Source: Vitrella brassicaformis CCMP3155 (Eukaryota > Protista > Chromerida). Taken from it: DNA of 64,000 nucleotides. The notes under the pieces were generated by a model. It had not been told where the DNA came from, did not search any database, and saw only the letters and a list, made by a program, of their open reading frames with translations. The stretch covers positions 116,057 through 180,056 of the forward strand of contig CDMY01000170.1 in assembly GCA_001179505.1 (NCBI GenBank), given 5' to 3'. The position numbers were made by a program, and so were the translations under genes. The first letter of the stretch is position 1, and every line of letters starts with the position of its first letter. This document shows, one piece after another, positions 1 to 64,000 of the stretch.

Positions 1-1920
1 CCTCTCCTCCCTCCCTGTGTTGGGAGGGATCCACTCACCTGTGGCTGTTTGTTGTCAGGCTCCTTCCTCTTCTCCTCCTCACAGTCATAAAACTGCGCCG
101 ACTGACCACCGGGCGACTCGTCGCCCCCGGCCCCGCCATCGCCATCGCCGTCGCCGTCACCATCGGCCCTCCCCTCCCCCTCCTCGCTGGTGTAGTGCGA
201 CCGGGCCGTGGTCATCTCGCCACCGCCATCCTGCTGCTCCCTCTCCCTGCGGTTGGCCGGGCGGGGTACCGCTCGCGCGTCGGATGGCAGGACGCCGTTG
301 TGTGGCGGGCCGCCGTCGAGAGTCATCGGCCTGGGGCCGTTCATCTCCACTGCAGACGAGGAGCTGATGACAGAAATGGGAGAACCAACGCCACGCGTGA
401 AGTGTCGGCTGTCTGTGTGTCGGACTGACTGGCTGACCTCTTCTTCTTTCGTTCTGCCGGGTCGGTCTCGGTCGGACCGTTGGGCTGTGGTGGGGGGGGC
501 GGGGCGGGGGCGGGGGCGGGGGCGGGGGCGGGGTGCTCATTGAGACCATCGCTGGCCACAAGAGCCCTCGACGAAGTGGACGCAGTGGATGGGGCGGCCT
601 CGATGGGTCGTGGGAAGAGCACGGAGGGGTCGGTCTCACGCACATTTGGATGCTGAGCGAGAAACGAGAAAGTCACACATATATGGGTCACTCACGTCAC
701 TCAGCAGCCATCCATCCATCGGCAGTCTGCCTGTCTGTCTGTCTGTCTGTGTCAGTGGCAAGCGTAGGGTGGTACCTGGCCGTGCAGCTCTTCGTGCATG
801 ATGTCGAGGACGAAGTTGAGGAACTCCTGAGTGTCGTGCTGCGCGTACCCCTGGAACATCGGATTCAAAGTCGACGCAACCTTCAGAATGTCCTGCAGTG
901 GGTGCACCACACACAAGACAGACACCAACACAGCACACAACACAACCAACAAAACCATTGGGTACTGTGTGGTCGATTGTGTTGTGTTGTGTACCCCCGG
1001 TGCCTCGACGGAGACGTTGGTCTCCCACGCGTGCTGAAACAGCCGGATCAGCTCGCGAACCAGACTGCAGTCAACGTAACGTCACACCCAGCAGCCAGCC
1101 GGTCTGTCTGTCTGTTTGTCTGTGTGGCGTCACGTGAAGTGACGTGCTTGGTGTTTGTTCAAGGCGTACAGCTGTGAGGGCTTGTCGCTTTCGCCTCTGG
1201 GGTAGAGCTCGGCGGGGCACGACTTGCGCAGCGCCTTCTGGAGAGGCCGCGTGTGGATCTGTGAGGACACAACACAAAACAACACAACACAACACAAAAC
1301 ACAATCACAGAGATACCCAATGAATGAGTGTTGGTGTCTGTCTGTCAGCATTTTATTCACTCTCTGACTGAGTCACTCACTCACCAGGCACTGGAGCGCG
1401 GCGTTCATGTAGCACGTGTTGCCGAGATTCGACAAACCCAACAGACCAACTGGGGGCAACCACACACGTACAGGACAGATAGATAGATAGATAGATGTAC
1501 TCATTGGGTTTCCACCAGTGCTGTCCGTGTGGTCCACTTGCTACTTACCGCGGTCTCTCCTCCGCTGTATCATCTGACCCGTCGGCCGCCCATACACACC
1601 AGGCTGACACGACACACACCGCACACGACACACCAGCCATCCCATCCCGTTGGTTGTCTGTCCCTGCACCGCACCCTCCCTCCCCCCACCCATTAGTGCA
1701 CCTGTATGCCCTGGTTGTAGAGCCGTGCCTGCCTGCCGCTCCTCTGCCGCTCCACGCCCTCTTGCCGCCCCACGGCATCGTCGCCATGGCCGTACGGCAC
1801 CTCGTTGTGAGAAGAGGGGGGTCGGTGGCGATTGGCGACGGGCGGCGAAGACGGCTCGCCACTCGGGTCGCTGAAGTGCATCATGTCGGGACTGCTGTAG
1901 TCGTGACTGTTATGCTCCAT
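1..1920 (-). CDS. Ubiquitin-specific protease (peptidase C19/USP family), multi-exon, 3' part beyond the left edge
   Basis: Minus-strand exon at about 1385-1455 encodes the Cys box GLSNLGNTCYMNAALQCL. Exon at about 775-900 encodes FQGYAQHDTQEFLNFVLDIMHEEL (QHDxQEF motif). Likely ATG at 1920 (MEHNSHD...), with GT-AG introns between exons. Confidence 0.9.
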
Positions 1921-2539
1921 CGCTTGGGCACAGGGGACGGGATCACTCGCTTAAAACACTGGGGAGAGCCCGCAACCAACCTGATTCGACAGCACACACA
2001 CGCACATAGGCCAACCAACACATGGCCATCCATAAGTGAGAGGCCGGCAGGTGAGGGCAAGGTAAGGTGCCTGCCGTGAGTGATGTGTGACTGCATCGCA
2101 TATATCTATCAAATCGATCACGGCTTCTCTCTTAAGCTGGCCTGGCCACGCTCGGCTCCTACCATACACCTTTCGCTCAGCTGACTGACTGCGCATATCG
2201 TTGATTGGCGTGGCCTGATCTTTGTCAGCCGTCTCGCTTCTTCAGAGCCTCTCTGTCTGGCCTGCCTATCCTGCAGCCCTGCCCTCCTCTCACCAGGCTC
2301 ACAGATGAGCAGACGGCCAGCAACTCAATCACAGCTCCAATTTCTTCAGATGCGGCGACAGATGAAGGCAGCCATTGCCGGCGGCACTCTCAGCAGCCGC
2401 ACACCACACCAAAACCGGAGAAAGGATTTTTGCCAAGCTCGCAATCGTGGTGTTCGAGCTCGCCTCAAGACGCGTCAAAGGAAGAAGACAAACCATCCGA
2501 GCTGGAACGCCCATGTGATCTGCAGCCCTCATTCAAACC

Positions 2540-5500
2540 ATGAGCAGCCTGCTCCGGAGCCGCCACTCCGAGTTCGGATCTTGCAAGGGCAACCTGTACC
2601 TCCAGCCCTTCGTCAAGGGCCCGCAGCAAGCACCACAGTTCAGGACCCACTCGGGTGAGTTCCTGCGGCGCAAGGGCATGATCGTCCGAAGGCTTGAAGA
2701 GGGCGATGAGGAGGCGTGCGCACAGATGGACGGCGAGGCCTTCTGCCACGAACCGGCCAGCGACGCCCCTGACCGGCTGGTGCAGACGCTGCAGCGTGCG
2801 AGGAGCGAGTCGGCTGACCTGCTCTTCGGCCTGTTCTCGCAGTTCCCAAATGAGGAGGTGCTGCAGGGGGTGGTCATGGGGCTGCGGACGGCGTGTGAGC
2901 CGCTCGTGTGGGACCACATGCCCTCTCACGAGCTTGACGGAGGTGCTGCAGCACCACCAACCACGCCACACGTCAAAACACATTGATGGTTCTCGTGTGT
3001 GGTGTGGTGTGGTGTGGTTGGTTCAGGGACGTTGCAGCTGTATTGTGTTCGTCTGTCCCGTTGCAAGGCGAGCATGGGCATCGCGTGTTTGGTCAAGTGC
3101 TACCTGGAGGTGATAGCCGCCTCGAGCACCATCAGCCGTGTGTCGGTGTGCTGCAAGGCCTCCCAGCTCGGCAGCTTCCTCGAGTGCGGCATGGCCGTCA
3201 CAAGACACTGCAACGAATTGGACCATCTGCCAGACGGTATGTATGGTCGTATGCCACAGACAGCCACACAAACTGAGATGGACTCCGTCTTTGTGAGTAC
3301 GTCACGTACGTCATTTGCTTTGTGTGGTGTGTTAGGTCCGTGGCTCGAGTTGTCCATGTGCCTGGACGAGTTGCGGACGCAGCCGTTTGTGATAGTGGAC
3401 TGCTTCCCTCCCCAGGCCAAACCCTTCACGGGCAACCCCATCTGCTGCATCTTCACGCAGCAGGGGGGAGATGCCAACTGGATGCAGGTAGGTGCCCTCA
3501 GACACACACACACACACACACAGGGAGGGATGGTCGATCGAGTCACACGGATCTGTGCACTGCACGTGTTGTGTGTTGTGTTCTTTCGTTTTCAGGGAGC
3601 AGCGAATGAGTTGGGTTGCAACGAGACGTGTTTTATCCAACCGTCGAGGGACCCCCGCATCACCTCGCAGGAACTGGCGGGCACCGGACAGTGCCACTAT
3701 GACCTCAGGTACATAATGAGGGAGGATATCAGCCACGACAAACCGTCAGTTTGCACACGCCTGCATCTGCGTGTCCATTGCGTCGGTGCAGGTCGTTTAC
3801 CCCGCACTGTGAGGTCGACTGTGGCCACGCGTTGCTGGGCGCCGCCAAGGCACTCTGGATCTCACAGAGAGCACCGGTAGGTAGGGAGGGAGATACACAA
3901 ACAACGTCTGACTGACTCACCCATCCCATCATGGGCCATCCATACGCCCCTGCTCTTCCTCCCTCCCTTGCATCTGAGCTCAGGACGACTGCGTGATAGT
4001 TTTCCACACCCGTTCGGGCGAGCTGAGTGCCCGCGTGTGTGGGTCGCAGCCGGCCGTGTTCCGCAAGGCCCGCCTGCCCATCATTGCCAACCACTCCAGC
4101 GAGCTCGGCCAGATCGGCCTCCCCGTTGCGTCATCCATGGACGGCGCCATGAGCGAGGCATCCGAGCCCTCCACGCCCATCTCCCCGGGACTGCCCCTCT
4201 CACAGACGTGGGACGAGCGGTCCGACCGTTCCTCGAGCTCACCGGGATCGGCTTACATGGGCGGCGTGCACGCGACGGTCCGTGACCGCGCAGAGTGGAT
4301 CGAGTTGGACTTCCCGCTGATCCAAGCAGTCCCCGTGGACATCCATGGGGCCGACATCCCATCTTCGGTGGCCAACATGAAGCGGACCAAGCCGGCAGGA
4401 GGCGACGATGACGAGGGGCAGGACAGCGACGAGACGGGCGACCTCGGCATGTGGCGGCAGGCGACGACGAGTGTCAAGAGCACCAGCGGTGAGGGCCTCA
4501 ACGGCATCTCGGGCACGCCACCGCCACGTCTGCCTAGCAGATCCTTCTCAATGCTGGGAAGGTCGCCGGGCGCGAGGCTGCCGATTCCACTGGCGGGCGG
4601 GCCCAGCACGCCCCGGGTGGACAGCACGCTCGACGTTCTCGACCACAACGAGCGTGCTGCCGTGTCGCATCGGAGGGAGTTGCTCATGGCACCGGTGAGA
4701 GAGACAAGACACCGACAGGCAGATGGGCAGATTGACAGTGTGTGTGTTTCTCTTCTCTCTCTCTCTCTTTGTTCGTTCAGTCGTTGGTAGAGGCGTTGGG
4801 TGTGGATGCCGACGAGGTGGTGTTTATCGGCCGCACCGACAGCGACATGCTCATCGAGGTGACCGACCCTGCCGTCCTGCAGGTAAGTGGGTGGTGTGGG
4901 TGCAAGAAGACAGACACGTAGACGTAGACAAGGACTCGTGTGCCGATCGATCAATGCTTCTGTCGTTGCTGTGCAGAGATTGCGTCCCGAGTATCATCGT
5001 GTGGCTGCGTGTTGCCGTCGGGGCGTCATCATCACCTGCCGTGCCACGCCCAACGACCCCATCGTCAACGAACTCAAAAAGCGGTTCTCCACACGGGTGA
5101 GGGCGACGACACACGCAGCACGACCACATGGACGTCATGCTCGCCCGCCTCGTGTGTGCGGTGCGCAGATCGACTTTCTGTCGAGGTTCTTCGCCCCGAG
5201 AATCGGCATCCCGGAGGACCCGGTCACGGCGGGTATGCGGACAGACACTCTCACATCCGTCCGCACTCTTTGCCATGTCGGCATTTCGTTCTTGTTTTGT
5301 GGGATAGGCATCTACAACTGCCTGGGTCCCTATTGGGCGTCATCTCTGGACCGTTTCGACCTCATCGCCTACCAGCTGTCGCACCGTGGGGGCATCGTGG
5401 CCATCAGTGTGGACCTCCGCAGCAGCAGGGTCAAGCTGTACGGCCAGGCGGTGAGCTCGGTGGAGGGCAAGCTGACCAAGAAGGCGGTCCCGATGAACAA

Positions 5501-5546
5501 CCCAGAGGACCTGTCGCTCAGCGTCATGCGCATCTTCGCGTCATAG
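2540..5546 (+). CDS. PhzF/PhzC (phenazine-biosynthesis-like, DAP-epimerase fold) protein with an N-terminal GNAT-like domain; about 9 exons
   Basis: Spliced motifs: FVIVDCFPPQAKPFTGNP, WMQ|GAANELGCNET, SFTPHCEVDCGHAL, IVFHTRSGEL, IELDFP, DFLSRFFAPRIGIPEDPVT, YW...AYQLSHRGG...RVKLYGQAV, all in PhzF-family order. Stop TAG at 5544-5546. The start codon is uncertain. Confidence 0.85.
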
Positions 5547-7019
5547 CTCGTGTGTAGCACATAGCAACAGAGGGCATGTGAGGGGAGGGGAGGGGAAGGA
5601 GGGGAAGGAGGGGAAGGAGGGGAAGAATGGAGAGGTATCTTTTTCGTGGTCTCCGGAGAGAGATGGGCAAATGGTTGTTTGGTTGTGTAACTAGATAGCT
5701 GTGTGTTGAATTTAGGGGCGGGTGGCCGACTGATTGAATGGAATCTGCATTCGGTGACACAGAGAGAGAGAGAGAGAGAGGCGACTTTTGTAACATGACA
5801 AGACGTGAATGCAATGCATCTTTCGGGGGGCTGGGTGAGCGGTAATGCTTTTTGCCTAGCTACTTGCCATGTTTTTCGTCGGTCGAGGGCGATACGATGC
5901 GTGCGGTGCTTTCTACGGGATGGGGTCGTGACGGCGCCCCAGACAGCGAACGCGTGTGTGGTGTGTGCGTATCGTGTATGTGGTGTGGTGTGTCATGTCA
6001 TGTCGCTCCGAATGGACGGACTGGTGGCGCACAGCACAGCTGGGGTTTATCTATCTATCGGCCGATCAATCGACGAATGAATGGGCGGTGATCGACGGGC
6101 AATGGGGGTGTGTGTGTGTGTGTGTGCGTCCAACCGGTGTGTGGTGTGTAATCCAGTGCAGTGTGTGCTGTGTATTTTTCTCCTCTGCGGGAAAGCTTTA
6201 CTCGACCCCCGGTTTCTTTTGTAGTGTGGCTGCGTGTGGCTGGCTGACTGGCATCAGGAAGGGACAGTGACAAGACAGAGGTGCGGTTTGTTTGTTGATG
6301 TCGATCTGTCGCGAAGCCCGGTGGTGTTGCGGTCGTCCTTCGGGCCTCGTTCATCTCCCGCAGCAGCGAACACACATAGTCATGAGCGGCGCTGCGTGTC
6401 TGCTGCTGAGGGAAGTGTCTGCGTGACACGTGAGACGGCGGCACACACACAGGGCAGGCATGATTGGATGGACTAACGGACGGACGATGGATGGATGGAT
6501 GGATCTGGCTGCCCCCACGACTGACTGCGTACATGGATGGATCTCTAGTGTTGCCTCCCTTGGTGGCGACTACACATTCACTCATTGGCGCCCAGCCAGC
6601 CAGAGAGATGACGATTTTTGCCTCTAGCTGTGTACGGCACAACACATGGACGAGGGTGAGAGTGGGGAGGGGTGTGAGTCGCCGCATGCGGCTTTGCTGA
6701 TCGGGGTATCTATCTTTTCATCTTGTGTCCATCATCGCGTGTGCACGTGAGTGAGTGAGTTGATGACATACCATACACCATGGCTGCGTGTCCGTCCGTC
6801 TGTTCGTGCTTATAGCTGCGTGTGTATTTTTCTCCCATTGCTCGATATCGATGCGTGGATGAATGAGTGAATCGGAATGCGTTGTGCGTTGCTGACAGAC
6901 GTCTCCCTGCTTGCGTGTCTCGACACTTTCTGCATGCCTCCGACCGTGTAATCAACGGCCAGCTTGAAGCTCGCAACGGTGGGGGCTCGACGCGAATTCA
7001 ACTTCGGTTGTCCTCACAC

Positions 7020-9454
7020 ATGGCATCGCCAGCAACGATGGTGAGATATGACATTGGCCGTTCAGGTTAGTTGCGGATGTCATGTGTCCGTGTACCCCGA
7101 TCAGAAACGGGGGAACAGCCTGTGCCGATCTGATGAGGCATTGTGCGAGGGTAAGGAATATGAGGATTTTTGCGCCAAATACGACGCAATAAGTGAGGCT
7201 AACGAGACGTTCAAGGATGCCGCAAGAAGGGGCGACGAGGAGGCTGTCACTCAGTTGATGAACACTCACGGCGTGGACTTCGTGGAGGTCCATTGGAGCG
7301 TGAAGAAGACAGCAAATGAACTCAGTGAATGTTTGTGCGTTCTCATTTCTGCAGCGGGAACTCTTCCTTGAAGCTGCACTTCAGGGCCACGTGGGCATCA
7401 TGTCTGTCATGTATAAGAGCAAACCTGACGTACTGCTGCAAACAAACAAGGTACCAACAAAGACAAACCATCTTGTGTGCTGCGACTGCTGCTGATGAGA
7501 AGATGTGTTGGCTTGATGGAATGCAGACTGGTGAGACTGCCATGCACTTGGCTGCCTACCATGGCCATCTTGCGGCGGTCGATCAGCTGCTGGAGTGGGA
7601 TCCCAAACTGATCGATGCACGCGGCGCGGTAACAAAGCACACACATGTGTCTGAGCGACGAGGATGGTACTGGTATGTGCTTGTCGCATGATTGAGATGG
7701 TCCATTGACGCATGATGAGCGACCGCCGCTGTTGTGCTATGTGTCAACGCATTTTCCCCCGTCTGACGCCTGAGCGTGTCGATGGTGTGATTGCAGGATG
7801 GCTGGACGCCGTTCATGAGGGCTGCCGAGGAAGGTCATGTGGATGTGATGGAGTTTTTGTATGCCAAAGGAGGGGTCTCTGTTCTGACGCAACAGGCTAA
7901 TGTGAGACACAGTCGAGCGGACAATGTGTCTCTCATCTGATTGATTGCCTTTCCCTCTGTGGATGACACACACACAGCCCGGAACCACGGCACTCCATAA
8001 GGCTGTAAACTGGGGCAAATCTGCAGCGGTGTCTCAGATGTGAGCGACACTGATGAATGACTGACGCGAACATCTCATCCACACACATTCTCTCTGCGTC
8101 GCTGGCTGGACAGGCTCGAGTGGGGCGGCGGTGCTCTGCTGGACATCAAGGACAATGACGTGAGTGCACACAGATGTGGTTCACACCATCATCGATGGTC
8201 GAGTGGTGTGCTCATCGTATCTCATGACGACAGGGGGACACGCCGTGGGACTATGCGGAGGACAAGCCGGAGATCAGAGAGACCATGAAGAAGTACAAGC
8301 AGCCTGTAAGGGAGTGACTTACACGCCCAGACACACGGAGCAACACACGCAATGAGGGGCCATCGGATGTGTGTGGGCATCCTTGACCAATGTCAGGCCG
8401 ATGACATCTTCGACGCCGTGAAGCCGGCGATGAGGAAGCCGTTTGTATGTTCATCAACAAAAGAGGAAATGAGATCCTCAATTATTCGGGGAAATGCAAA
8501 AAAAACGTCTTCGGGGTATGCAATCGTGAGGACGACAGAAATGCACTTCAGTGGTCTGTGTGTTTTGCGCAGCGGACACCCTTCCTTTGGGCTGCATTCT
8601 ATGGTCACGTGGGCATCATGTCTGTCATGTATAAGAGCAAACCCGACGTACTGCAGCAAACAGACGGGGTACCGACACAGCTAAACCATCTTGTGTCCTG
8701 CTCGTGATGAGATGCATTTGCTTTGATTGAAATGCAGGTCCTTGGTGAGACTGCCATGCATGCGGCTGCCGAGAAGGGCCATCTTGCGGCTGTCAATCAG
8801 CTGCTGGAGTGGGATCCCAAACTGATCGATGCACGCAGCAATGTAAGGGAGCACACACATGTCTCTGGCGCCTCTTTTATGAGGACTGCATGGGGGTGTG
8901 TGTTGATTTTACAGTCCGGCAAGACGCCATTCGTCGGGGCTGCCGAGAAAGGGCATGTGGATGTGATGACTGCCATGATTGACAAAGGAGGGCACAAGCA
9001 GGACCTACTCACACAGAAGGACAAAGTGAGAGACGCAGGAAGACAAAGTGTCTCTGATCTGTTTGAATGCCTTTCCCTGTGTGGATGCCACACACGCCAG
9101 GACGGCTGGACGGCACTCCATTATGCTGCATCTGGGGGCTGCTCTGCAGCGGTGTCTCAGCTGTGAGCGACACTGATGAATGACTGACGCGAACATCTCA
9201 TCCACACACATTCTTCTGCGTTGCTGGCTGGACAGGCTCGAGTGGGGCGGCGGTGCTCTGCTGAACATCAAGGACAATGACGTGAGTGCACACAGATGTG
9301 GTTCACACCACCATCGATGGTTGAGTGATCTGCTCATCGTATCTCATGACGACAGGGGGACACGCCGTGGGACAAGGCGAAAAACCAGCCGGAGATCAGA
9401 GAGATCATGAAGAAGTACAAGCCTATGTGTCGGTCTCGCTGCATGATTATGTGA
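7020..9454 (+). CDS. Ankyrin-repeat protein built of two duplicated multi-repeat modules
   Basis: Exons encode TGETAMHLAAYHGHLAAVDQLL, DGWTPFMRAAEEGHVDVM, PGTTALHKAVNWG, GDTPWD, then a second set RTPFLWAAFYGHV, LGETAMHAAAEKGH, SGKTPFVGAAEKGH, DGWTALHYAASGG. ATG 7020, first intron 7041-7104. The 3' end is uncertain. Confidence 0.88.
7200..9425 (+). repeat. Tandem duplication of an approximately 1.1-kb exon+intron module (about 7200-8310 and 8397-9425)
   Basis: Introns are near identical between copies, e.g. gtgagcgacactgatgaatgactgacgcgaacatctcatccacacacattc at about 8039 and about 9163. Confidence 0.9.
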
Positions 9455-9743
9455 GTCAGAGTCTGTCGGTTACTCGCGTATTGTGAGTGTGTGATCTGAC
9501 AGTAGGCTTCGACTGATAATGTGTCGTCATAAACCGAGGCTGTCACTTGCATGTATTCATGGAAATGACTCTCTGTCTCTCTCACAGTGAAAGAACTGCT
9601 ACGGCGCCTTCAGCTGGTGGTCCAAGTGCATGCCGCAGCGCAACCGCACCTGCTCGCAATGCAGCGTCTACTCCGTCATCCGCCCGGCCTACGGCAACCG
9701 CCTCCTGCTGCCACGTCAGCTTGTCAAAGACAGGGTCATTCTA

Positions 9744-12660
9744 TCATGCACACTCTTCCCCCTCCTCTGACTCCATGTCTATCTGCGGCACATGATCCAA
9801 AATCGCCGCGAACCTACGCCGGTTCTCGTCCCCCAGGCCCCTCAGCAGCTTGTCCAGATAATGCTGCACCTTGCTGCTCTCACCAAGGCCTCGATTGAGC
9901 GCCCCAGCGCCGTCGCGATAGGTCTCGAGATCATCGACGTAGAGGTAGAGCTTGCTCTTGCACTCTGCCAGCTGCTGCTCGAGGTCCTGGTACCTCTCCT
10001 GTAGCTCCTTCTTCTGCGACTCGACCACACGCACATGCTGCTCCTGGTCACGCTGCAACAGAAACTGCTGGCCCCTCTGGTTTTCCTCGGCCGCTAGCCT
10101 CGCCTCGGCCTTCTCCTTCTCCCTCTGCATGGCGTCCAGCTGCTGCTGCACCACTGTAATCTGCGCCTGCGCCTCTACAAGCGACGCCGAAACTGTTGAT
10201 CGGCGCTGAGCCTCCTCCGTCTGCAGAACGCTCTTCTCGTCGTCCATCTGCTGACGGAGGGCTTCCATCGCCGCAGAGTGATCGCGCTGGGCTGCCTCCA
10301 TGGCCATGGTGTGCCTGGCCGTCTCGTCGGCGAGTCGCATCTCGAGGTCCAGCTTGTCTTTCCGCAGCTGAGCGTTCTGGCAGTCCATGGACGCGGTGGT
10401 GGCGGTGTCGCTCTGCTGGCATTCCTCTATCCGCCGCGTTAGGGTGGCGAGCTGGCGCAGGGCCTCGTCAAGACGATGGGATCCTCCCGTGGCCCGTGAT
10501 AGTAGCGCCTCCTGATCGATCAAAGAAGAGAGCTCATCGAAGGGTAGGTGTGGTGTATGCGTGTTTGTGTTGACTGGTATCGCACCTTGAGTGCGATGTT
10601 CTTCCGAAGCTCTCCGACCTCACTTGTGAGTTGGTGACGCTGACACCCACACACACCGATGATTCATCCATCCTCCCACCATCCCCCCGTCCCTCTGTGT
10701 GCCCACCTCTTGGTCGCGTGCCCTCCAGAGCTCCTCCAGCTCGCCCTCGAGTGCCCTCACACGCTGCTGAGCCTTCTCCCGCTGAGCGTCGGCATGGCCC
10801 TGCACATTCCTCAAGGCCTCCTGGTGCCGCGCCCTATCCTCCTCTCGCTCGCGACGCAGGTCGTCGAGCTGGCTTTTGACACGCTCCAGCTGCCTGCTCT
10901 TGTCCTCAATCATTGCCTTCAGGTTGGCCACTTCGTCGTCTCTGCTGTCATCTCGTCGAGTGATGCGACCAGAGGGGGTGCGGAAGGACGGGCTCTCCTT
11001 TCCCTCCTCTCTGGTCTCGGACCGGGAGGCTTTGAGACCGATCAGGGACGCTTGTGTGGTTCTCAAGTGGTCAAACAGGGTGCCCCTGACCTCCTCGAGC
11101 TCAAGCAGCAGTTCCCACAGCACTGGGCCACCGAAACTGGCCAGCATCTCATGTTTGAGTGGCCCCTTGGCGCGTTGAAGATATGACTCGACCCCCTGCT
11201 GCCAGGCCCCGCGGACATCGACCAGCGACACAGGGGCCGGCAGTGCGGCCGCCGACGCAGAAGCAACATCTCCGCCGTCAGCTGTTGGCAGAGGTGCGTG
11301 TGCGGCATCCGACGCGTGGGTCACAAAGGCGCTCCGCAGGGAGTGGAAGGATGACGCCTTGCCCTCGCCATGAGTGGATAGCTCTTCCTCGAGAGCCCTC
11401 TGACATAACGCTGCCGAGCGAGTGTGGTTGTCTGCCTGCCGCCTCAACAGCTTCTCGTGGATAGTCGAGAGGAGACTCTGATGGATGAAGTTCCATGACG
11501 GGCTGACCTGCACAAATGGAATGACACACGTATGCATACGCACAGCCGTCCGTCGACATCCGCCCTCCCTCCGTCCGTCCGTGTGTGTCTTGCTGGCTGA
11601 CCATGTAGCTGGGTAGAACCAGGCCACTCCTCTGTCGAAACCCATCGAGTGCAGCGTCGCGGGCCTTCTCGTGCAGCACGTACAGCTCGCTCGACTCAAG
11701 CGGCACCCCGGTGGCCTTCGCCGGCAGGACGTCATCGAGGACGCCTTCGAACAAAGCGCATGCCTGCCGAGAGTACTGCTGGAGCTCCACGAGCAACGCC
11801 TCCTGGTATGGCTCCGACACAGCCATCAGTGGCGCCGAGTGCGAAGTGTCCGCTGGGGGCTGCGTCGCCGACCACCCGTTTAGCGCCTTGACGATGGCTT
11901 CCGTAAAGGCACAGAGGAGGGAGGGCGGCATGAGGCGGCCGCACCAGAACCGTTTTGGCGGGCAGGTGGCAGAAAAGAGTGCGTCAGTGAGGGTCGTCTC
12001 GCCGCCAGGGAGGACGACGATTCGTCTGTGGGGAAAGGCCCGCACCACGGGCTCGTCCTGCTCGTCACGGCTGGTCGTGTTGGTGCTGCCGGTGCTGGAA
12101 GGGAGCGGGGCAAAACTCAGGGGTGCGAAGCGTCCCTCGAGGCCAGACTCCTCTCCTTCGCCTGTCCTCTCCTTGGCCCACACGATGCACGGCATCTCGT
12201 CACGGCAGAGTCTCGGTGACCTGGCGGCACCATCTGCCTGTGGCGGGCGCAGGGTAAGCTGCAGGGCCGTGGATGTGAGCAGCTCCACCGCGGCCGATGA
12301 ATCGATCAGCACCACCGAGCTTATCAGAAGGGCCAGGGAAACCAGCTGGATTCTTGCCTTGTGATCAGGGCAGCTGCCCGGCAGACTGCAGATGAGGACC
12401 ACCACCAAGTGCTCTGCACTGATCTCCCGTGGCTGCGGATGGATGAGTATCCCGCTCGGCGGACAAGCATCGTCATGGCTGAGTGCTGGGCCGGCGATAA
12501 GATCTTGAAGCGGGGATGAAGCTCCGAAGGCCACGATGCACACGACGCTGACTTTGGGCGTCTTGAGTGAGTGCAGCAAGGCAGCCCCAGGCTGACATAA
12601 TGACAAACGTCGAGTGCCACAATCAAAGGACACCAAATGGAGGAAGGACGACCTCGTCAT
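9744..12660 (-). CDS. Guanylate-binding-protein (GBP/atlastin)-like protein with degenerate GTPase motifs and a long C-terminal coiled coil; 4 exons
   Basis: Ordered GBP-like segments: LHLVSFD...LLHSLKTPKVSVVCIVA, LVSLALLISSVVLID, MPCIVWAKE, RAFPHRRIVVL, KRFWCGRLM...LCAFTEAIVKALNG, followed by helical/heptad regions. Introns at about 11510-11605, 10620-10708 and 10514-10585. Stop at 9744. Confidence 0.65.
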
Positions 12661-13019
12661 CTCCTTGGAAGGAGCTCATTCCCTTCCTCCTCTCTCTGAG
12701 CTAAGCTCGCAGCGGTGACGCGGAGATCGTTGCCGCTGTTCCCTTCTTCGTTGCAGGAGGAGCGACCTGAAGCGGCCTCCCATTGACGCCTGCCGCAAGA
12801 TGCCCGCCGCTTGGCGCCACTTTGTTCCGACGTCGTGTCGAGCAGATCAGAGAGGCAGTGGCACTGGCAGTCTCTCTCAGCCACCTTTGACTTACGCACC
12901 GGTCAAAGGACGGACGCCAAGCTGAGCGAGGAGCGCCCCGGCCGCTCGCGTGTCTCGACTTCTTCTCGAGTGACGCGTTTCCGCCGTCTTGGCTCCGCCG
13001 AGGCTCTTCGTCTGACTTG

Positions 13020-16000
13020 ATGGCGTCCAGCAGTGCAGAAGCGCCCTCGTTCCTTCCCTATCTTCCCGCCAACACTTCATCTAGCCCCAATCAGGTCAGT
13101 CACCACAGATGGTATGCCACATCTTGCGACAGCGCTCGCACCGCATCACTGTGTCTGCGTGTTGTCTGGGTGTTTTGTGTGGTCAGGTGGCGGGATCCCC
13201 GACCCCCAGCAGTTTCCTGCTGGCGGACCGCTTCTCGCCCGGCATGACGGCGGGCATGGCTGAGACGCCTCTGGCACTTCTGGAGCCGTCAGCCGTCACC
13301 TCACACACGAGCGGGAGCGATGCGATGCCGCCGACGTCCCAGCCCCCTCTGTACTCCCCCGTGCTGTCGGGCAGTGGTGGTGGTGCTGGCAAGACGGCGA
13401 GTGGCCTGACGTGGGAGAGTGTGTGGACGTGCAACCCCAGCCCGCAGGACAGCGACAGGGGCAGCCTCCTGTCCGCACAGATGCCAAAGGGGGTCGTCAC
13501 GCCGTTCCTCGACTGCCCAGACACAGACCACAAGGACGACACGGTCGCTCAGACCCTTCCCAGCCACCCCTTCGCTGACAACAGCGCCACCACCACCAGC
13601 AACAGCACCGATCGCACGAGCGGGTCCTTTGCAGACAGCTCCGATCGGACGGCGGCTGTGGGTGGGGGAGAGGAGGTCAGCCGCCATGAGGCGGCGGAGC
13701 AGCCGCGTGTGGACTCTCCTGCTGTGCAAGTAGAGGTGGTGGAGGGGAACTACCACCAGCAGCAGCAGCAGCAGCAACACAACACCGACCAGAATGCTCC
13801 TTCTTTCCAGCAGCACGACAACCAGCAGCCGCAGGGTAATGGTCTGCAGCATATCCAACAACAGCAACAACAGCAGCCAGGGCAGCAACAGCAGCAGCAG
13901 CAGCAGCAGGCGGCGGCGGCGGCGGGGGATCAGAGTACCACCGGAGTGGCGGCCGTGGCTCTGAAGAATGCAGTGGGGCCGCACACGCTGACGCCCCAGG
14001 TGATAAGTGAGCTCATGAAGCTGCCCAGGACCAAGACGGGCGAAATCATGAGCGTCGGATCCCTTCTGCACGAACGAGGTCAGCGGGAGGAACAAGGCAG
14101 GCAAGACGGGCTGTGCTGTCATGGTATCTCTCTTGTTCGTGTCAGGCTTGTGCAAGCCGTGTGTGTTTGTGTCCAAGAAGGGCTGTGCCAACGGGATGCG
14201 GTGCCTCTTCTGCCACTTCGAACACGAGGCCAAGCGCCGAAACAGATCCCGCCAAGACCCGGACCACCCCGCCAACCGAGCTGCCGCCATGGCTGCTGCG
14301 GCCGCCGCCGTCAAACCTACACCAACCACACCCACCACCGCCACCTCTAGCACCATTGCCAACACGGCCACTAGCACCAGTCGGCTGTCTGCCAACGCAG
14401 CCAACTTCCAGCCAAACCCGGCCGGCACCACACAGCTGTTCCTCGAGTTGGCATTGCCCCAGGAGCAGCGGCAGGAGCAACGACAGGGCTACTCGCCCGA
14501 CAGCACACTGTGCCGCTCGCCGTGGCAGGACAACAACATTACCAGCAGCATCAACAAGACCAACACCAGTCCCAACCCCCACCAGATGCACCACCTGGCC
14601 AGCCACGGCCACAGCCACAGCCCGGCGGGTAGCTACGGCGGCAGCAGCAGCTACACCCACACACAGAGCCAGCCCACCTACATGCAGTCCCCCGACCCCT
14701 TCGCCACCCAGCATCCCTCACCGGGCGCCAGCAGCATGCCCGACCAACCGCCAGCGCGGTCCCCTCTCCGTCCATTACCTCACCGAGTGCTCAACAGGCC
14801 CCTGGCGCGGCCGAACAGGCCTGCTGGTGCTGCACCGACACGGCCACCGGTGGTACTCCGGGTGGGGGCGGGCGTCCTCCCTACCCCGGCGGCGGCGGGC
14901 GTCCTCCCTGCCCCGGCTGCGGCGGGCGTCCTCCCTACCCCGGCTGCGGCGGAGCGAGGGGTGAGGGAGGATCCCGCCCGCCGCTCGCCGGTGTCACCGG
15001 CTGCCCAGCCGGATCGTGCGACAATGCCGCCCCCGTACGAGGACAACGGGTTTGCCAAGGACAATGGGCGGGGCCGGCGGCTGTGGAAGAGGTCACCTGC
15101 AACAGTGACACTTGTCATGAAAGGCCGTCGCCGGCAGGACCAGGGCTTGAACCAGAACCAGACCCAGAACCCACCCAGCACCACCAGCAAGACCAACACG
15201 CCAGAGGGGGGAGAGCGAGAGGGGAAGGGCGTCTTCCTGTCACTCGTGGACCTCATTGACGGCAAGGGCGCGACAGAAGCCGCCACTGTCAAGGGGGAGG
15301 ATGCCAAGACGTCGCTGTCGGGCTCATTCCGTCCTGCAGACACCTCGTCGTCGGCCATCGCAGCTGCTGAGGCCGGGACGGAGGGCAACACGGCAGCCGA
15401 CAAACACGCCGCTATCGCAATCGTGGGGCCAGCCACCGACGGCCAGGCTACTGCCGACTCCCAGCAGGAGGGTGCGGGCAGCGATGCGGTGTCTGCCTCT
15501 CCCCAGGACACCATGTCTTATCTCAAGGAGCTCATCGGCAGCGACCCCCAGGCCACGGCACTCCTGTCCTCTCTTGTCGACCTGCTGTCCACCAACCCAT
15601 CCACCCCGACCGAGGCAGGGGCGGACAAGAACAGCCCCCAACAGCAGCAGCAGCAGCAGCCAGAGACACCGCAAGGGACGGATCGGTCTGCTTCCCGCAT
15701 GCCCCAGGAAGAAGAGTCGGTGCCCCGTTTCCGCGCCACCCTCAATCCCCACGCTGCCAGCTTCTTCGGCGGTCGTGAGCAGCACGTCATCCTCACATCA
15801 CACACACCGCCGCAGACCACCACCGCACCCCAACCCAAGACCACTGAAGGTGCCGGCAGCAGCAGCAGCACCAAGTGGCGCACGGATGTCGATGGGGCCA
15901 GTGCGTCGCGAGGGCAGCGGGCCTACCAGGACTCCTCCGCCCATCCGTCGGCCGATGGGTCTATGTCGTCCCTCATGGCTGAGGCCAAGAGCGGCCGGCC

Positions 16001-17529
16001 GGGGCTGCTCACGCTCTCCGAGCAGGCACACGAGCTCCTCAGAGGCCTCGAGGGCGCCAGCACAGCCACGCCGGCCAACGGGGCGGCGCCAGCACGGCCC
16101 TCGCCGGAGAGCAATCGCACGACGAACAATCGCAACAGCCGCGACAATGGGCAGCTCGACGTGGCGGGATCAGTGACATCGGCATCATCGCAGGGCAGCG
16201 GCGGTGGCAATGTGGGTGGTGCGGCGGGGAGTTCGCAAGTGGGTCCCACCACTGGGCTGTCTTATGAGCAGCTGAGGAACTTGAAGGAGTACCATGAGCA
16301 GCAACTGGAGGCCATCAACGCACAGCTGCAGCGGTGAGTCACCACACACAGACAAACCGATAGACAAGCCTTCGACTAAACGATTCATGTCTTTTGTGTG
16401 TGATGTTTGTCTGCCTGTTCTTTCTTCTGCAGCTACCAGGCCCCTCCCCCGCCGCCCCCTCCTCCACCCCCTCCCCCACCACCGCCCGTATCAGAGCTGC
16501 TCAGGCGTCCTCCATGGTCGTCCTCCCAGCCCCAGCAAGTGTCCGGCAAGCAGCGGCCCATCCAGGGGTCAGAGCACAAGAGCGGCAGTGGGGGCGTCGG
16601 CACCGTCCACTCACACGCACAGCTTCACGCGCTGCTCGACCAGCTCATCCAGAGCCACCAAGACAATCAGGCGGCCAGTGGCAAGGACGATACCACCACC
16701 ACCCTGGCGAGGGACTCCGACGTCCAGTTCGTGTCGCCCGTGTCGCAGAGCAAGTCGCCTGATGACAACGACACGGCGTCGAACGAGCAGTTCCTATCGC
16801 CGCTCCCCCACACCACATCGCGCGCCAAGCCCGACACCGGCAAGACCAAACTGTGCCTGGATCGACTGCTCGACGGACGGCTGGCCGACGAGGGCGCGGG
16901 AAACCATCACGGGGGCGGCGAGAATGAGATGTCGCCCGCCACCAAGGGCGTACTCGACGGCCTCTTCGCCTCCGTGGGCGGCAAGGGGGAGGTGGGCGTT
17001 GGTGAGCAGGAGCAGCATCAGCAGCAGCAGCAGCAGCAGGGGGAGCAGCAGGGGCATGTGGGTGTGTGTGAGGATACGAACGTGTTGCCGCTGGAGAAGC
17101 TGACGGTGGACCTGCTGTCGAAGCTGCCCCAGGACCGCGACGGCAACATCCTCTCGGTGGGATCCATCCACCACCATTCAGGTGCGCCACGACACGACAC
17201 GATACCACACACGAGAAAAGCCCCCCGTGCGGTGGGGTGCGGCATGGCATGGATGATATGATCTCGTGTGTGCCTGCCTTGTTTCCGGCTCACCTGTAGG
17301 TCTGTGCACCCCCTGTGATTCGGCCAAGGAGTGCCCCAAGGGCATCCGCTGTCTCTACTGCCACTTCGACGAGTGCAGCAACACCAACACCGCCGCGACG
17401 GCAGACCCCCGCCCCCACGACCCAGACAGATTGCTGCAGATCGCAGTGTCCAGGGGTGTGAGCCCGTCCATCGCAGCGGCCGCCGCCATGGTACCCCTCC
17501 CGACACAGCAGCGCCCCGACGGCCGTTGA
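13020..17529 (+). CDS. Large low-complexity (Q/S/P/A-rich) protein with two SVGSxxH-GxCxPC...C...CxxCH (C3H1-like) zinc-finger motifs; 5 exons
   Basis: Spliced motifs SVGSLLHERG|LCKPCVFVSKKGCANGMRCLFCHF and SVGSIHHHSG|LCTPCDSAKECPKGIRCLYCHF. Exons about 13020-13096, 13187-14078, 14146-16333, 16432-17182, 17300-17529. Poly-Q tracts and three AGVLP(T/A)PAA repeats at about 14866-14950. Confidence 0.8.
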
Positions 17530-19748
17530 AGCCGGCACGATGGCACCGGCAGCGGCGGCGATGACGAACTGCCGAAAGAGGAGTCGCCCTCACGCAACCA
17601 GTGAGGCCGCCAGGCAGGGAGCGAGGGAGGGACAGAGAGAGAGGGAGGGAGGGAGGGTCTGCTGACAGTACGGTAGTGGTAGATGATCTCAGCTGACATC
17701 GGCCTTCTTAGCGAGTGCCGGCCGGCCGGCCGGGTGGCTGCATCAAACAAACGTTTCGCAACTCGTTTTTCCTTTCTCGGCGGCCCTGCTAGGCTGTGCT
17801 GTGGTGTGCTGTGCTCGGCAGCCAGCCAGCGTGTTGTGGGTTTTCTTCGGCTGTCTCTCTGCCCGTCTGCCTGTGGGGGCTGGCGGGTCGGGTGGCGTTT
17901 CCTTTTCTGTTTTCTTTCCTGTGCGTCTCGTCTGTCTGTCTGTCTGTCTGATGGATGGATGGATGGCCTACCTGCCTGCCTGCCTGCGTGAGAGGGTGAG
18001 TGGGTGTTGTGTACAGGCAGGCAGCTGCGCAGGCAGGCAGACAGACGGACAGACCGGCGAAAACGAAAGGGGAACGGAGTGGGGAACGTGTCAAGCATCC
18101 ATCATTGGACCGATCAACGAATGGCTGATACCCATGCCTAGGTGCACATACGCATGCCCATCTATCTCTGTGCGGGTGTGCGGGTGTGTGGATGGATGGA
18201 TGGATGGCTGCGGTCAGTGCCTAGTGGCTGGCTGCATCGAGGCGGGAATGCGTGTATGTGCCGACTAATTAATTAAGGGAGGAAGGAAACAAGGGTCTAG
18301 TCTACCTTTCTGTCTGTCTACATACAAAGCCGATGTAGCCAATATATATGCGAGGGAGCTGCAGCAAACCAGGGAGGCATGGGAGGGAGGGAGGGGAGGG
18401 AGGGAGGGGAGGGCTCGTGTTTTGGACGAATCCTTTTTCGGCTTGCATGGATGTGCACGTTGGATGGATGGATGGATGGCTTGGCGAGGGGTGTGGGGTG
18501 GAGTCGATGGTATGGTTTATAGAGAGAGAGGGCGGCTGGCTGTGGCTGCAGTTCGCAAAGGCGATCGATCTCTTTTCGGCTGTGTTGTGTTGTGTACGCT
18601 ATGTATGCTGGGCCTGTCTGTCTTTTGTGTGCATAATTAACGAACGACTGACTGACTGATTGACACATCAATGGATCAATCAAGGACTGACTGACAGGAA
18701 GGCAGGCCTCTCCTGTCGTCTCGTCTCGTCTCGTCTCGTCTCGTCTCCCTCTCTAGCGAAAAGGCCTGTATACCGACACACCGACCTGCCTGCTACTTTT
18801 CTTTCGATGCATGCCGGTCAAAGGGCGGTGTGCGCGTTATGAGTGAGAATGATGGATGATGGCGATATTGACAGAAAGTGAGTGCATGGATGGCATGACG
18901 CGCAGCGAAAACACTGCGCCGCTCTTTTGTTACATAACAAACAATACATTCGGCCCGGGGGTGGGTGGGGGTGAGGGGAAGGGGAAACAGGGGAGGGAGG
19001 GGGGAGCCTGGCGAACGCAGTGCAGCCAGCCAGCTGCGTCGATGGGGTCGGAAAGAGATCCACAAGACGTATAATAAGCAGCCAGCCAGGGAGGGAGCCA
19101 GGGAGGGAGGGAGGGAGGCGGGCAAAGGTGACACTACCCACTTGCAAGCTGATTTGTACCAGAGGGCATTATGCCTTTTGCCTCACAGACAGAAAGCCCA
19201 CTGGCAGACATATTTACGTGAGGGAGGGAGGGAGGGAGGGAGTGAGGGGTCCCTATTCCTTCTTCCTTCCTGCATGTGCCTTCAGTGCCCTCCTTCTGTC
19301 GCTCTCTCGATTGCATGTGCGTGACTCGATTGCATCCACGTCATTCATGTCAGCCAAAGGCACACACACACAAAGCAACCAGCCCCAATCGTTTCTTCTC
19401 TGTTGCTGTTCAATCCATGGGGAACGGGTCAGCTGTTGCGGTGCGGCCCCTCCTCTCTGTGCCCATCACTGTCTGCCGTGATCTGTCTTGTCTGTCTGAC
19501 CTGCTGCCCAAGGCCGTATGGCCGGGTCTTGTGTGTGTTGCGTGTCTGTCTGTCTGTCTGTCTGTCTGCATGTCGCAATTCGAGACACTGACTGATATCA
19601 GTGCCGCGTGTGTGGTGGAAGGAAGGATGGATGGATGGGATGGACGGACAAGGAGAACGGTGGCTATGACGGATCGATTCGATGCATCCAGTGGCATCGA
19701 CACTGCCTGTCAGTCAGTGAGAATGAGTGGGTGGATCGGCCGCATAGC

Positions 19749-21184
19749 ATATATGGGCGGCGCGTGTCGTGTCGTGTCGTATCGGTGTCCGGACACGTAA
19801 TTCAATGTTGAAAAACAACACTAGCATTCAAGTCGCCCTGCCGCTTGCCAATGCCCGTCAGAAACGAGTCAGTTGTTCAACCGAATCTTCTCACGATGAT
19901 GACTTTGTGTGTTGGCACGTGTCACTGTGGGAGGCCTTCGTCAATGCAGCTTGTGATGGGCTTCATGTAGATAAATGCGCGTGGCACGCCCCATGTCTGT
20001 CTGTGTCGGAAACCAATCCGCACACACATGACACATGACATGACACACATGATACACACGACACACACGACACGGAAAAAAACCCGACATAAAAGCCGTG
20101 GGCTGGCGTGGGCTGGCGTGGGCTGGCGTGGTGTTCATTGGCTTGCATCCCTGACAGAGTCTGCATTACAACAAATTGACGTCGGATCAGCCAACCCAAA
20201 CCAGTCAACAAAAGAAAGGTCACCACCCGAGGGGCAACGCTAGATGTATATATATATACACGCAGCCAGCCAACGAGCTGCTGGCCAGCTCACATGATAA
20301 CACACTCGCTCTGCTTCTTCCTCTCCACCTTTTCGTCACTCCGCCCGTCACCCCCCTTCATGGCCTCCTGTAAGAGAGACTCGTCGCATCTCCTTCGAGC
20401 CACTGTGCCAGCCCGCACGGCCACAGCTGAGTGAGGGCATCCAGTCAGCCAGAACAAGAAAACACATATGAGCGCTTGTCCGTCCGCCCGGACGGCACGC
20501 GCTCAGGTACGTACCTGTGTCACTGTTCTCCTTTGCGCTGACAGGCGTACCGTTGGCCGCTGAATGGAAACACATACACAGACGATGGAGAGAGTGTCAT
20601 TCTACACGCACTTGGATTGCCGGTGTGTGTCCATCACGTCACTCACGAGCGTACCTTCCGACACGTCTGGCACTTCTCTGTAGAAGACGATCGGTTTGGT
20701 CCGCAGGAAGCCCTCGCGTTCGGCAAAGAACACGTCGGGTTTGTCGTCGGGGTTGACGCGAAAGTGTCCTTCGAACTGGATCTCGTGTGGCTGTGCGCCA
20801 GAGTACACGTGGTACCACTCTACCATACTCTCTTGAACCTCCCTCATCGTCGCGCAGTCCTCCATCCGAGTAAGCATCCCCCACTCCCACTCCCGCTTCC
20901 GATACCAGCGCTCCACCGACATCCGCAAGCGTCTACCGCTTCAATCAGGCGTCTGGTCGTCCCCCTTTCAGGGCTCAATCCGCTTCAATTTCTCGGCAAG
21001 CCAGGAAGTTTGGAGCGGTGTCAGGGAGCACCCTAGGCCGTGATGGCATAGGATATATGCGGCGGCGCGTGTCGTGTCGTGTCGTGTCGTATCGGTGTTC
21101 GGACACGTAATTCAATGTTGAAAAACAACACTAGCATTCAAGTCGCCCTGCCGCTTGCCAGTGCCGTCAGTCGGAAACGAGTCG
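19749..21184 (+). repeat. Dispersed direct repeat of about 125 bp (about 19749-19870 and about 21053-21184) flanking a small gene
   Basis: Shared ggcggcgcgtgtcgtgtc...atcggtgt(c/t)cggacacgtaattcaatgttgaaaaacaacactagcattcaagtcgccctgccgcttgcca. Confidence 0.9.
20290..20922 (-). CDS. Small 3-exon protein ending in the CaaX motif CVIM; N-terminal part possibly a divergent ubiquitin-like fold
   Basis: Exon 1 MSVERW...VPDVSE (phase 1), exon 2 AANGTPVSAKENSDT (phase 1), exon 3 AVAVRAGTVARRRCDESLLQEAMKGGDGRSDEKVERKKQSECVIM* (TGA 20292-20290). Both introns are GT-AG and phase-compatible. Confidence 0.65.
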
Positions 21185-22055
21185 TTCACATTGTCCTTCA
21201 CCGTTCATGGGTCAGTCAGTCAGTCAGTCCACCAGAGAGTTCCTGACAGGGGTATTTCAGGCGGTGCGTACTGTCAACAGACCTGTCCTGCTGGACAAGC
21301 AGCCTCTGGCGGGAGTCATTTAACTCCCGCTGGTGTCTGCAGCCCCGCGTGGAGAGGCAAGTTGTCAGCACGTACCCTACTCGCCCCAATTGCTCACTTG
21401 CCCACTCAGCCATCCCATCCCATCCACACCACAGTGACTCGTCCCTCACTCAACTCACGTATGGGATGGATGGATGCTCCAATGAATGAATGAATGCACA
21501 TATGACATGCGCCAGGCCAGGACGCATCGTCAATCTACCAGCGATCCAAAAAACACGATGAAGGGGGGGCGGCAGGAGGGGGAGGGGAGGGGAGGGGAGG
21601 GGGGAGGCCTTACACACATCGTGCAGCACAATACAGTGCACACTCAATCACAGCACTCTCTCTCAACGGACAGAAAGAAACAAAGCAAACTTGCCACCAT
21701 GTCCACACGCAGTGCCGGACGGGACGAGTGCATTCAAGCCACGACAGCGCTCTGGGTGTGCGCGAGCAGAACGAGAAGAACTTCGAGACCGTTCGAGGCC
21801 TCAAGCCCTCCGTTTGTCTGCACCCTCACAGCACACCGCAGCTCCCGCACAGCACACGCGAGCATTGCAGACAGACCGTGCAGTCGATCACTCAAGTCGT
21901 CAAGTAAGATAGAAAAAACAGCAGTGGTACACGGTGCCGGCAGGGCACCGCATTCTTCTGCAGACACACAGTGAGAGCAAAGATAGATAGCTGAGCACAT
22001 GTGAGAGTATGGGGGCCGTCATTCTCTCACCTTGTAAATGTGTCGTGTTGTGTGT

Positions 22056-23240
22056 TTAGATGGAGTGCCGCTTGACCAGTAGGTCGCTCATGGTGCTCAT
22101 CTTCTCAAACGCCGCCGTCAAGTGATACACCCTCTCCAGCACCTGACCATGACAACAACGCACAGCACACACACACACAGCCCCGTGTGTCTGTTTCCTT
22201 CCGCGTGTGTGTGGCGTCTGGCTCACCTCCTCGTTGTTGCTCCAGACATCGATGAGCGCCTGTCCGTAGCCGTCCTCTTTGCAGCCCTTCGCGGCCTCCA
22301 TTGCGCTGTCATTGTTGATGGCCTCCTCGATGAGCTCCACATCGTTGAAGTCAAAGCCCAGGTCGGCGAGCCGCTGTTTGGCCATGGCCACCCGCTGCTC
22401 CTGCCTCTGGCGCTCCTCATCGGCCATCTCGGCCGAGCCCCAGCCCTCACGACCACTGGTGATGTGAAACATACCGCCTGAGCAGATGGAATGAAGAAAA
22501 AATCCATCAGAGACCCTCTGTGTGTGTACCATGCAGGCAGCCAGGTGTCCCTACAGCGGAGTCGCAGCACGAGCTGGAGGTGCGCCATGTGTTGGATGTT
22601 GTAGTTGCCGAGGAGCTGGTCGTCCTTCAGTTGCGACCCAGCAAAGATGAGCCGCTGCTGGTCCGGCGGGATGCCCTCCTTGTCGTGAATCTTGGCCTTG
22701 ACCTCCTCAACAGTGTCGTACGCACTCACGTCCAGAACAAAATGCTTTCCTGACACGACACATGCACAATAAGAGAGACACTACAGGTATCTCCAGTGAT
22801 ACAGATGCTGGCCATACGCACATGTCCGTGTATCTGACGAGTATGTACCAGTCAGAGTGGTTAGAGTGATTTGCATGTCCTTGTCCTTGCACCGGCGCAA
22901 CTCAGTGTCCTTGCCCACCATGGCCTCGGTGACGTCGACCGCCTCATGCTTGAGCTGGCTGGGCGCCGCCATCTGAACGCCCACAAGTCAGTCAGCAATG
23001 ACAGGTAATCGGAATCTCCTGTGTGGGGGCATGTGCTCGGCGTGGACATACCTGCTTCTCGGGGGCCATTCCTGCGATGGTGGTGAGCATGGCGGTGGGG
23101 CTGGCGCGCTGGACGGAGGGGCGGCCGAAGATGGCGTCCACGCGCAAGTGCGAGTCGTCCATGCGCTTCCAGGCCTCCTGCAGACGCCCCAGGGCGATAG
23201 TGGACGAGAACATGGTGCTGGTAGTTCCGGCAACGGGCAT
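22056..23240 (-). CDS. Ubiquitin-like-domain protein with N- and C-terminal extensions; 5 exons
   Basis: Spliced [10 protein letters not shown]|[64 protein letters not shown]|[11 protein letters not shown]... Intron 22554-22478. ATG at 23240 or 23213. Stop TAA at 22056. Confidence 0.88.
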
Positions 23241-23330
23241 CGTATATCGCTGATACAAATGGCGACAGAGAAAAGGCTTTTCCTGCTGGCACTCAACTCG
23301 AATATATATCTTCGTTGAGCCTATTCCGTA

Positions 23331-23370
23331 TTCCGGATCCTACGACAAGACGAGCAGTTTCCGGATCCTG
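23331..23370. promoter_or_regulatory. Repeated TTCCGGATCCT motif (2 copies) in the divergent promoter between the UBL and PsbP-like genes
   Basis: Two copies at about 23331 and about 23359. A regulatory role is inferred from position only. Confidence 0.3.
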
Positions 23371-23409
23371 TGGCAAGACTGCGAGCTTCGAATAGGAATG
23401 CGAGCTAAG

Positions 23410-24808
23410 AGTTGGAGTATCAGCAGTAGCTCGGGGTAGCGAGTAGGAATGTGACGAAGCCGAAAGAAGCATTCAGTGACGACGGAGGTCTCATGGACAC
23501 GCAAGCTTGGGTCCACGCGCATCACAAGTCATGTCTCGTAGATCTCGCCCGTTACACCCCTCTGTCTTCGTGAGCTCTTGGGTGGCCAGCTAGTGCGCTG
23601 TTGTCTTGTAGAGCCTCATTCGTCGAGCTCAGATCCATCGTCACTGTCTCGCATCTCTTGCAGCATACGGCCGAGCACTCGACATTCATCTGTCGTGTGA
23701 TTGAACAGCGGACGTTTTCGTCGTGTCGAGCAGAGACGGCAGAATAGCTGCCGGCGCTCTTGGGCGGCACCAGCAACGGGCAATGATGCCACAGTTGATG
23801 CTCCCTGTCCTGTATTGCATCCAGACAGGGTGTGCGGGTCGGATGGACTATGCGTACCGTCACTGAGCTCCGCAGTAATGCGGGCGGCCATACGGCGCAT
23901 CTTTTCGTAAGTGAAGTCCACCTGCCCGATGAACACACTCCACAGAAAAGCACACATTGCGTTCGCTCTGTGAGCACCCAGCCGCACGATCATCTTCTGT
24001 ACGATGTCGTCTTGTGTGCGCCTTTCTGTACCATACGCCTTGTTGACGGCAAGTGAGAGACGGTCAAGGTCTCCAAGATTATCCATGAAGCCCTTGCTCT
24101 CGTCATAATCCCACCTGTCGTATTCGACATTTGTCTGTGTGCGCCTCTGCTCGATGCTCGGCTTGTACCTGCGACATAGAGCCAACAGAGACACATACCC
24201 ATCGTGTGTGGTGGTTGCCTCCTGGACCGTTCCTTGACAGTCCTTGCCCTCTGTGGCCCTGTCCAGTGCTCTCCACAACATCCATCTTTCCATCCTCATG
24301 TTGCGGCGTTGGACATCTGTGAGCGACTCGTCACCGACAGCTCGTCATCGGTTGACGGATGGAAGTACTTGGCCATGCCATCGATGCCATAGAACATGCC
24401 AGCGAACGACTGACGCCAGCTGTTGTAGTCGCTCTCTTTGCCGCTGAAGCGAGGAGGGTTGGTGGCGATGCCATCGGCCATCTTGTACCACAACTCACTG
24501 TGTGGCACTTGTTGGATGACGTCACGTTGCTCGGTCATCATCACCGGGAAGATGGTGTCTCGTCAGATGGTGAGGGAAGGCACGCCAGATGGCTCATCAC
24601 ACCCGAGGTGGGCTTTCATAACCAGTTGGAGTATCAGCAGTAGCTCGGGGTAGCGAGTAGGAATGTGACGAAGCCGAAAGAAGCATTCAGTGACGACGGA
24701 GGTCTCATGGACACGCAAGCTTGGGTCCACGCGCATCACAAGTCATGTCTCGTAGATCTCGCCCGAGTAACTCGGTTTTGCCCCAGTAACTCGGTCTCCG
24801 CTCTAACT
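23410..24808 (-). mobile_element. Non-autonomous gag-only Copia-like LTR retroelement, 1,399 bp
   Basis: 142-bp identical direct repeats (23410-23551 and 24624-24765). TSD CTAAG at 23405-23409 and 24809-24813. Terminal inverted ends AGTTGGAG / CTCTAACT. PBS-like GGTTATGAAAGCCCAC (24623-24608). PPT-like GAAGACAGAGGGG (23569-23557). Gag-like ORFs but no pol. Confidence 0.9.
23616..24544 (-). pseudogene. Gag-like protein of the LTR element, split into two ORFs (24296-24544 and 23616-24299) overlapping at ATGA
   Basis: PPRFSGKESDYNSWRQSF resembles the Copia gag N-terminal PxFxG...Y..W motif. C-terminal CRLC-X10-H-X4-C zinc knuckle. Frame change at about 24296-24299. Confidence 0.75.
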
Positions 24809-24834
24809 CTAAGGTCGAAGTGAAAAACTTCGTG

Positions 24835-26066
24835 ATGGAGTCAAGGAGAAGAAGGCCAGGTAATGCAGCAGGAAGCCGAGCTCAATTTGCATGCTTTTGA
24901 TGAGCTGATCACCTTTCTGCCATCTTTCAGATCTGGCAAGGCAATGCGGCCAATGGCATCTGCGCCTGTTGGCCGCTGCAGCTCTGTTCCTTTCCCTGCC
25001 GCCGCCAGCTCTGTCATTTCGCCTCCCCTCCCGCCTTGCAAGACGGTCGCAGCGCACAGCGACTGCATCTTCACCGCCGGACATGCAGCCCCGGCGAGAG
25101 CACTTCGATAGCGCCGCCCGTGCACTACTGCCTCTTGCCGTCGCGCCCTTCCTGACATCCCCTCTCCCCGCCTCTGCTGAGCCGTTCGACAAGCAGAATA
25201 AGCTCCTGAAGGTGGCCGGCCTGCCGCCGGTCAAGCCGGATGACGTGCCCAAGGGATTCAATCTGCTGGTGGACGTGCTGGATCAGTCGGAGATCTACGG
25301 CAGGGTCCGCGAGCGGGACCCCGTGATTGTGCAGTTCGTCTACCCGTCTTCGTGGCTGGTCGTTCGGCCTGTGGTGGACAAGAATGGGCAGAGCGGCACG
25401 ATCACCGCAGGCAACCAGAAGACGGAAACAGCTGCTCTGTTCGTGGTGCCTAACGACACCGGCGCGAAGGGCAAACTCAAAGACCAACCGGTGAGTATAT
25501 TATGGAGCGAGGGAAGGCGCAGCACGGTGACGTGACTGTGCCACATGCCATCATTGCGTTTGGTTGTGTGTGTTGTGTGTGTTGTGTTGTGTTGTGTAGA
25601 TGAGTTTCTGGGAGGGTTTGGTTGGCCGCTGGATATCTCAGAAGGGCGAGACGAGCAGCGGCCTGAAGATCCTCAGCAAGTATGCGGCCGAGGCGTCTTC
25701 CAGCGATGAGTACATGGTCGTCAACTACCGATATGAGCTGGCCACGGGCGCGGGATTCACAGTATACAGGTACGACGGACGGACGAGCCACAGAACACAC
25801 ACACAAGGGCGCTCGCACTTGTGTCTGTCTTTCTGTCTGTCTGTCTGTCTGTCTATCTGTGTGTGTGGGTGCGGTGCAGACGTGGTGTTGGTGCGGTGAC
25901 GACGACAGACAAGTCGGTGGAGTGTCTGTTCACGGCCACGACGGAGGAGAAGTTCCGCAAGGTGGGCCCCACACTGCAGAAGATCGTCGACTCGTTCCGT
26001 TGCTACCAAGACAGAGAGGCCATCAAGGGCGCAAGGCTCAACAAGTCAGCCGTCAAGAAAGCTTAG
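24835..26066 (+). CDS. PsbP-domain thylakoid-lumen protein with signal peptide, transit peptide and twin-arginine lumen signal; 4 exons
   Basis: Exons 24835-24859, 24931-25490, 25600-about 25768, about 25880-26066. Presequence ...LRLLAAAALFLSLPPPALS|F, then PRRE + ALLPLAVAPFLTSPLPASA|EP. PsbP-like FVYPSSW and IVDSFR. Confidence 0.8.
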
Positions 26067-26520
26067 CTTGACGAACGACAGACCAACGGTCCGCCCGATG
26101 GGGCTGATCAGACCAGACCGATGGACGCTTCACGAAGTGATTGCATAGCATGGATGCGTGTGTTGTGTTGGTTGTGTTGAGCGGGAGTGATTTTTCTTCC
26201 ATACCCTACGTGAGGGGGTGCGTGTGTCAGTCATCTGCACCAGGTTGAGCAGATGGCGAGATGGATGGATGGATGGATGGGCACACGGGAGTGCCGTTTG
26301 GAGAGAGGGACGGGTGGAGTGGTGCGCCGGGGGCATCCATGGAGTGGGTGGACAAATCACTCCATCCAGCAGCGAGGTCAGAGAGAGACACATTTAGGAC
26401 GACCAACGACAGACAGACAGGAGATGAAGATGAAACTGTGGATCCGATTCATATGCCTCCCGAAACAACAAACCAAACCGTACGCAGTCAGCCCACCCAC
26501 CCGCTATGAACAACAACTCG

Positions 26521-27748
26521 TCATTCACACCATCGCCCGATCCTCCGATCACCCCCCTCGAACGCGATGAACGCCACCAGCCACACCCACAGCACCTGCA
26601 CGCAGCCCGATGTCGGCCACCTATCGTGATCGGCCCAAAGGGCAGCGATGCCGAGTGGCGATGGATGGGCGAAGTTGCTGTTGGTGTAGTCGTTGTCAGG
26701 CCATCTTCGGCGTGACGGTCACGAGTCTGCGTGGTGTGGTGCTGTTGTAGTTCTTGGTCTTGGACTGACGAATGTGTGAACACTGCAGCCAGCCATCACA
26801 CACACACACACACACACATGAATGTCTCCGTGTGCGAGGTGAGTATGTGTGTCTCTCTCTCTGACTGACGGTTGGTTTGAACTTGACGATGTCGGCTGCT
26901 TAGAAGAGGACGAACGGGATATAAGGTGTAGGCAGCGATGGTCCGACTTGCGGGGACAGCCGAGTGAGCCCCCAACGACACCGTGCACACACACACAGGG
27001 GAGACACACACACACAGGGGTCCATCCACGCGCAGCACACTGCGGGGGCAACGCGGGGCAGGACTGCTGCATGGCGTGGCGGCACAAAGTCATCACCCTC
27101 TCCGTCAACTCGGGCCCGCAACCGATGGCCTGCAGCGTCTCGCGCAGCTGCGTGCACGCCGTGTTGGGGATGGCCGATCCCTCCACACCCTCCACTGGCG
27201 ACAGCAGTGGCACGCGGGGGGAAGGGTAAAGAGGTCGAAGGGTAAGTGGATGGCGTGGCGGAGGAAGTCCAGCTGGGCCTCCTTGTTGTCCCACACCTTG
27301 CCGACGACCACATCCAGGGGGAACAGGGCGCCCATTGCCGCCCTCTGGTGGGCGGCCATGATCAGCTTGAACGCCTTCTCGTCAGGCAGAGACAGCACGG
27401 GTGTGTCGAGATACACCCACACGGACAGGCCCGGCCCGCTGCTGTTGGTCGCGACCTAAGGGCTGGTCGTGTCAGTTGCTCACCCGCAGCTGGCGATGAT
27501 GTCGGCGCCCCAGTTGAGGTCCGGGAAGGCGGACATGAAGCTGTCGATGAAGACATCGATGTCCCAGCAGCTCCCGCTCTCGGCGTCGTTGGTTGCGGCC
27601 ATCATGGCGATCATCTCGGCCACCTCACGCTCGCCCATGTCGGTGGGGGGTGGGGGTGACACACAGCTCCGGATGCTCAACTCGTCCTCCTGGAGAGCGA
27701 GGCCACGCGGGCGGCTGTACACGTCCAGGGGATTGACATGACGGCCTG

Positions 27749-27780
<32 letters not shown>

Positions 27781-29355
27781 AACACACAACACCCACATGA
27801 ATATCAAACGGCCCCTCCCTCGCCCTCTCTCTCTGGTCCATCCACGTGCTGTGTGTGTGTGTTGCTGTGTGTCCGGACCTACTTGATCCTTCTTTGCCCA
27901 AAGCGCCGCCCTTGTATCCCATCTTGAGCAGCATCTGGAATCCCTGGCCGCACGTTTGCTGCACCTTCTCGACGACCCAAGGCAGCGACTGGATGAACTT
28001 GTGGCACCGCTCCTGCCAGCTGCAAACCGGGTATTTCTCCTCCCTGAGAAGCGGCCAGGGCTTGGGGGCGGCAGCCTGCATACACACACATCAGATCCGT
28101 CCACACCAATTGGTCCACACAGACACAGACAGAGACAGATAACAGATGCACAGCTTGTGTGTCTGTGTGTCTGTCAGTGGCTATGTATGGATCCAGTCGT
28201 GTGCGTGACCGACCTTCTCGACGAGCATAGGCGCCTTCTCCTCACGAGTGTGGGGCTCCTGCGGCGGCTCAATGGAGCCGGCGGCCCTCGGCTGGGACTC
28301 GAGCACAAACTGCAAACATACCCACAAGGCGGGCAGATGCGCGAGAGGTCGTTCCGTTCAGTCAAGAAGTTAGTTACCTTAATGGGGGGCATTCGGTCGC
28401 CTTGTCGGCCACCAGTGAGTCCCATCTCCACACGACCCAGGGCACGGTTGCTGCCATGGCCACGCACCTCCTCGGCCAGCTGCGGCGGCCCCCTGATGAG
28501 GCCCATTTAGTCATGCCGTTTGCCGCCGGTGGGTCGTATCTCCATGTCGCCCGAAGCGCCATTGCTGCCACGGCCCTGCGCCTCCTCGGTCAGCTGCTGG
28601 GGTGGTTGCTGGGGAACCTCGGGAGGGACGGCGGCATCTCCTCGTTCGCCAAAGAAGAACCTGTGAGTGGCAACGGAGAGGACGACACAACAGGATACAT
28701 AGGACACACACAATGAATGAGTGGTGCTCCAGTGCGTGTGCATGTGTGTGTGCGTTCCTCACCTTAACGGTGGTCCTCATTGTGCTGCGATCCGTTGTCC
28801 TTCACGTCGCCCTTCGCCCCGCCACCAACACCCCGCTGCCCGGCCTTAGCGGCCATCGACAGATCCGCCTTGGGCACTGGTAGTACTACAGCCTCCCACC
28901 CCTCACCCTCTCCCTTGGCTCCTCCGTCTGCGGCCGTCTCGCCATCCTGTCCGCCCTCGTCGGCCGCATTGCTGCTCGGATGGGCTGTCTGTATCTCAAT
29001 GGGCTGTCCAGAGCCTTCCTGCAGGCAGCGCATCCACACAACGACACCAACCAGAGACATGCATAAACATACTGGTTGGTGCGAATGGTGACTGACTCAC
29101 CTGAGCGCCTGGCTGTTCGGGTCTCGGTGAGAGAGCGCCTCCACGATAACAAGCTGCCATTGCGGCGGCAACTCCCGACTTGGGAGCCGAGGACTTTGGC
29201 GTCCACGCCTTGCTGTTGAGCAGTGTGGGCCAGTGGGTAATTCTCACCGCCGTGCGATGGTGCCGGTGTAGAGAGGCTCTTCGTGTGGGTGCTGGCCGCT
29301 GGCTGAAGTGGCAGAAGGTCTTGGTCACGGTGAACCGCCATTCTGGCGGCAGCAT
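26521..29355 (-). pseudogene. Disrupted G-patch-domain gene (probable pseudogene or error-containing assembly)
   Basis: Spliced GQGFQMLLKMGYKGGALGKEGSS|RHVNPLDVYSRPRGLAL matches the G-patch pattern. Lesions: in-frame TAA at 28509-28507 within an exon, frame switch in a C-run at about 27225-27232, and a phase-incompatible 28-nt intron at about 27457-27484. Confidence 0.6.
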
Positions 29356-29863
29356 GGGCGTAGCGAGGGCCGCGGGCTCAGCATTTCCGTGATAAACTTG
29401 GTGATCAAACAGGTCCTGCCGCACACACAACACAACACAACACGACGCCATCAGGGATGGGAATGCATCAACACAACAATGAGGAATGCATCTGTCTTCT
29501 GTCGAGAAATATGAATTCATCCGCCCGCCCGCCCGCCACAGCCGTCCCTTGTGTGGCTATTCTGCCCCTGGCCTGCATGCATGGCCTCCCTTATGCCTTC
29601 CTGCCTCCCTGCCCGTCCCATCATCCACCATATTGCATCATCCATCGTGTCGTGTCCAATTGGTCGTGTCGCGTCGTGCTGTTCACCTTCGCGTCCTTGT
29701 GCCGCTCGTCGGGCGGGGCCTCGGTCCGGTGACCAACTGCCTTGATCAGCACGACATTTCCTCTCTTCCACTGCACTGCGCCGATTTCACTGAGGAATTA
29801 TTTCACGCGCGCCCTAGCTCCTTTAACGGCGCGCAGATCTCTGGCGATTTGTTGTTGGATGCG

Positions 29864-31277
29864 ATGGCTGGGGAGAGCTACAAGGAGATCTCTGAGCAGG
29901 TGTTGCTGAAATGCGTGGGGCAGGACTGGTTCAGGCGCAAGCACAAGCACCTGGTCTTCAGCGGGCCGCAGTTCTACCTCGAGACCCTTCAGGGCGAAGA
30001 CGGCGGCCTCCTCAATCGGCGACTGGACCTCACCAAGCTGCAGACACTCGACGTGTCGGGTACACAGATCACCCATCCACACACACAAACAAACAAACAA
30101 GAAACACATGGAAGGCGGCACCGTTTGTTTCCTCTGCTCTTTCTTCCATTCCATCAGAGAACAATTTGGCAGACGTTAATGGGGTGGTTCAGGCGGACAA
30201 GGGGTTCCGTGAGCTGCGTGTGCTCAAGGCCCGCAAAAACCAGCTGACACGACCGGTGCTGAACCTGCCGACCTTGATGGAGCTGAATCTCTCGCACAAC
30301 CAGCTCAAGACCATCCCACCGCTGGACTGGCTGCCCAGCCTCGAGATACTCCTCCTCAGCCACAACCAGATGACCGGCTCCTGGGACGCCGTGGCCAAGG
30401 CGCCGCGGCTGAAACGACTAGACCTCAGTGACAACCAATACGACCTCGTGCCATCGAGTGTGAGTCAGCAGAGAGAGGGAAGGAACGGATGGATGGATGG
30501 ATGTGGGTGCTGGTGGACGGACATCTCTCTTTCTTTCTGAGTCGGCTTGTGTGTGTAGGTGGCGCAAGGCTACGAGGTGCTGCGTGGTCTGCAGCAGCTG
30601 CAGAATCTGCGGCTCAAGGACAACCCCTTCGCCGGCTGGTTCCCAGAGTACCAGATATTCGCCATCAAAGCCATCAAGACGCTGCAGAGACTCGGTGGGG
30701 GGGCCGGTGGCCATGGACAAAGGAGGCGGGAGAGGCGTGTGGATGGTATGGTTCTCTGTCTGTCTGCGGCAGATGACGAGACGATAACGAAGGAGACCCG
30801 CGACGAGATCCAGTCGGAGCAGCTGCTGTCGCTCGACAGGCACGCGCTGCACACCCCGCACCAACGGATGGATGGAGGTTATTGGTTTGGTGTGTCATGT
30901 CACTGTGTGTGTGTAGGTATGATGAGGTGTACCACGAGCGGCGTCGGCTGTCGCAGGGCATGGCGCAGAGACCCAGACAAAGGACAGACGCAGCAGCCGC
31001 AGCACAGCTGCTGCCCCTCCCAAGGTCACACACAAATCCACACCTGGATGGATGGATGGATGGATGTGTGTATGTTTGTCAGGTTGATAGAGTTGCAGGA
31101 CGAGTCGTTGTCCAACCCCGATCGGTGTGTGCGCAACATGTCACAGATATACGACGCCACCGACCAGCTACAGGCACTCCCACCCGACCAATACACAGAA
31201 ATATTCAGAGGACTCAACGACGACGACGTACGTGTGTGTCGAAAGAGAGAGAGGGCGTAATGAGCACCTGCAGTCCT

Positions 31278-31308
<31 letters not shown>

Positions 31309-34300
31309 CTGTGTGTGTGTGTGTGTGTGCAGCAGCGTCGATCTGCTGTCGAGAATTTCATCCAGCAGATGACGCTTCTCATGGAAAGACACGACACCGT
31401 CAGATCTATTGCACTCAGGTACACACAATACACACACACACATTCACACAAATACAGACCAAATATATGAGTGTCTGCCGTCCCGTCCGTCCGGCCGTTC
31501 GTCAGGTGTTTGGGCAAGTTGTCGGTGGTCACTAAGGGCGGATTGGGTGAGCAGTGTCTGCTTGCGCTCGGTGAGGCGATGCTCGGGGGCCCCGCCATGG
31601 AGAGGGAGGTGCTCTCCGTCCTCGACGACCTCATCATCCCCTCAATCAGATCCAAACCACTGCAGGCACGGCACCCTCACACACACCTTTCCCCACACAC
31701 CCACCCGATCCCATCGACGTGTGTGTCCGTCCAGGACGAGTCGTGTATGGTGGTTGTGAGGGGCCTGGCGGGTCTGTCTGTGGGCGACAAGCTGGCGGTG
31801 GCCTACCGCGAGATTGTGCCACAACTCGTAGAGTGGTTCAAGGAACAGCCCAACAACGAGTCAGTCAGTCAAGAGACAAACACCTCCGTGGCCAGCTGCG
31901 GGGCAAGGATGGACGTCTGTGACTGGTGTGTCTATGTGCAGGCACGTGTTGGGTTTGCTAGCTGTAGCGGTCACGGTGGAGGGCAACGCAAGGGAGGCCA
32001 CCTCCTGTGGCGTGCCACAAGTCAGGCGGGCGGCACGCCCACACGCACACGCACACAGTGAAAAGACGTCTGTCCTTCATGGAAGCATGTGTGTGATCCA
32101 GTTGCTGCTTGGGAGTCTGCAGTCGATGGGCATCAATCAGGGCGAGACCAGAGAGCCATACATCAAACTGCTACGCATCGTGCAGTGAGCAAACATAAAT
32201 AAGTGTGCACACGCAGTCAGAAAGGCCGTCTGCTTACCGTTGTCTGTCTGCTTCTGTGTAGGTACACGGCTCTGTACGACGAGGGTGCGAGCCGCTTCTA
32301 TGTGCGTGAGGGTCTGCACCGCAATCGGCTCATCAACGACATCAAAGACGTGCTGCAGAAAAGCATGGGTCAGCGACCGGGCAGGCGGAAAGGGGAGACC
32401 CAACCCAGGTGCACTCATTCGGTGTGTGTGTGTGGGTGCAGGTGAGTTGAGCATCGCACAGGCCCGCACGGCGGCCGCCGCCATCGAGGCGCTCATCGCC
32501 ATCATGAAGTCAAATCCACAGGCACGGCAACGAGGGGAAAAGTGAGTTTGTGTGGGCAGGTGTCTGTGTGTGTGTTGTGTGTGTGTTGGCTCAGGCGTTG
32601 CATGACGCGTGCATGTCTTACCACGTGGTGGACATCTTCCTGGGCCCCGCCAAGGAACACATCGCCGACCCTCTCATACTCGCCGCGTCCATCAACGGTC
32701 CGCACACACACATACACATACGCACAGCCAGAAATGTGCGCATGTTGTGGTGGCCGCTGTGCTGTCAGGTCTTCGTGTGGTGCTGGAGGATGACTCGGTG
32801 CGCCGCCAGTTCGTCAAGAGCATCGCCGAGCAGCTCAACAAGCTGACGCCTCTCATGCAGTACCTCGGACTCAAGAAGTACAAGGCACTCTGCGAGAAGG
32901 CGGAACAGCACACGGGCAAACACGCCGCCAGGGTCAGCCACTCGACTGACTGCACCACTCACTGGCCCTGAGTGTGTGTGTCTCCATGTGTGTGTTGAAG
33001 GACCGTCTGGTGACGCCTCCGCTGAATTCCAACACCAACCGGTACGTCCACGCCGTGTTTATCGCCATAGTGGAGCTCATCACATGGTTCACTGCACATC
33101 CGGAGGACGACATATGCAAGGCAACCCCCCCACCAAATCNNNNNNNNNNNNNNNNNNNNNNNNNNNNNNNNNNNNNNNNNNNNNNNNNNNNNNNNNNNNN
33201 NNNNNNNNNNNNNNNNNNNNNNNNNNNNNNNNNNNNNNNNNNNNNNNNNNNNNNNNNNNNNNNNNNNNNNNNNNNNNNNNNNNNNNNNNNNNNNNNNNNN
33301 NNNNNNNNNNNNNNNNNNNNNNNNNNNNNNNNNNNNNNNNNNNNNNNNNNNNNNNNNNNNNNNNNNNNNNNNNNNNNNNNNNNNNNNNNNNNNNNNNNNN
33401 NNNNNNNNNNNNNNNNNNNNNNNNNNNNNNNNNNNNNNNGGGGGGGGGGGGGGGGGGGTATACACCGTCTGTGTGTGTGTGTGTGTGTGTGTGGCTTGCA
33501 GGTGACACCGAGAAGGTGTTGGCTTTGGTGATCCACCAGCTGCGGCGGCTGGCCGAGGACCAGCACGGCAACGCCGGCCGCATCTTCAGAGAGGACCACG
33601 CAGAGGGCGCCATCGCACAAACCATCGAAGTGCTGCTCAGAAACGCTGCACGGAGGACATTCGGCAACAGGTACGGAGCAAGGTCGTTCGGATGTGAGCA
33701 CACGTCTGCGTGTGTGTGTGTGTATGTGTGTAGAGATGAGGAGAACCAGAAGACAGAGCTGAGCATCGCAGCAGTGGATCTGCTCAGAAGGGTCTCGGGG
33801 TTTGTCGACCTCAGGAGACACCTCAGGTGTGGCCGGCCACACACAACCAATCCAAGACTGGTCTGGTGGTCATGTCTCATCTCTCTCCTTCCTTGCCCCT
33901 TGTGTGTGTGTGTGTGTGTGTCTCAGGACCAAGACGGTGATGCAGAGCTTCCGCGTGATTCTCAAGTACGAGGAGGAACTACACTCGCCCGACAACCAGG
34001 TAGGTACACGCGCGCTCACACACAAATGAGGAGCCATAGCCTTCTCTGTATGGTATGTGTATTTCTCTCTCTGCATGTAGGACATCATATTGGAGCGGAC
34101 GTGGACGGGCCGCGATGTGGAGTACCTGCTGCAGTGCCTCGTGGGCCCAGACCGCCTGTCGCCATTCAAGAAGGTGGCCTTCAGACTCATCGCACGCCTC
34201 GCCGACGTCCTCGAGGGGCGATCCGACGCACTCGACAGCGGCAAGACCATCGTGCTCAAGGTCGGTGTGTGTGAATGTGATGTGATGTGATGTGTGTACA

Positions 34301-37300
34301 CACACGTGCACGTGTCTTCAGATGTTGTGTGACCGCGAGTGGAAGATGTGGGACGATCGGCGGGCTGAGTTCCGACTGAGATACCTCGACGACCACGAAC
34401 ACACAGACAGACAGAAACAACACGAGGTGACGTGACGTGACGTGAGGAGAGCGCAGCACTGTGGCTGTCTTGGGTCAGTCATTGCGTCTTGATGTGTCTA
34501 CGCCTGTGTGGTCAGCAATTTGTCAAGATCAACGGCACTGAGCGCCTGATGACGTACCTGGCCACGGCGTGCGCCAAGGAGAAGGACATCCGACAAATGT
34601 ACCGACACACACAGAGGACGACCCAGCTGAGCTGTCCATGGAATGTCTGCGCATCTCTCTCTCTCCCCGTGTGCAGCCGCGAAGAGGAGAGCCGCGAGGA
34701 CGCCGAGACCTTCGTGTCCAAGCTCAAGGTGAGAGAACAAATGGGTGCACGCACGCCTACGTGTGTATGTGTATGTGTGTGTCGTGTGTGTGCAGGGTTC
34801 GGCCAAGAAGATCAAGGAGGAGCTCGAAATCAAGGCAAACGGAAACATACATGCCAACCAAGAGACAGCCTGCCCTGCCTTCATTATCTCTTCTCTCCCT
34901 CACCATGATGTCAGGCCGAGCAGGCTGCCAAGACGGACGAGGCACAAGTGGTGAGCACAGCACAGCACAGCACAGCACCATCGATAGTCAGATGGGTCAG
35001 ACGATGCAGCCAGCCATCAGAAATTTGTAGCGGCTGTCTTGTTGATTGATTTCGTTCAGATCCAGTTCGACGAAGACGAAGACAACGAAGACGGCAGACT
35101 GTCGGTCAGTCAGACACACCACACGCACCTCATCGCACGCCCTGCACATCACAGTCATGCCTCTGCGTTGTATGTCCATTCCATCAGGGCCGCGAGATCC
35201 TGATGCAGTGTCTTCAGGGGTGCCCCAGATCGCTACGTACGTGACGCGCACACCGAGGGAGGGAGGGGAGAAGGACGAAACGACTGACTCATGTGTGTCT
35301 GCAGGTCCCGAGTCGTCTGCTTTGTTCCTGCAGCCACTCGACCAACTCAAAGTCGCCAAATACGTAGGCAACGCAACCTTCACACCAGTGAGGGAATACC
35401 TCCCCTCTGTGTGCATTTCTTGTCGGTCTGTTGCATGGCGCATCGCATCGACCGAATCGGTCAGATATGGCACAACCCCACGGAGGGCCTCATGAGCAAA
35501 TCCTACGTCATAGCCGCTTTCTTCAGGTCAGTCATCGACATCACAACAGACAGTAGAGTATGTGTGTCGTGTTGTCTCGACTGCACGCCACGCGCAGGTG
35601 TCTGAATGTGGGTTTGACGATGGCCGCGTCTGAGGAGCTGCGGCGTGAGCTGATCAAGTACCTCAAGCGCCCATTCATCGTCAGGAAGATCATCGCAATG
35701 ATGGACAACTGCAAGTGCGAACCGACCACACACACACATGGACAAGACCAGCCCTGACCACTTCCCTGGCATGTGTGGTCGCAGGCCTCTCGAGTGCAAT
35801 GTGGCTGCTAAGTGTCTTCGCATCCTCAGCAAGACGCTGCAGCTCGACCCTGAACAGCCGGTAGGAAGACATACGACACACGAGGAGCCATGTGTGTATA
35901 TGTGTGACCTACTATCTTGTGTGCTTCTAGGCTGAGAGCATGGACATCATCATCCTCTATGACGTCGTCTGCAGGTGAGGGACAGAGAGGGCAGGGCGTA
36001 CACACACGCACACCACACACATCACATCCCTTGCCGGTGGGTGTGTGTGTGTCAGTGCTGTGCATCGTATGGTGCATCCTTTGATCCACCTGCTTCGGCA
36101 GGGCGACAACAGACCACTCGAGGAACCAGAACAGGTCACACACATCCAGACACATCCACACACCTGCACACACTCTTTGACGAATGCGTTGCCCTCGGTC
36201 TGTCTGTCGGCCAGGTGTTGTGTGCTGAGGTAGCCAACGTCATGGCTGTCATCGCCAAGCAGGTGCCCTACGTCAAATTCTCAGAGCTGCTCGACGCACA
36301 GGTGAGATGGAAACAACCACTCCCCACCACACACACGCATCCTGCAATCTTGCTTTGTGTTCAGAATTTCTGTGTGGAGAAGACGTTGGTCCGTTTGGTG
36401 CCGCCCTCTGTAGTCCGGGCGCTGGTGGCCATGATCATCTACGACCTCCAGATCGACGCCGGATCTGCACAGTAAGGACATCAGCCGCCCGCAGCCCCCG
36501 GGTAAGTAGGTGTGGGTGTCGTGTCCATGATTTGTTGATCAGCGGCACCTACATCTCGCACATCGTCTCGCCGCCCGGCCAGGCAGCACAGAGAGAGGGT
36601 ACACGGACACGGACGAGTTCATCTGCCTTTGATGTACGTCTGCGTGTCTTTGTACTGTCAGCGATGCGCCACAGCTGCACAGTTGTCTTAGCGGTGATGC
36701 TCCAGCGATGCCCCGCACTCAAATACGATGTACTCGAGGCATTCAGCGCGGTGACTAAAGGAGCGACAGCAAGCCCCATACGGTCAATATGTGTGTGTGT
36801 GGCTGTGTGCATCTTTGGCAGGCACAGGTGTTCCGCAAGAAATACGTCCGTCAGTCGTACATGGCGGAGTTGCTCGACCTCGCAAACACCGGACTATACC
36901 AAACAGCCATGGTGCGGTGCGCGCGCCGTCTTTCCCCACACTGAATGGCATGGCCACTCCTGTGTGTGTGTGTGTGTGTGTGTATCAGGAGGTGATGTTA
37001 GCAGAGAAACACGGCGCTGCCGAGAGGATACTGCAGCTGTGCTTCTGCCACCTCATACCGCTCACAACTGGTGACACCACAGGCACGCACTCATGGATGC
37101 GTCGACGGATTGCGCATACACCTGTGCGCTGCGCGCAAACAGGTCAGGTCAGCGAGCGGATTGTGGTCTTGACAAACAAGAACTTCTACGTGCTGCAGAA
37201 ACCAAAGGGCAGGTGCGCCACTGAGGTACACGGGCACACACACGCAAAGATCTGACCGCAACGCGTCATTGCAGGCGGTGTGCCGTCTGTCCGCCCGAGC

Positions 37301-39264
37301 GTTTCTGCCCAGCACCGCCCAAGATAGAGGTCAGTGATCCCAGGCCAGACAGACCGTCTTGGCCATTCATTCCCTGCTGCGATTGTGTGTGTCGGTGTCT
37401 GACTGCATATGCAGTCGAAGCGGAGCTATTGGGACATGACCCGCGTGGTGCGGGGACTCGGCACACAGATGCTCGCCATCGGATGGGCGGAGGTACGTCC
37501 ACAGGCTCACACATATGCACTGGAAACAAGCAGCCGCTTGTGTGTGTGTGTGGCGTATTCAGGAGAAGAGGGGTTTGCTGTCCTCTGAGGTGCAGGAGAC
37601 CACCGAAGTCATCATCTGCTACAGGGCAAAAACAGATACACCGACAGTCCCCAATCGAGACATCTCCTGTGTGGGGTATGTGTGCACGGGCAGACGGATC
37701 TGCGTGAGTCGATGATAGGGTGTCTCTACCGTGTGAGCGGCCCGGAAGTCGACGAGCGTGTGGAGGTGGCCATGGACACCACACTCAGAGATATCGTCGT
37801 CGACAGGGTGGGTGGTCCACACCGATACCCACACACTGAGACACCCTCTGCGAGACACATGTTCTGGTGCAGGTCAAGACCCGGCAGATCCACTGCTGCA
37901 CCTTCGCCCAACGACAGGTGAAGGCAAGCTGCAACAGTCAGCATGCCAGCCACCGCCTGCTTTGTGTGGTCAGGGGTTCGCCACCAGCAGCCTGGCGCTC
38001 TTCGTCCTCACCGAGACTCGTAAATGGCACACGTGCAGACCATCCACTGACGTCATCTTCCTGACGTATCATCTGCAGATTTCTACGAGCTGTCAATTGC
38101 CTGGAAGTACTGGGTGCTGCCGGAGGGCGAACTGGCGGATACCACAGGTAAACAGCCACCACCAACACAAGGCCGCCCCGTCCCTCCCATCACCTCCGTC
38201 GCTGTCTGCCTGTGTGTTCAGAGATGTCTGAGTTGCAGGATGCGGGCGAGATGGGTGGCCATGAGGGCGCCCTCGGTGCACGGCTGAGGAGGGAGGAGGG
38301 GCAAGAGCCAGCCGCCATGGGTATGGCAATGGGTGAGGGTGAGGAGGAGGACGAGCTCGGCGATGAGGAGGCGGACTTCGACCTCATGCTCGAGCAGGGG
38401 CTGGGCGGTTTACACACGTAAGCTCAACTTCAAGGATAGACAGATGGCCCCTGTACCTATCGCCTCTTGTCTGTCTCGTTTGTTGCAGGGAGGAGCTCGG
38501 TCGCAAGAAGGCCATGCAGGTGTATGCGCACAAGACATGCCGCAAACACAACACGACATCCGTCTTCCTTTTGGCGTGCAGCGCACCGTGTACAGTTCCT
38601 TCCTGGGCGAGTATGAGTCGGGCGGGGGGTCCATTCTCAGAGGACATACCATGCAAAGGGGGACCAGGGCAGAGCAGCCCGCAGCGGCTGCGTACGACAG
38701 TGGCGCTCCTGCGTCGGGAGGTGGGGCGTTCGACAGCGACAAGGTGCAGCAGAGGAGAGTAGAGGCCATGCAGGTACGCCACGAGAAAGACTGAGAATAA
38801 GTGTATCTGCTAAATGGTGTGTGTCTGTGTGTGTTCAGAAGACTCAGGGTGTGGGCGGCAAAGCTGTCAAGGACAAGCGCCAGGCAGCGAAATTCAACCT
38901 GGTGGCCGTCAACACAGAGCAGTCCATCAAGGCACTCAAACAGGTCAACAACACAGAGATGACAATAGATGGAAGCCAACCAGCATGCATTGTGTCCGTC
39001 TGTGCAGGTGGCATTCGGTCCGACCGAGGATCCGTCAATGAAGCTGACCTTCGGGTCGACTGAGGTCAAGGTGCTGTTCTTCGACGACACGGCCCGCGAG
39101 AAGTGGAGGAGACAGCTCGCCAGCGTCCTCAATAGATCAGAATCAGCACCGTAAGCACACCAAGGCAGCACACTAAATGCTGCTGCTGCGAATGGGTATT
39201 CGGGTGGGGTGCCTCTGTCTTGATCAGGTCGTGGAATCGCGACTGGGTGTCGGAGAACATCTGA
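29864..39264 (+). CDS. Very large multi-exon leucine-rich-repeat protein (N-terminal LRRs, helical/ARM-like middle, PH-like C-terminal region); spans an assembly gap
   Basis: LRRs LQTLDVSGENNL, LRVLKARKNQL, LMELNLSHNQL, LEILLLSHNQM, LKRLDLSDNQY, LQNLRLKDNPF. Many GT-AG and some GC-AG introns. C-terminal ...LFFDDTAREKWRRQLASVL is typical of a PH terminal helix. Probable last exon PSWNRDWVSENI* ends at 39264. Confidence 0.8.
33140..33439. other. Assembly gap (300 N) followed by a poly-G run
   Basis: Directly visible. Confidence 1.
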
Positions 39265-39509
39265 GCGCGGTGTGGTAGCTTCTGCCTGGCTTCCTGCATT
39301 CGTGTCTACTGAGGGACCTTGCGTGCATGAGTTGACCTTCGTTTGCCAAGATAGATGTGGACTATTTATGCAGCCAGCCAAGAGGCTCTGTCTGTCAATG
39401 CTGCTGTCCCTTAACCCACAGCCAGCCCAAAGTGAGAGTGTCCCCTCCCTTCCCTCCCGTGTGTGCCTCTTCCTTAAGCGTCGACGTGCGGTGCGGTGAC
39501 TGCGCCTCT

Positions 39510-39670
39510 CTCTATCAATATGTATGTACGCTATGCATACGATCGATCGACGGTATACATATACATATGTATATGTGTATCTATAGACGTATCCATTACG
39601 CATCTATGGACATATCCATTACGTACATATATATATATATGTATATATACATGTACATATATGCAATCAA
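39510..39670. repeat. AT-rich (TA/TACA/TATG)n microsatellite patch
   Basis: atatacatatacatatgtatatgtgtat...atatatatatatgtatatatac between convergent genes. Confidence 0.8.
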
Positions 39671-39742
39671 TCGGAAAACCCACCCCCAGGTCAGCCTCAT
39701 CCAAAACCGCCAACCAACCCACCGGGCCCATGCATTCACTCC

Positions 39743-41117
39743 TCAGGCGTGATGGGCATAGTACCAGTAACCTGCACAAACAAAGAGGCACGAACATAGA
39801 GAGACATGTCGCAAAGGGTGAAAAGCGTTCGATTAAGGTCTACCTGTCCGGTTGAGCGATGGAGGACAGGTAGACCACTTGTTCCTTCGTCTGTACGCTT
39901 CCCACGGTACCCGGACACTTCCTCCTTGATACACCGAAGTCCTTGTGTCGAGAAAGGACCTGGAATTCTCATCGAATACTTGCGGCGTGGGCAGGTGCAG
40001 CCGTGCAGAGCCGCCGGGCGCCGCCGACTTGGGCCGCGTGGCCACCTTCGTCTTCTTGCGGACCGCCGACTTGTTCAGCTGCTGAGCGGTGGATGGGCGG
40101 CCGTTCGTCGCCTTGGCCACGTCGCTTGCTCCCTTGGTCTCTGTGGTGGCTGTCTGTGGGCGGGACGACGTCATCATCATGCCTTCCAGTTGCCCTGTCT
40201 CCCTGAGCCGTGTTGTCACATCAGCGGTCATGGGCCGATTGTAGCCCATCCAGGGGTGCCCCCCGTCGGATGAGTACAGTGGCGACATTCTGCTGGGTGC
40301 GTCCTCTGGCGGAACCGGCAGCAGTGGGTCGGCGTAGGTCGTGGTGTAGATTGTCGGGGGTGCCTTGGTTCGGATGAGGTGCTCGTTCTTCGCGCGTTGG
40401 AGCACTTGGAGGTCCACCAGGAAATCACTTGCAGCCTTTTTCATGGCGTAGTACTGCAAACGAGAAAACGGCCGGACCGATCTGGCATCAACGTATGTGT
40501 CCATCAGTGCTGTATATACCTGGCGCATGTACTGTTTGAGCTCACAAGATGGGTGTCTCTCCAAGTTGTCTACCGCGCTGCATGGATCAAGGAGCTTGCA
40601 CGTGATGTCTCGCACGCCAGTGGTCATTCAATCAGCATGGCTGACCTCACGAACTCTGAGATGAGGTTGATGGCTTGAGTCTCGTTTTCCAGCTGCTGAC
40701 TTCCTCGACCAGTTGTGCCCAACGTTACGCCAGGCTCGACACAGACCAACTTGAGCAACAATCGCTGCAGGCAATTCCATCAGCAAAGAATACCGTCCAC
40801 ATATCAACGGTCTCTTTTCTCCAGATACCTCAATCGTCTTTTGCATTGCCCGTAGCTTCCGAAAGTAATGCTCCGCCCTTCTTGATCGGTCAGCCTGCCA
40901 AAGAAAAAAACTCCAATCAAGTCTCCACAAAGGCTGGCAGTCACTGGCAGTGTGGCGAATACCGTGAATGGCGGTGTCGGTAAGTTGAATGTCTTCACTC
41001 CCAGCCGTTCAATCGACCGAAGGGTTCCTGTGTTGGCGAACGTCCGCTCGACCTTGTGGTATATGCGCGAGTAGAGACTGAGAGATGGAAACACAGAGCC
41101 CTCCATGCAGCATGGCA
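39743..41117 (-). CDS. Hypothetical multi-exon protein
   Basis: Long GC3-rich exon (YYAMKKAASDFLVDLQ...CPPSLNRT), upstream exons ADRSRRAEHYFRKLRAMQKTIE and RLLLKLVCVEPG...LISEF, and last exon GYWYYAHHA* (TGA 39745-39743). No family recognised. 5' structure uncertain. Confidence 0.55.
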
Positions 41118-41283
41118 TCTACCATTCCAGCGCCTACTCAGGCGTTAAGTAGTGATTCTGTGTCGTAAAAGGGCCGAAGAAAGGCTCCATGGTCACAAAG
41201 CAGCAGGAGATCGCAACACGGGGGAGGGGAGGGAAGGGAGAAGGCGGAAAGAACGATGTTTTTGCCCCTTTTTTGCGTCCGTT

Positions 41284-41322
41284 CCCTGAGCACGTGCCCC
41301 CTGCGGCCCTGAGCACGTGCCC
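41284..41322. promoter_or_regulatory. Two copies of the 16-bp motif CCCTGAGCACGTGCCC (contains the CACGTG E/G-box) in a divergent promoter
   Basis: Exact copies at 41284-41299 and 41307-41322, lying between ATGs at about 41117 (-) and 41442 (+). Confidence 0.45.
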
Positions 41323-41441
41323 GCTTTCCCCCGTCGAAGAGGAAGCAGCTGCAGCTCGCAGTCTCCTGGGGGCTCGTGGGGGCCTCTTCCATCTTTCCTC
41401 ACTGGCGGTCACGCCGCCCCACAAGCACTTGACGGCCCACC

Positions 41442-44400
41442 ATGGCGAACGACGGGTCGGGCGTCGAGAGCAGCCTCCTCACCTTCGCGCCATGGTAGGC
41501 CGTGTGCCGTGGGACACCAGTCACTGGCATGGAGTGCGCATCTTCTGTTCTGTGAAGGCAAGAGGCGCTGTACGGTGTCCTCTATGTGATGGACTCGTCC
41601 ACCAATGAGAAGCCTGAGGAGGCAATAATCATCGGAACAGGCATGGATGCTCAACGCACGATATGCAGCAGCCCCATATGTCTTTGCCTGTGTGTGTGTT
41701 TGTGCGTGTGCGGTGACAGGAATTCGTGTGCCGGCTCTGCAATACGTGAACCTGGCGGTTGTGTTTGTGCTTGACCTTCTCCAGCTGGTGCCGCTATTAC
41801 TGCCGCTGAACAAATCCCTCGAGTGCGAAAAATGGTGCGCAACGGCAGGCAGGGTCTGTCGGTCTCTCATGAAATGGACTGTGTCAGGGACATATACGAC
41901 GCGAGGTGCATCTTTCACTTCTCTACCTCGCCCTTCGAGATCTTTGGGGGTGGGCAGCAAGGGAGGGCGCCTGCCTGCCCTGCCTATGCATGGGAGCACG
42001 GGAGCTGCGCCTGTGTGATGTGCCTTGCAGGTCGAAACAAGATCCAGTATCTCTCCGTTCTGGGCGTGGTCGAGGCTCTCATCCTCCTCACCGCCCTCAC
42101 CGTCGCCATTGTCGCACAGACATTTAAGTCCAAGGAGGTGCCGAAATCATTCATACCATCACTGACTCAGGAAGCTGACAGACAAGGACCATTCTCGCAT
42201 CGTGTGTCTGACGTTTAGGTGCATCTGATCACGCCAATTATCTTACTGAGGGGATTTGTCAGAATGTGAGCCGTCGTCACAGCTACTGGAGGGAACCACT
42301 TTGTGTTTGTCTGTCTGTCAACGCCAGCTTTGTGACGACGTTTTTCTCATCGAGTGTTGCTATTCTCATGTCACTGTTTTCCTGCCGGCTGATGGAGCTA
42401 CGGCTGACGGACGGCGACTTCAAGTGCTGGGAGGCGGCTCACATTGTGATGCTATTTCCATCCATTGCTGCATTGCTGTTCCTGGTAAGAGATGGTAGTG
42501 GGCACAACGCACACACATGATATCTCCTTGATCTACCTGTGTCTCAGGTGCCCCTCGGTTTGGTTACAGCTTTGCCTTATAACAACTTCAAGCCGTTTTC
42601 GACGGACCTTTCCGTCCAAGCCCATGGACGGAGTGAATTCTGGTCAGCGAGACAGCTGCAGCACTTGTTGCACGAACCTGAGTCGACGTGTCTCTTATGC
42701 ATGTGGATGTAGGTACACTGCTACCAAGACTCTGGTCAACGTGACGTTCATCGTGGCAGTGTCGGCGCCAAACCTGGGCATCTAGTTCTGCCGTCAATCT
42801 GATAGCGCTGGGCTACGTGACAGTCCTCTTCTTCGCCCAAGGTCAGTCAGTAGTCGAGCACCTCGTTCGCACACTCTTCTCACGACGTTTGTCCTTTTCA
42901 GCCCCATTCTTTCACGACAGTGCGAATAGGATGCGGGATGCCATCCTGGCGGTGCTGCTCACGATTGCTGTCTTTGCTTTGATAAGAGAGATCCGATCCG
43001 TCAACGTGAGCGGCATGAGCCAGTAGAGCCTCGCGACACTCTTTCTCTGATTCACGCCCCTTTGCGGGAGATGTCTCACGCAGGATCTGCTGGTGGTTGG
43101 CGTGTGTCTGTTCATGCTGCCGATGGGCGCATGGCTCGCCCTGGTCCGCAAGAATGTCCTTCGGTCGCAGGTGGCCGCCGAGCTGCATGCTTTGACCGCC
43201 GTCTTCACCGAGGAGTACAACACATGTTTGTCCGCTCTCCTGGCTGAGGAAACGGGCGAAGGTCCGAGTGCCCGCAGAGGATCGTTCAGAGGCAGGTGTG
43301 TGAGTGGGCAGACAGAGACACACATTTGTATACAGTCCCATCTCGTGAATGCTGGTGCTTGATTGCAGGGACGACTATGAAGAAAGTGATAGCACTGAGA
43401 GTGTGGCTGACGGCGGTACCGAGGGGGGGCGAGCTATCGTACCAGTCCCTTCTCCCGCAGCGCGCTCTGCGGACCTGATCCCCCTGGGCACATCGGCCAT
43501 CACGAGGCACTCCTCCCGAGCCCGGACGCCGTCCGTCATCAGCAGAACCGTTGGCAACAGGCGGGTGCTGGGAGTGGCGGCAGGCGAGAACGAACAACCG
43601 AAAACCGCAATGGAGATCGTCAGCGAGAGAATGAGCTCATACAGGTGCCGCAGACATAGACAGGAGGGGTGCAAACACGCAGTCCCGCCCTTTTGATGGA
43701 TGTGCCGGATATGGTATGGTCAGGTTGACCCGGTTGCGATCGAGCGTGATATGGGAGACCGATCTGGAGTTGGTTCTGCGCATCTTCAGGGACGAGTGGT
43801 TCCTCTACTCCTCCAAGGAGAAGCCAATGGCCCGTGCGGTCATGACGGAGACCATCCTGGCAATTCTGCAGTCCACCAATTTCAGGTCAGCTACAGCGTG
43901 ATCCTCCTTCCGCAGTTCACAAACGAGCTGTTCTCTAACAATTTCAGTGGCTACACATACATGTGGCTGGCGCTCGTCAACCGCTATTTCTTGTACGCTG
44001 CCTGCCACGGCACATGGATGTTCATCCGTACGGATGTCTCTTGTCCTTTTGGTGCCTCAGCGACGAGACCTTCCTGTGCTACAAGTACATCAAGCTTTCG
44101 CATTCGCAGACATCCAAGTGGCACCTCGACATCAACTACATTCTCTATCAGTAAGCCAGTGGCTGCGGGAGGATGGGCTAGGCCGTTACGCACACTATTG
44201 CTTTCATCCATGAACATCAGACTGCAGAAGGACATCGAGACAGCACGGCAAATGGAGTTCCTCGGCGCCGGGGGCAAGAAGACCAACCTAATCGACATTA
44301 TGACGTACCAGAAATGGTCCAGGGCCGCGAAACTGAATCACATGCAGGCCCTCAAGAAGATGAGTCGATTCTGGTGAACCATGACCACCCTGCGCCTGTC

Positions 44401-47400
44401 ACACATGAATACTACAAAACTGACCGTACATGATGGTTTGCTTGTTCAGGCGCGCCCTGGCTGCTGAAGGCAAGACGGCTACCGCCAAGCCCTCCAAGGC
44501 TAGGTGAGACACGAGCCTGTAAATGATCGATCCCCTGGCCTACCTGCCTGCCCGCCTGCCTGTCCCTGTCTCTGTCTGTCTTTGTCGGAGCGATGATGTT
44601 GAGAGAAGCACTTGAAGCGGTCTCAAATGCCCATCACAGCTACGTCAACCTCTTGAAGCGTTTTCCACGCAGCAAAGACGTAGGGATGGACAGAGAAGAT
44701 GAGCCACTCATGGAAGGCCGATTGTTTGTGTGACTAGGCACTGGAGTTGTTCGCGAATTTTGTGCGGCAGGTGCGATGACAAAGGCGCAACACTATGCTG
44801 ATTTCATCGTTTGTGATTCTTCTGCTATTGCAGCTGTACAACGATGACAGCAGGTCAGCGACTCACTCCGGGAAACAGCATTATCAGATGTGACAGAGAG
44901 ACACCAGCATTGCCACACAGAGCCGAGCAAATGATGAACCAGACGGAAACTGACGACGTCGGATCCGTTGCCCACAGTGAGCAAAGCGAACGAATTCAGT
45001 AGAGCACACTGAGGCTGTCATCCTCTCTGTCTGTCCGTGAATGCTTGCAGGCCAGAATCCTCCCTCGTCGATCGAGTCACCTGAGCCTGATGCCGCTGGT
45101 TTTGAGATTAAAGGGGGAGGTGAGGAGGAGGACGGCTTACGCGCATGTGCAACCAGCCTGATATACATTCCGTGGGATTTGTCTTGCTTGCTGCTGATGC
45201 AGGCAGTGAGAAAGAAAACAACATCGCGATAATCGAGACCAACAAGAGAAAGCGACTCATGTGGGTGGCGCTGCTCGCGATCATAGGTCAAAGACACGCA
45301 CAATATTGGCAAATAAATCGGTAGCCTCGCTTCTATTGCTTTCCTGTGCAGGCCTAGTTCTGATGATCATCATGGGCATCGTCACACACTTCGTCCAAGT
45401 AAGACTGGGCACACATTTCGTATCTTCCCGCCCGTCATAGCAACACAAAACGATTATCAGATTAACGAGCTGGAGACGACTACTGGGCGTCTGCATGACC
45501 TGCAGTACAACAGCATCATTATCAACAACTGGTACGCCTCTTTGTATGCTTTTTATCCTTCTTCTCGTGTATGTGACGATGATTACACATTACTGTGCTC
45601 GCCGTGGAACTGTCATGGCCGCAGGGCAAAGGTATGCAGTTCAACGACGCTGGTCTACACGTGGTGGCGGCACCTGAGAGAGATCAACCCCAGCGCCCAA
45701 GTCCATCAATCAGTTTCGACAGCGAACCTGAGCCCAACGGACCTGAGCCGACCGCTGAACATCTCCGAAGAAGAAATCCGAATGCGAATCGATCGAGAGC
45801 TGGCCGACATCGAGAGATACACTAAAGAGCTGACTGAAGCCTCCAATTTTATCATCGACAAAGCCGTCGAGGTCTGGCTCACACGATGACGGAAGAGTTA
45901 GCGTCCTGTACGTACCTCTGACCTGTGCAGGAAGGGATGCGAGACGTGGAAAATTACTACCGAGACTACAATCCTGAGCTCAAACTGAGCTTCTTTAACG
46001 GTACGCATAGCATGGAGATTTTTCGCCGACAGTACACATTCCTACCGCCTTTGTCTTGATTTCAGACTTCGGATTGCCATATGACAGAGTTAGAATGTGA
46101 TTTGGCACACTCATGTATTGCTGTCTATCTGTGGCTGCCGTGTTGTGTTGTGTCTCTTATATCGTGTCTCAACCTCACGTGCACGATCAGGAGACCAACT
46201 ACGTCGGTAAGCTGCTCTGTGAACAATGGCCCATGCTTGCTGAGTCAATTGCTTTGCCGTGCTGTCCTTGTGATGCAGAGGTAGTTACTGAGTTTCTCGT
46301 GGCGGTGTAAAAGAGTACTTGTAGAGAAGGCCGCAGAGGAATCGCGTCATTTCAAGTACATCTTGCAAGTAACATAGGAGCTGGCCAGCTAGAGCTGGTC
46401 AGAGAAGCGTATTTGTTCATGTATCCACTCATCGATTTCTCTTCAGAACTGTCTCGGTGCGCCGGGAATTGGTGGTCAGACGATGGATGGAGCTTGACCA
46501 CATAAACAAGAGTCAGTAACCACAGAACGGAATCAACTGCTTGGGTGAATCGTCCGATTCCGCCTTCTCCGTGCAGTTGTGAATCACAGCGAGGGAGTGA
46601 TTCTCGCCTGCATTCTTACCACGCTTTGTCTCAACGTCTTCATCGCGGTTGTCGTGCTGTGGATGGTTCAGATCGGGATGGTCAGCGACGTTCTGAATAG
46701 ATGACATCTGCACGCACATCGTCTCTGCGCATTGTGGGCGTGTATGTAGTCCGAGTTTGATCTGCAATCCGACGTTGGGCTGGCTATTCACATTGCCTTC
46801 TCACTCTCGCAGCGACAGGTCAGTAACCGACGGGGCTTAGCACCGCTCACCACGGCATATTCCTGCGGTGTCTGCCTTAAATGTGCCTCGATCTGACAGA
46901 AAATCCGGCTCCGAAAACGCTTCGCCAAAGAAGCAAGGAAAGGAATCGCATTGGGTGATTTCGAAGGCGCCTTCGGCGACCAAGATGACCTACCCAGGAG
47001 CGGCTGAGCCTTTCACATGAGTTTCGCTGTCCTTTGTGCAACGTCTATGCGTCTGTTTCAGGGACGGGGAACAACCGAAAGCTCTGATGGACGGGGAGCC
47101 GTATGAGACTCCTATGTCTGCCAGTCGCAGCCAACAGCAGGCCGCGCCATCCAAGTCCGTTCTGAAGCCGTCCACACCCACACACGGTCTGGTGCGAGCT
47201 GACAGCAACAGCTCCCTCCGTGGGGGTCAACCGCGTGTGCGACTTATGAGTCCCGAAACGTCGAAGCGTGAGCTGCGAAAGGGGGTGAATTCAGACGCTG
47301 ATATGGTGCGCTTGATGCTAGACGGGGAAAGGGCAGCTAAGAAGAAGGTCAGCTGAGCGGGAGCGGACTCGTCCATACACTTGTTCCCCTATTATGATAG

Positions 47401-50400
47401 GCGGATCGGTCACCTCCAACGGGCGCCGACAGGGTGATTGTGCCTCTGTCCGAAATAAACCTCGCCGACGTCGAAGGTATGCAGCCTGTACTGTCTTTCA
47501 CATTCCTTTACCAATCCGTGTATGCTCTTATTCACGTGTCAGGCAAGGTACTCAGTGAGAGAGGTGGAGGTGGAAGTGGAGGCACTAAGCAGATGATGTC
47601 GAGCGAGGACGGCTCCCCGCACAGTCCAGGCTCTCGGCAAGGCGCCAGCGAGAAGGTTCAAAGGTTTCTCCAGCAGCTCCGCCACTCCGGCTCAATGGAG
47701 GACGGCCAGGGGAACATGATGGTGCCCCGCGGGACGGCCACGCGGAAGAAGTTGAGCGACCTGGCTGCCAGGGAATTCGACGCGGCCACCGGTAAGGCGA
47801 CAGGAGGTGAGAGCCTGGTGGACGATTTGGACGACGACATCCAAAGCAGAAGTGCGGCGCGGGCGGGCATGGGTTCGGAGACACATTCTCCCAACGTGTC
47901 TCTGCCCCTGGTGCCCCCGTTCATACCAGTACATGAGCCAGTGACAGCAAGGACTGATTACACTGCGGTGAGCTGGCTGGTCAGACGCTCAGAACAGACA
48001 GGTACTCTGACTGGTGCTCCTTCTTGTTGATGCAGGACGTGTCTGAAAGCCCTCCGCCCATCAATAATACCAGTATGGTGCGCACGCCCTACCAGGACGG
48101 ATCGAGGGATCGGCTTGCGCGTGGATCCGGTCAAGTCACGATCAGAGTCAACCCACCCGATGCCGCGGACCACGGCAAAGAGCCCGAGTAAGCATTTGTT
48201 GCACATGTGTTTTTGCAGTGCGATAAATCTACACACGGGGATGTTGTTGATGTTGGTTGTCTCCTTGCAGTCTTTCGGCTACGCAGCAGCACAACGGGGA
48301 TGAGACAAACCAGACCAAGCTTCCCGAAATGTTTCTTGACATCTTCAACAATGACTCTTCCCCCAGCAAGCCAGGGAATGCCCATGAGCAGCGGGGCTCT
48401 GCTCCCAATGGCACAATGGAGCCGCGAAAGCCAAAAAGGGGAGATTCACAAGCAAAGGGCGAGGGGGTAGAATCAACGTAAGCAACCCCACGCACGATCC
48501 TGCTGCACACGGAAGACCACACTTTCACCATCTCCTTTCCGTCTCCGTGTGTGTGTCTGTGTATGTGTGTGCAGTTCGGCAAGAAAAGGGAGGCGCGGCT
48601 CCTCGTCGAGCGATTTGTCCCCCATGAGCACCGGTGGGAAGAAAGCCAAGGGCAGCGGCAACCTCACGCTCCATCAGAGGTGGCTGCGGTGCAAGCGAAA
48701 GTACAAGTGCCTCCAGGAGCCTCCAAACATTTGCAAGTGGGTCACGACGACCCTTTTCGGACGCCTGTCGAAACTGATGCTCATCTTCTGGGGAGCCATC
48801 CTCGCATACTCCATCTTCACATACACCTTCATGGTAATGTCAGCAATTGGCTGCACGTGTACGTACAGGTGTTTCAGGCAGCCTGCAGGTGCTATGCTGT
48901 GTGTCGCTGGTCGTCCTTTAGGCTTACATGATGGAAAGGGTGGACAACTTGACCGATGAGGTGGTGCAGGCGGCCGTCGGGGAGTATCGCTTCCGACATG
49001 GGCAAATCGCCACCATACACCTGGTCGAACCTACCCTGTAAGCCCAACACAACCCTCTGCGTGTGAAAACACTTTGCCTGATTCTGTTGACAGCTGGCCC
49101 TGGCGAGAGACGCTATCGGATGCATCCCCTACCTTCCCTGAATACTTCGGGGTGGGTGAGACAACGCCCTTGCAGTCACTGCCTTCCTCACCTCCACCTT
49201 TCCTCCCCTCTACGTGTGTGTCTGGTTGATGGATGTCTGCATCAATGCAGAGGCAGCTGGGGCTGGGCGCCGAAGAGTTGATGAACCTTTTGTATCAGAA
49301 GAGCAGCGCCAACGCCAAGCCTGTTGACCGCAGATTTGAGGACCGAAAAAAGTGTGAATGTACACACACATATATACCTTCACAGCCTTTATGACTGTTT
49401 GGTTGGCTGCTGCGTGCAGGCTGCTCTACTACCCCGGCTGTCTCCTTCGTCCACCTGTCAGTGCTGCCTCGCACTTGCCAGGCTGATGTGACTGTTCTGT
49501 CCTTTCCATTTGTTGTTGTCCCTGTGTGGGTGCAGGAGGGCACCTGCGAGAACAAAACAAACCCTTATCCCTTCTCCGAAAAGATGTTGAATGGGTTCTA
49601 TCCGTCGCTCGTTGCCTGGTATTACACCCACGGCATGGCGGTTGTCGATGCACGCTGCCGCCTGCCATGACATGACGAATGCGCATTTTGTCAGGTTCGA
49701 GGAGGCCGAGCGCTTCTTCACGAACTGGGTGGGCACACTTTGGCCGGAGAGCGCCTTCAATGTGTTTTGGCCTATGTGGTTGTATTGTTGAAGGTGTTTG
49801 GTATCGGCACCCCGCCAGCCTACTATATGGTCCCCTTCTACAATGACGTCAGCCCATACTGGAGACGCCAACTCTCAGATGACCCCGGCGACGTCCCGGC
49901 TACGGCGACAGATGCGCACAAACGCATGGAGGCCGCCCTGAAGCGGATGAATCGTCTCATGGACGAGCTACGCTCCAGCAGGAATCGCAGCAGCACCGAG
50001 GGCAGTTCCCCAGACGAGGATGAGCCGTTCGGGCGTGAGCTGCAGGCAAACGGGACGAATGGAACAACCCCTGCGCCCCCCCCTCCGCCGCCGGTGGGGC
50101 CGGAGAGGCTAGTCAGGCCCTGGCTCCCACCTGACTACTGGTACGCGTAGACACAGACAGGAAGGAAGCAAGGCAGGAGGGCGGAATCCCTTACTGACGT
50201 CCGATCGCTTGATGTGCTGAGCAGGTGGCTGTATAACGCATTGCGCTATGACCTGGGCAATGCCTGTGAGCTCCTCGCATGCCCATCCTCTGATTGACAG
50301 ACAGACAGACAGACAGTACCCTCACTCACGGCGTTCTCTCTTGCCTTCTCCTTTCTGTGTCTTGCAGTCGAGACGATGGAAGAGCTATTCATTGAGGTAA

Positions 50401-50934
50401 AAGTGGAGAGCGCTGTTCATGTCACGTCTGTGCTTGGCTGATGGTCGGGCTTGAATGCAGGAGGCCGACAGCGACCTGAAGGATCACGAGACGAAGCTGT
50501 GGATTCTAGGAGCAGTGGACTGGGCTGTTCTCATTTTGGCCGTCATGTTTCTGCACTACCTGCTGTTCGAGTGGTTTAAAAAGGACGTTGTCGACACGGT
50601 ACCCACGAAGAGACACAAGCATCAAGGGAGGGAGGGAGGAAGGAAGGATGGCTTGCCTTGTCGTGTGGGGCAGGTGGCCATCCTACGAGTATTGCCAGAA
50701 GATGACATACAGGTGAGCGCCGATGGATGTTTGGTGTAATGGCGTGTGAACTATGTGTGTCGATCCCTCCTTTGTCGCAGCAACAAAAACTCTTTGAGCT
50801 CTTCAACATCGATCTGGAGGTGAAGAACGATGAGGAAAGAGAGAGGACACTGCACGCTTCTGCCCCTGTCTGTGTGTGTGTCTTGCTTGGCGCAGAATGA
50901 GGAAGGTAGCAAAACCAGCGATGCTACAGTCTGA
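41442..50934 (+). CDS. TmcB/TmcC-like multipass membrane protein with a TPR-like segment, frameshifted at two places at least (possible pseudogene)
   Basis: N-terminal TM block (WQEALYGVLYVM; FKCWEAAH; AHGRSEFWYTATKTLV; APFFHDSANRMR). TPR-like segment ...NHMQALKKMSRFW...HSYVNLLKRFPRSKD|ALELFANFVRQ. Further TM blocks. C-terminal ...KKDVVDT|VAILRVLPEDDIQ. Family assignment is from recalled motif patterns. Confidence 0.6.
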
Positions 50935-51191
50935 CAAGTGAATGACTAAGCAGCGCCGTCTCCCTCTCTCTGTCCCATTTACCGTCGACTTTTTGGTTCA
51001 GCGAGCAATCCTCGGACTTACCGACGGAGTAGTCTCACTGCTTTGGTTTGAGGCCTCTCTCTGTGCCGATGTGGTTTCTTTGATGGATGGATGGATGGCT
51101 TGGTTTATACCATGTGCCATGTGTGTGTAAGAGTGTGCGTGGGGCGCGGTGAGGCTTTGGGCAATGAGACGTGGATGTGCCGCCATACCAC

Positions 51192-54100
51192 TCACTCATG
51201 TGCAATTCGACTTTGACTTTGAAGCGCCTCGCAGTCAGTCGTGGATCGACACATAGGGTCAGGCACGCGTCTCCGCAGGCAATTATACACACGCAGGAAT
51301 GCATTGTATTCACTCATCCACACTGTCCTCCGCTGTCGATTGCTCTCCAACCACAAACTGACCGCACACGCAGACAAGTGGACAAGAATCGAAGACATGA
51401 TTTGGACGCCGTCCCTTCTCTCTGAATGTTTACCTCAGTATCGTCGTGACGGTTTGGAAGGTCACCATCATCCTGCTGCATCATCACTACTTCCTCATCC
51501 ACCGAACCCACCGAACCCTCAGCAACTCTTCACGCACAACACAACAACAACAACAACAGAGAGCAGAATGATGTACAACACCACCTTTGTGTGCTGTGCC
51601 TTCCCTCCCATCACACCTTTCAGCCATCACACCGGCGATTTCCTCGTCCACTTCCCCATCGCCATTGCCCTCTGCTTCTTCGAGAATGGCCTGCACGGTC
51701 CTCTGATGGTCTGTCTCTATTTCATGGATGGTCTGCTGCGCGACTGCCAAGTTGTACTCGAGTTCCTCGATCTGTCTGGCCCGCTTCTCGCCGAGCTTGG
51801 TCTGCTTGTCCTGCACACCTGCCACGAGGGTGGTCAGCCGCCGCGCATCGGCCCCCAGGGCCTCGCTGACCGCCTTCAAGTCCACGCCACTCTTGTCTGC
51901 AGCGCCGAACAGATGCGCTATGTCGCGCTGGCCGCGAGGCGTGGATGCGTGCGGGCCCAGGTCAGCGAGTGTGCCGCTGCAGTGGCGGACGACGTCCATG
52001 TACTGCTGCAGCTGCGGCAGGAATGTGTGCTGGAGGGTGTCCATGGATGATCGGTGCCTCAGCATCAGCTCGCGAAGGGCATCAAGCTCAGTCTGGGTGG
52101 CCTCGTGCGCCTTGACCTTCGTCTCGAGCACACTCTGACCACACACACACACACACACACGCACACACACACACGAGACCAGATGGGCCACAAGCTGGGA
52201 TTTCTCTCTGTCTGCTGTCGGTCAATCACCTGGAAGTCGTCCCGCTGCTGCACCATGTCCTGTGCGATGATATCCTTGGCGAAGCGAAGCTCCTCCCGAG
52301 CCTCCTGCAGCTGCCGGCTGTGCTCTTGCTCCAGCACACACCGCACCTCAGCACAGCGGCCCTCGATCTCACGCACGGCAGCCTCGCGGACGCGCTCGCG
52401 GTAGGCAGAGAAGGCGCTCTCTGAGCCCCCGGACGCAGCACACAGCTCCTGAAGACACGTGTGTGAATGGTGGGTGCATCACGTTAGGCTGGTCACATGT
52501 GTGGGCAGGCAGGATGTGCTCACGTCGTTCTTCTTTTGCAGCGCTGCGCATTGCTGTTCCAGCCGCTCCGATCGGTCGCTGGCCGCACTGGCCGCCTTCT
52601 CTGCCTCATGCAAGCGGGCCTGACACAAACACCAACTCCACCGATACAGATGCTTTTGGGCACTGTCTGTGTTGATTTCCTTTGATCACCTACCTGAAGC
52701 TCATTGTATTGTTCCTGTGTGTATTGGTGGGTCTTGTCCTGGGGGTCTGCCAGCTTCTGGCGAAGCGTGTTGAGCTCCTGATCAACAACGATGAGACAAC
52801 AGTACCGAGAAGGGGGATCACGCTATGTCTGCATTCACCTCTGCTTGTCGGCGCATCTGACGCTGACAGACAGACAGACAAGGAACGAATGCAATGCCTC
52901 GGTCGAGGCGCCTCTCCGTGTCTGTTAGCGTACATCTTTCGCTTGGCATCGATCAGTGATCTCTCGGTTGCGGACCTGCTCGGCCTTCAACGTCGTCTGC
53001 ACACACATGCGCACACAACGCGTTCTCAACAGACGATGTGGCCTTGAGTCTGTCTTGGCGTGTGCGTGCCTTGAACCGCGACTCGTTCCTGTCCTTCTCA
53101 TCGCGTAGGGACTGCAAGTCACTCTGAATGACACGTATGTGTGATGGGGAATGCATTCATGGGGATCACCTCTTGTCCGTGTACCTCCCGCTGATGGAGA
53201 AGCTTCCTGAATTCTCTTATCTTGCGCTGCAGCTGGTGAACCTCGGCCCTGGCCTCCTGGTATGCACTCGACTGGTTCTTCTGGACAGAAGACACACACA
53301 GACAGCCATGTCTTTGTGTAGGGACACTCCCTCCCTCCCTCCCTCCCTCCCTGTCTGTCTGTCTGTCTGTCTGTAAGTTGCTTACCTTGTGCTGTTCCCG
53401 GCTCGCTTCCACCAGCCGCATCAACTCATCCATCTTGTCACGTATACCCTGACACAAACACACGATGCAACACGCACAGCACCCTCCCCGCCCACCCACC
53501 TTATGCATGACGGCCTTCTTGCCTTCTCCCCATCTGTTGGGCCACACGGGGCGGTTGGGAGGCTGCTCAGTGGGAACCGGCGGGACTGGCCGCCCCGACA
53601 CACCAGTGGACGTCCGCTTCAGATGTCGAGAGGGGGCCGTGCTCATAGACGTCGACAGGGAAACCGCATCACTACTGGCATGGAGAGTCCTGCGTTTGGC
53701 CATGCGGGCGGCGGTGTGTGTCATGGGTCGCTCGTCGGGCACCGCGTGGGGCGCGTTGATGTTGCTGGCGGATGGACGCCGCTGGATCCCCTCCCGCATC
53801 TCGGTCAGGTCCTCCTCCATCACCCCACAGGCATGATGCAACTGCCCCTGCAATGCCAACACACACACATACGAACAGGGCGTCTGTTGGGTCTTGTTGC
53901 ATACCTGAATATCGTGTAGGAATACTTTAAGAGATCCCCCATCGCCACTACTATCCTCATGCGACTCGTCCGCCCCATCATCCCCCCCAACCTCGGCCGT
54001 CAGAGCGCTATCGTCTTCATTGCCTGCCGTCCACTCCCCCCGACCACCCGCACCACCCTCAAGGCCCCGCGTCACGGTCCACGGCCTCTCGGGCAGCGGC

Positions 54101-55061
54101 GGCAACACAGCCGAAGCGCCGCCCTTGGCCCCCCTACCCATCTCTCCGACAGTGTCGGAGTGGGCGTGCCGCGCCACGCTTCTCGTGCCGATGTCCAGCA
54201 GGTTTCGCGTGGACGACGGGACGGTCTTGGGCGGCAGGGGGGAGAGGAAAGACGCGTCAATGTCGGGGGGCGGGGAGCGGCTCGACGCGAATATCGACGG
54301 CAGAAGGGGACGCGACCTGGCCTGCTGCTGCTGTTTGGTGGTGAGTGGCGGCATCGTGTGGGCCATCATGAACTTGTGAGTACTCCCTCCGTGGTCGCTC
54401 GCCGTCTTGCGCACACGTCGAGGCGGCGCCAGCCCGGGCCCGATGGGTGTCTTGTTGGACGCCGTGAAGGGCATTTGGTCGGGCATCTGGATCTGCTCGA
54501 AGGGGCTAGCGTGTTTGTGCGATGGCACAACGACGGTGTGCGAGCGCGGCACGGGCTCGACGGACTGGGCGCGGGGGAGGGAGATCGGTTGGGGGGGTGA
54601 GTCGGCCGAAGAAGCCTGGCGCGAAACGTCATGATCACGCTGAGAAGGCGAACACCGCGGAGCGAAGTGGTACAACAATGTGGCGTATGCGCGTGGTTTT
54701 GTATACCATACCTTGGTCAGCCTCCGTGTAGATGAAGGCGGGGCTACAGGGGCAGCCTGACCACCACCATAACGACCGCTCTGACCTGCATTCGTCGACA
54801 TTACCCATGGAGAAGACGCATGTATCGTGCGGGGTGCGTTTCTCTACCGCGCATGAATGGAGGATGCGAGGCCACGGAATCTTCCACCAATGGCATGCGA
54901 TTGGCGAGCAGCCCTGTCCGCATCAACATGGATGGCTGCGTGTTGGCGTCACGGTAGATATGGAGCAGGACCCTTGGTTGACTGGTGCGCGCCTCTTTCT
55001 GATTTTTGAGCTCGCATGATGTAGCAATCAAGAGAGGAAAGGAGCGAAGAGAATGTAGCAT
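51192..55061 (-). CDS. Large multi-exon protein: low-complexity N-terminal half and coiled-coil C-terminal half
   Basis: Phase-compatible exons with E/Q/R/L heptads (e.g. EQEHSRQLQEAREELRFAKD, RQIEELEYNLAVAQQTIHEIE). Start at ATG 55061 or 54929. End approximate. Confidence 0.65.
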
Positions 55062-55141
55062 GGCGACGACAGAGGCGTGGAGAGCACGTTGAAGCCACAA
55101 AACGGCGCTCCGATTCATAGCTTTCGCGACTTGGGTGCACG

Positions 55142-57515
55142 ATGGCTGCCATTGCCGCCGCCCAGGTGAGAGAAGAGGGAGCTACGGGCCAGGCAAAGCA
55201 CGTATATCACGGTGTGACAATTTGTGCTGTCTGTGTGTGGTTTGTCATTCGGTTTGGTGCAGATGAGCGCGGTGATACGGGCACAGCTGCTGCCTCAGGT
55301 AGAAGGCTATCGGATGAAGCAGGCTCAGGTATCAGCCAAACAACACACATACCAACTCGTCCATTCAATGCAGTGCATCCAAAGCTCACCGGCTGTCTTA
55401 TGTGTGTGTGTGTGGTGTGCGTGTGCAGGTCAATAGCTGCATCGACCAACTTCTGCAGATGGACACCGCTGCTTCGATGGCACTACTGGTGCGGCAGGCT
55501 GCCAAACACACCACAAATGCCTCTGTGTGTCTGTGGAGTCCACTTTGCTTGGCGTTGCTCTCGTCGTGTTGATTCATTCGTCAGATGGTGGCCAAGGTGA
55601 GTCGTCAATTTGCTGCTGTGTCCGAGCTGCTGGCCGAGTTGGCAGAGACCATCAACTCGACCATCGCACTCACAAGACATCGTCGCACACAGGTGAGTGA
55701 GTGAGTGAGTGAGTGAGTGAGTGACCACAGGCACGCACAAACACAAGACCCACACTGATGTGGTGTCCACCTCTTATGTGCTGTGTGCATGTCCTTCTTT
55801 CTGTGTGCAATCAGGCGCGCCGGTTGCACATCTCCGACATTCCCGCCAACCCCATGAGCATCATCCTGGCACTGTCTGACCTCACCACTATCGCCCACCT
55901 CAAGTCGACTACCCGACCCATCGAAAATGCCCTCCGGCCCATCGTCCGCCGCTTTCGGCTGCCGAAGGCCATCGAGCGGGCGGGGCTGGTCGGTGTGGTG
56001 GAGTTCGACGATCAGCTGAGCCACGGCGATGTGATGAAGGCCATGTGGGTGGTGGAGGAGGGGGGCGAGGGCGGCTGGCGGGAGGTGGGCGACACGCTGA
56101 GACTCTCGGAGCACTGCGGCAATTGCCAGCTGCCGGTCACTGTGGGTGCTGGAGACCTGCAGACACACGCCACCAAGGCGGTAAACACGACATAACAGAA
56201 GAGGCAATGGGCGAGCTGCTGGATGTGTGTTTGGATGCAGGATTTCTTGTCGCTGCCCCGTTTCTGTACGCAATGGATGCTCGTCGGCCGCTATGTCGCC
56301 CTCCACCGCCCTACCGGCCAGCAAGACGGCATACTCCAGCTGTTCCGTCACAACAACAACGAGCTCCGGATCATCCGAAACCAGCCCGGCTTCACCATCA
56401 CCATCAACCCGCCCCTCCCCCTCCCCCTCCGCCCCGTCCATCCCTTCTCGCAGCACCCCTTCGCCCACCACGCCAAGCCACACGACCCGCCCGTCCGCCA
56501 CGGCATTATGTGGCAGCATGGTGTGGGCTGGGGGACATGTGGCATCAACGACAGGGGCGTTAATTCATCGGCGAGTTCCATGTTGAAGGAGGTGATACTG
56601 GCTCACCGGCTGTTGACTGTGGGCGGCTTCACCGACTCGCCAACAGTGGTGGTGGTCCGGTAAGTCGATGGAAGGCACGCAATGGGAGGCCGAATGGCCA
56701 TGTGGTGCGTTATTGATGTGTATGTCAGGCGTGTGCATGGTGGCCATCTGGACCGCATCATGACTCGATCGCCACACACGCCCCTCGACGGATGCTCGTC
56801 CGCCCCGTCCATCCCTTCTCGCAGCACCCCTTCGCCCACCACGCCAAGCCACACAACCCGCCCGTCCGCCACGGCATTATGTGACAGCATGGTGTGGGCT
56901 GGGGGACATGTGGCGTCAACGACAGGGGCGTTAATTCATCGGCGAGTTCCATGTTGAAGGAGGTGATAGTGGCTTACCGGCTGTTGACTGTGGGCGGCTT
57001 CACCGACTCGCCAACAGTGGTGGTGGTCCGGTAAGTCGATGGAAGGCACGCAATGGGAGGCCGAATGGCCATGTGGTGCGTTATTGATGTGTATGTCAGG
57101 CGTGTGCATGGTGGCCATCTGGACCGCATCATGACTCGATCGCCACACACGCCCCTCGACGGATGCTCGGACGTGCTGGCATTTGAGCTGGCCGATGGGA
57201 TGTGTGTGCAGCTGCATGTGCTGACGACGGCTCTCGACCCGTTCATCGCATACATTAACTTTGGCATCCTCCTAGGCGACAACCAGGATGGTACGTACGC
57301 ACATTGACAACACATCCTCATGCTGCCGTGTCGTCGGATCACTGCTCCTCTCTTGTCTGCCTGCAGTTAACGTCACCATTCGCACCACCGAAGCGCCAGC
57401 AGCAGGTGTCCCTCAGAATGCGCACTTCGCCCATCGGTTCCCCCTGACGGTGGCCAAGGTGCGTCGCGTGCTCGGGCCGATAGCAGCCATCGTGCTTGAT
57501 GGGCAGGCGCCATGA
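55142..57515 (+). CDS. Member of an expanded Vitrella-type hypothetical protein family, interrupted by an internal 371-bp tandem duplication
   Basis: Motifs EHCGNCQLPVTVGAGDL, HPFAHH...HDPPVRH, GHLDRIMTRSPHTPLDGC and TTEAP...FAHRFPLT...RVLG...DGQ match my recollection of a Vitrella multigene family (unverified). Stop TGA at 57513-57515. Confidence 0.65.
56428..57169 (+). repeat. Near-perfect 371-bp tandem duplication (56428-56798 / 56799-57169) including one intron
   Basis: Direct comparison shows only a few substitutions (e.g. cacacgacc/cacacaacc, tggcagcat/tgacagcat, atactggctcac/atagtggcttac). Confidence 0.95.
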
Positions 57516-57764
57516 CCGTGAAGGTGAAAGCCACATATCTGTGAGAGCCACATATCTGATGCAGACATGCATCTGATGTGTATCCACAAGACGCCTGTGT
57601 CTTGGTCTCTGTCATGCAGGATGGTCGTGTCGCTCGGCTCGAAGGATGACCCGCTTGACTGGGCGGCTGATTAGGTGGCTGTCAGTGGGATGGTCTGTGT
57701 GCAAGTTGGCTGCATGTGGTGCGTCCGGCCGAATGGAATGGACTCATCCGTGGACGCGTGTGTG

Positions 57765-57797
<33 letters not shown>

Positions 57798-57966
57798 CTG
57801 CCTGTGCGTGTATACTATGGAACACACATATATATATATACAGCTGAATGAATCCGTTCTCGTTCGTTCGCATGCACTACAGTCACCGCTGCTTGGCCGT
57901 TGCAACCTTAAAATTACCAACTTTGTCTTTAATTTCGCCACAGAAACTCACTCGTCATCCCACACA

Positions 57967-60825
57967 TCACTCATGGCTCATCGAATCGAAACGGCTTCCT
58001 CTCATCCAGTGACAGGAAGCTCCCCTTGTGTCCTTTATGGCCGAGCGATGCCTGATGTCTCTAGAACTCGGCACTCATACCTGATGCTCTAGAAGTCGTC
58101 GGCTGCGCCCGAGCCGAAGCGGAGGGAGACTCAGCCCATCTGTGACAAAGGGCATGACCTCACACATGAGCCCTCCCTGACATATGATACCTTACCGTTT
58201 CAAGCCTTTAATGACGCTTAGAGTTGCTCTGCCCTCGTCGGAAAGACGTGCGCTGGATGCCACTGACGACTCGTCAGAATTCTGCGTGCGTAACACGTGT
58301 CAACGTGCATTCAGGAGAGGCCCTATTGAATTAGCTGCCGCTTACGATATATGGTATTGCTTCCTTAAGATGTGTCTTGACCGCATTCAGTATCACACTG
58401 AGGGATGACGCCAGCGCCTGAGAAGACACAGGCAGATGACAAATGTAGCCCAGCAATTACGCGCTTTTCTCCGTTGACTGCCTACCTCCTTGTCGGGTTT
58501 GGCAGCAGCCGAAGAATTGCGAATCGCTAAAAAGAAAGAGGGGGAAATACTGGCTGGCATGAAAGGGGCCGATCAAAAGACACTTACTTACCCTGCATGA
58601 GGGAAGAGGTGGTCGCCTTGATGGTTGACCCTTCTCTGACAGAGACGAATGCTGACGGTGTGTAGCTGGGAGACGGTGGCTTGACATTTGGGGATGATTG
58701 AGGGTCCTTCTCTTGTCCCGACGATGCTTCCCCGTCAGACCCGTTTTGGCCATAGAAAAGGTCCGTTATGTTGCCTGTAATAGACAGACGGACAGTCAAA
58801 ACAGTCAGTCAAAGCCAGAAGCATCGCTTACCTTGGTCGTCTGTCTCGTTCGCCAATCGATGGATGAATGACAATCGGTGGACGATGATCGGCGGACGGA
58901 TGACGTCTCCGTCTTTCATTCCGCCCGGGGGATGCTCCACGATTCTTCTCTTGCGACTTTCTATCTCTGTAAAATGTCATGAAGCAGGAGTACGCACCTC
59001 ATTTCCGTGTGCGTATTCTGCGGACCCTGATGCAGAAGAGCAGTACAGAACTGCTCAAAGTCGTCTCGATCGAGGCCCTAAATGTCAGGACACAGTCCAT
59101 CTATTTGCTCGCGCCGAGTGGTGGATTGCCTGTCGGCACCTCATATCAACGTCGCTGGTATTTCATCCTCAGTCACGTGAGCGATTGGGACCGGGTGGTT
59201 CATCAAGAATATCAACACATCTTTGGTAATCCTCTTTGGCCAATGCTGGTCGAACCACTTGACGCCACGCGCGCGGAGCGCCTCAGCGACTGGCCTCTTC
59301 ACTTCTGCAGCGGACAAAACACAATTCGGTTGCTGTTACGTCAGTGTGTTGGCCGTGTGTGCCGACCTCTCCAATGGATCGGCATCCCTTCGACTTTCAT
59401 CTCTTGGTGCTTAATGGGAAGCTTACGGACTCCCATCGTGGGCTCGTACATCGGCCGACCTATAGTGATGAAGACACATGCCAGCTGCTCATTGGGCCGC
59501 CATTCAAATGCACGTGTGCCCACCTCTGACGAGAATATCGAGCTGGGTGCGATAATCAAAAAGTGTCATGACCTGAAGAGAGACAGACAGACAAACAAAA
59601 CCGAGTTGCACATCAACGAGACACACTCTGTGTTCTCTATCCTACGAGGTCCTTGGGGAAGAGTGCAGGTGTCAGCTTGGGCTGCGGCTGCGTCGGCGGA
59701 TGCGCACGGAAAAGATCCGTCGTCTTGTTGAGCCAGCCGATCAGTGTCTGTATCAGAATGGGCACGCAGATGTAAAGATATGTTCTTTTCTGGCCATCAT
59801 GCACCACTGCACCTCTCGGTCGAGCCTCCTCTTGGCCTTATCATTCGCCCTTTGGTCAAACCATTCCTGGATCATCTTCTTAATCGTCAATACCTCACAA
59901 TGCTGCAAATCTGTCCATTCCATACACACACACACACACACACACACACAAGAGACCTTTCGTGAGCTGTGCCCTGCGACGGAATACTTACGTGCAAGGG
60001 GTGGTTTGTCCTTGTGAACGATGACAGGAGCAGGAAATGGCTGCAATAGTGGTACCGGACGGGGGTATGGTGTACTCAGTGGCTCCTCCGCCTCCTCGGC
60101 ACTCTGTTCTGTCGTCTCGTCTTCACTCTGCTCTGTCGTTTCGTCTGCATTCTGAGTCTCCTCTGTCTCCTCATCTGTCGTCTCCTCACCACTTTCCTCT
60201 GATGTCTCTTCAGCACTTTCCGAACCACTTTCCTCTGTCTCGGTCTTCTCTTCAGCACCTTCCGAACCACTTTCCTCTGCTGTCTCTTCCGCACTTTCCG
60301 AATCACTTACCTCTGCTGTCTCTTCGGCGCTTTCTTTTGCCGTGTTCTCAGCTGAAAGGTCCGACTGGACGGGCTCGTGCTCTTCTGTCTTCTTCTGCAC
60401 CGCACCTGGTCCCTGGCCAAGCCTGTGAGTCTCGTGGACGATCACGTGCTGCTGCTGCACCACAGGGACGCTGTGCATCTGTCTGACGACCGTGTGTTTC
60501 TGGATGATATGTCCGATTGGCTGGTACACACGCACACACACATCCATCCACGCATCGAGAGTCATATGCGTCCACCCACCTGCGGCACAGGCGGCATGAC
60601 GCGGCGCCTGATCAATGTGCCAGGGTCGTCAGTCTCAGCCGTGTCTACTGAGGAGAAGGCGTCCTCCGCTGTGGAATTGGATAAGCCATCAGGGCCGCCG
60701 AGATCCACCGCACCCAATGGCATCCTCAACCTCGAAGCCAATGAATCACGTGGTAACGAGCCGCAGACAAGGATGAGAGTCCACCACCAAAAGGCGTGAT
60801 AAAGAGGATGAATGGCCATCATCAT
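57967..60825 (-). CDS. Secreted hypothetical protein with a signal peptide and an acidic E/S/T-rich repeat region; more than 10 exons
   Basis: N-terminus MMMAIHPLYHAFWWWTLILVCGSLPRDSLA. Repeats of (S)ESAEET(A/S)EE at about 60190-60330. Downstream GT-AG exons end GSRFDSMSHE*. Some internal junctions are unresolved. Confidence 0.6.
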
Positions 60826-61020
60826 CAAGCGCTAGAAATGAGGAATGCGATGGATAGATGCCTTCGAATGGATGCCTCACATAGACAAAGCAGTGCAAAT
60901 GGGGAGCTCCGAAAGAAGGTCACACTGCAAAATGCACATGGAATGCGTTCGATGATCCCAGGCGTGCCACCGGCGCGGGGGGAGGGAGAAGGAGAAAAGG
61001 ATGGGGGGGGGGGGGGGGGG

Positions 61021-61320
61021 NNNNNNNNNNNNNNNNNNNNNNNNNNNNNNNNNNNNNNNNNNNNNNNNNNNNNNNNNNNNNNNNNNNNNNNNNNNNNNNN
61101 NNNNNNNNNNNNNNNNNNNNNNNNNNNNNNNNNNNNNNNNNNNNNNNNNNNNNNNNNNNNNNNNNNNNNNNNNNNNNNNNNNNNNNNNNNNNNNNNNNNN
61201 NNNNNNNNNNNNNNNNNNNNNNNNNNNNNNNNNNNNNNNNNNNNNNNNNNNNNNNNNNNNNNNNNNNNNNNNNNNNNNNNNNNNNNNNNNNNNNNNNNNN
61301 NNNNNNNNNNNNNNNNNNNN
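61021..61320. other. Assembly gap (300 N) preceded by a poly-G run
   Basis: Directly visible. Confidence 1.
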
Positions 61321-61448
61321 GCGCTGGGCAAAGCTCGCAGCTAAGCTCGCAGATCCCAAACAGCGAAGTACGCGAGGAGTTGCATTGCATGTACATCACT
61401 GCTGGACCTCGGGAGACAGCTTCTTCAGCTGACGGCCTGTAATCGAAG

Positions 61449-63495
61449 ATGAGTGGCGTTGTGTCCCTGAGGTCAATGACCCTGCTGGGACTCGGCATTG
61501 TGTTCGGAGGGCTTGTTGTTGCCGGTAAGGGACCACGGAAGAACAATTCATGACTCATCTCTGTATGCTCCACTTGTGTGCGGCGCTGTGCAGCCTGGTC
61601 ATGGCCTTGGCGTCAGTTGGCCCTCACATGGCGGTCTGCACGCGACAGACGACGGCTGTTGCGCCGTCTGCGGGCACTCCAGCGCGATGTGCTGCTGCCC
61701 AGATCCGCCATCGTGCTCAATGAGCCCCTGGACGAGCAAACCCCTACAACATATCGCTTCTCTGTGCTGCAGTTCAACACACTGGCCGACCAGTAAGCTG
61801 ACTGACACGTATGATGGTGAATCTGAGTGGTCACCATGATGAGAGGCTATGTATCGCCTTACATGTGTTGTGTGTGAGTGCAGGTATTCTCAGCAGGACA
61901 ATAACTTCGTGCAGTGTGAGCCGAGTGTGCTGGAGTTCTCGTATCGGGGCAGCCTGTTGCTGGCAGAAATCACACGGTAGTATCGGTCGCGCTGACATGA
62001 GTGTGATCGATGTATGTGCACTGCCTCCCTGCCTCCATTGGTGTCTGCAGCGAGCAGCCCGACATTGTGTGTCTGGAGGAGGTCGACAAATTCGACTTCT
62101 TCACAGAGCACCTTAAACGACTCGGTGTGCACCAACCAAACGAACCACATGATTCAATGGCTGAACACACGTCATGTGGCTGTGCATGTGTGTGCATACA
62201 GGCTACCTCGGTCAGTTCCTGCCGAAGCGAGATGAGCGTCGGATGGGGACGGCAGACGGCTGTGCCATCTTCTACAAAGAGGACAAGTTCGCCGAGGTGC
62301 GCCACAAAGGATTCTACTTCGAGGACGCAGCAGGCGGCACAAAGATGAGCCAGGGGGCACTCGCACTCGAACTACAGAACACGCAAATTGAGTGAGCAAA
62401 GTAGAGAGACTATGGCGCATGCTCATGTGCTCGCTGTCTGTGTGTGTTCCATTCAGCAAGCGTCTGTTGGTCGTGGTGACTCATCTGAAGGCCAAGATGG
62501 GCCACGAGGACGTCAGGCTCACCCAGATACAGCAACTCATCAAGTGAGCGCCTCACAGACGCCATGCCACTTTCCTTCACACACCCAAGCACCAACTCCC
62601 TGTTGCTCTCTACTTTGGCTGCACTTCATGCAGGTATCTGCAGGCCGAGTGGGACCTCTTCGACCCATCGGCGTTCGATGAGACTCCCTTGCTCACAGCC
62701 AACAGCCAGCCCTCGCAGTCAGCCTCCAACCCCCAGGCTGCCCGTTCCCCGCCCGATTCGCGCCCATCGGAGCCCCCCTTCCCCTCAAACCGCCCATCTG
62801 GCGCCGGCGACGAGATGACGCGTGGGCCGAGACTGCCAGTCATCATCTGTGGTGGTATGGTATCACGCACACGGCACGCTGATGGAGAGAGGATGGATGT
62901 TTCCCTGTGTGTGGTGTGTGAGCGTAGACTTCAACTCTGAGCCTCACGACGCGACGCCTCGGTGGCTCGAAAAGCACAAGTAAGCAAGCGGAGTAAAAGT
63001 TACCAGGTTCTTGCAGATGTGAAGCCATCCCTTTGCGCGTGTCTGCATATGTGCCTCTGTAGGGGGCTGGGACTGGTGTCTGTTTACGGCCAGGAGAGCA
63101 CGTGGCCTCACCTGACCTACTCGACGTGGAAAATCAGACCCAACGCCGAAGTGAAACGGGTCATCGGTAAGACGCACACACACCCACCCACTTATCCCCC
63201 CACGCACACGGCAGACTGAAGTATTCGTTTGGGCACCGCACCGCTGTGTGCGTGTTTTTCTGGTCAGACTACATCTGGACGAGCCCATCATCCTTGTGTC
63301 TGCTGAAGGTGTTGGCGGCGCCCCCACACGACCAGGTTCCGCCGTGCAGATTCCCAAACGAGAGATACCCGTCAGGTGGGTGAATCACACATACATACTC
63401 ATGTACATTTCGGGAGTGCCGGAATCGGTCTGTATGTCTCTTTGTGTCCGTGTGCAGACCACGTGTCTCTCTGGGCTGAGTTTTCCTTTCGCTAG
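61449..63495 (+). CDS. NOCT: Nocturnin-like EEP-family phosphatase (CCR4-like fold); about 11 exons
   Basis: Spliced motifs FSVLQFNTLA, DNNFVQC, QPDIVCLEEVD, DGCAIFYK, VTHLKAK, PVIICG|DFNSEP, YSTWKIR, I|DYIW, FPNERYPS|DHVSL, all phase-compatible. NFVQC and TWKIR are typical of nocturnin. TAG at 63493-63495. Confidence 0.85.
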
Positions 63496-64000
63496 CGTCA
63501 CTCATAAGTTGGCTGCTGGCACAGCTTTCCTTTGTATGTATGTGAACATCTGTATATTGTATCGGTTGTATGTGGCCATTTTTCGGCTGAATGGCGTGAT
63601 GCAGAAACGCAGTGCAGTGAGGGCAGGTTGAGTCATCTGACTGAGGGTTGGGCTAGTGGGCTTGGCAAAGTATCCTTTGTACACAATGACAACTACCTAG
63701 CAGAGCGCCCAGGATGGAATGGAATTCTCGCCATGAATGAATCGCCGATTGCAGGGGGGGGGAGAAACTGTCATTAACCATAACACTCGTCTGTGTGTCC
63801 GTGATACTCATACAAATACAGTCCCATCAGCACGCAGAGTCAAACAGGCTCAAGGGGAGGAGGGATCAATCCCCGCCCCATCAGCACACCCCAGTCTCGC
63901 AAACCCTCCCCTCCCTCCCCCACGCAGACAGAAGCTAGTCGCACGCGCGAGGGCGATAGACAAGCGAGAGCGAATCCATCCAGACACATGACTGAACTCC

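Follow-up and report, generated by a model that had tools for sequence, protein, structure and literature searches.

A probable gag-only, Copia-derived retroelement family with AG...CT ends in Vitrella brassicaformis and its insertion sites beside a putative promoter octamer

Introduction

What kind of mobile element ends in AG...CT and carries only a remnant of gag, and what placed it where it now lies? These questions are raised by a long terminal repeat (LTR) element at 23410-24808, sense strand minus, in a 64,000-nucleotide stretch of the Vitrella brassicaformis CCMP3155 genome (C170:116057-180056; hereafter the window). Gag-only LTR elements and non-TGCA LTR ends are both already known, mostly from plants. 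The TR-GAG elements of plants are shorter than 4 kb, contain LTRs, a primer site, a purine tract and a single gag frame, and are mobilised in trans (PMC4350172). Non-TGCA LTR elements are mainly of the Copia type, have short LTRs and lie near genes; examples are Tos17 with TG..GA, the abundant TG..CT elements of lotus and the AACA/TGTT elements of Rosaceae (10.1101/137141; PMC9804982; PMC5659011). In the plant survey of such ends, only the first T was invariable (10.1101/137141). AGCT ends were not mentioned in the two papers searched for them, that survey among them, and the Vitrella genome paper (PMC4501334) contains nothing on Copia elements, LTR ends or promoter motifs.

Position-specific integration has been described for Ty3 and Ty1 at Pol III genes, for Tf1 at Pol II promoters (through Sap1) and for Dictyostelium DGLT-A. 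In these systems, which operate in gene-dense genomes, integration takes its register from a host factor bound to DNA near transcription start regions (PMC7459421, PMC5741268, PMC6101501).

Results

Structure of the window copy

The window element is bounded by two copies of CTAAG, at 23405-23409 and 24809-24813, each of which abuts it directly. Its termini, AGTTGGAG at 23410 and CTCTAACT up to 24808, form an inverted repeat matching at seven of eight positions, and both strands terminate in ...AACT-3'. The target-site duplication and the inverted ends can thus be read directly, as the original prediction had stated. A direct repeat pairs 23410-23551 with 24624-24765 at 142 of 142 positions, in agreement with the predicted absence of mismatches in the shared LTR portions. 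The LTR extent itself had to be revised, since the family LTR is 166 bp long and the two LTRs of this copy have both departed from it. By LTR alignment, the left (3') LTR (23410-23551, minus strand) retains 142 of the 166 bp and lacks the first 24 bp in the sense direction, whereas the right (5') LTR (24624-24808, minus strand) measures 185 bp, its excess over the 166-bp family LTR being a tandem duplication of 19 bp at 24766-24784.

The inner edge of the left LTR coincides with the junction of a deletion (23552-23557), at which other copies hold about 1.8 kb. Lost in this deletion were the polypurine tract, non-coding DNA derived from pol and the 24 bp missing from the 3' LTR. Because a single U3 serves as the template for both LTRs of a new copy, a start-less LTR beside a complete partner implies that the large deletion postdates insertion. 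At the other end, a stretch resembling a primer-binding site (24610-24623, minus strand; sense start GGTTATGAAAGCCC) adjoins the 5' LTR.

Two minus-strand frames make up the gag remnant: an N-terminal frame of 82 aa (24296-24544) and a C-terminal frame of 227 aa (23616-24299), the latter with a region resembling a capsid C-terminal domain and a CX2CX10HX4C knuckle. A 10-bp deletion adjoining 24331, as judged against the copies on C737 and C273, shifts the reading frame and splits gag. No protease, integrase or RT was found in the window element, and its coding remnant consists of gag-like frames only, so that it is gag-only as predicted. The window copy is a damaged, decayed member of its family and not an intact one. 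The sequence of the unoccupied site had no match in the assembly.

A family with AG...CT ends and 5-bp duplications

Whole-genome searches covered 72,700,666 bases in 1064 contigs. The DNA search identified further copies on C737, C1001, C273, C622, C986 and other contigs, together with many isolated LTRs, and yielded 42 LTR matches genome-wide. When the LTRs were aligned with their flanks, the family LTR was found to be 166 bp long, starting with AGTTGGAG and ending with CTCTAACT; LTRs of this length were seen in C737, C1001 and C273. At least seven independent insertions had identical AGTT...AACT ends and perfect 5-bp duplications. Besides CTAAG in the window, the duplications were GAGAT (C737), TCCTC (C1001), AGTGC (solo LTR on C343), CCTAC (solo LTR on C630), GATTG (an insertion split over contigs C782 and C979) and CTTGA (an insertion split over C273 and C986). 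Each such match has a chance of 1/1024. At C482 and at C756/C273, four of the five bases matched.

The original prediction had staked its reading on such recurrence. AG...CT ends and 5-bp duplications recurred at every insertion checked, and AGTT...AACT was found in place of TG...CA in all copies, in solo LTRs diverged to 81% similarity and in the pol-bearing relative on C1018 described below. Since no other placement of the boundaries yields abutting duplications, the AG...CT reading stands.

The C273 scaffold seems to fuse two insertions across an N gap (C273:13000-19500): the duplication CTTGA at its left LTR is common to the right LTR on C986, and its right LTR most resembles the left LTR on C756, from which it differs at 2/166 positions.

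Full copies are 3193 bp long (about 3.2 kb). In the sense direction, they consist of the 5' LTR, a stretch starting with GGTTATG, gag, about 1.8 kb devoid of long frames, a tract rich in purines and the 3' LTR. The purine-rich tract (14 purines in 16 bases) lies directly against the 3' LTR of full copies and is the one deleted from the window copy. The gag frame is open over 311 aa on C273 and is shorter or split in other copies. With gag as its sole coding content, the family can be described as a TR-GAG-like, non-autonomous derivative of Ty1/Copia. Region 23410-24808 of the window is very probably a decayed copy of this gag-only family, which inserts near the octamer TGCGAGCT and would be mobilised by a helper.

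Like the TR-GAG elements of plants, the family is smaller than 4 kb, has LTRs and a single gag frame, and is non-autonomous; the remainder of its 3.2-kb copies is non-coding pol debris. It differs from them in residing in a chromerid alga, in its Copia derivation and AG...CT ends, in a gag without detectable relatives outside Vitrella-type sequences, and in insertion sites that are registered to a motif.

The gag protein and the primer site

Pfam contained no family matching either the gag fragments of the window or the intact family gag. Matches in the protein atlas were confined to unnamed clusters, some of them with zf-CCHC, and a HMMER scan of 1.84 billion representative proteins returned only four matches, all of Vitrella type. 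An AlphaFold model built from a six-sequence alignment was poor overall (mean pLDDT 48.7), with residues 133-229 modelled better. When residues 133-235 of this low-confidence model were compared with 48,161 solved chains, the Drosophila copia capsid (8vvw_A) ranked first (Z 7.2, rmsd 3.8, 92 residues aligned), followed by the capsid C-terminal domains of PNMA2, MOAP1, RSV, Arc, Ty1 and MLV. A Z of about 7 is not decisive for helical proteins, and these fold matches amount to support and not to proof. The nearly capsid-only top rows support the view that the modelled protein is a retroelement capsid. The family frame ends in the same CX2CX10HX4C knuckle as the window remnant.

The GGTTATG stretch abuts the 5' LTR in the family copies. 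Drosophila copia and yeast Ty5 use half-tRNA priming, with primer sites complementary to the anticodon arm of the initiator tRNA. The family stretch, as far as can be judged from its letters, resembles these initiator-tRNA anticodon-arm sites. In genome-wide searches, contiguous anticodon-arm patterns for Met and initiator tRNAs, one of which was mis-specified, had no match beyond the element copies and a single degenerate site. Perhaps the absence of such a pattern reflects an intron in the tRNA gene.

Pol-bearing relatives and the question of a helper

Beyond the family copies, the genome protein search with the 311-aa gag from C273 found one distant relative, on C1018, with 46% identity over 294 residues. 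The match lies in the N-terminal third of a gag-protease-integrase frame, which is open over 613 codons. The whole contig C1018 is 6097 bp long. Its 5' LTR is about 150 bp long, starts with AGTTAGAG, ends with CTCCAACT and is followed by a GGTTATATGAGCCC stretch, so that LTR ends and primer-site type are the same as those of the family. The gag frame runs into a Pol_BBD protease-type domain, and the next frame contains gag_pre-integrs and rve; the predicted protease thus precedes the predicted integrase, which is the Copia order. The Copia-like affinity given in the original prediction was borne out by this relative. The gag-protease frame of C1018 was 100% identical to an MMETSP transcript, indicating expression. 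The C1018 integrase carries a frameshift and is not followed by an RT. The 3.2-kb family retains pieces homologous to the LTR, the gag and the protease-integrase junction of this element, and it is thus a deletion derivative of a C1018-type element.

A second fragment, C511:1-1618, is chimeric: a piece of family gag (aa 233-275, 95% DNA identity) is fused to the integrase-distal part of a C1018-type element. The latter part is 94.7% identical to the C1018-type element over 1042 bp, and no RT is visible in C511:1-1618.

Whole-genome gag and integrase searches of the assembly found no RT, RNase H or intact integrase linked to family LTRs. A helper element was not found, since the only candidates, C1018 and C511, are defective or incomplete. 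The prediction of a non-autonomous family mobilised in trans therefore stands as to the enzyme-free 3.2-kb copies, but a functional helper did not emerge with it. Likewise, a pol-encoding partner with AGTT...AACT ends, for which the original prediction had proposed a search, exists on C1018 as far as the ends are concerned, but it brings neither RT nor intact integrase. A gag fragment of 146 aa, 80% identical to the C1018 gag, is present on a 6025-nt NCBI contig of another public assembly and was not found in the CCMP3155 assembly; the match hints at further copies, or at strains, with the pol-bearing lineage.

The family could instead be mobilised by an unrelated canonical Copia family that merely tolerates AG...CT ends. 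The assembly contains numerous further Copia integrase genes whose frames are long and open, the next-best being only 38-40% identical to the C1018 integrase, and no dedicated intact helper was found in it. Against this, the only pol-bearing relatives of the gag, on C1018 and C511, have the same LTR ends and primer-site type, and LTRs of only 81% similarity still carry AGTT...AACT. Ends kept in pol-bearing relatives and in such diverged LTRs point to a long co-evolution of ends and enzyme, and mobilisation by an unrelated family is unlikely.

Age of the insertions

The original prediction had called the window insertion very recent, or else homogenised. The two LTRs differed at 0/142 positions in the window copy, 0/166 in C737 and 2/166 in C1001. 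Family copies differed mutually by about 4-5%, and near-identical LTR pairs beside such differences between copies fit recent activity from several source lineages.

Gene conversion or homogenisation might also have made the 142-bp portions identical within an insertion that is old. In favour of an old insertion, the window copy already shows three rearrangements and differs from C737 by 4.3% over the internal region. However, the LTR pairs of other members are identical or nearly so as well, the CTAAG duplication in the window is perfect, and the differences between copies reflect different source lineages and not age at the site. Homogenisation is accordingly improbable, and recent insertion, the first half of the predicted alternative, is plausible.

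An octamer at a fixed distance from the insertion sites

Alignment of the flanks revealed a common landmark. In seven of 17 distinct left flanks, the octamer TGCGAGCT lay exactly at -30 to -23 from the LTR edge, and three right flanks contained its reverse complement starting at +23 or +24 (in one case with a single mismatch). When the ten insertions were oriented by the octamer, all read in the same order: octamer, 17-18 unrelated bases, 5-bp duplicated target, element. The element was antisense to the octamer in seven of the ten and sense in three. Flanks and spacers are otherwise unrelated, indicating that the ten insertions are independent and not copies of a larger repeat. Overall, the duplicated site lay 17-18 bp from TGCGAGCT, in either orientation, in ten of about 13 young insertions. 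In the window, the octamer occupies 23380-23387 on the plus strand, at the position common to the targeted insertions. It is the first of a tandem pair, the second octamer of which (23399-23406, plus strand) has 2 bp in common with the duplicated target.

Of about 20 insertion sites, ten had no octamer at 17-18 bp. Most of these involved LTRs that were older or truncated, or had one flank only; the diverged solo LTRs on C482 and C630, for which both flanks are available, were both among those without it.

The octamer occurs 7692 times in the genome, as against 2061 occurrences of the reversed control. Tandem pairs 4-14 bp apart numbered 357 genome-wide, as against none for the control. In the window, four of eight octamers preceded a long frame on the same strand by no more than 300 bp, compared with a background of 0.13 (p ~0.01), although this is a weak test. 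The octamer is probably a promoter element, and we treat it as a candidate. Among the matches listed, a literature search for the octamer returned primers and unrelated text only. Tandem pairs are also present in the window at 2436-2463 and 61332-61351, in addition to the pair at 23380-23406.

The window insertion lies between a minus-strand frame of the ubiquitin family (22223-22756; Pfam E 7e-22) and a plus-strand frame (24969-25535) without a Pfam or PDB match. Just downstream of the latter is a (TGTC)n-type microsatellite (25822-25867), and in the copy on C622 the right LTR is cut short by a similar GTTC repeat.

The link to the octamer could be attributed to a general preference for open promoter chromatin, or to the survival of harmless insertions, with no ruler-like tether. 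Such a view can draw on the plant non-TGCA Copia elements, which are also enriched near genes without a motif ruler (10.1101/137141), and on the fact that the octamer is missing from half of all family sites. The spacing, in contrast, is fixed at 17-18 bp at ten independent sites with unrelated spacers and flanks, and at the genome-wide rate of the octamer the probability of finding it at one fixed position in seven of 17 left flanks is about 2e-26. Chromatin preference or selection cannot yield single-base registration and is therefore insufficient, which makes this explanation very improbable. Tethered, promoter-precise integration is the best explanation of the octamer spacing.

The AG...CT ends as LTR ends

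A cut-and-paste DNA transposon with 8-bp terminal inverted repeats, 5-bp duplications and subterminal direct repeats posing as LTRs would account for the inverted ends (AGTTGGAG / AGTTAGAG) and the lack of TG...CA, but it is excluded for practical purposes by 166-bp direct repeats exactly at both ends, solo repeats with their own 5-bp duplications on C343 and C630, a purine tract and a primer-site-like stretch where the LTRs meet the internal region, a gag whose model matches the retroelement capsid fold, and homology to a gag-protease-integrase element, with no transposase present. We retain the LTR reading. Insertion independent of integrase was also considered and rejected in view of the exact 5-bp duplications at all insertions (PMC11042837 for this mode).

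The family resembles the plant non-TGCA Copia elements in its Copia type, its very short LTR (166 bp), its 5-bp duplications, its recent activity without TG...CA and its proximity to genes, here in the form of sites beside a putative promoter octamer. A CT-3' at one end is also common in the lotus elements. The Vitrella family differs from the plant elements in having changed symmetrically at both ends, AG...CT being extended to AGTT...AACT. The U5 end reads, in the sense direction, CA and then ACT, and one may speculate that the ends are ancestral CA-type ends followed by three unremoved bases. The conservation of the AGTT...AACT pair across diverged LTRs of an alveolate Copia lineage bears on the requirements of integrases for DNA ends.

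A possible mode of integration

The observations can be combined into a conditional scheme. Family RNA would be packaged by gag, and the enzymes of a Copia helper would copy and insert it in trans, the helper integrase joining 3' ends that finish in ...AACT and not in ...CA. The integration complex would be positioned by a protein bound to the octamer, or might read the octamer itself, and by analogy with the tethering of Ty1, Ty3, Tf1 and DGLT-A, such positioning would lead to promoter-precise insertion. Once inserted, the window copy would have undergone the 1.8-kb deletion, which took away the purine tract along with the beginning of the 3' LTR, and would have acquired the 19-bp duplication. 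In its full form, namely a Copia lineage whose integration is positioned by an octamer-bound factor on TGCGAGCT, at 17-18 bp and in either orientation, with an integrase that joins symmetric ...AACT-3' ends, this is a tentative proposal, in which we place slightly less than even confidence.

As in Ty3 and Tf1, the insertions lie at a fixed distance from a landmark (ten insertions, 17-18 bp to TGCGAGCT). The landmark here, unlike those of Ty3, Ty1, Tf1 and DGLT-A, is an 8-bp putative Pol II-type promoter word; the element is of Copia type and non-autonomous, and the tether is suggested by analogy. Single-base registration beside such a word is a new addition. If the proposal is true, the family would parallel, at Pol II promoters, the start-site-precise targeting of Ty3 and provide a natural example of integration directed to promoters in an organism that is neither a fungus nor an amoeba, and its insertion sites would show where an undescribed general promoter factor of Vitrella binds. 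The registration would then serve as an independent pointer, made by evolution, to a protein-occupied promoter element in a close free-living relative of the parasitic apicomplexans, whose promoter architecture is poorly known.

An irregular arrangement was seen at C581:1-300, where partial LTR pieces lie head-to-head and in tandem directly before a full LTR. The flanks there, GTTGG and CCAAC, are reverse complements of each other, and the arrangement is possibly nested or of a fold-back type.
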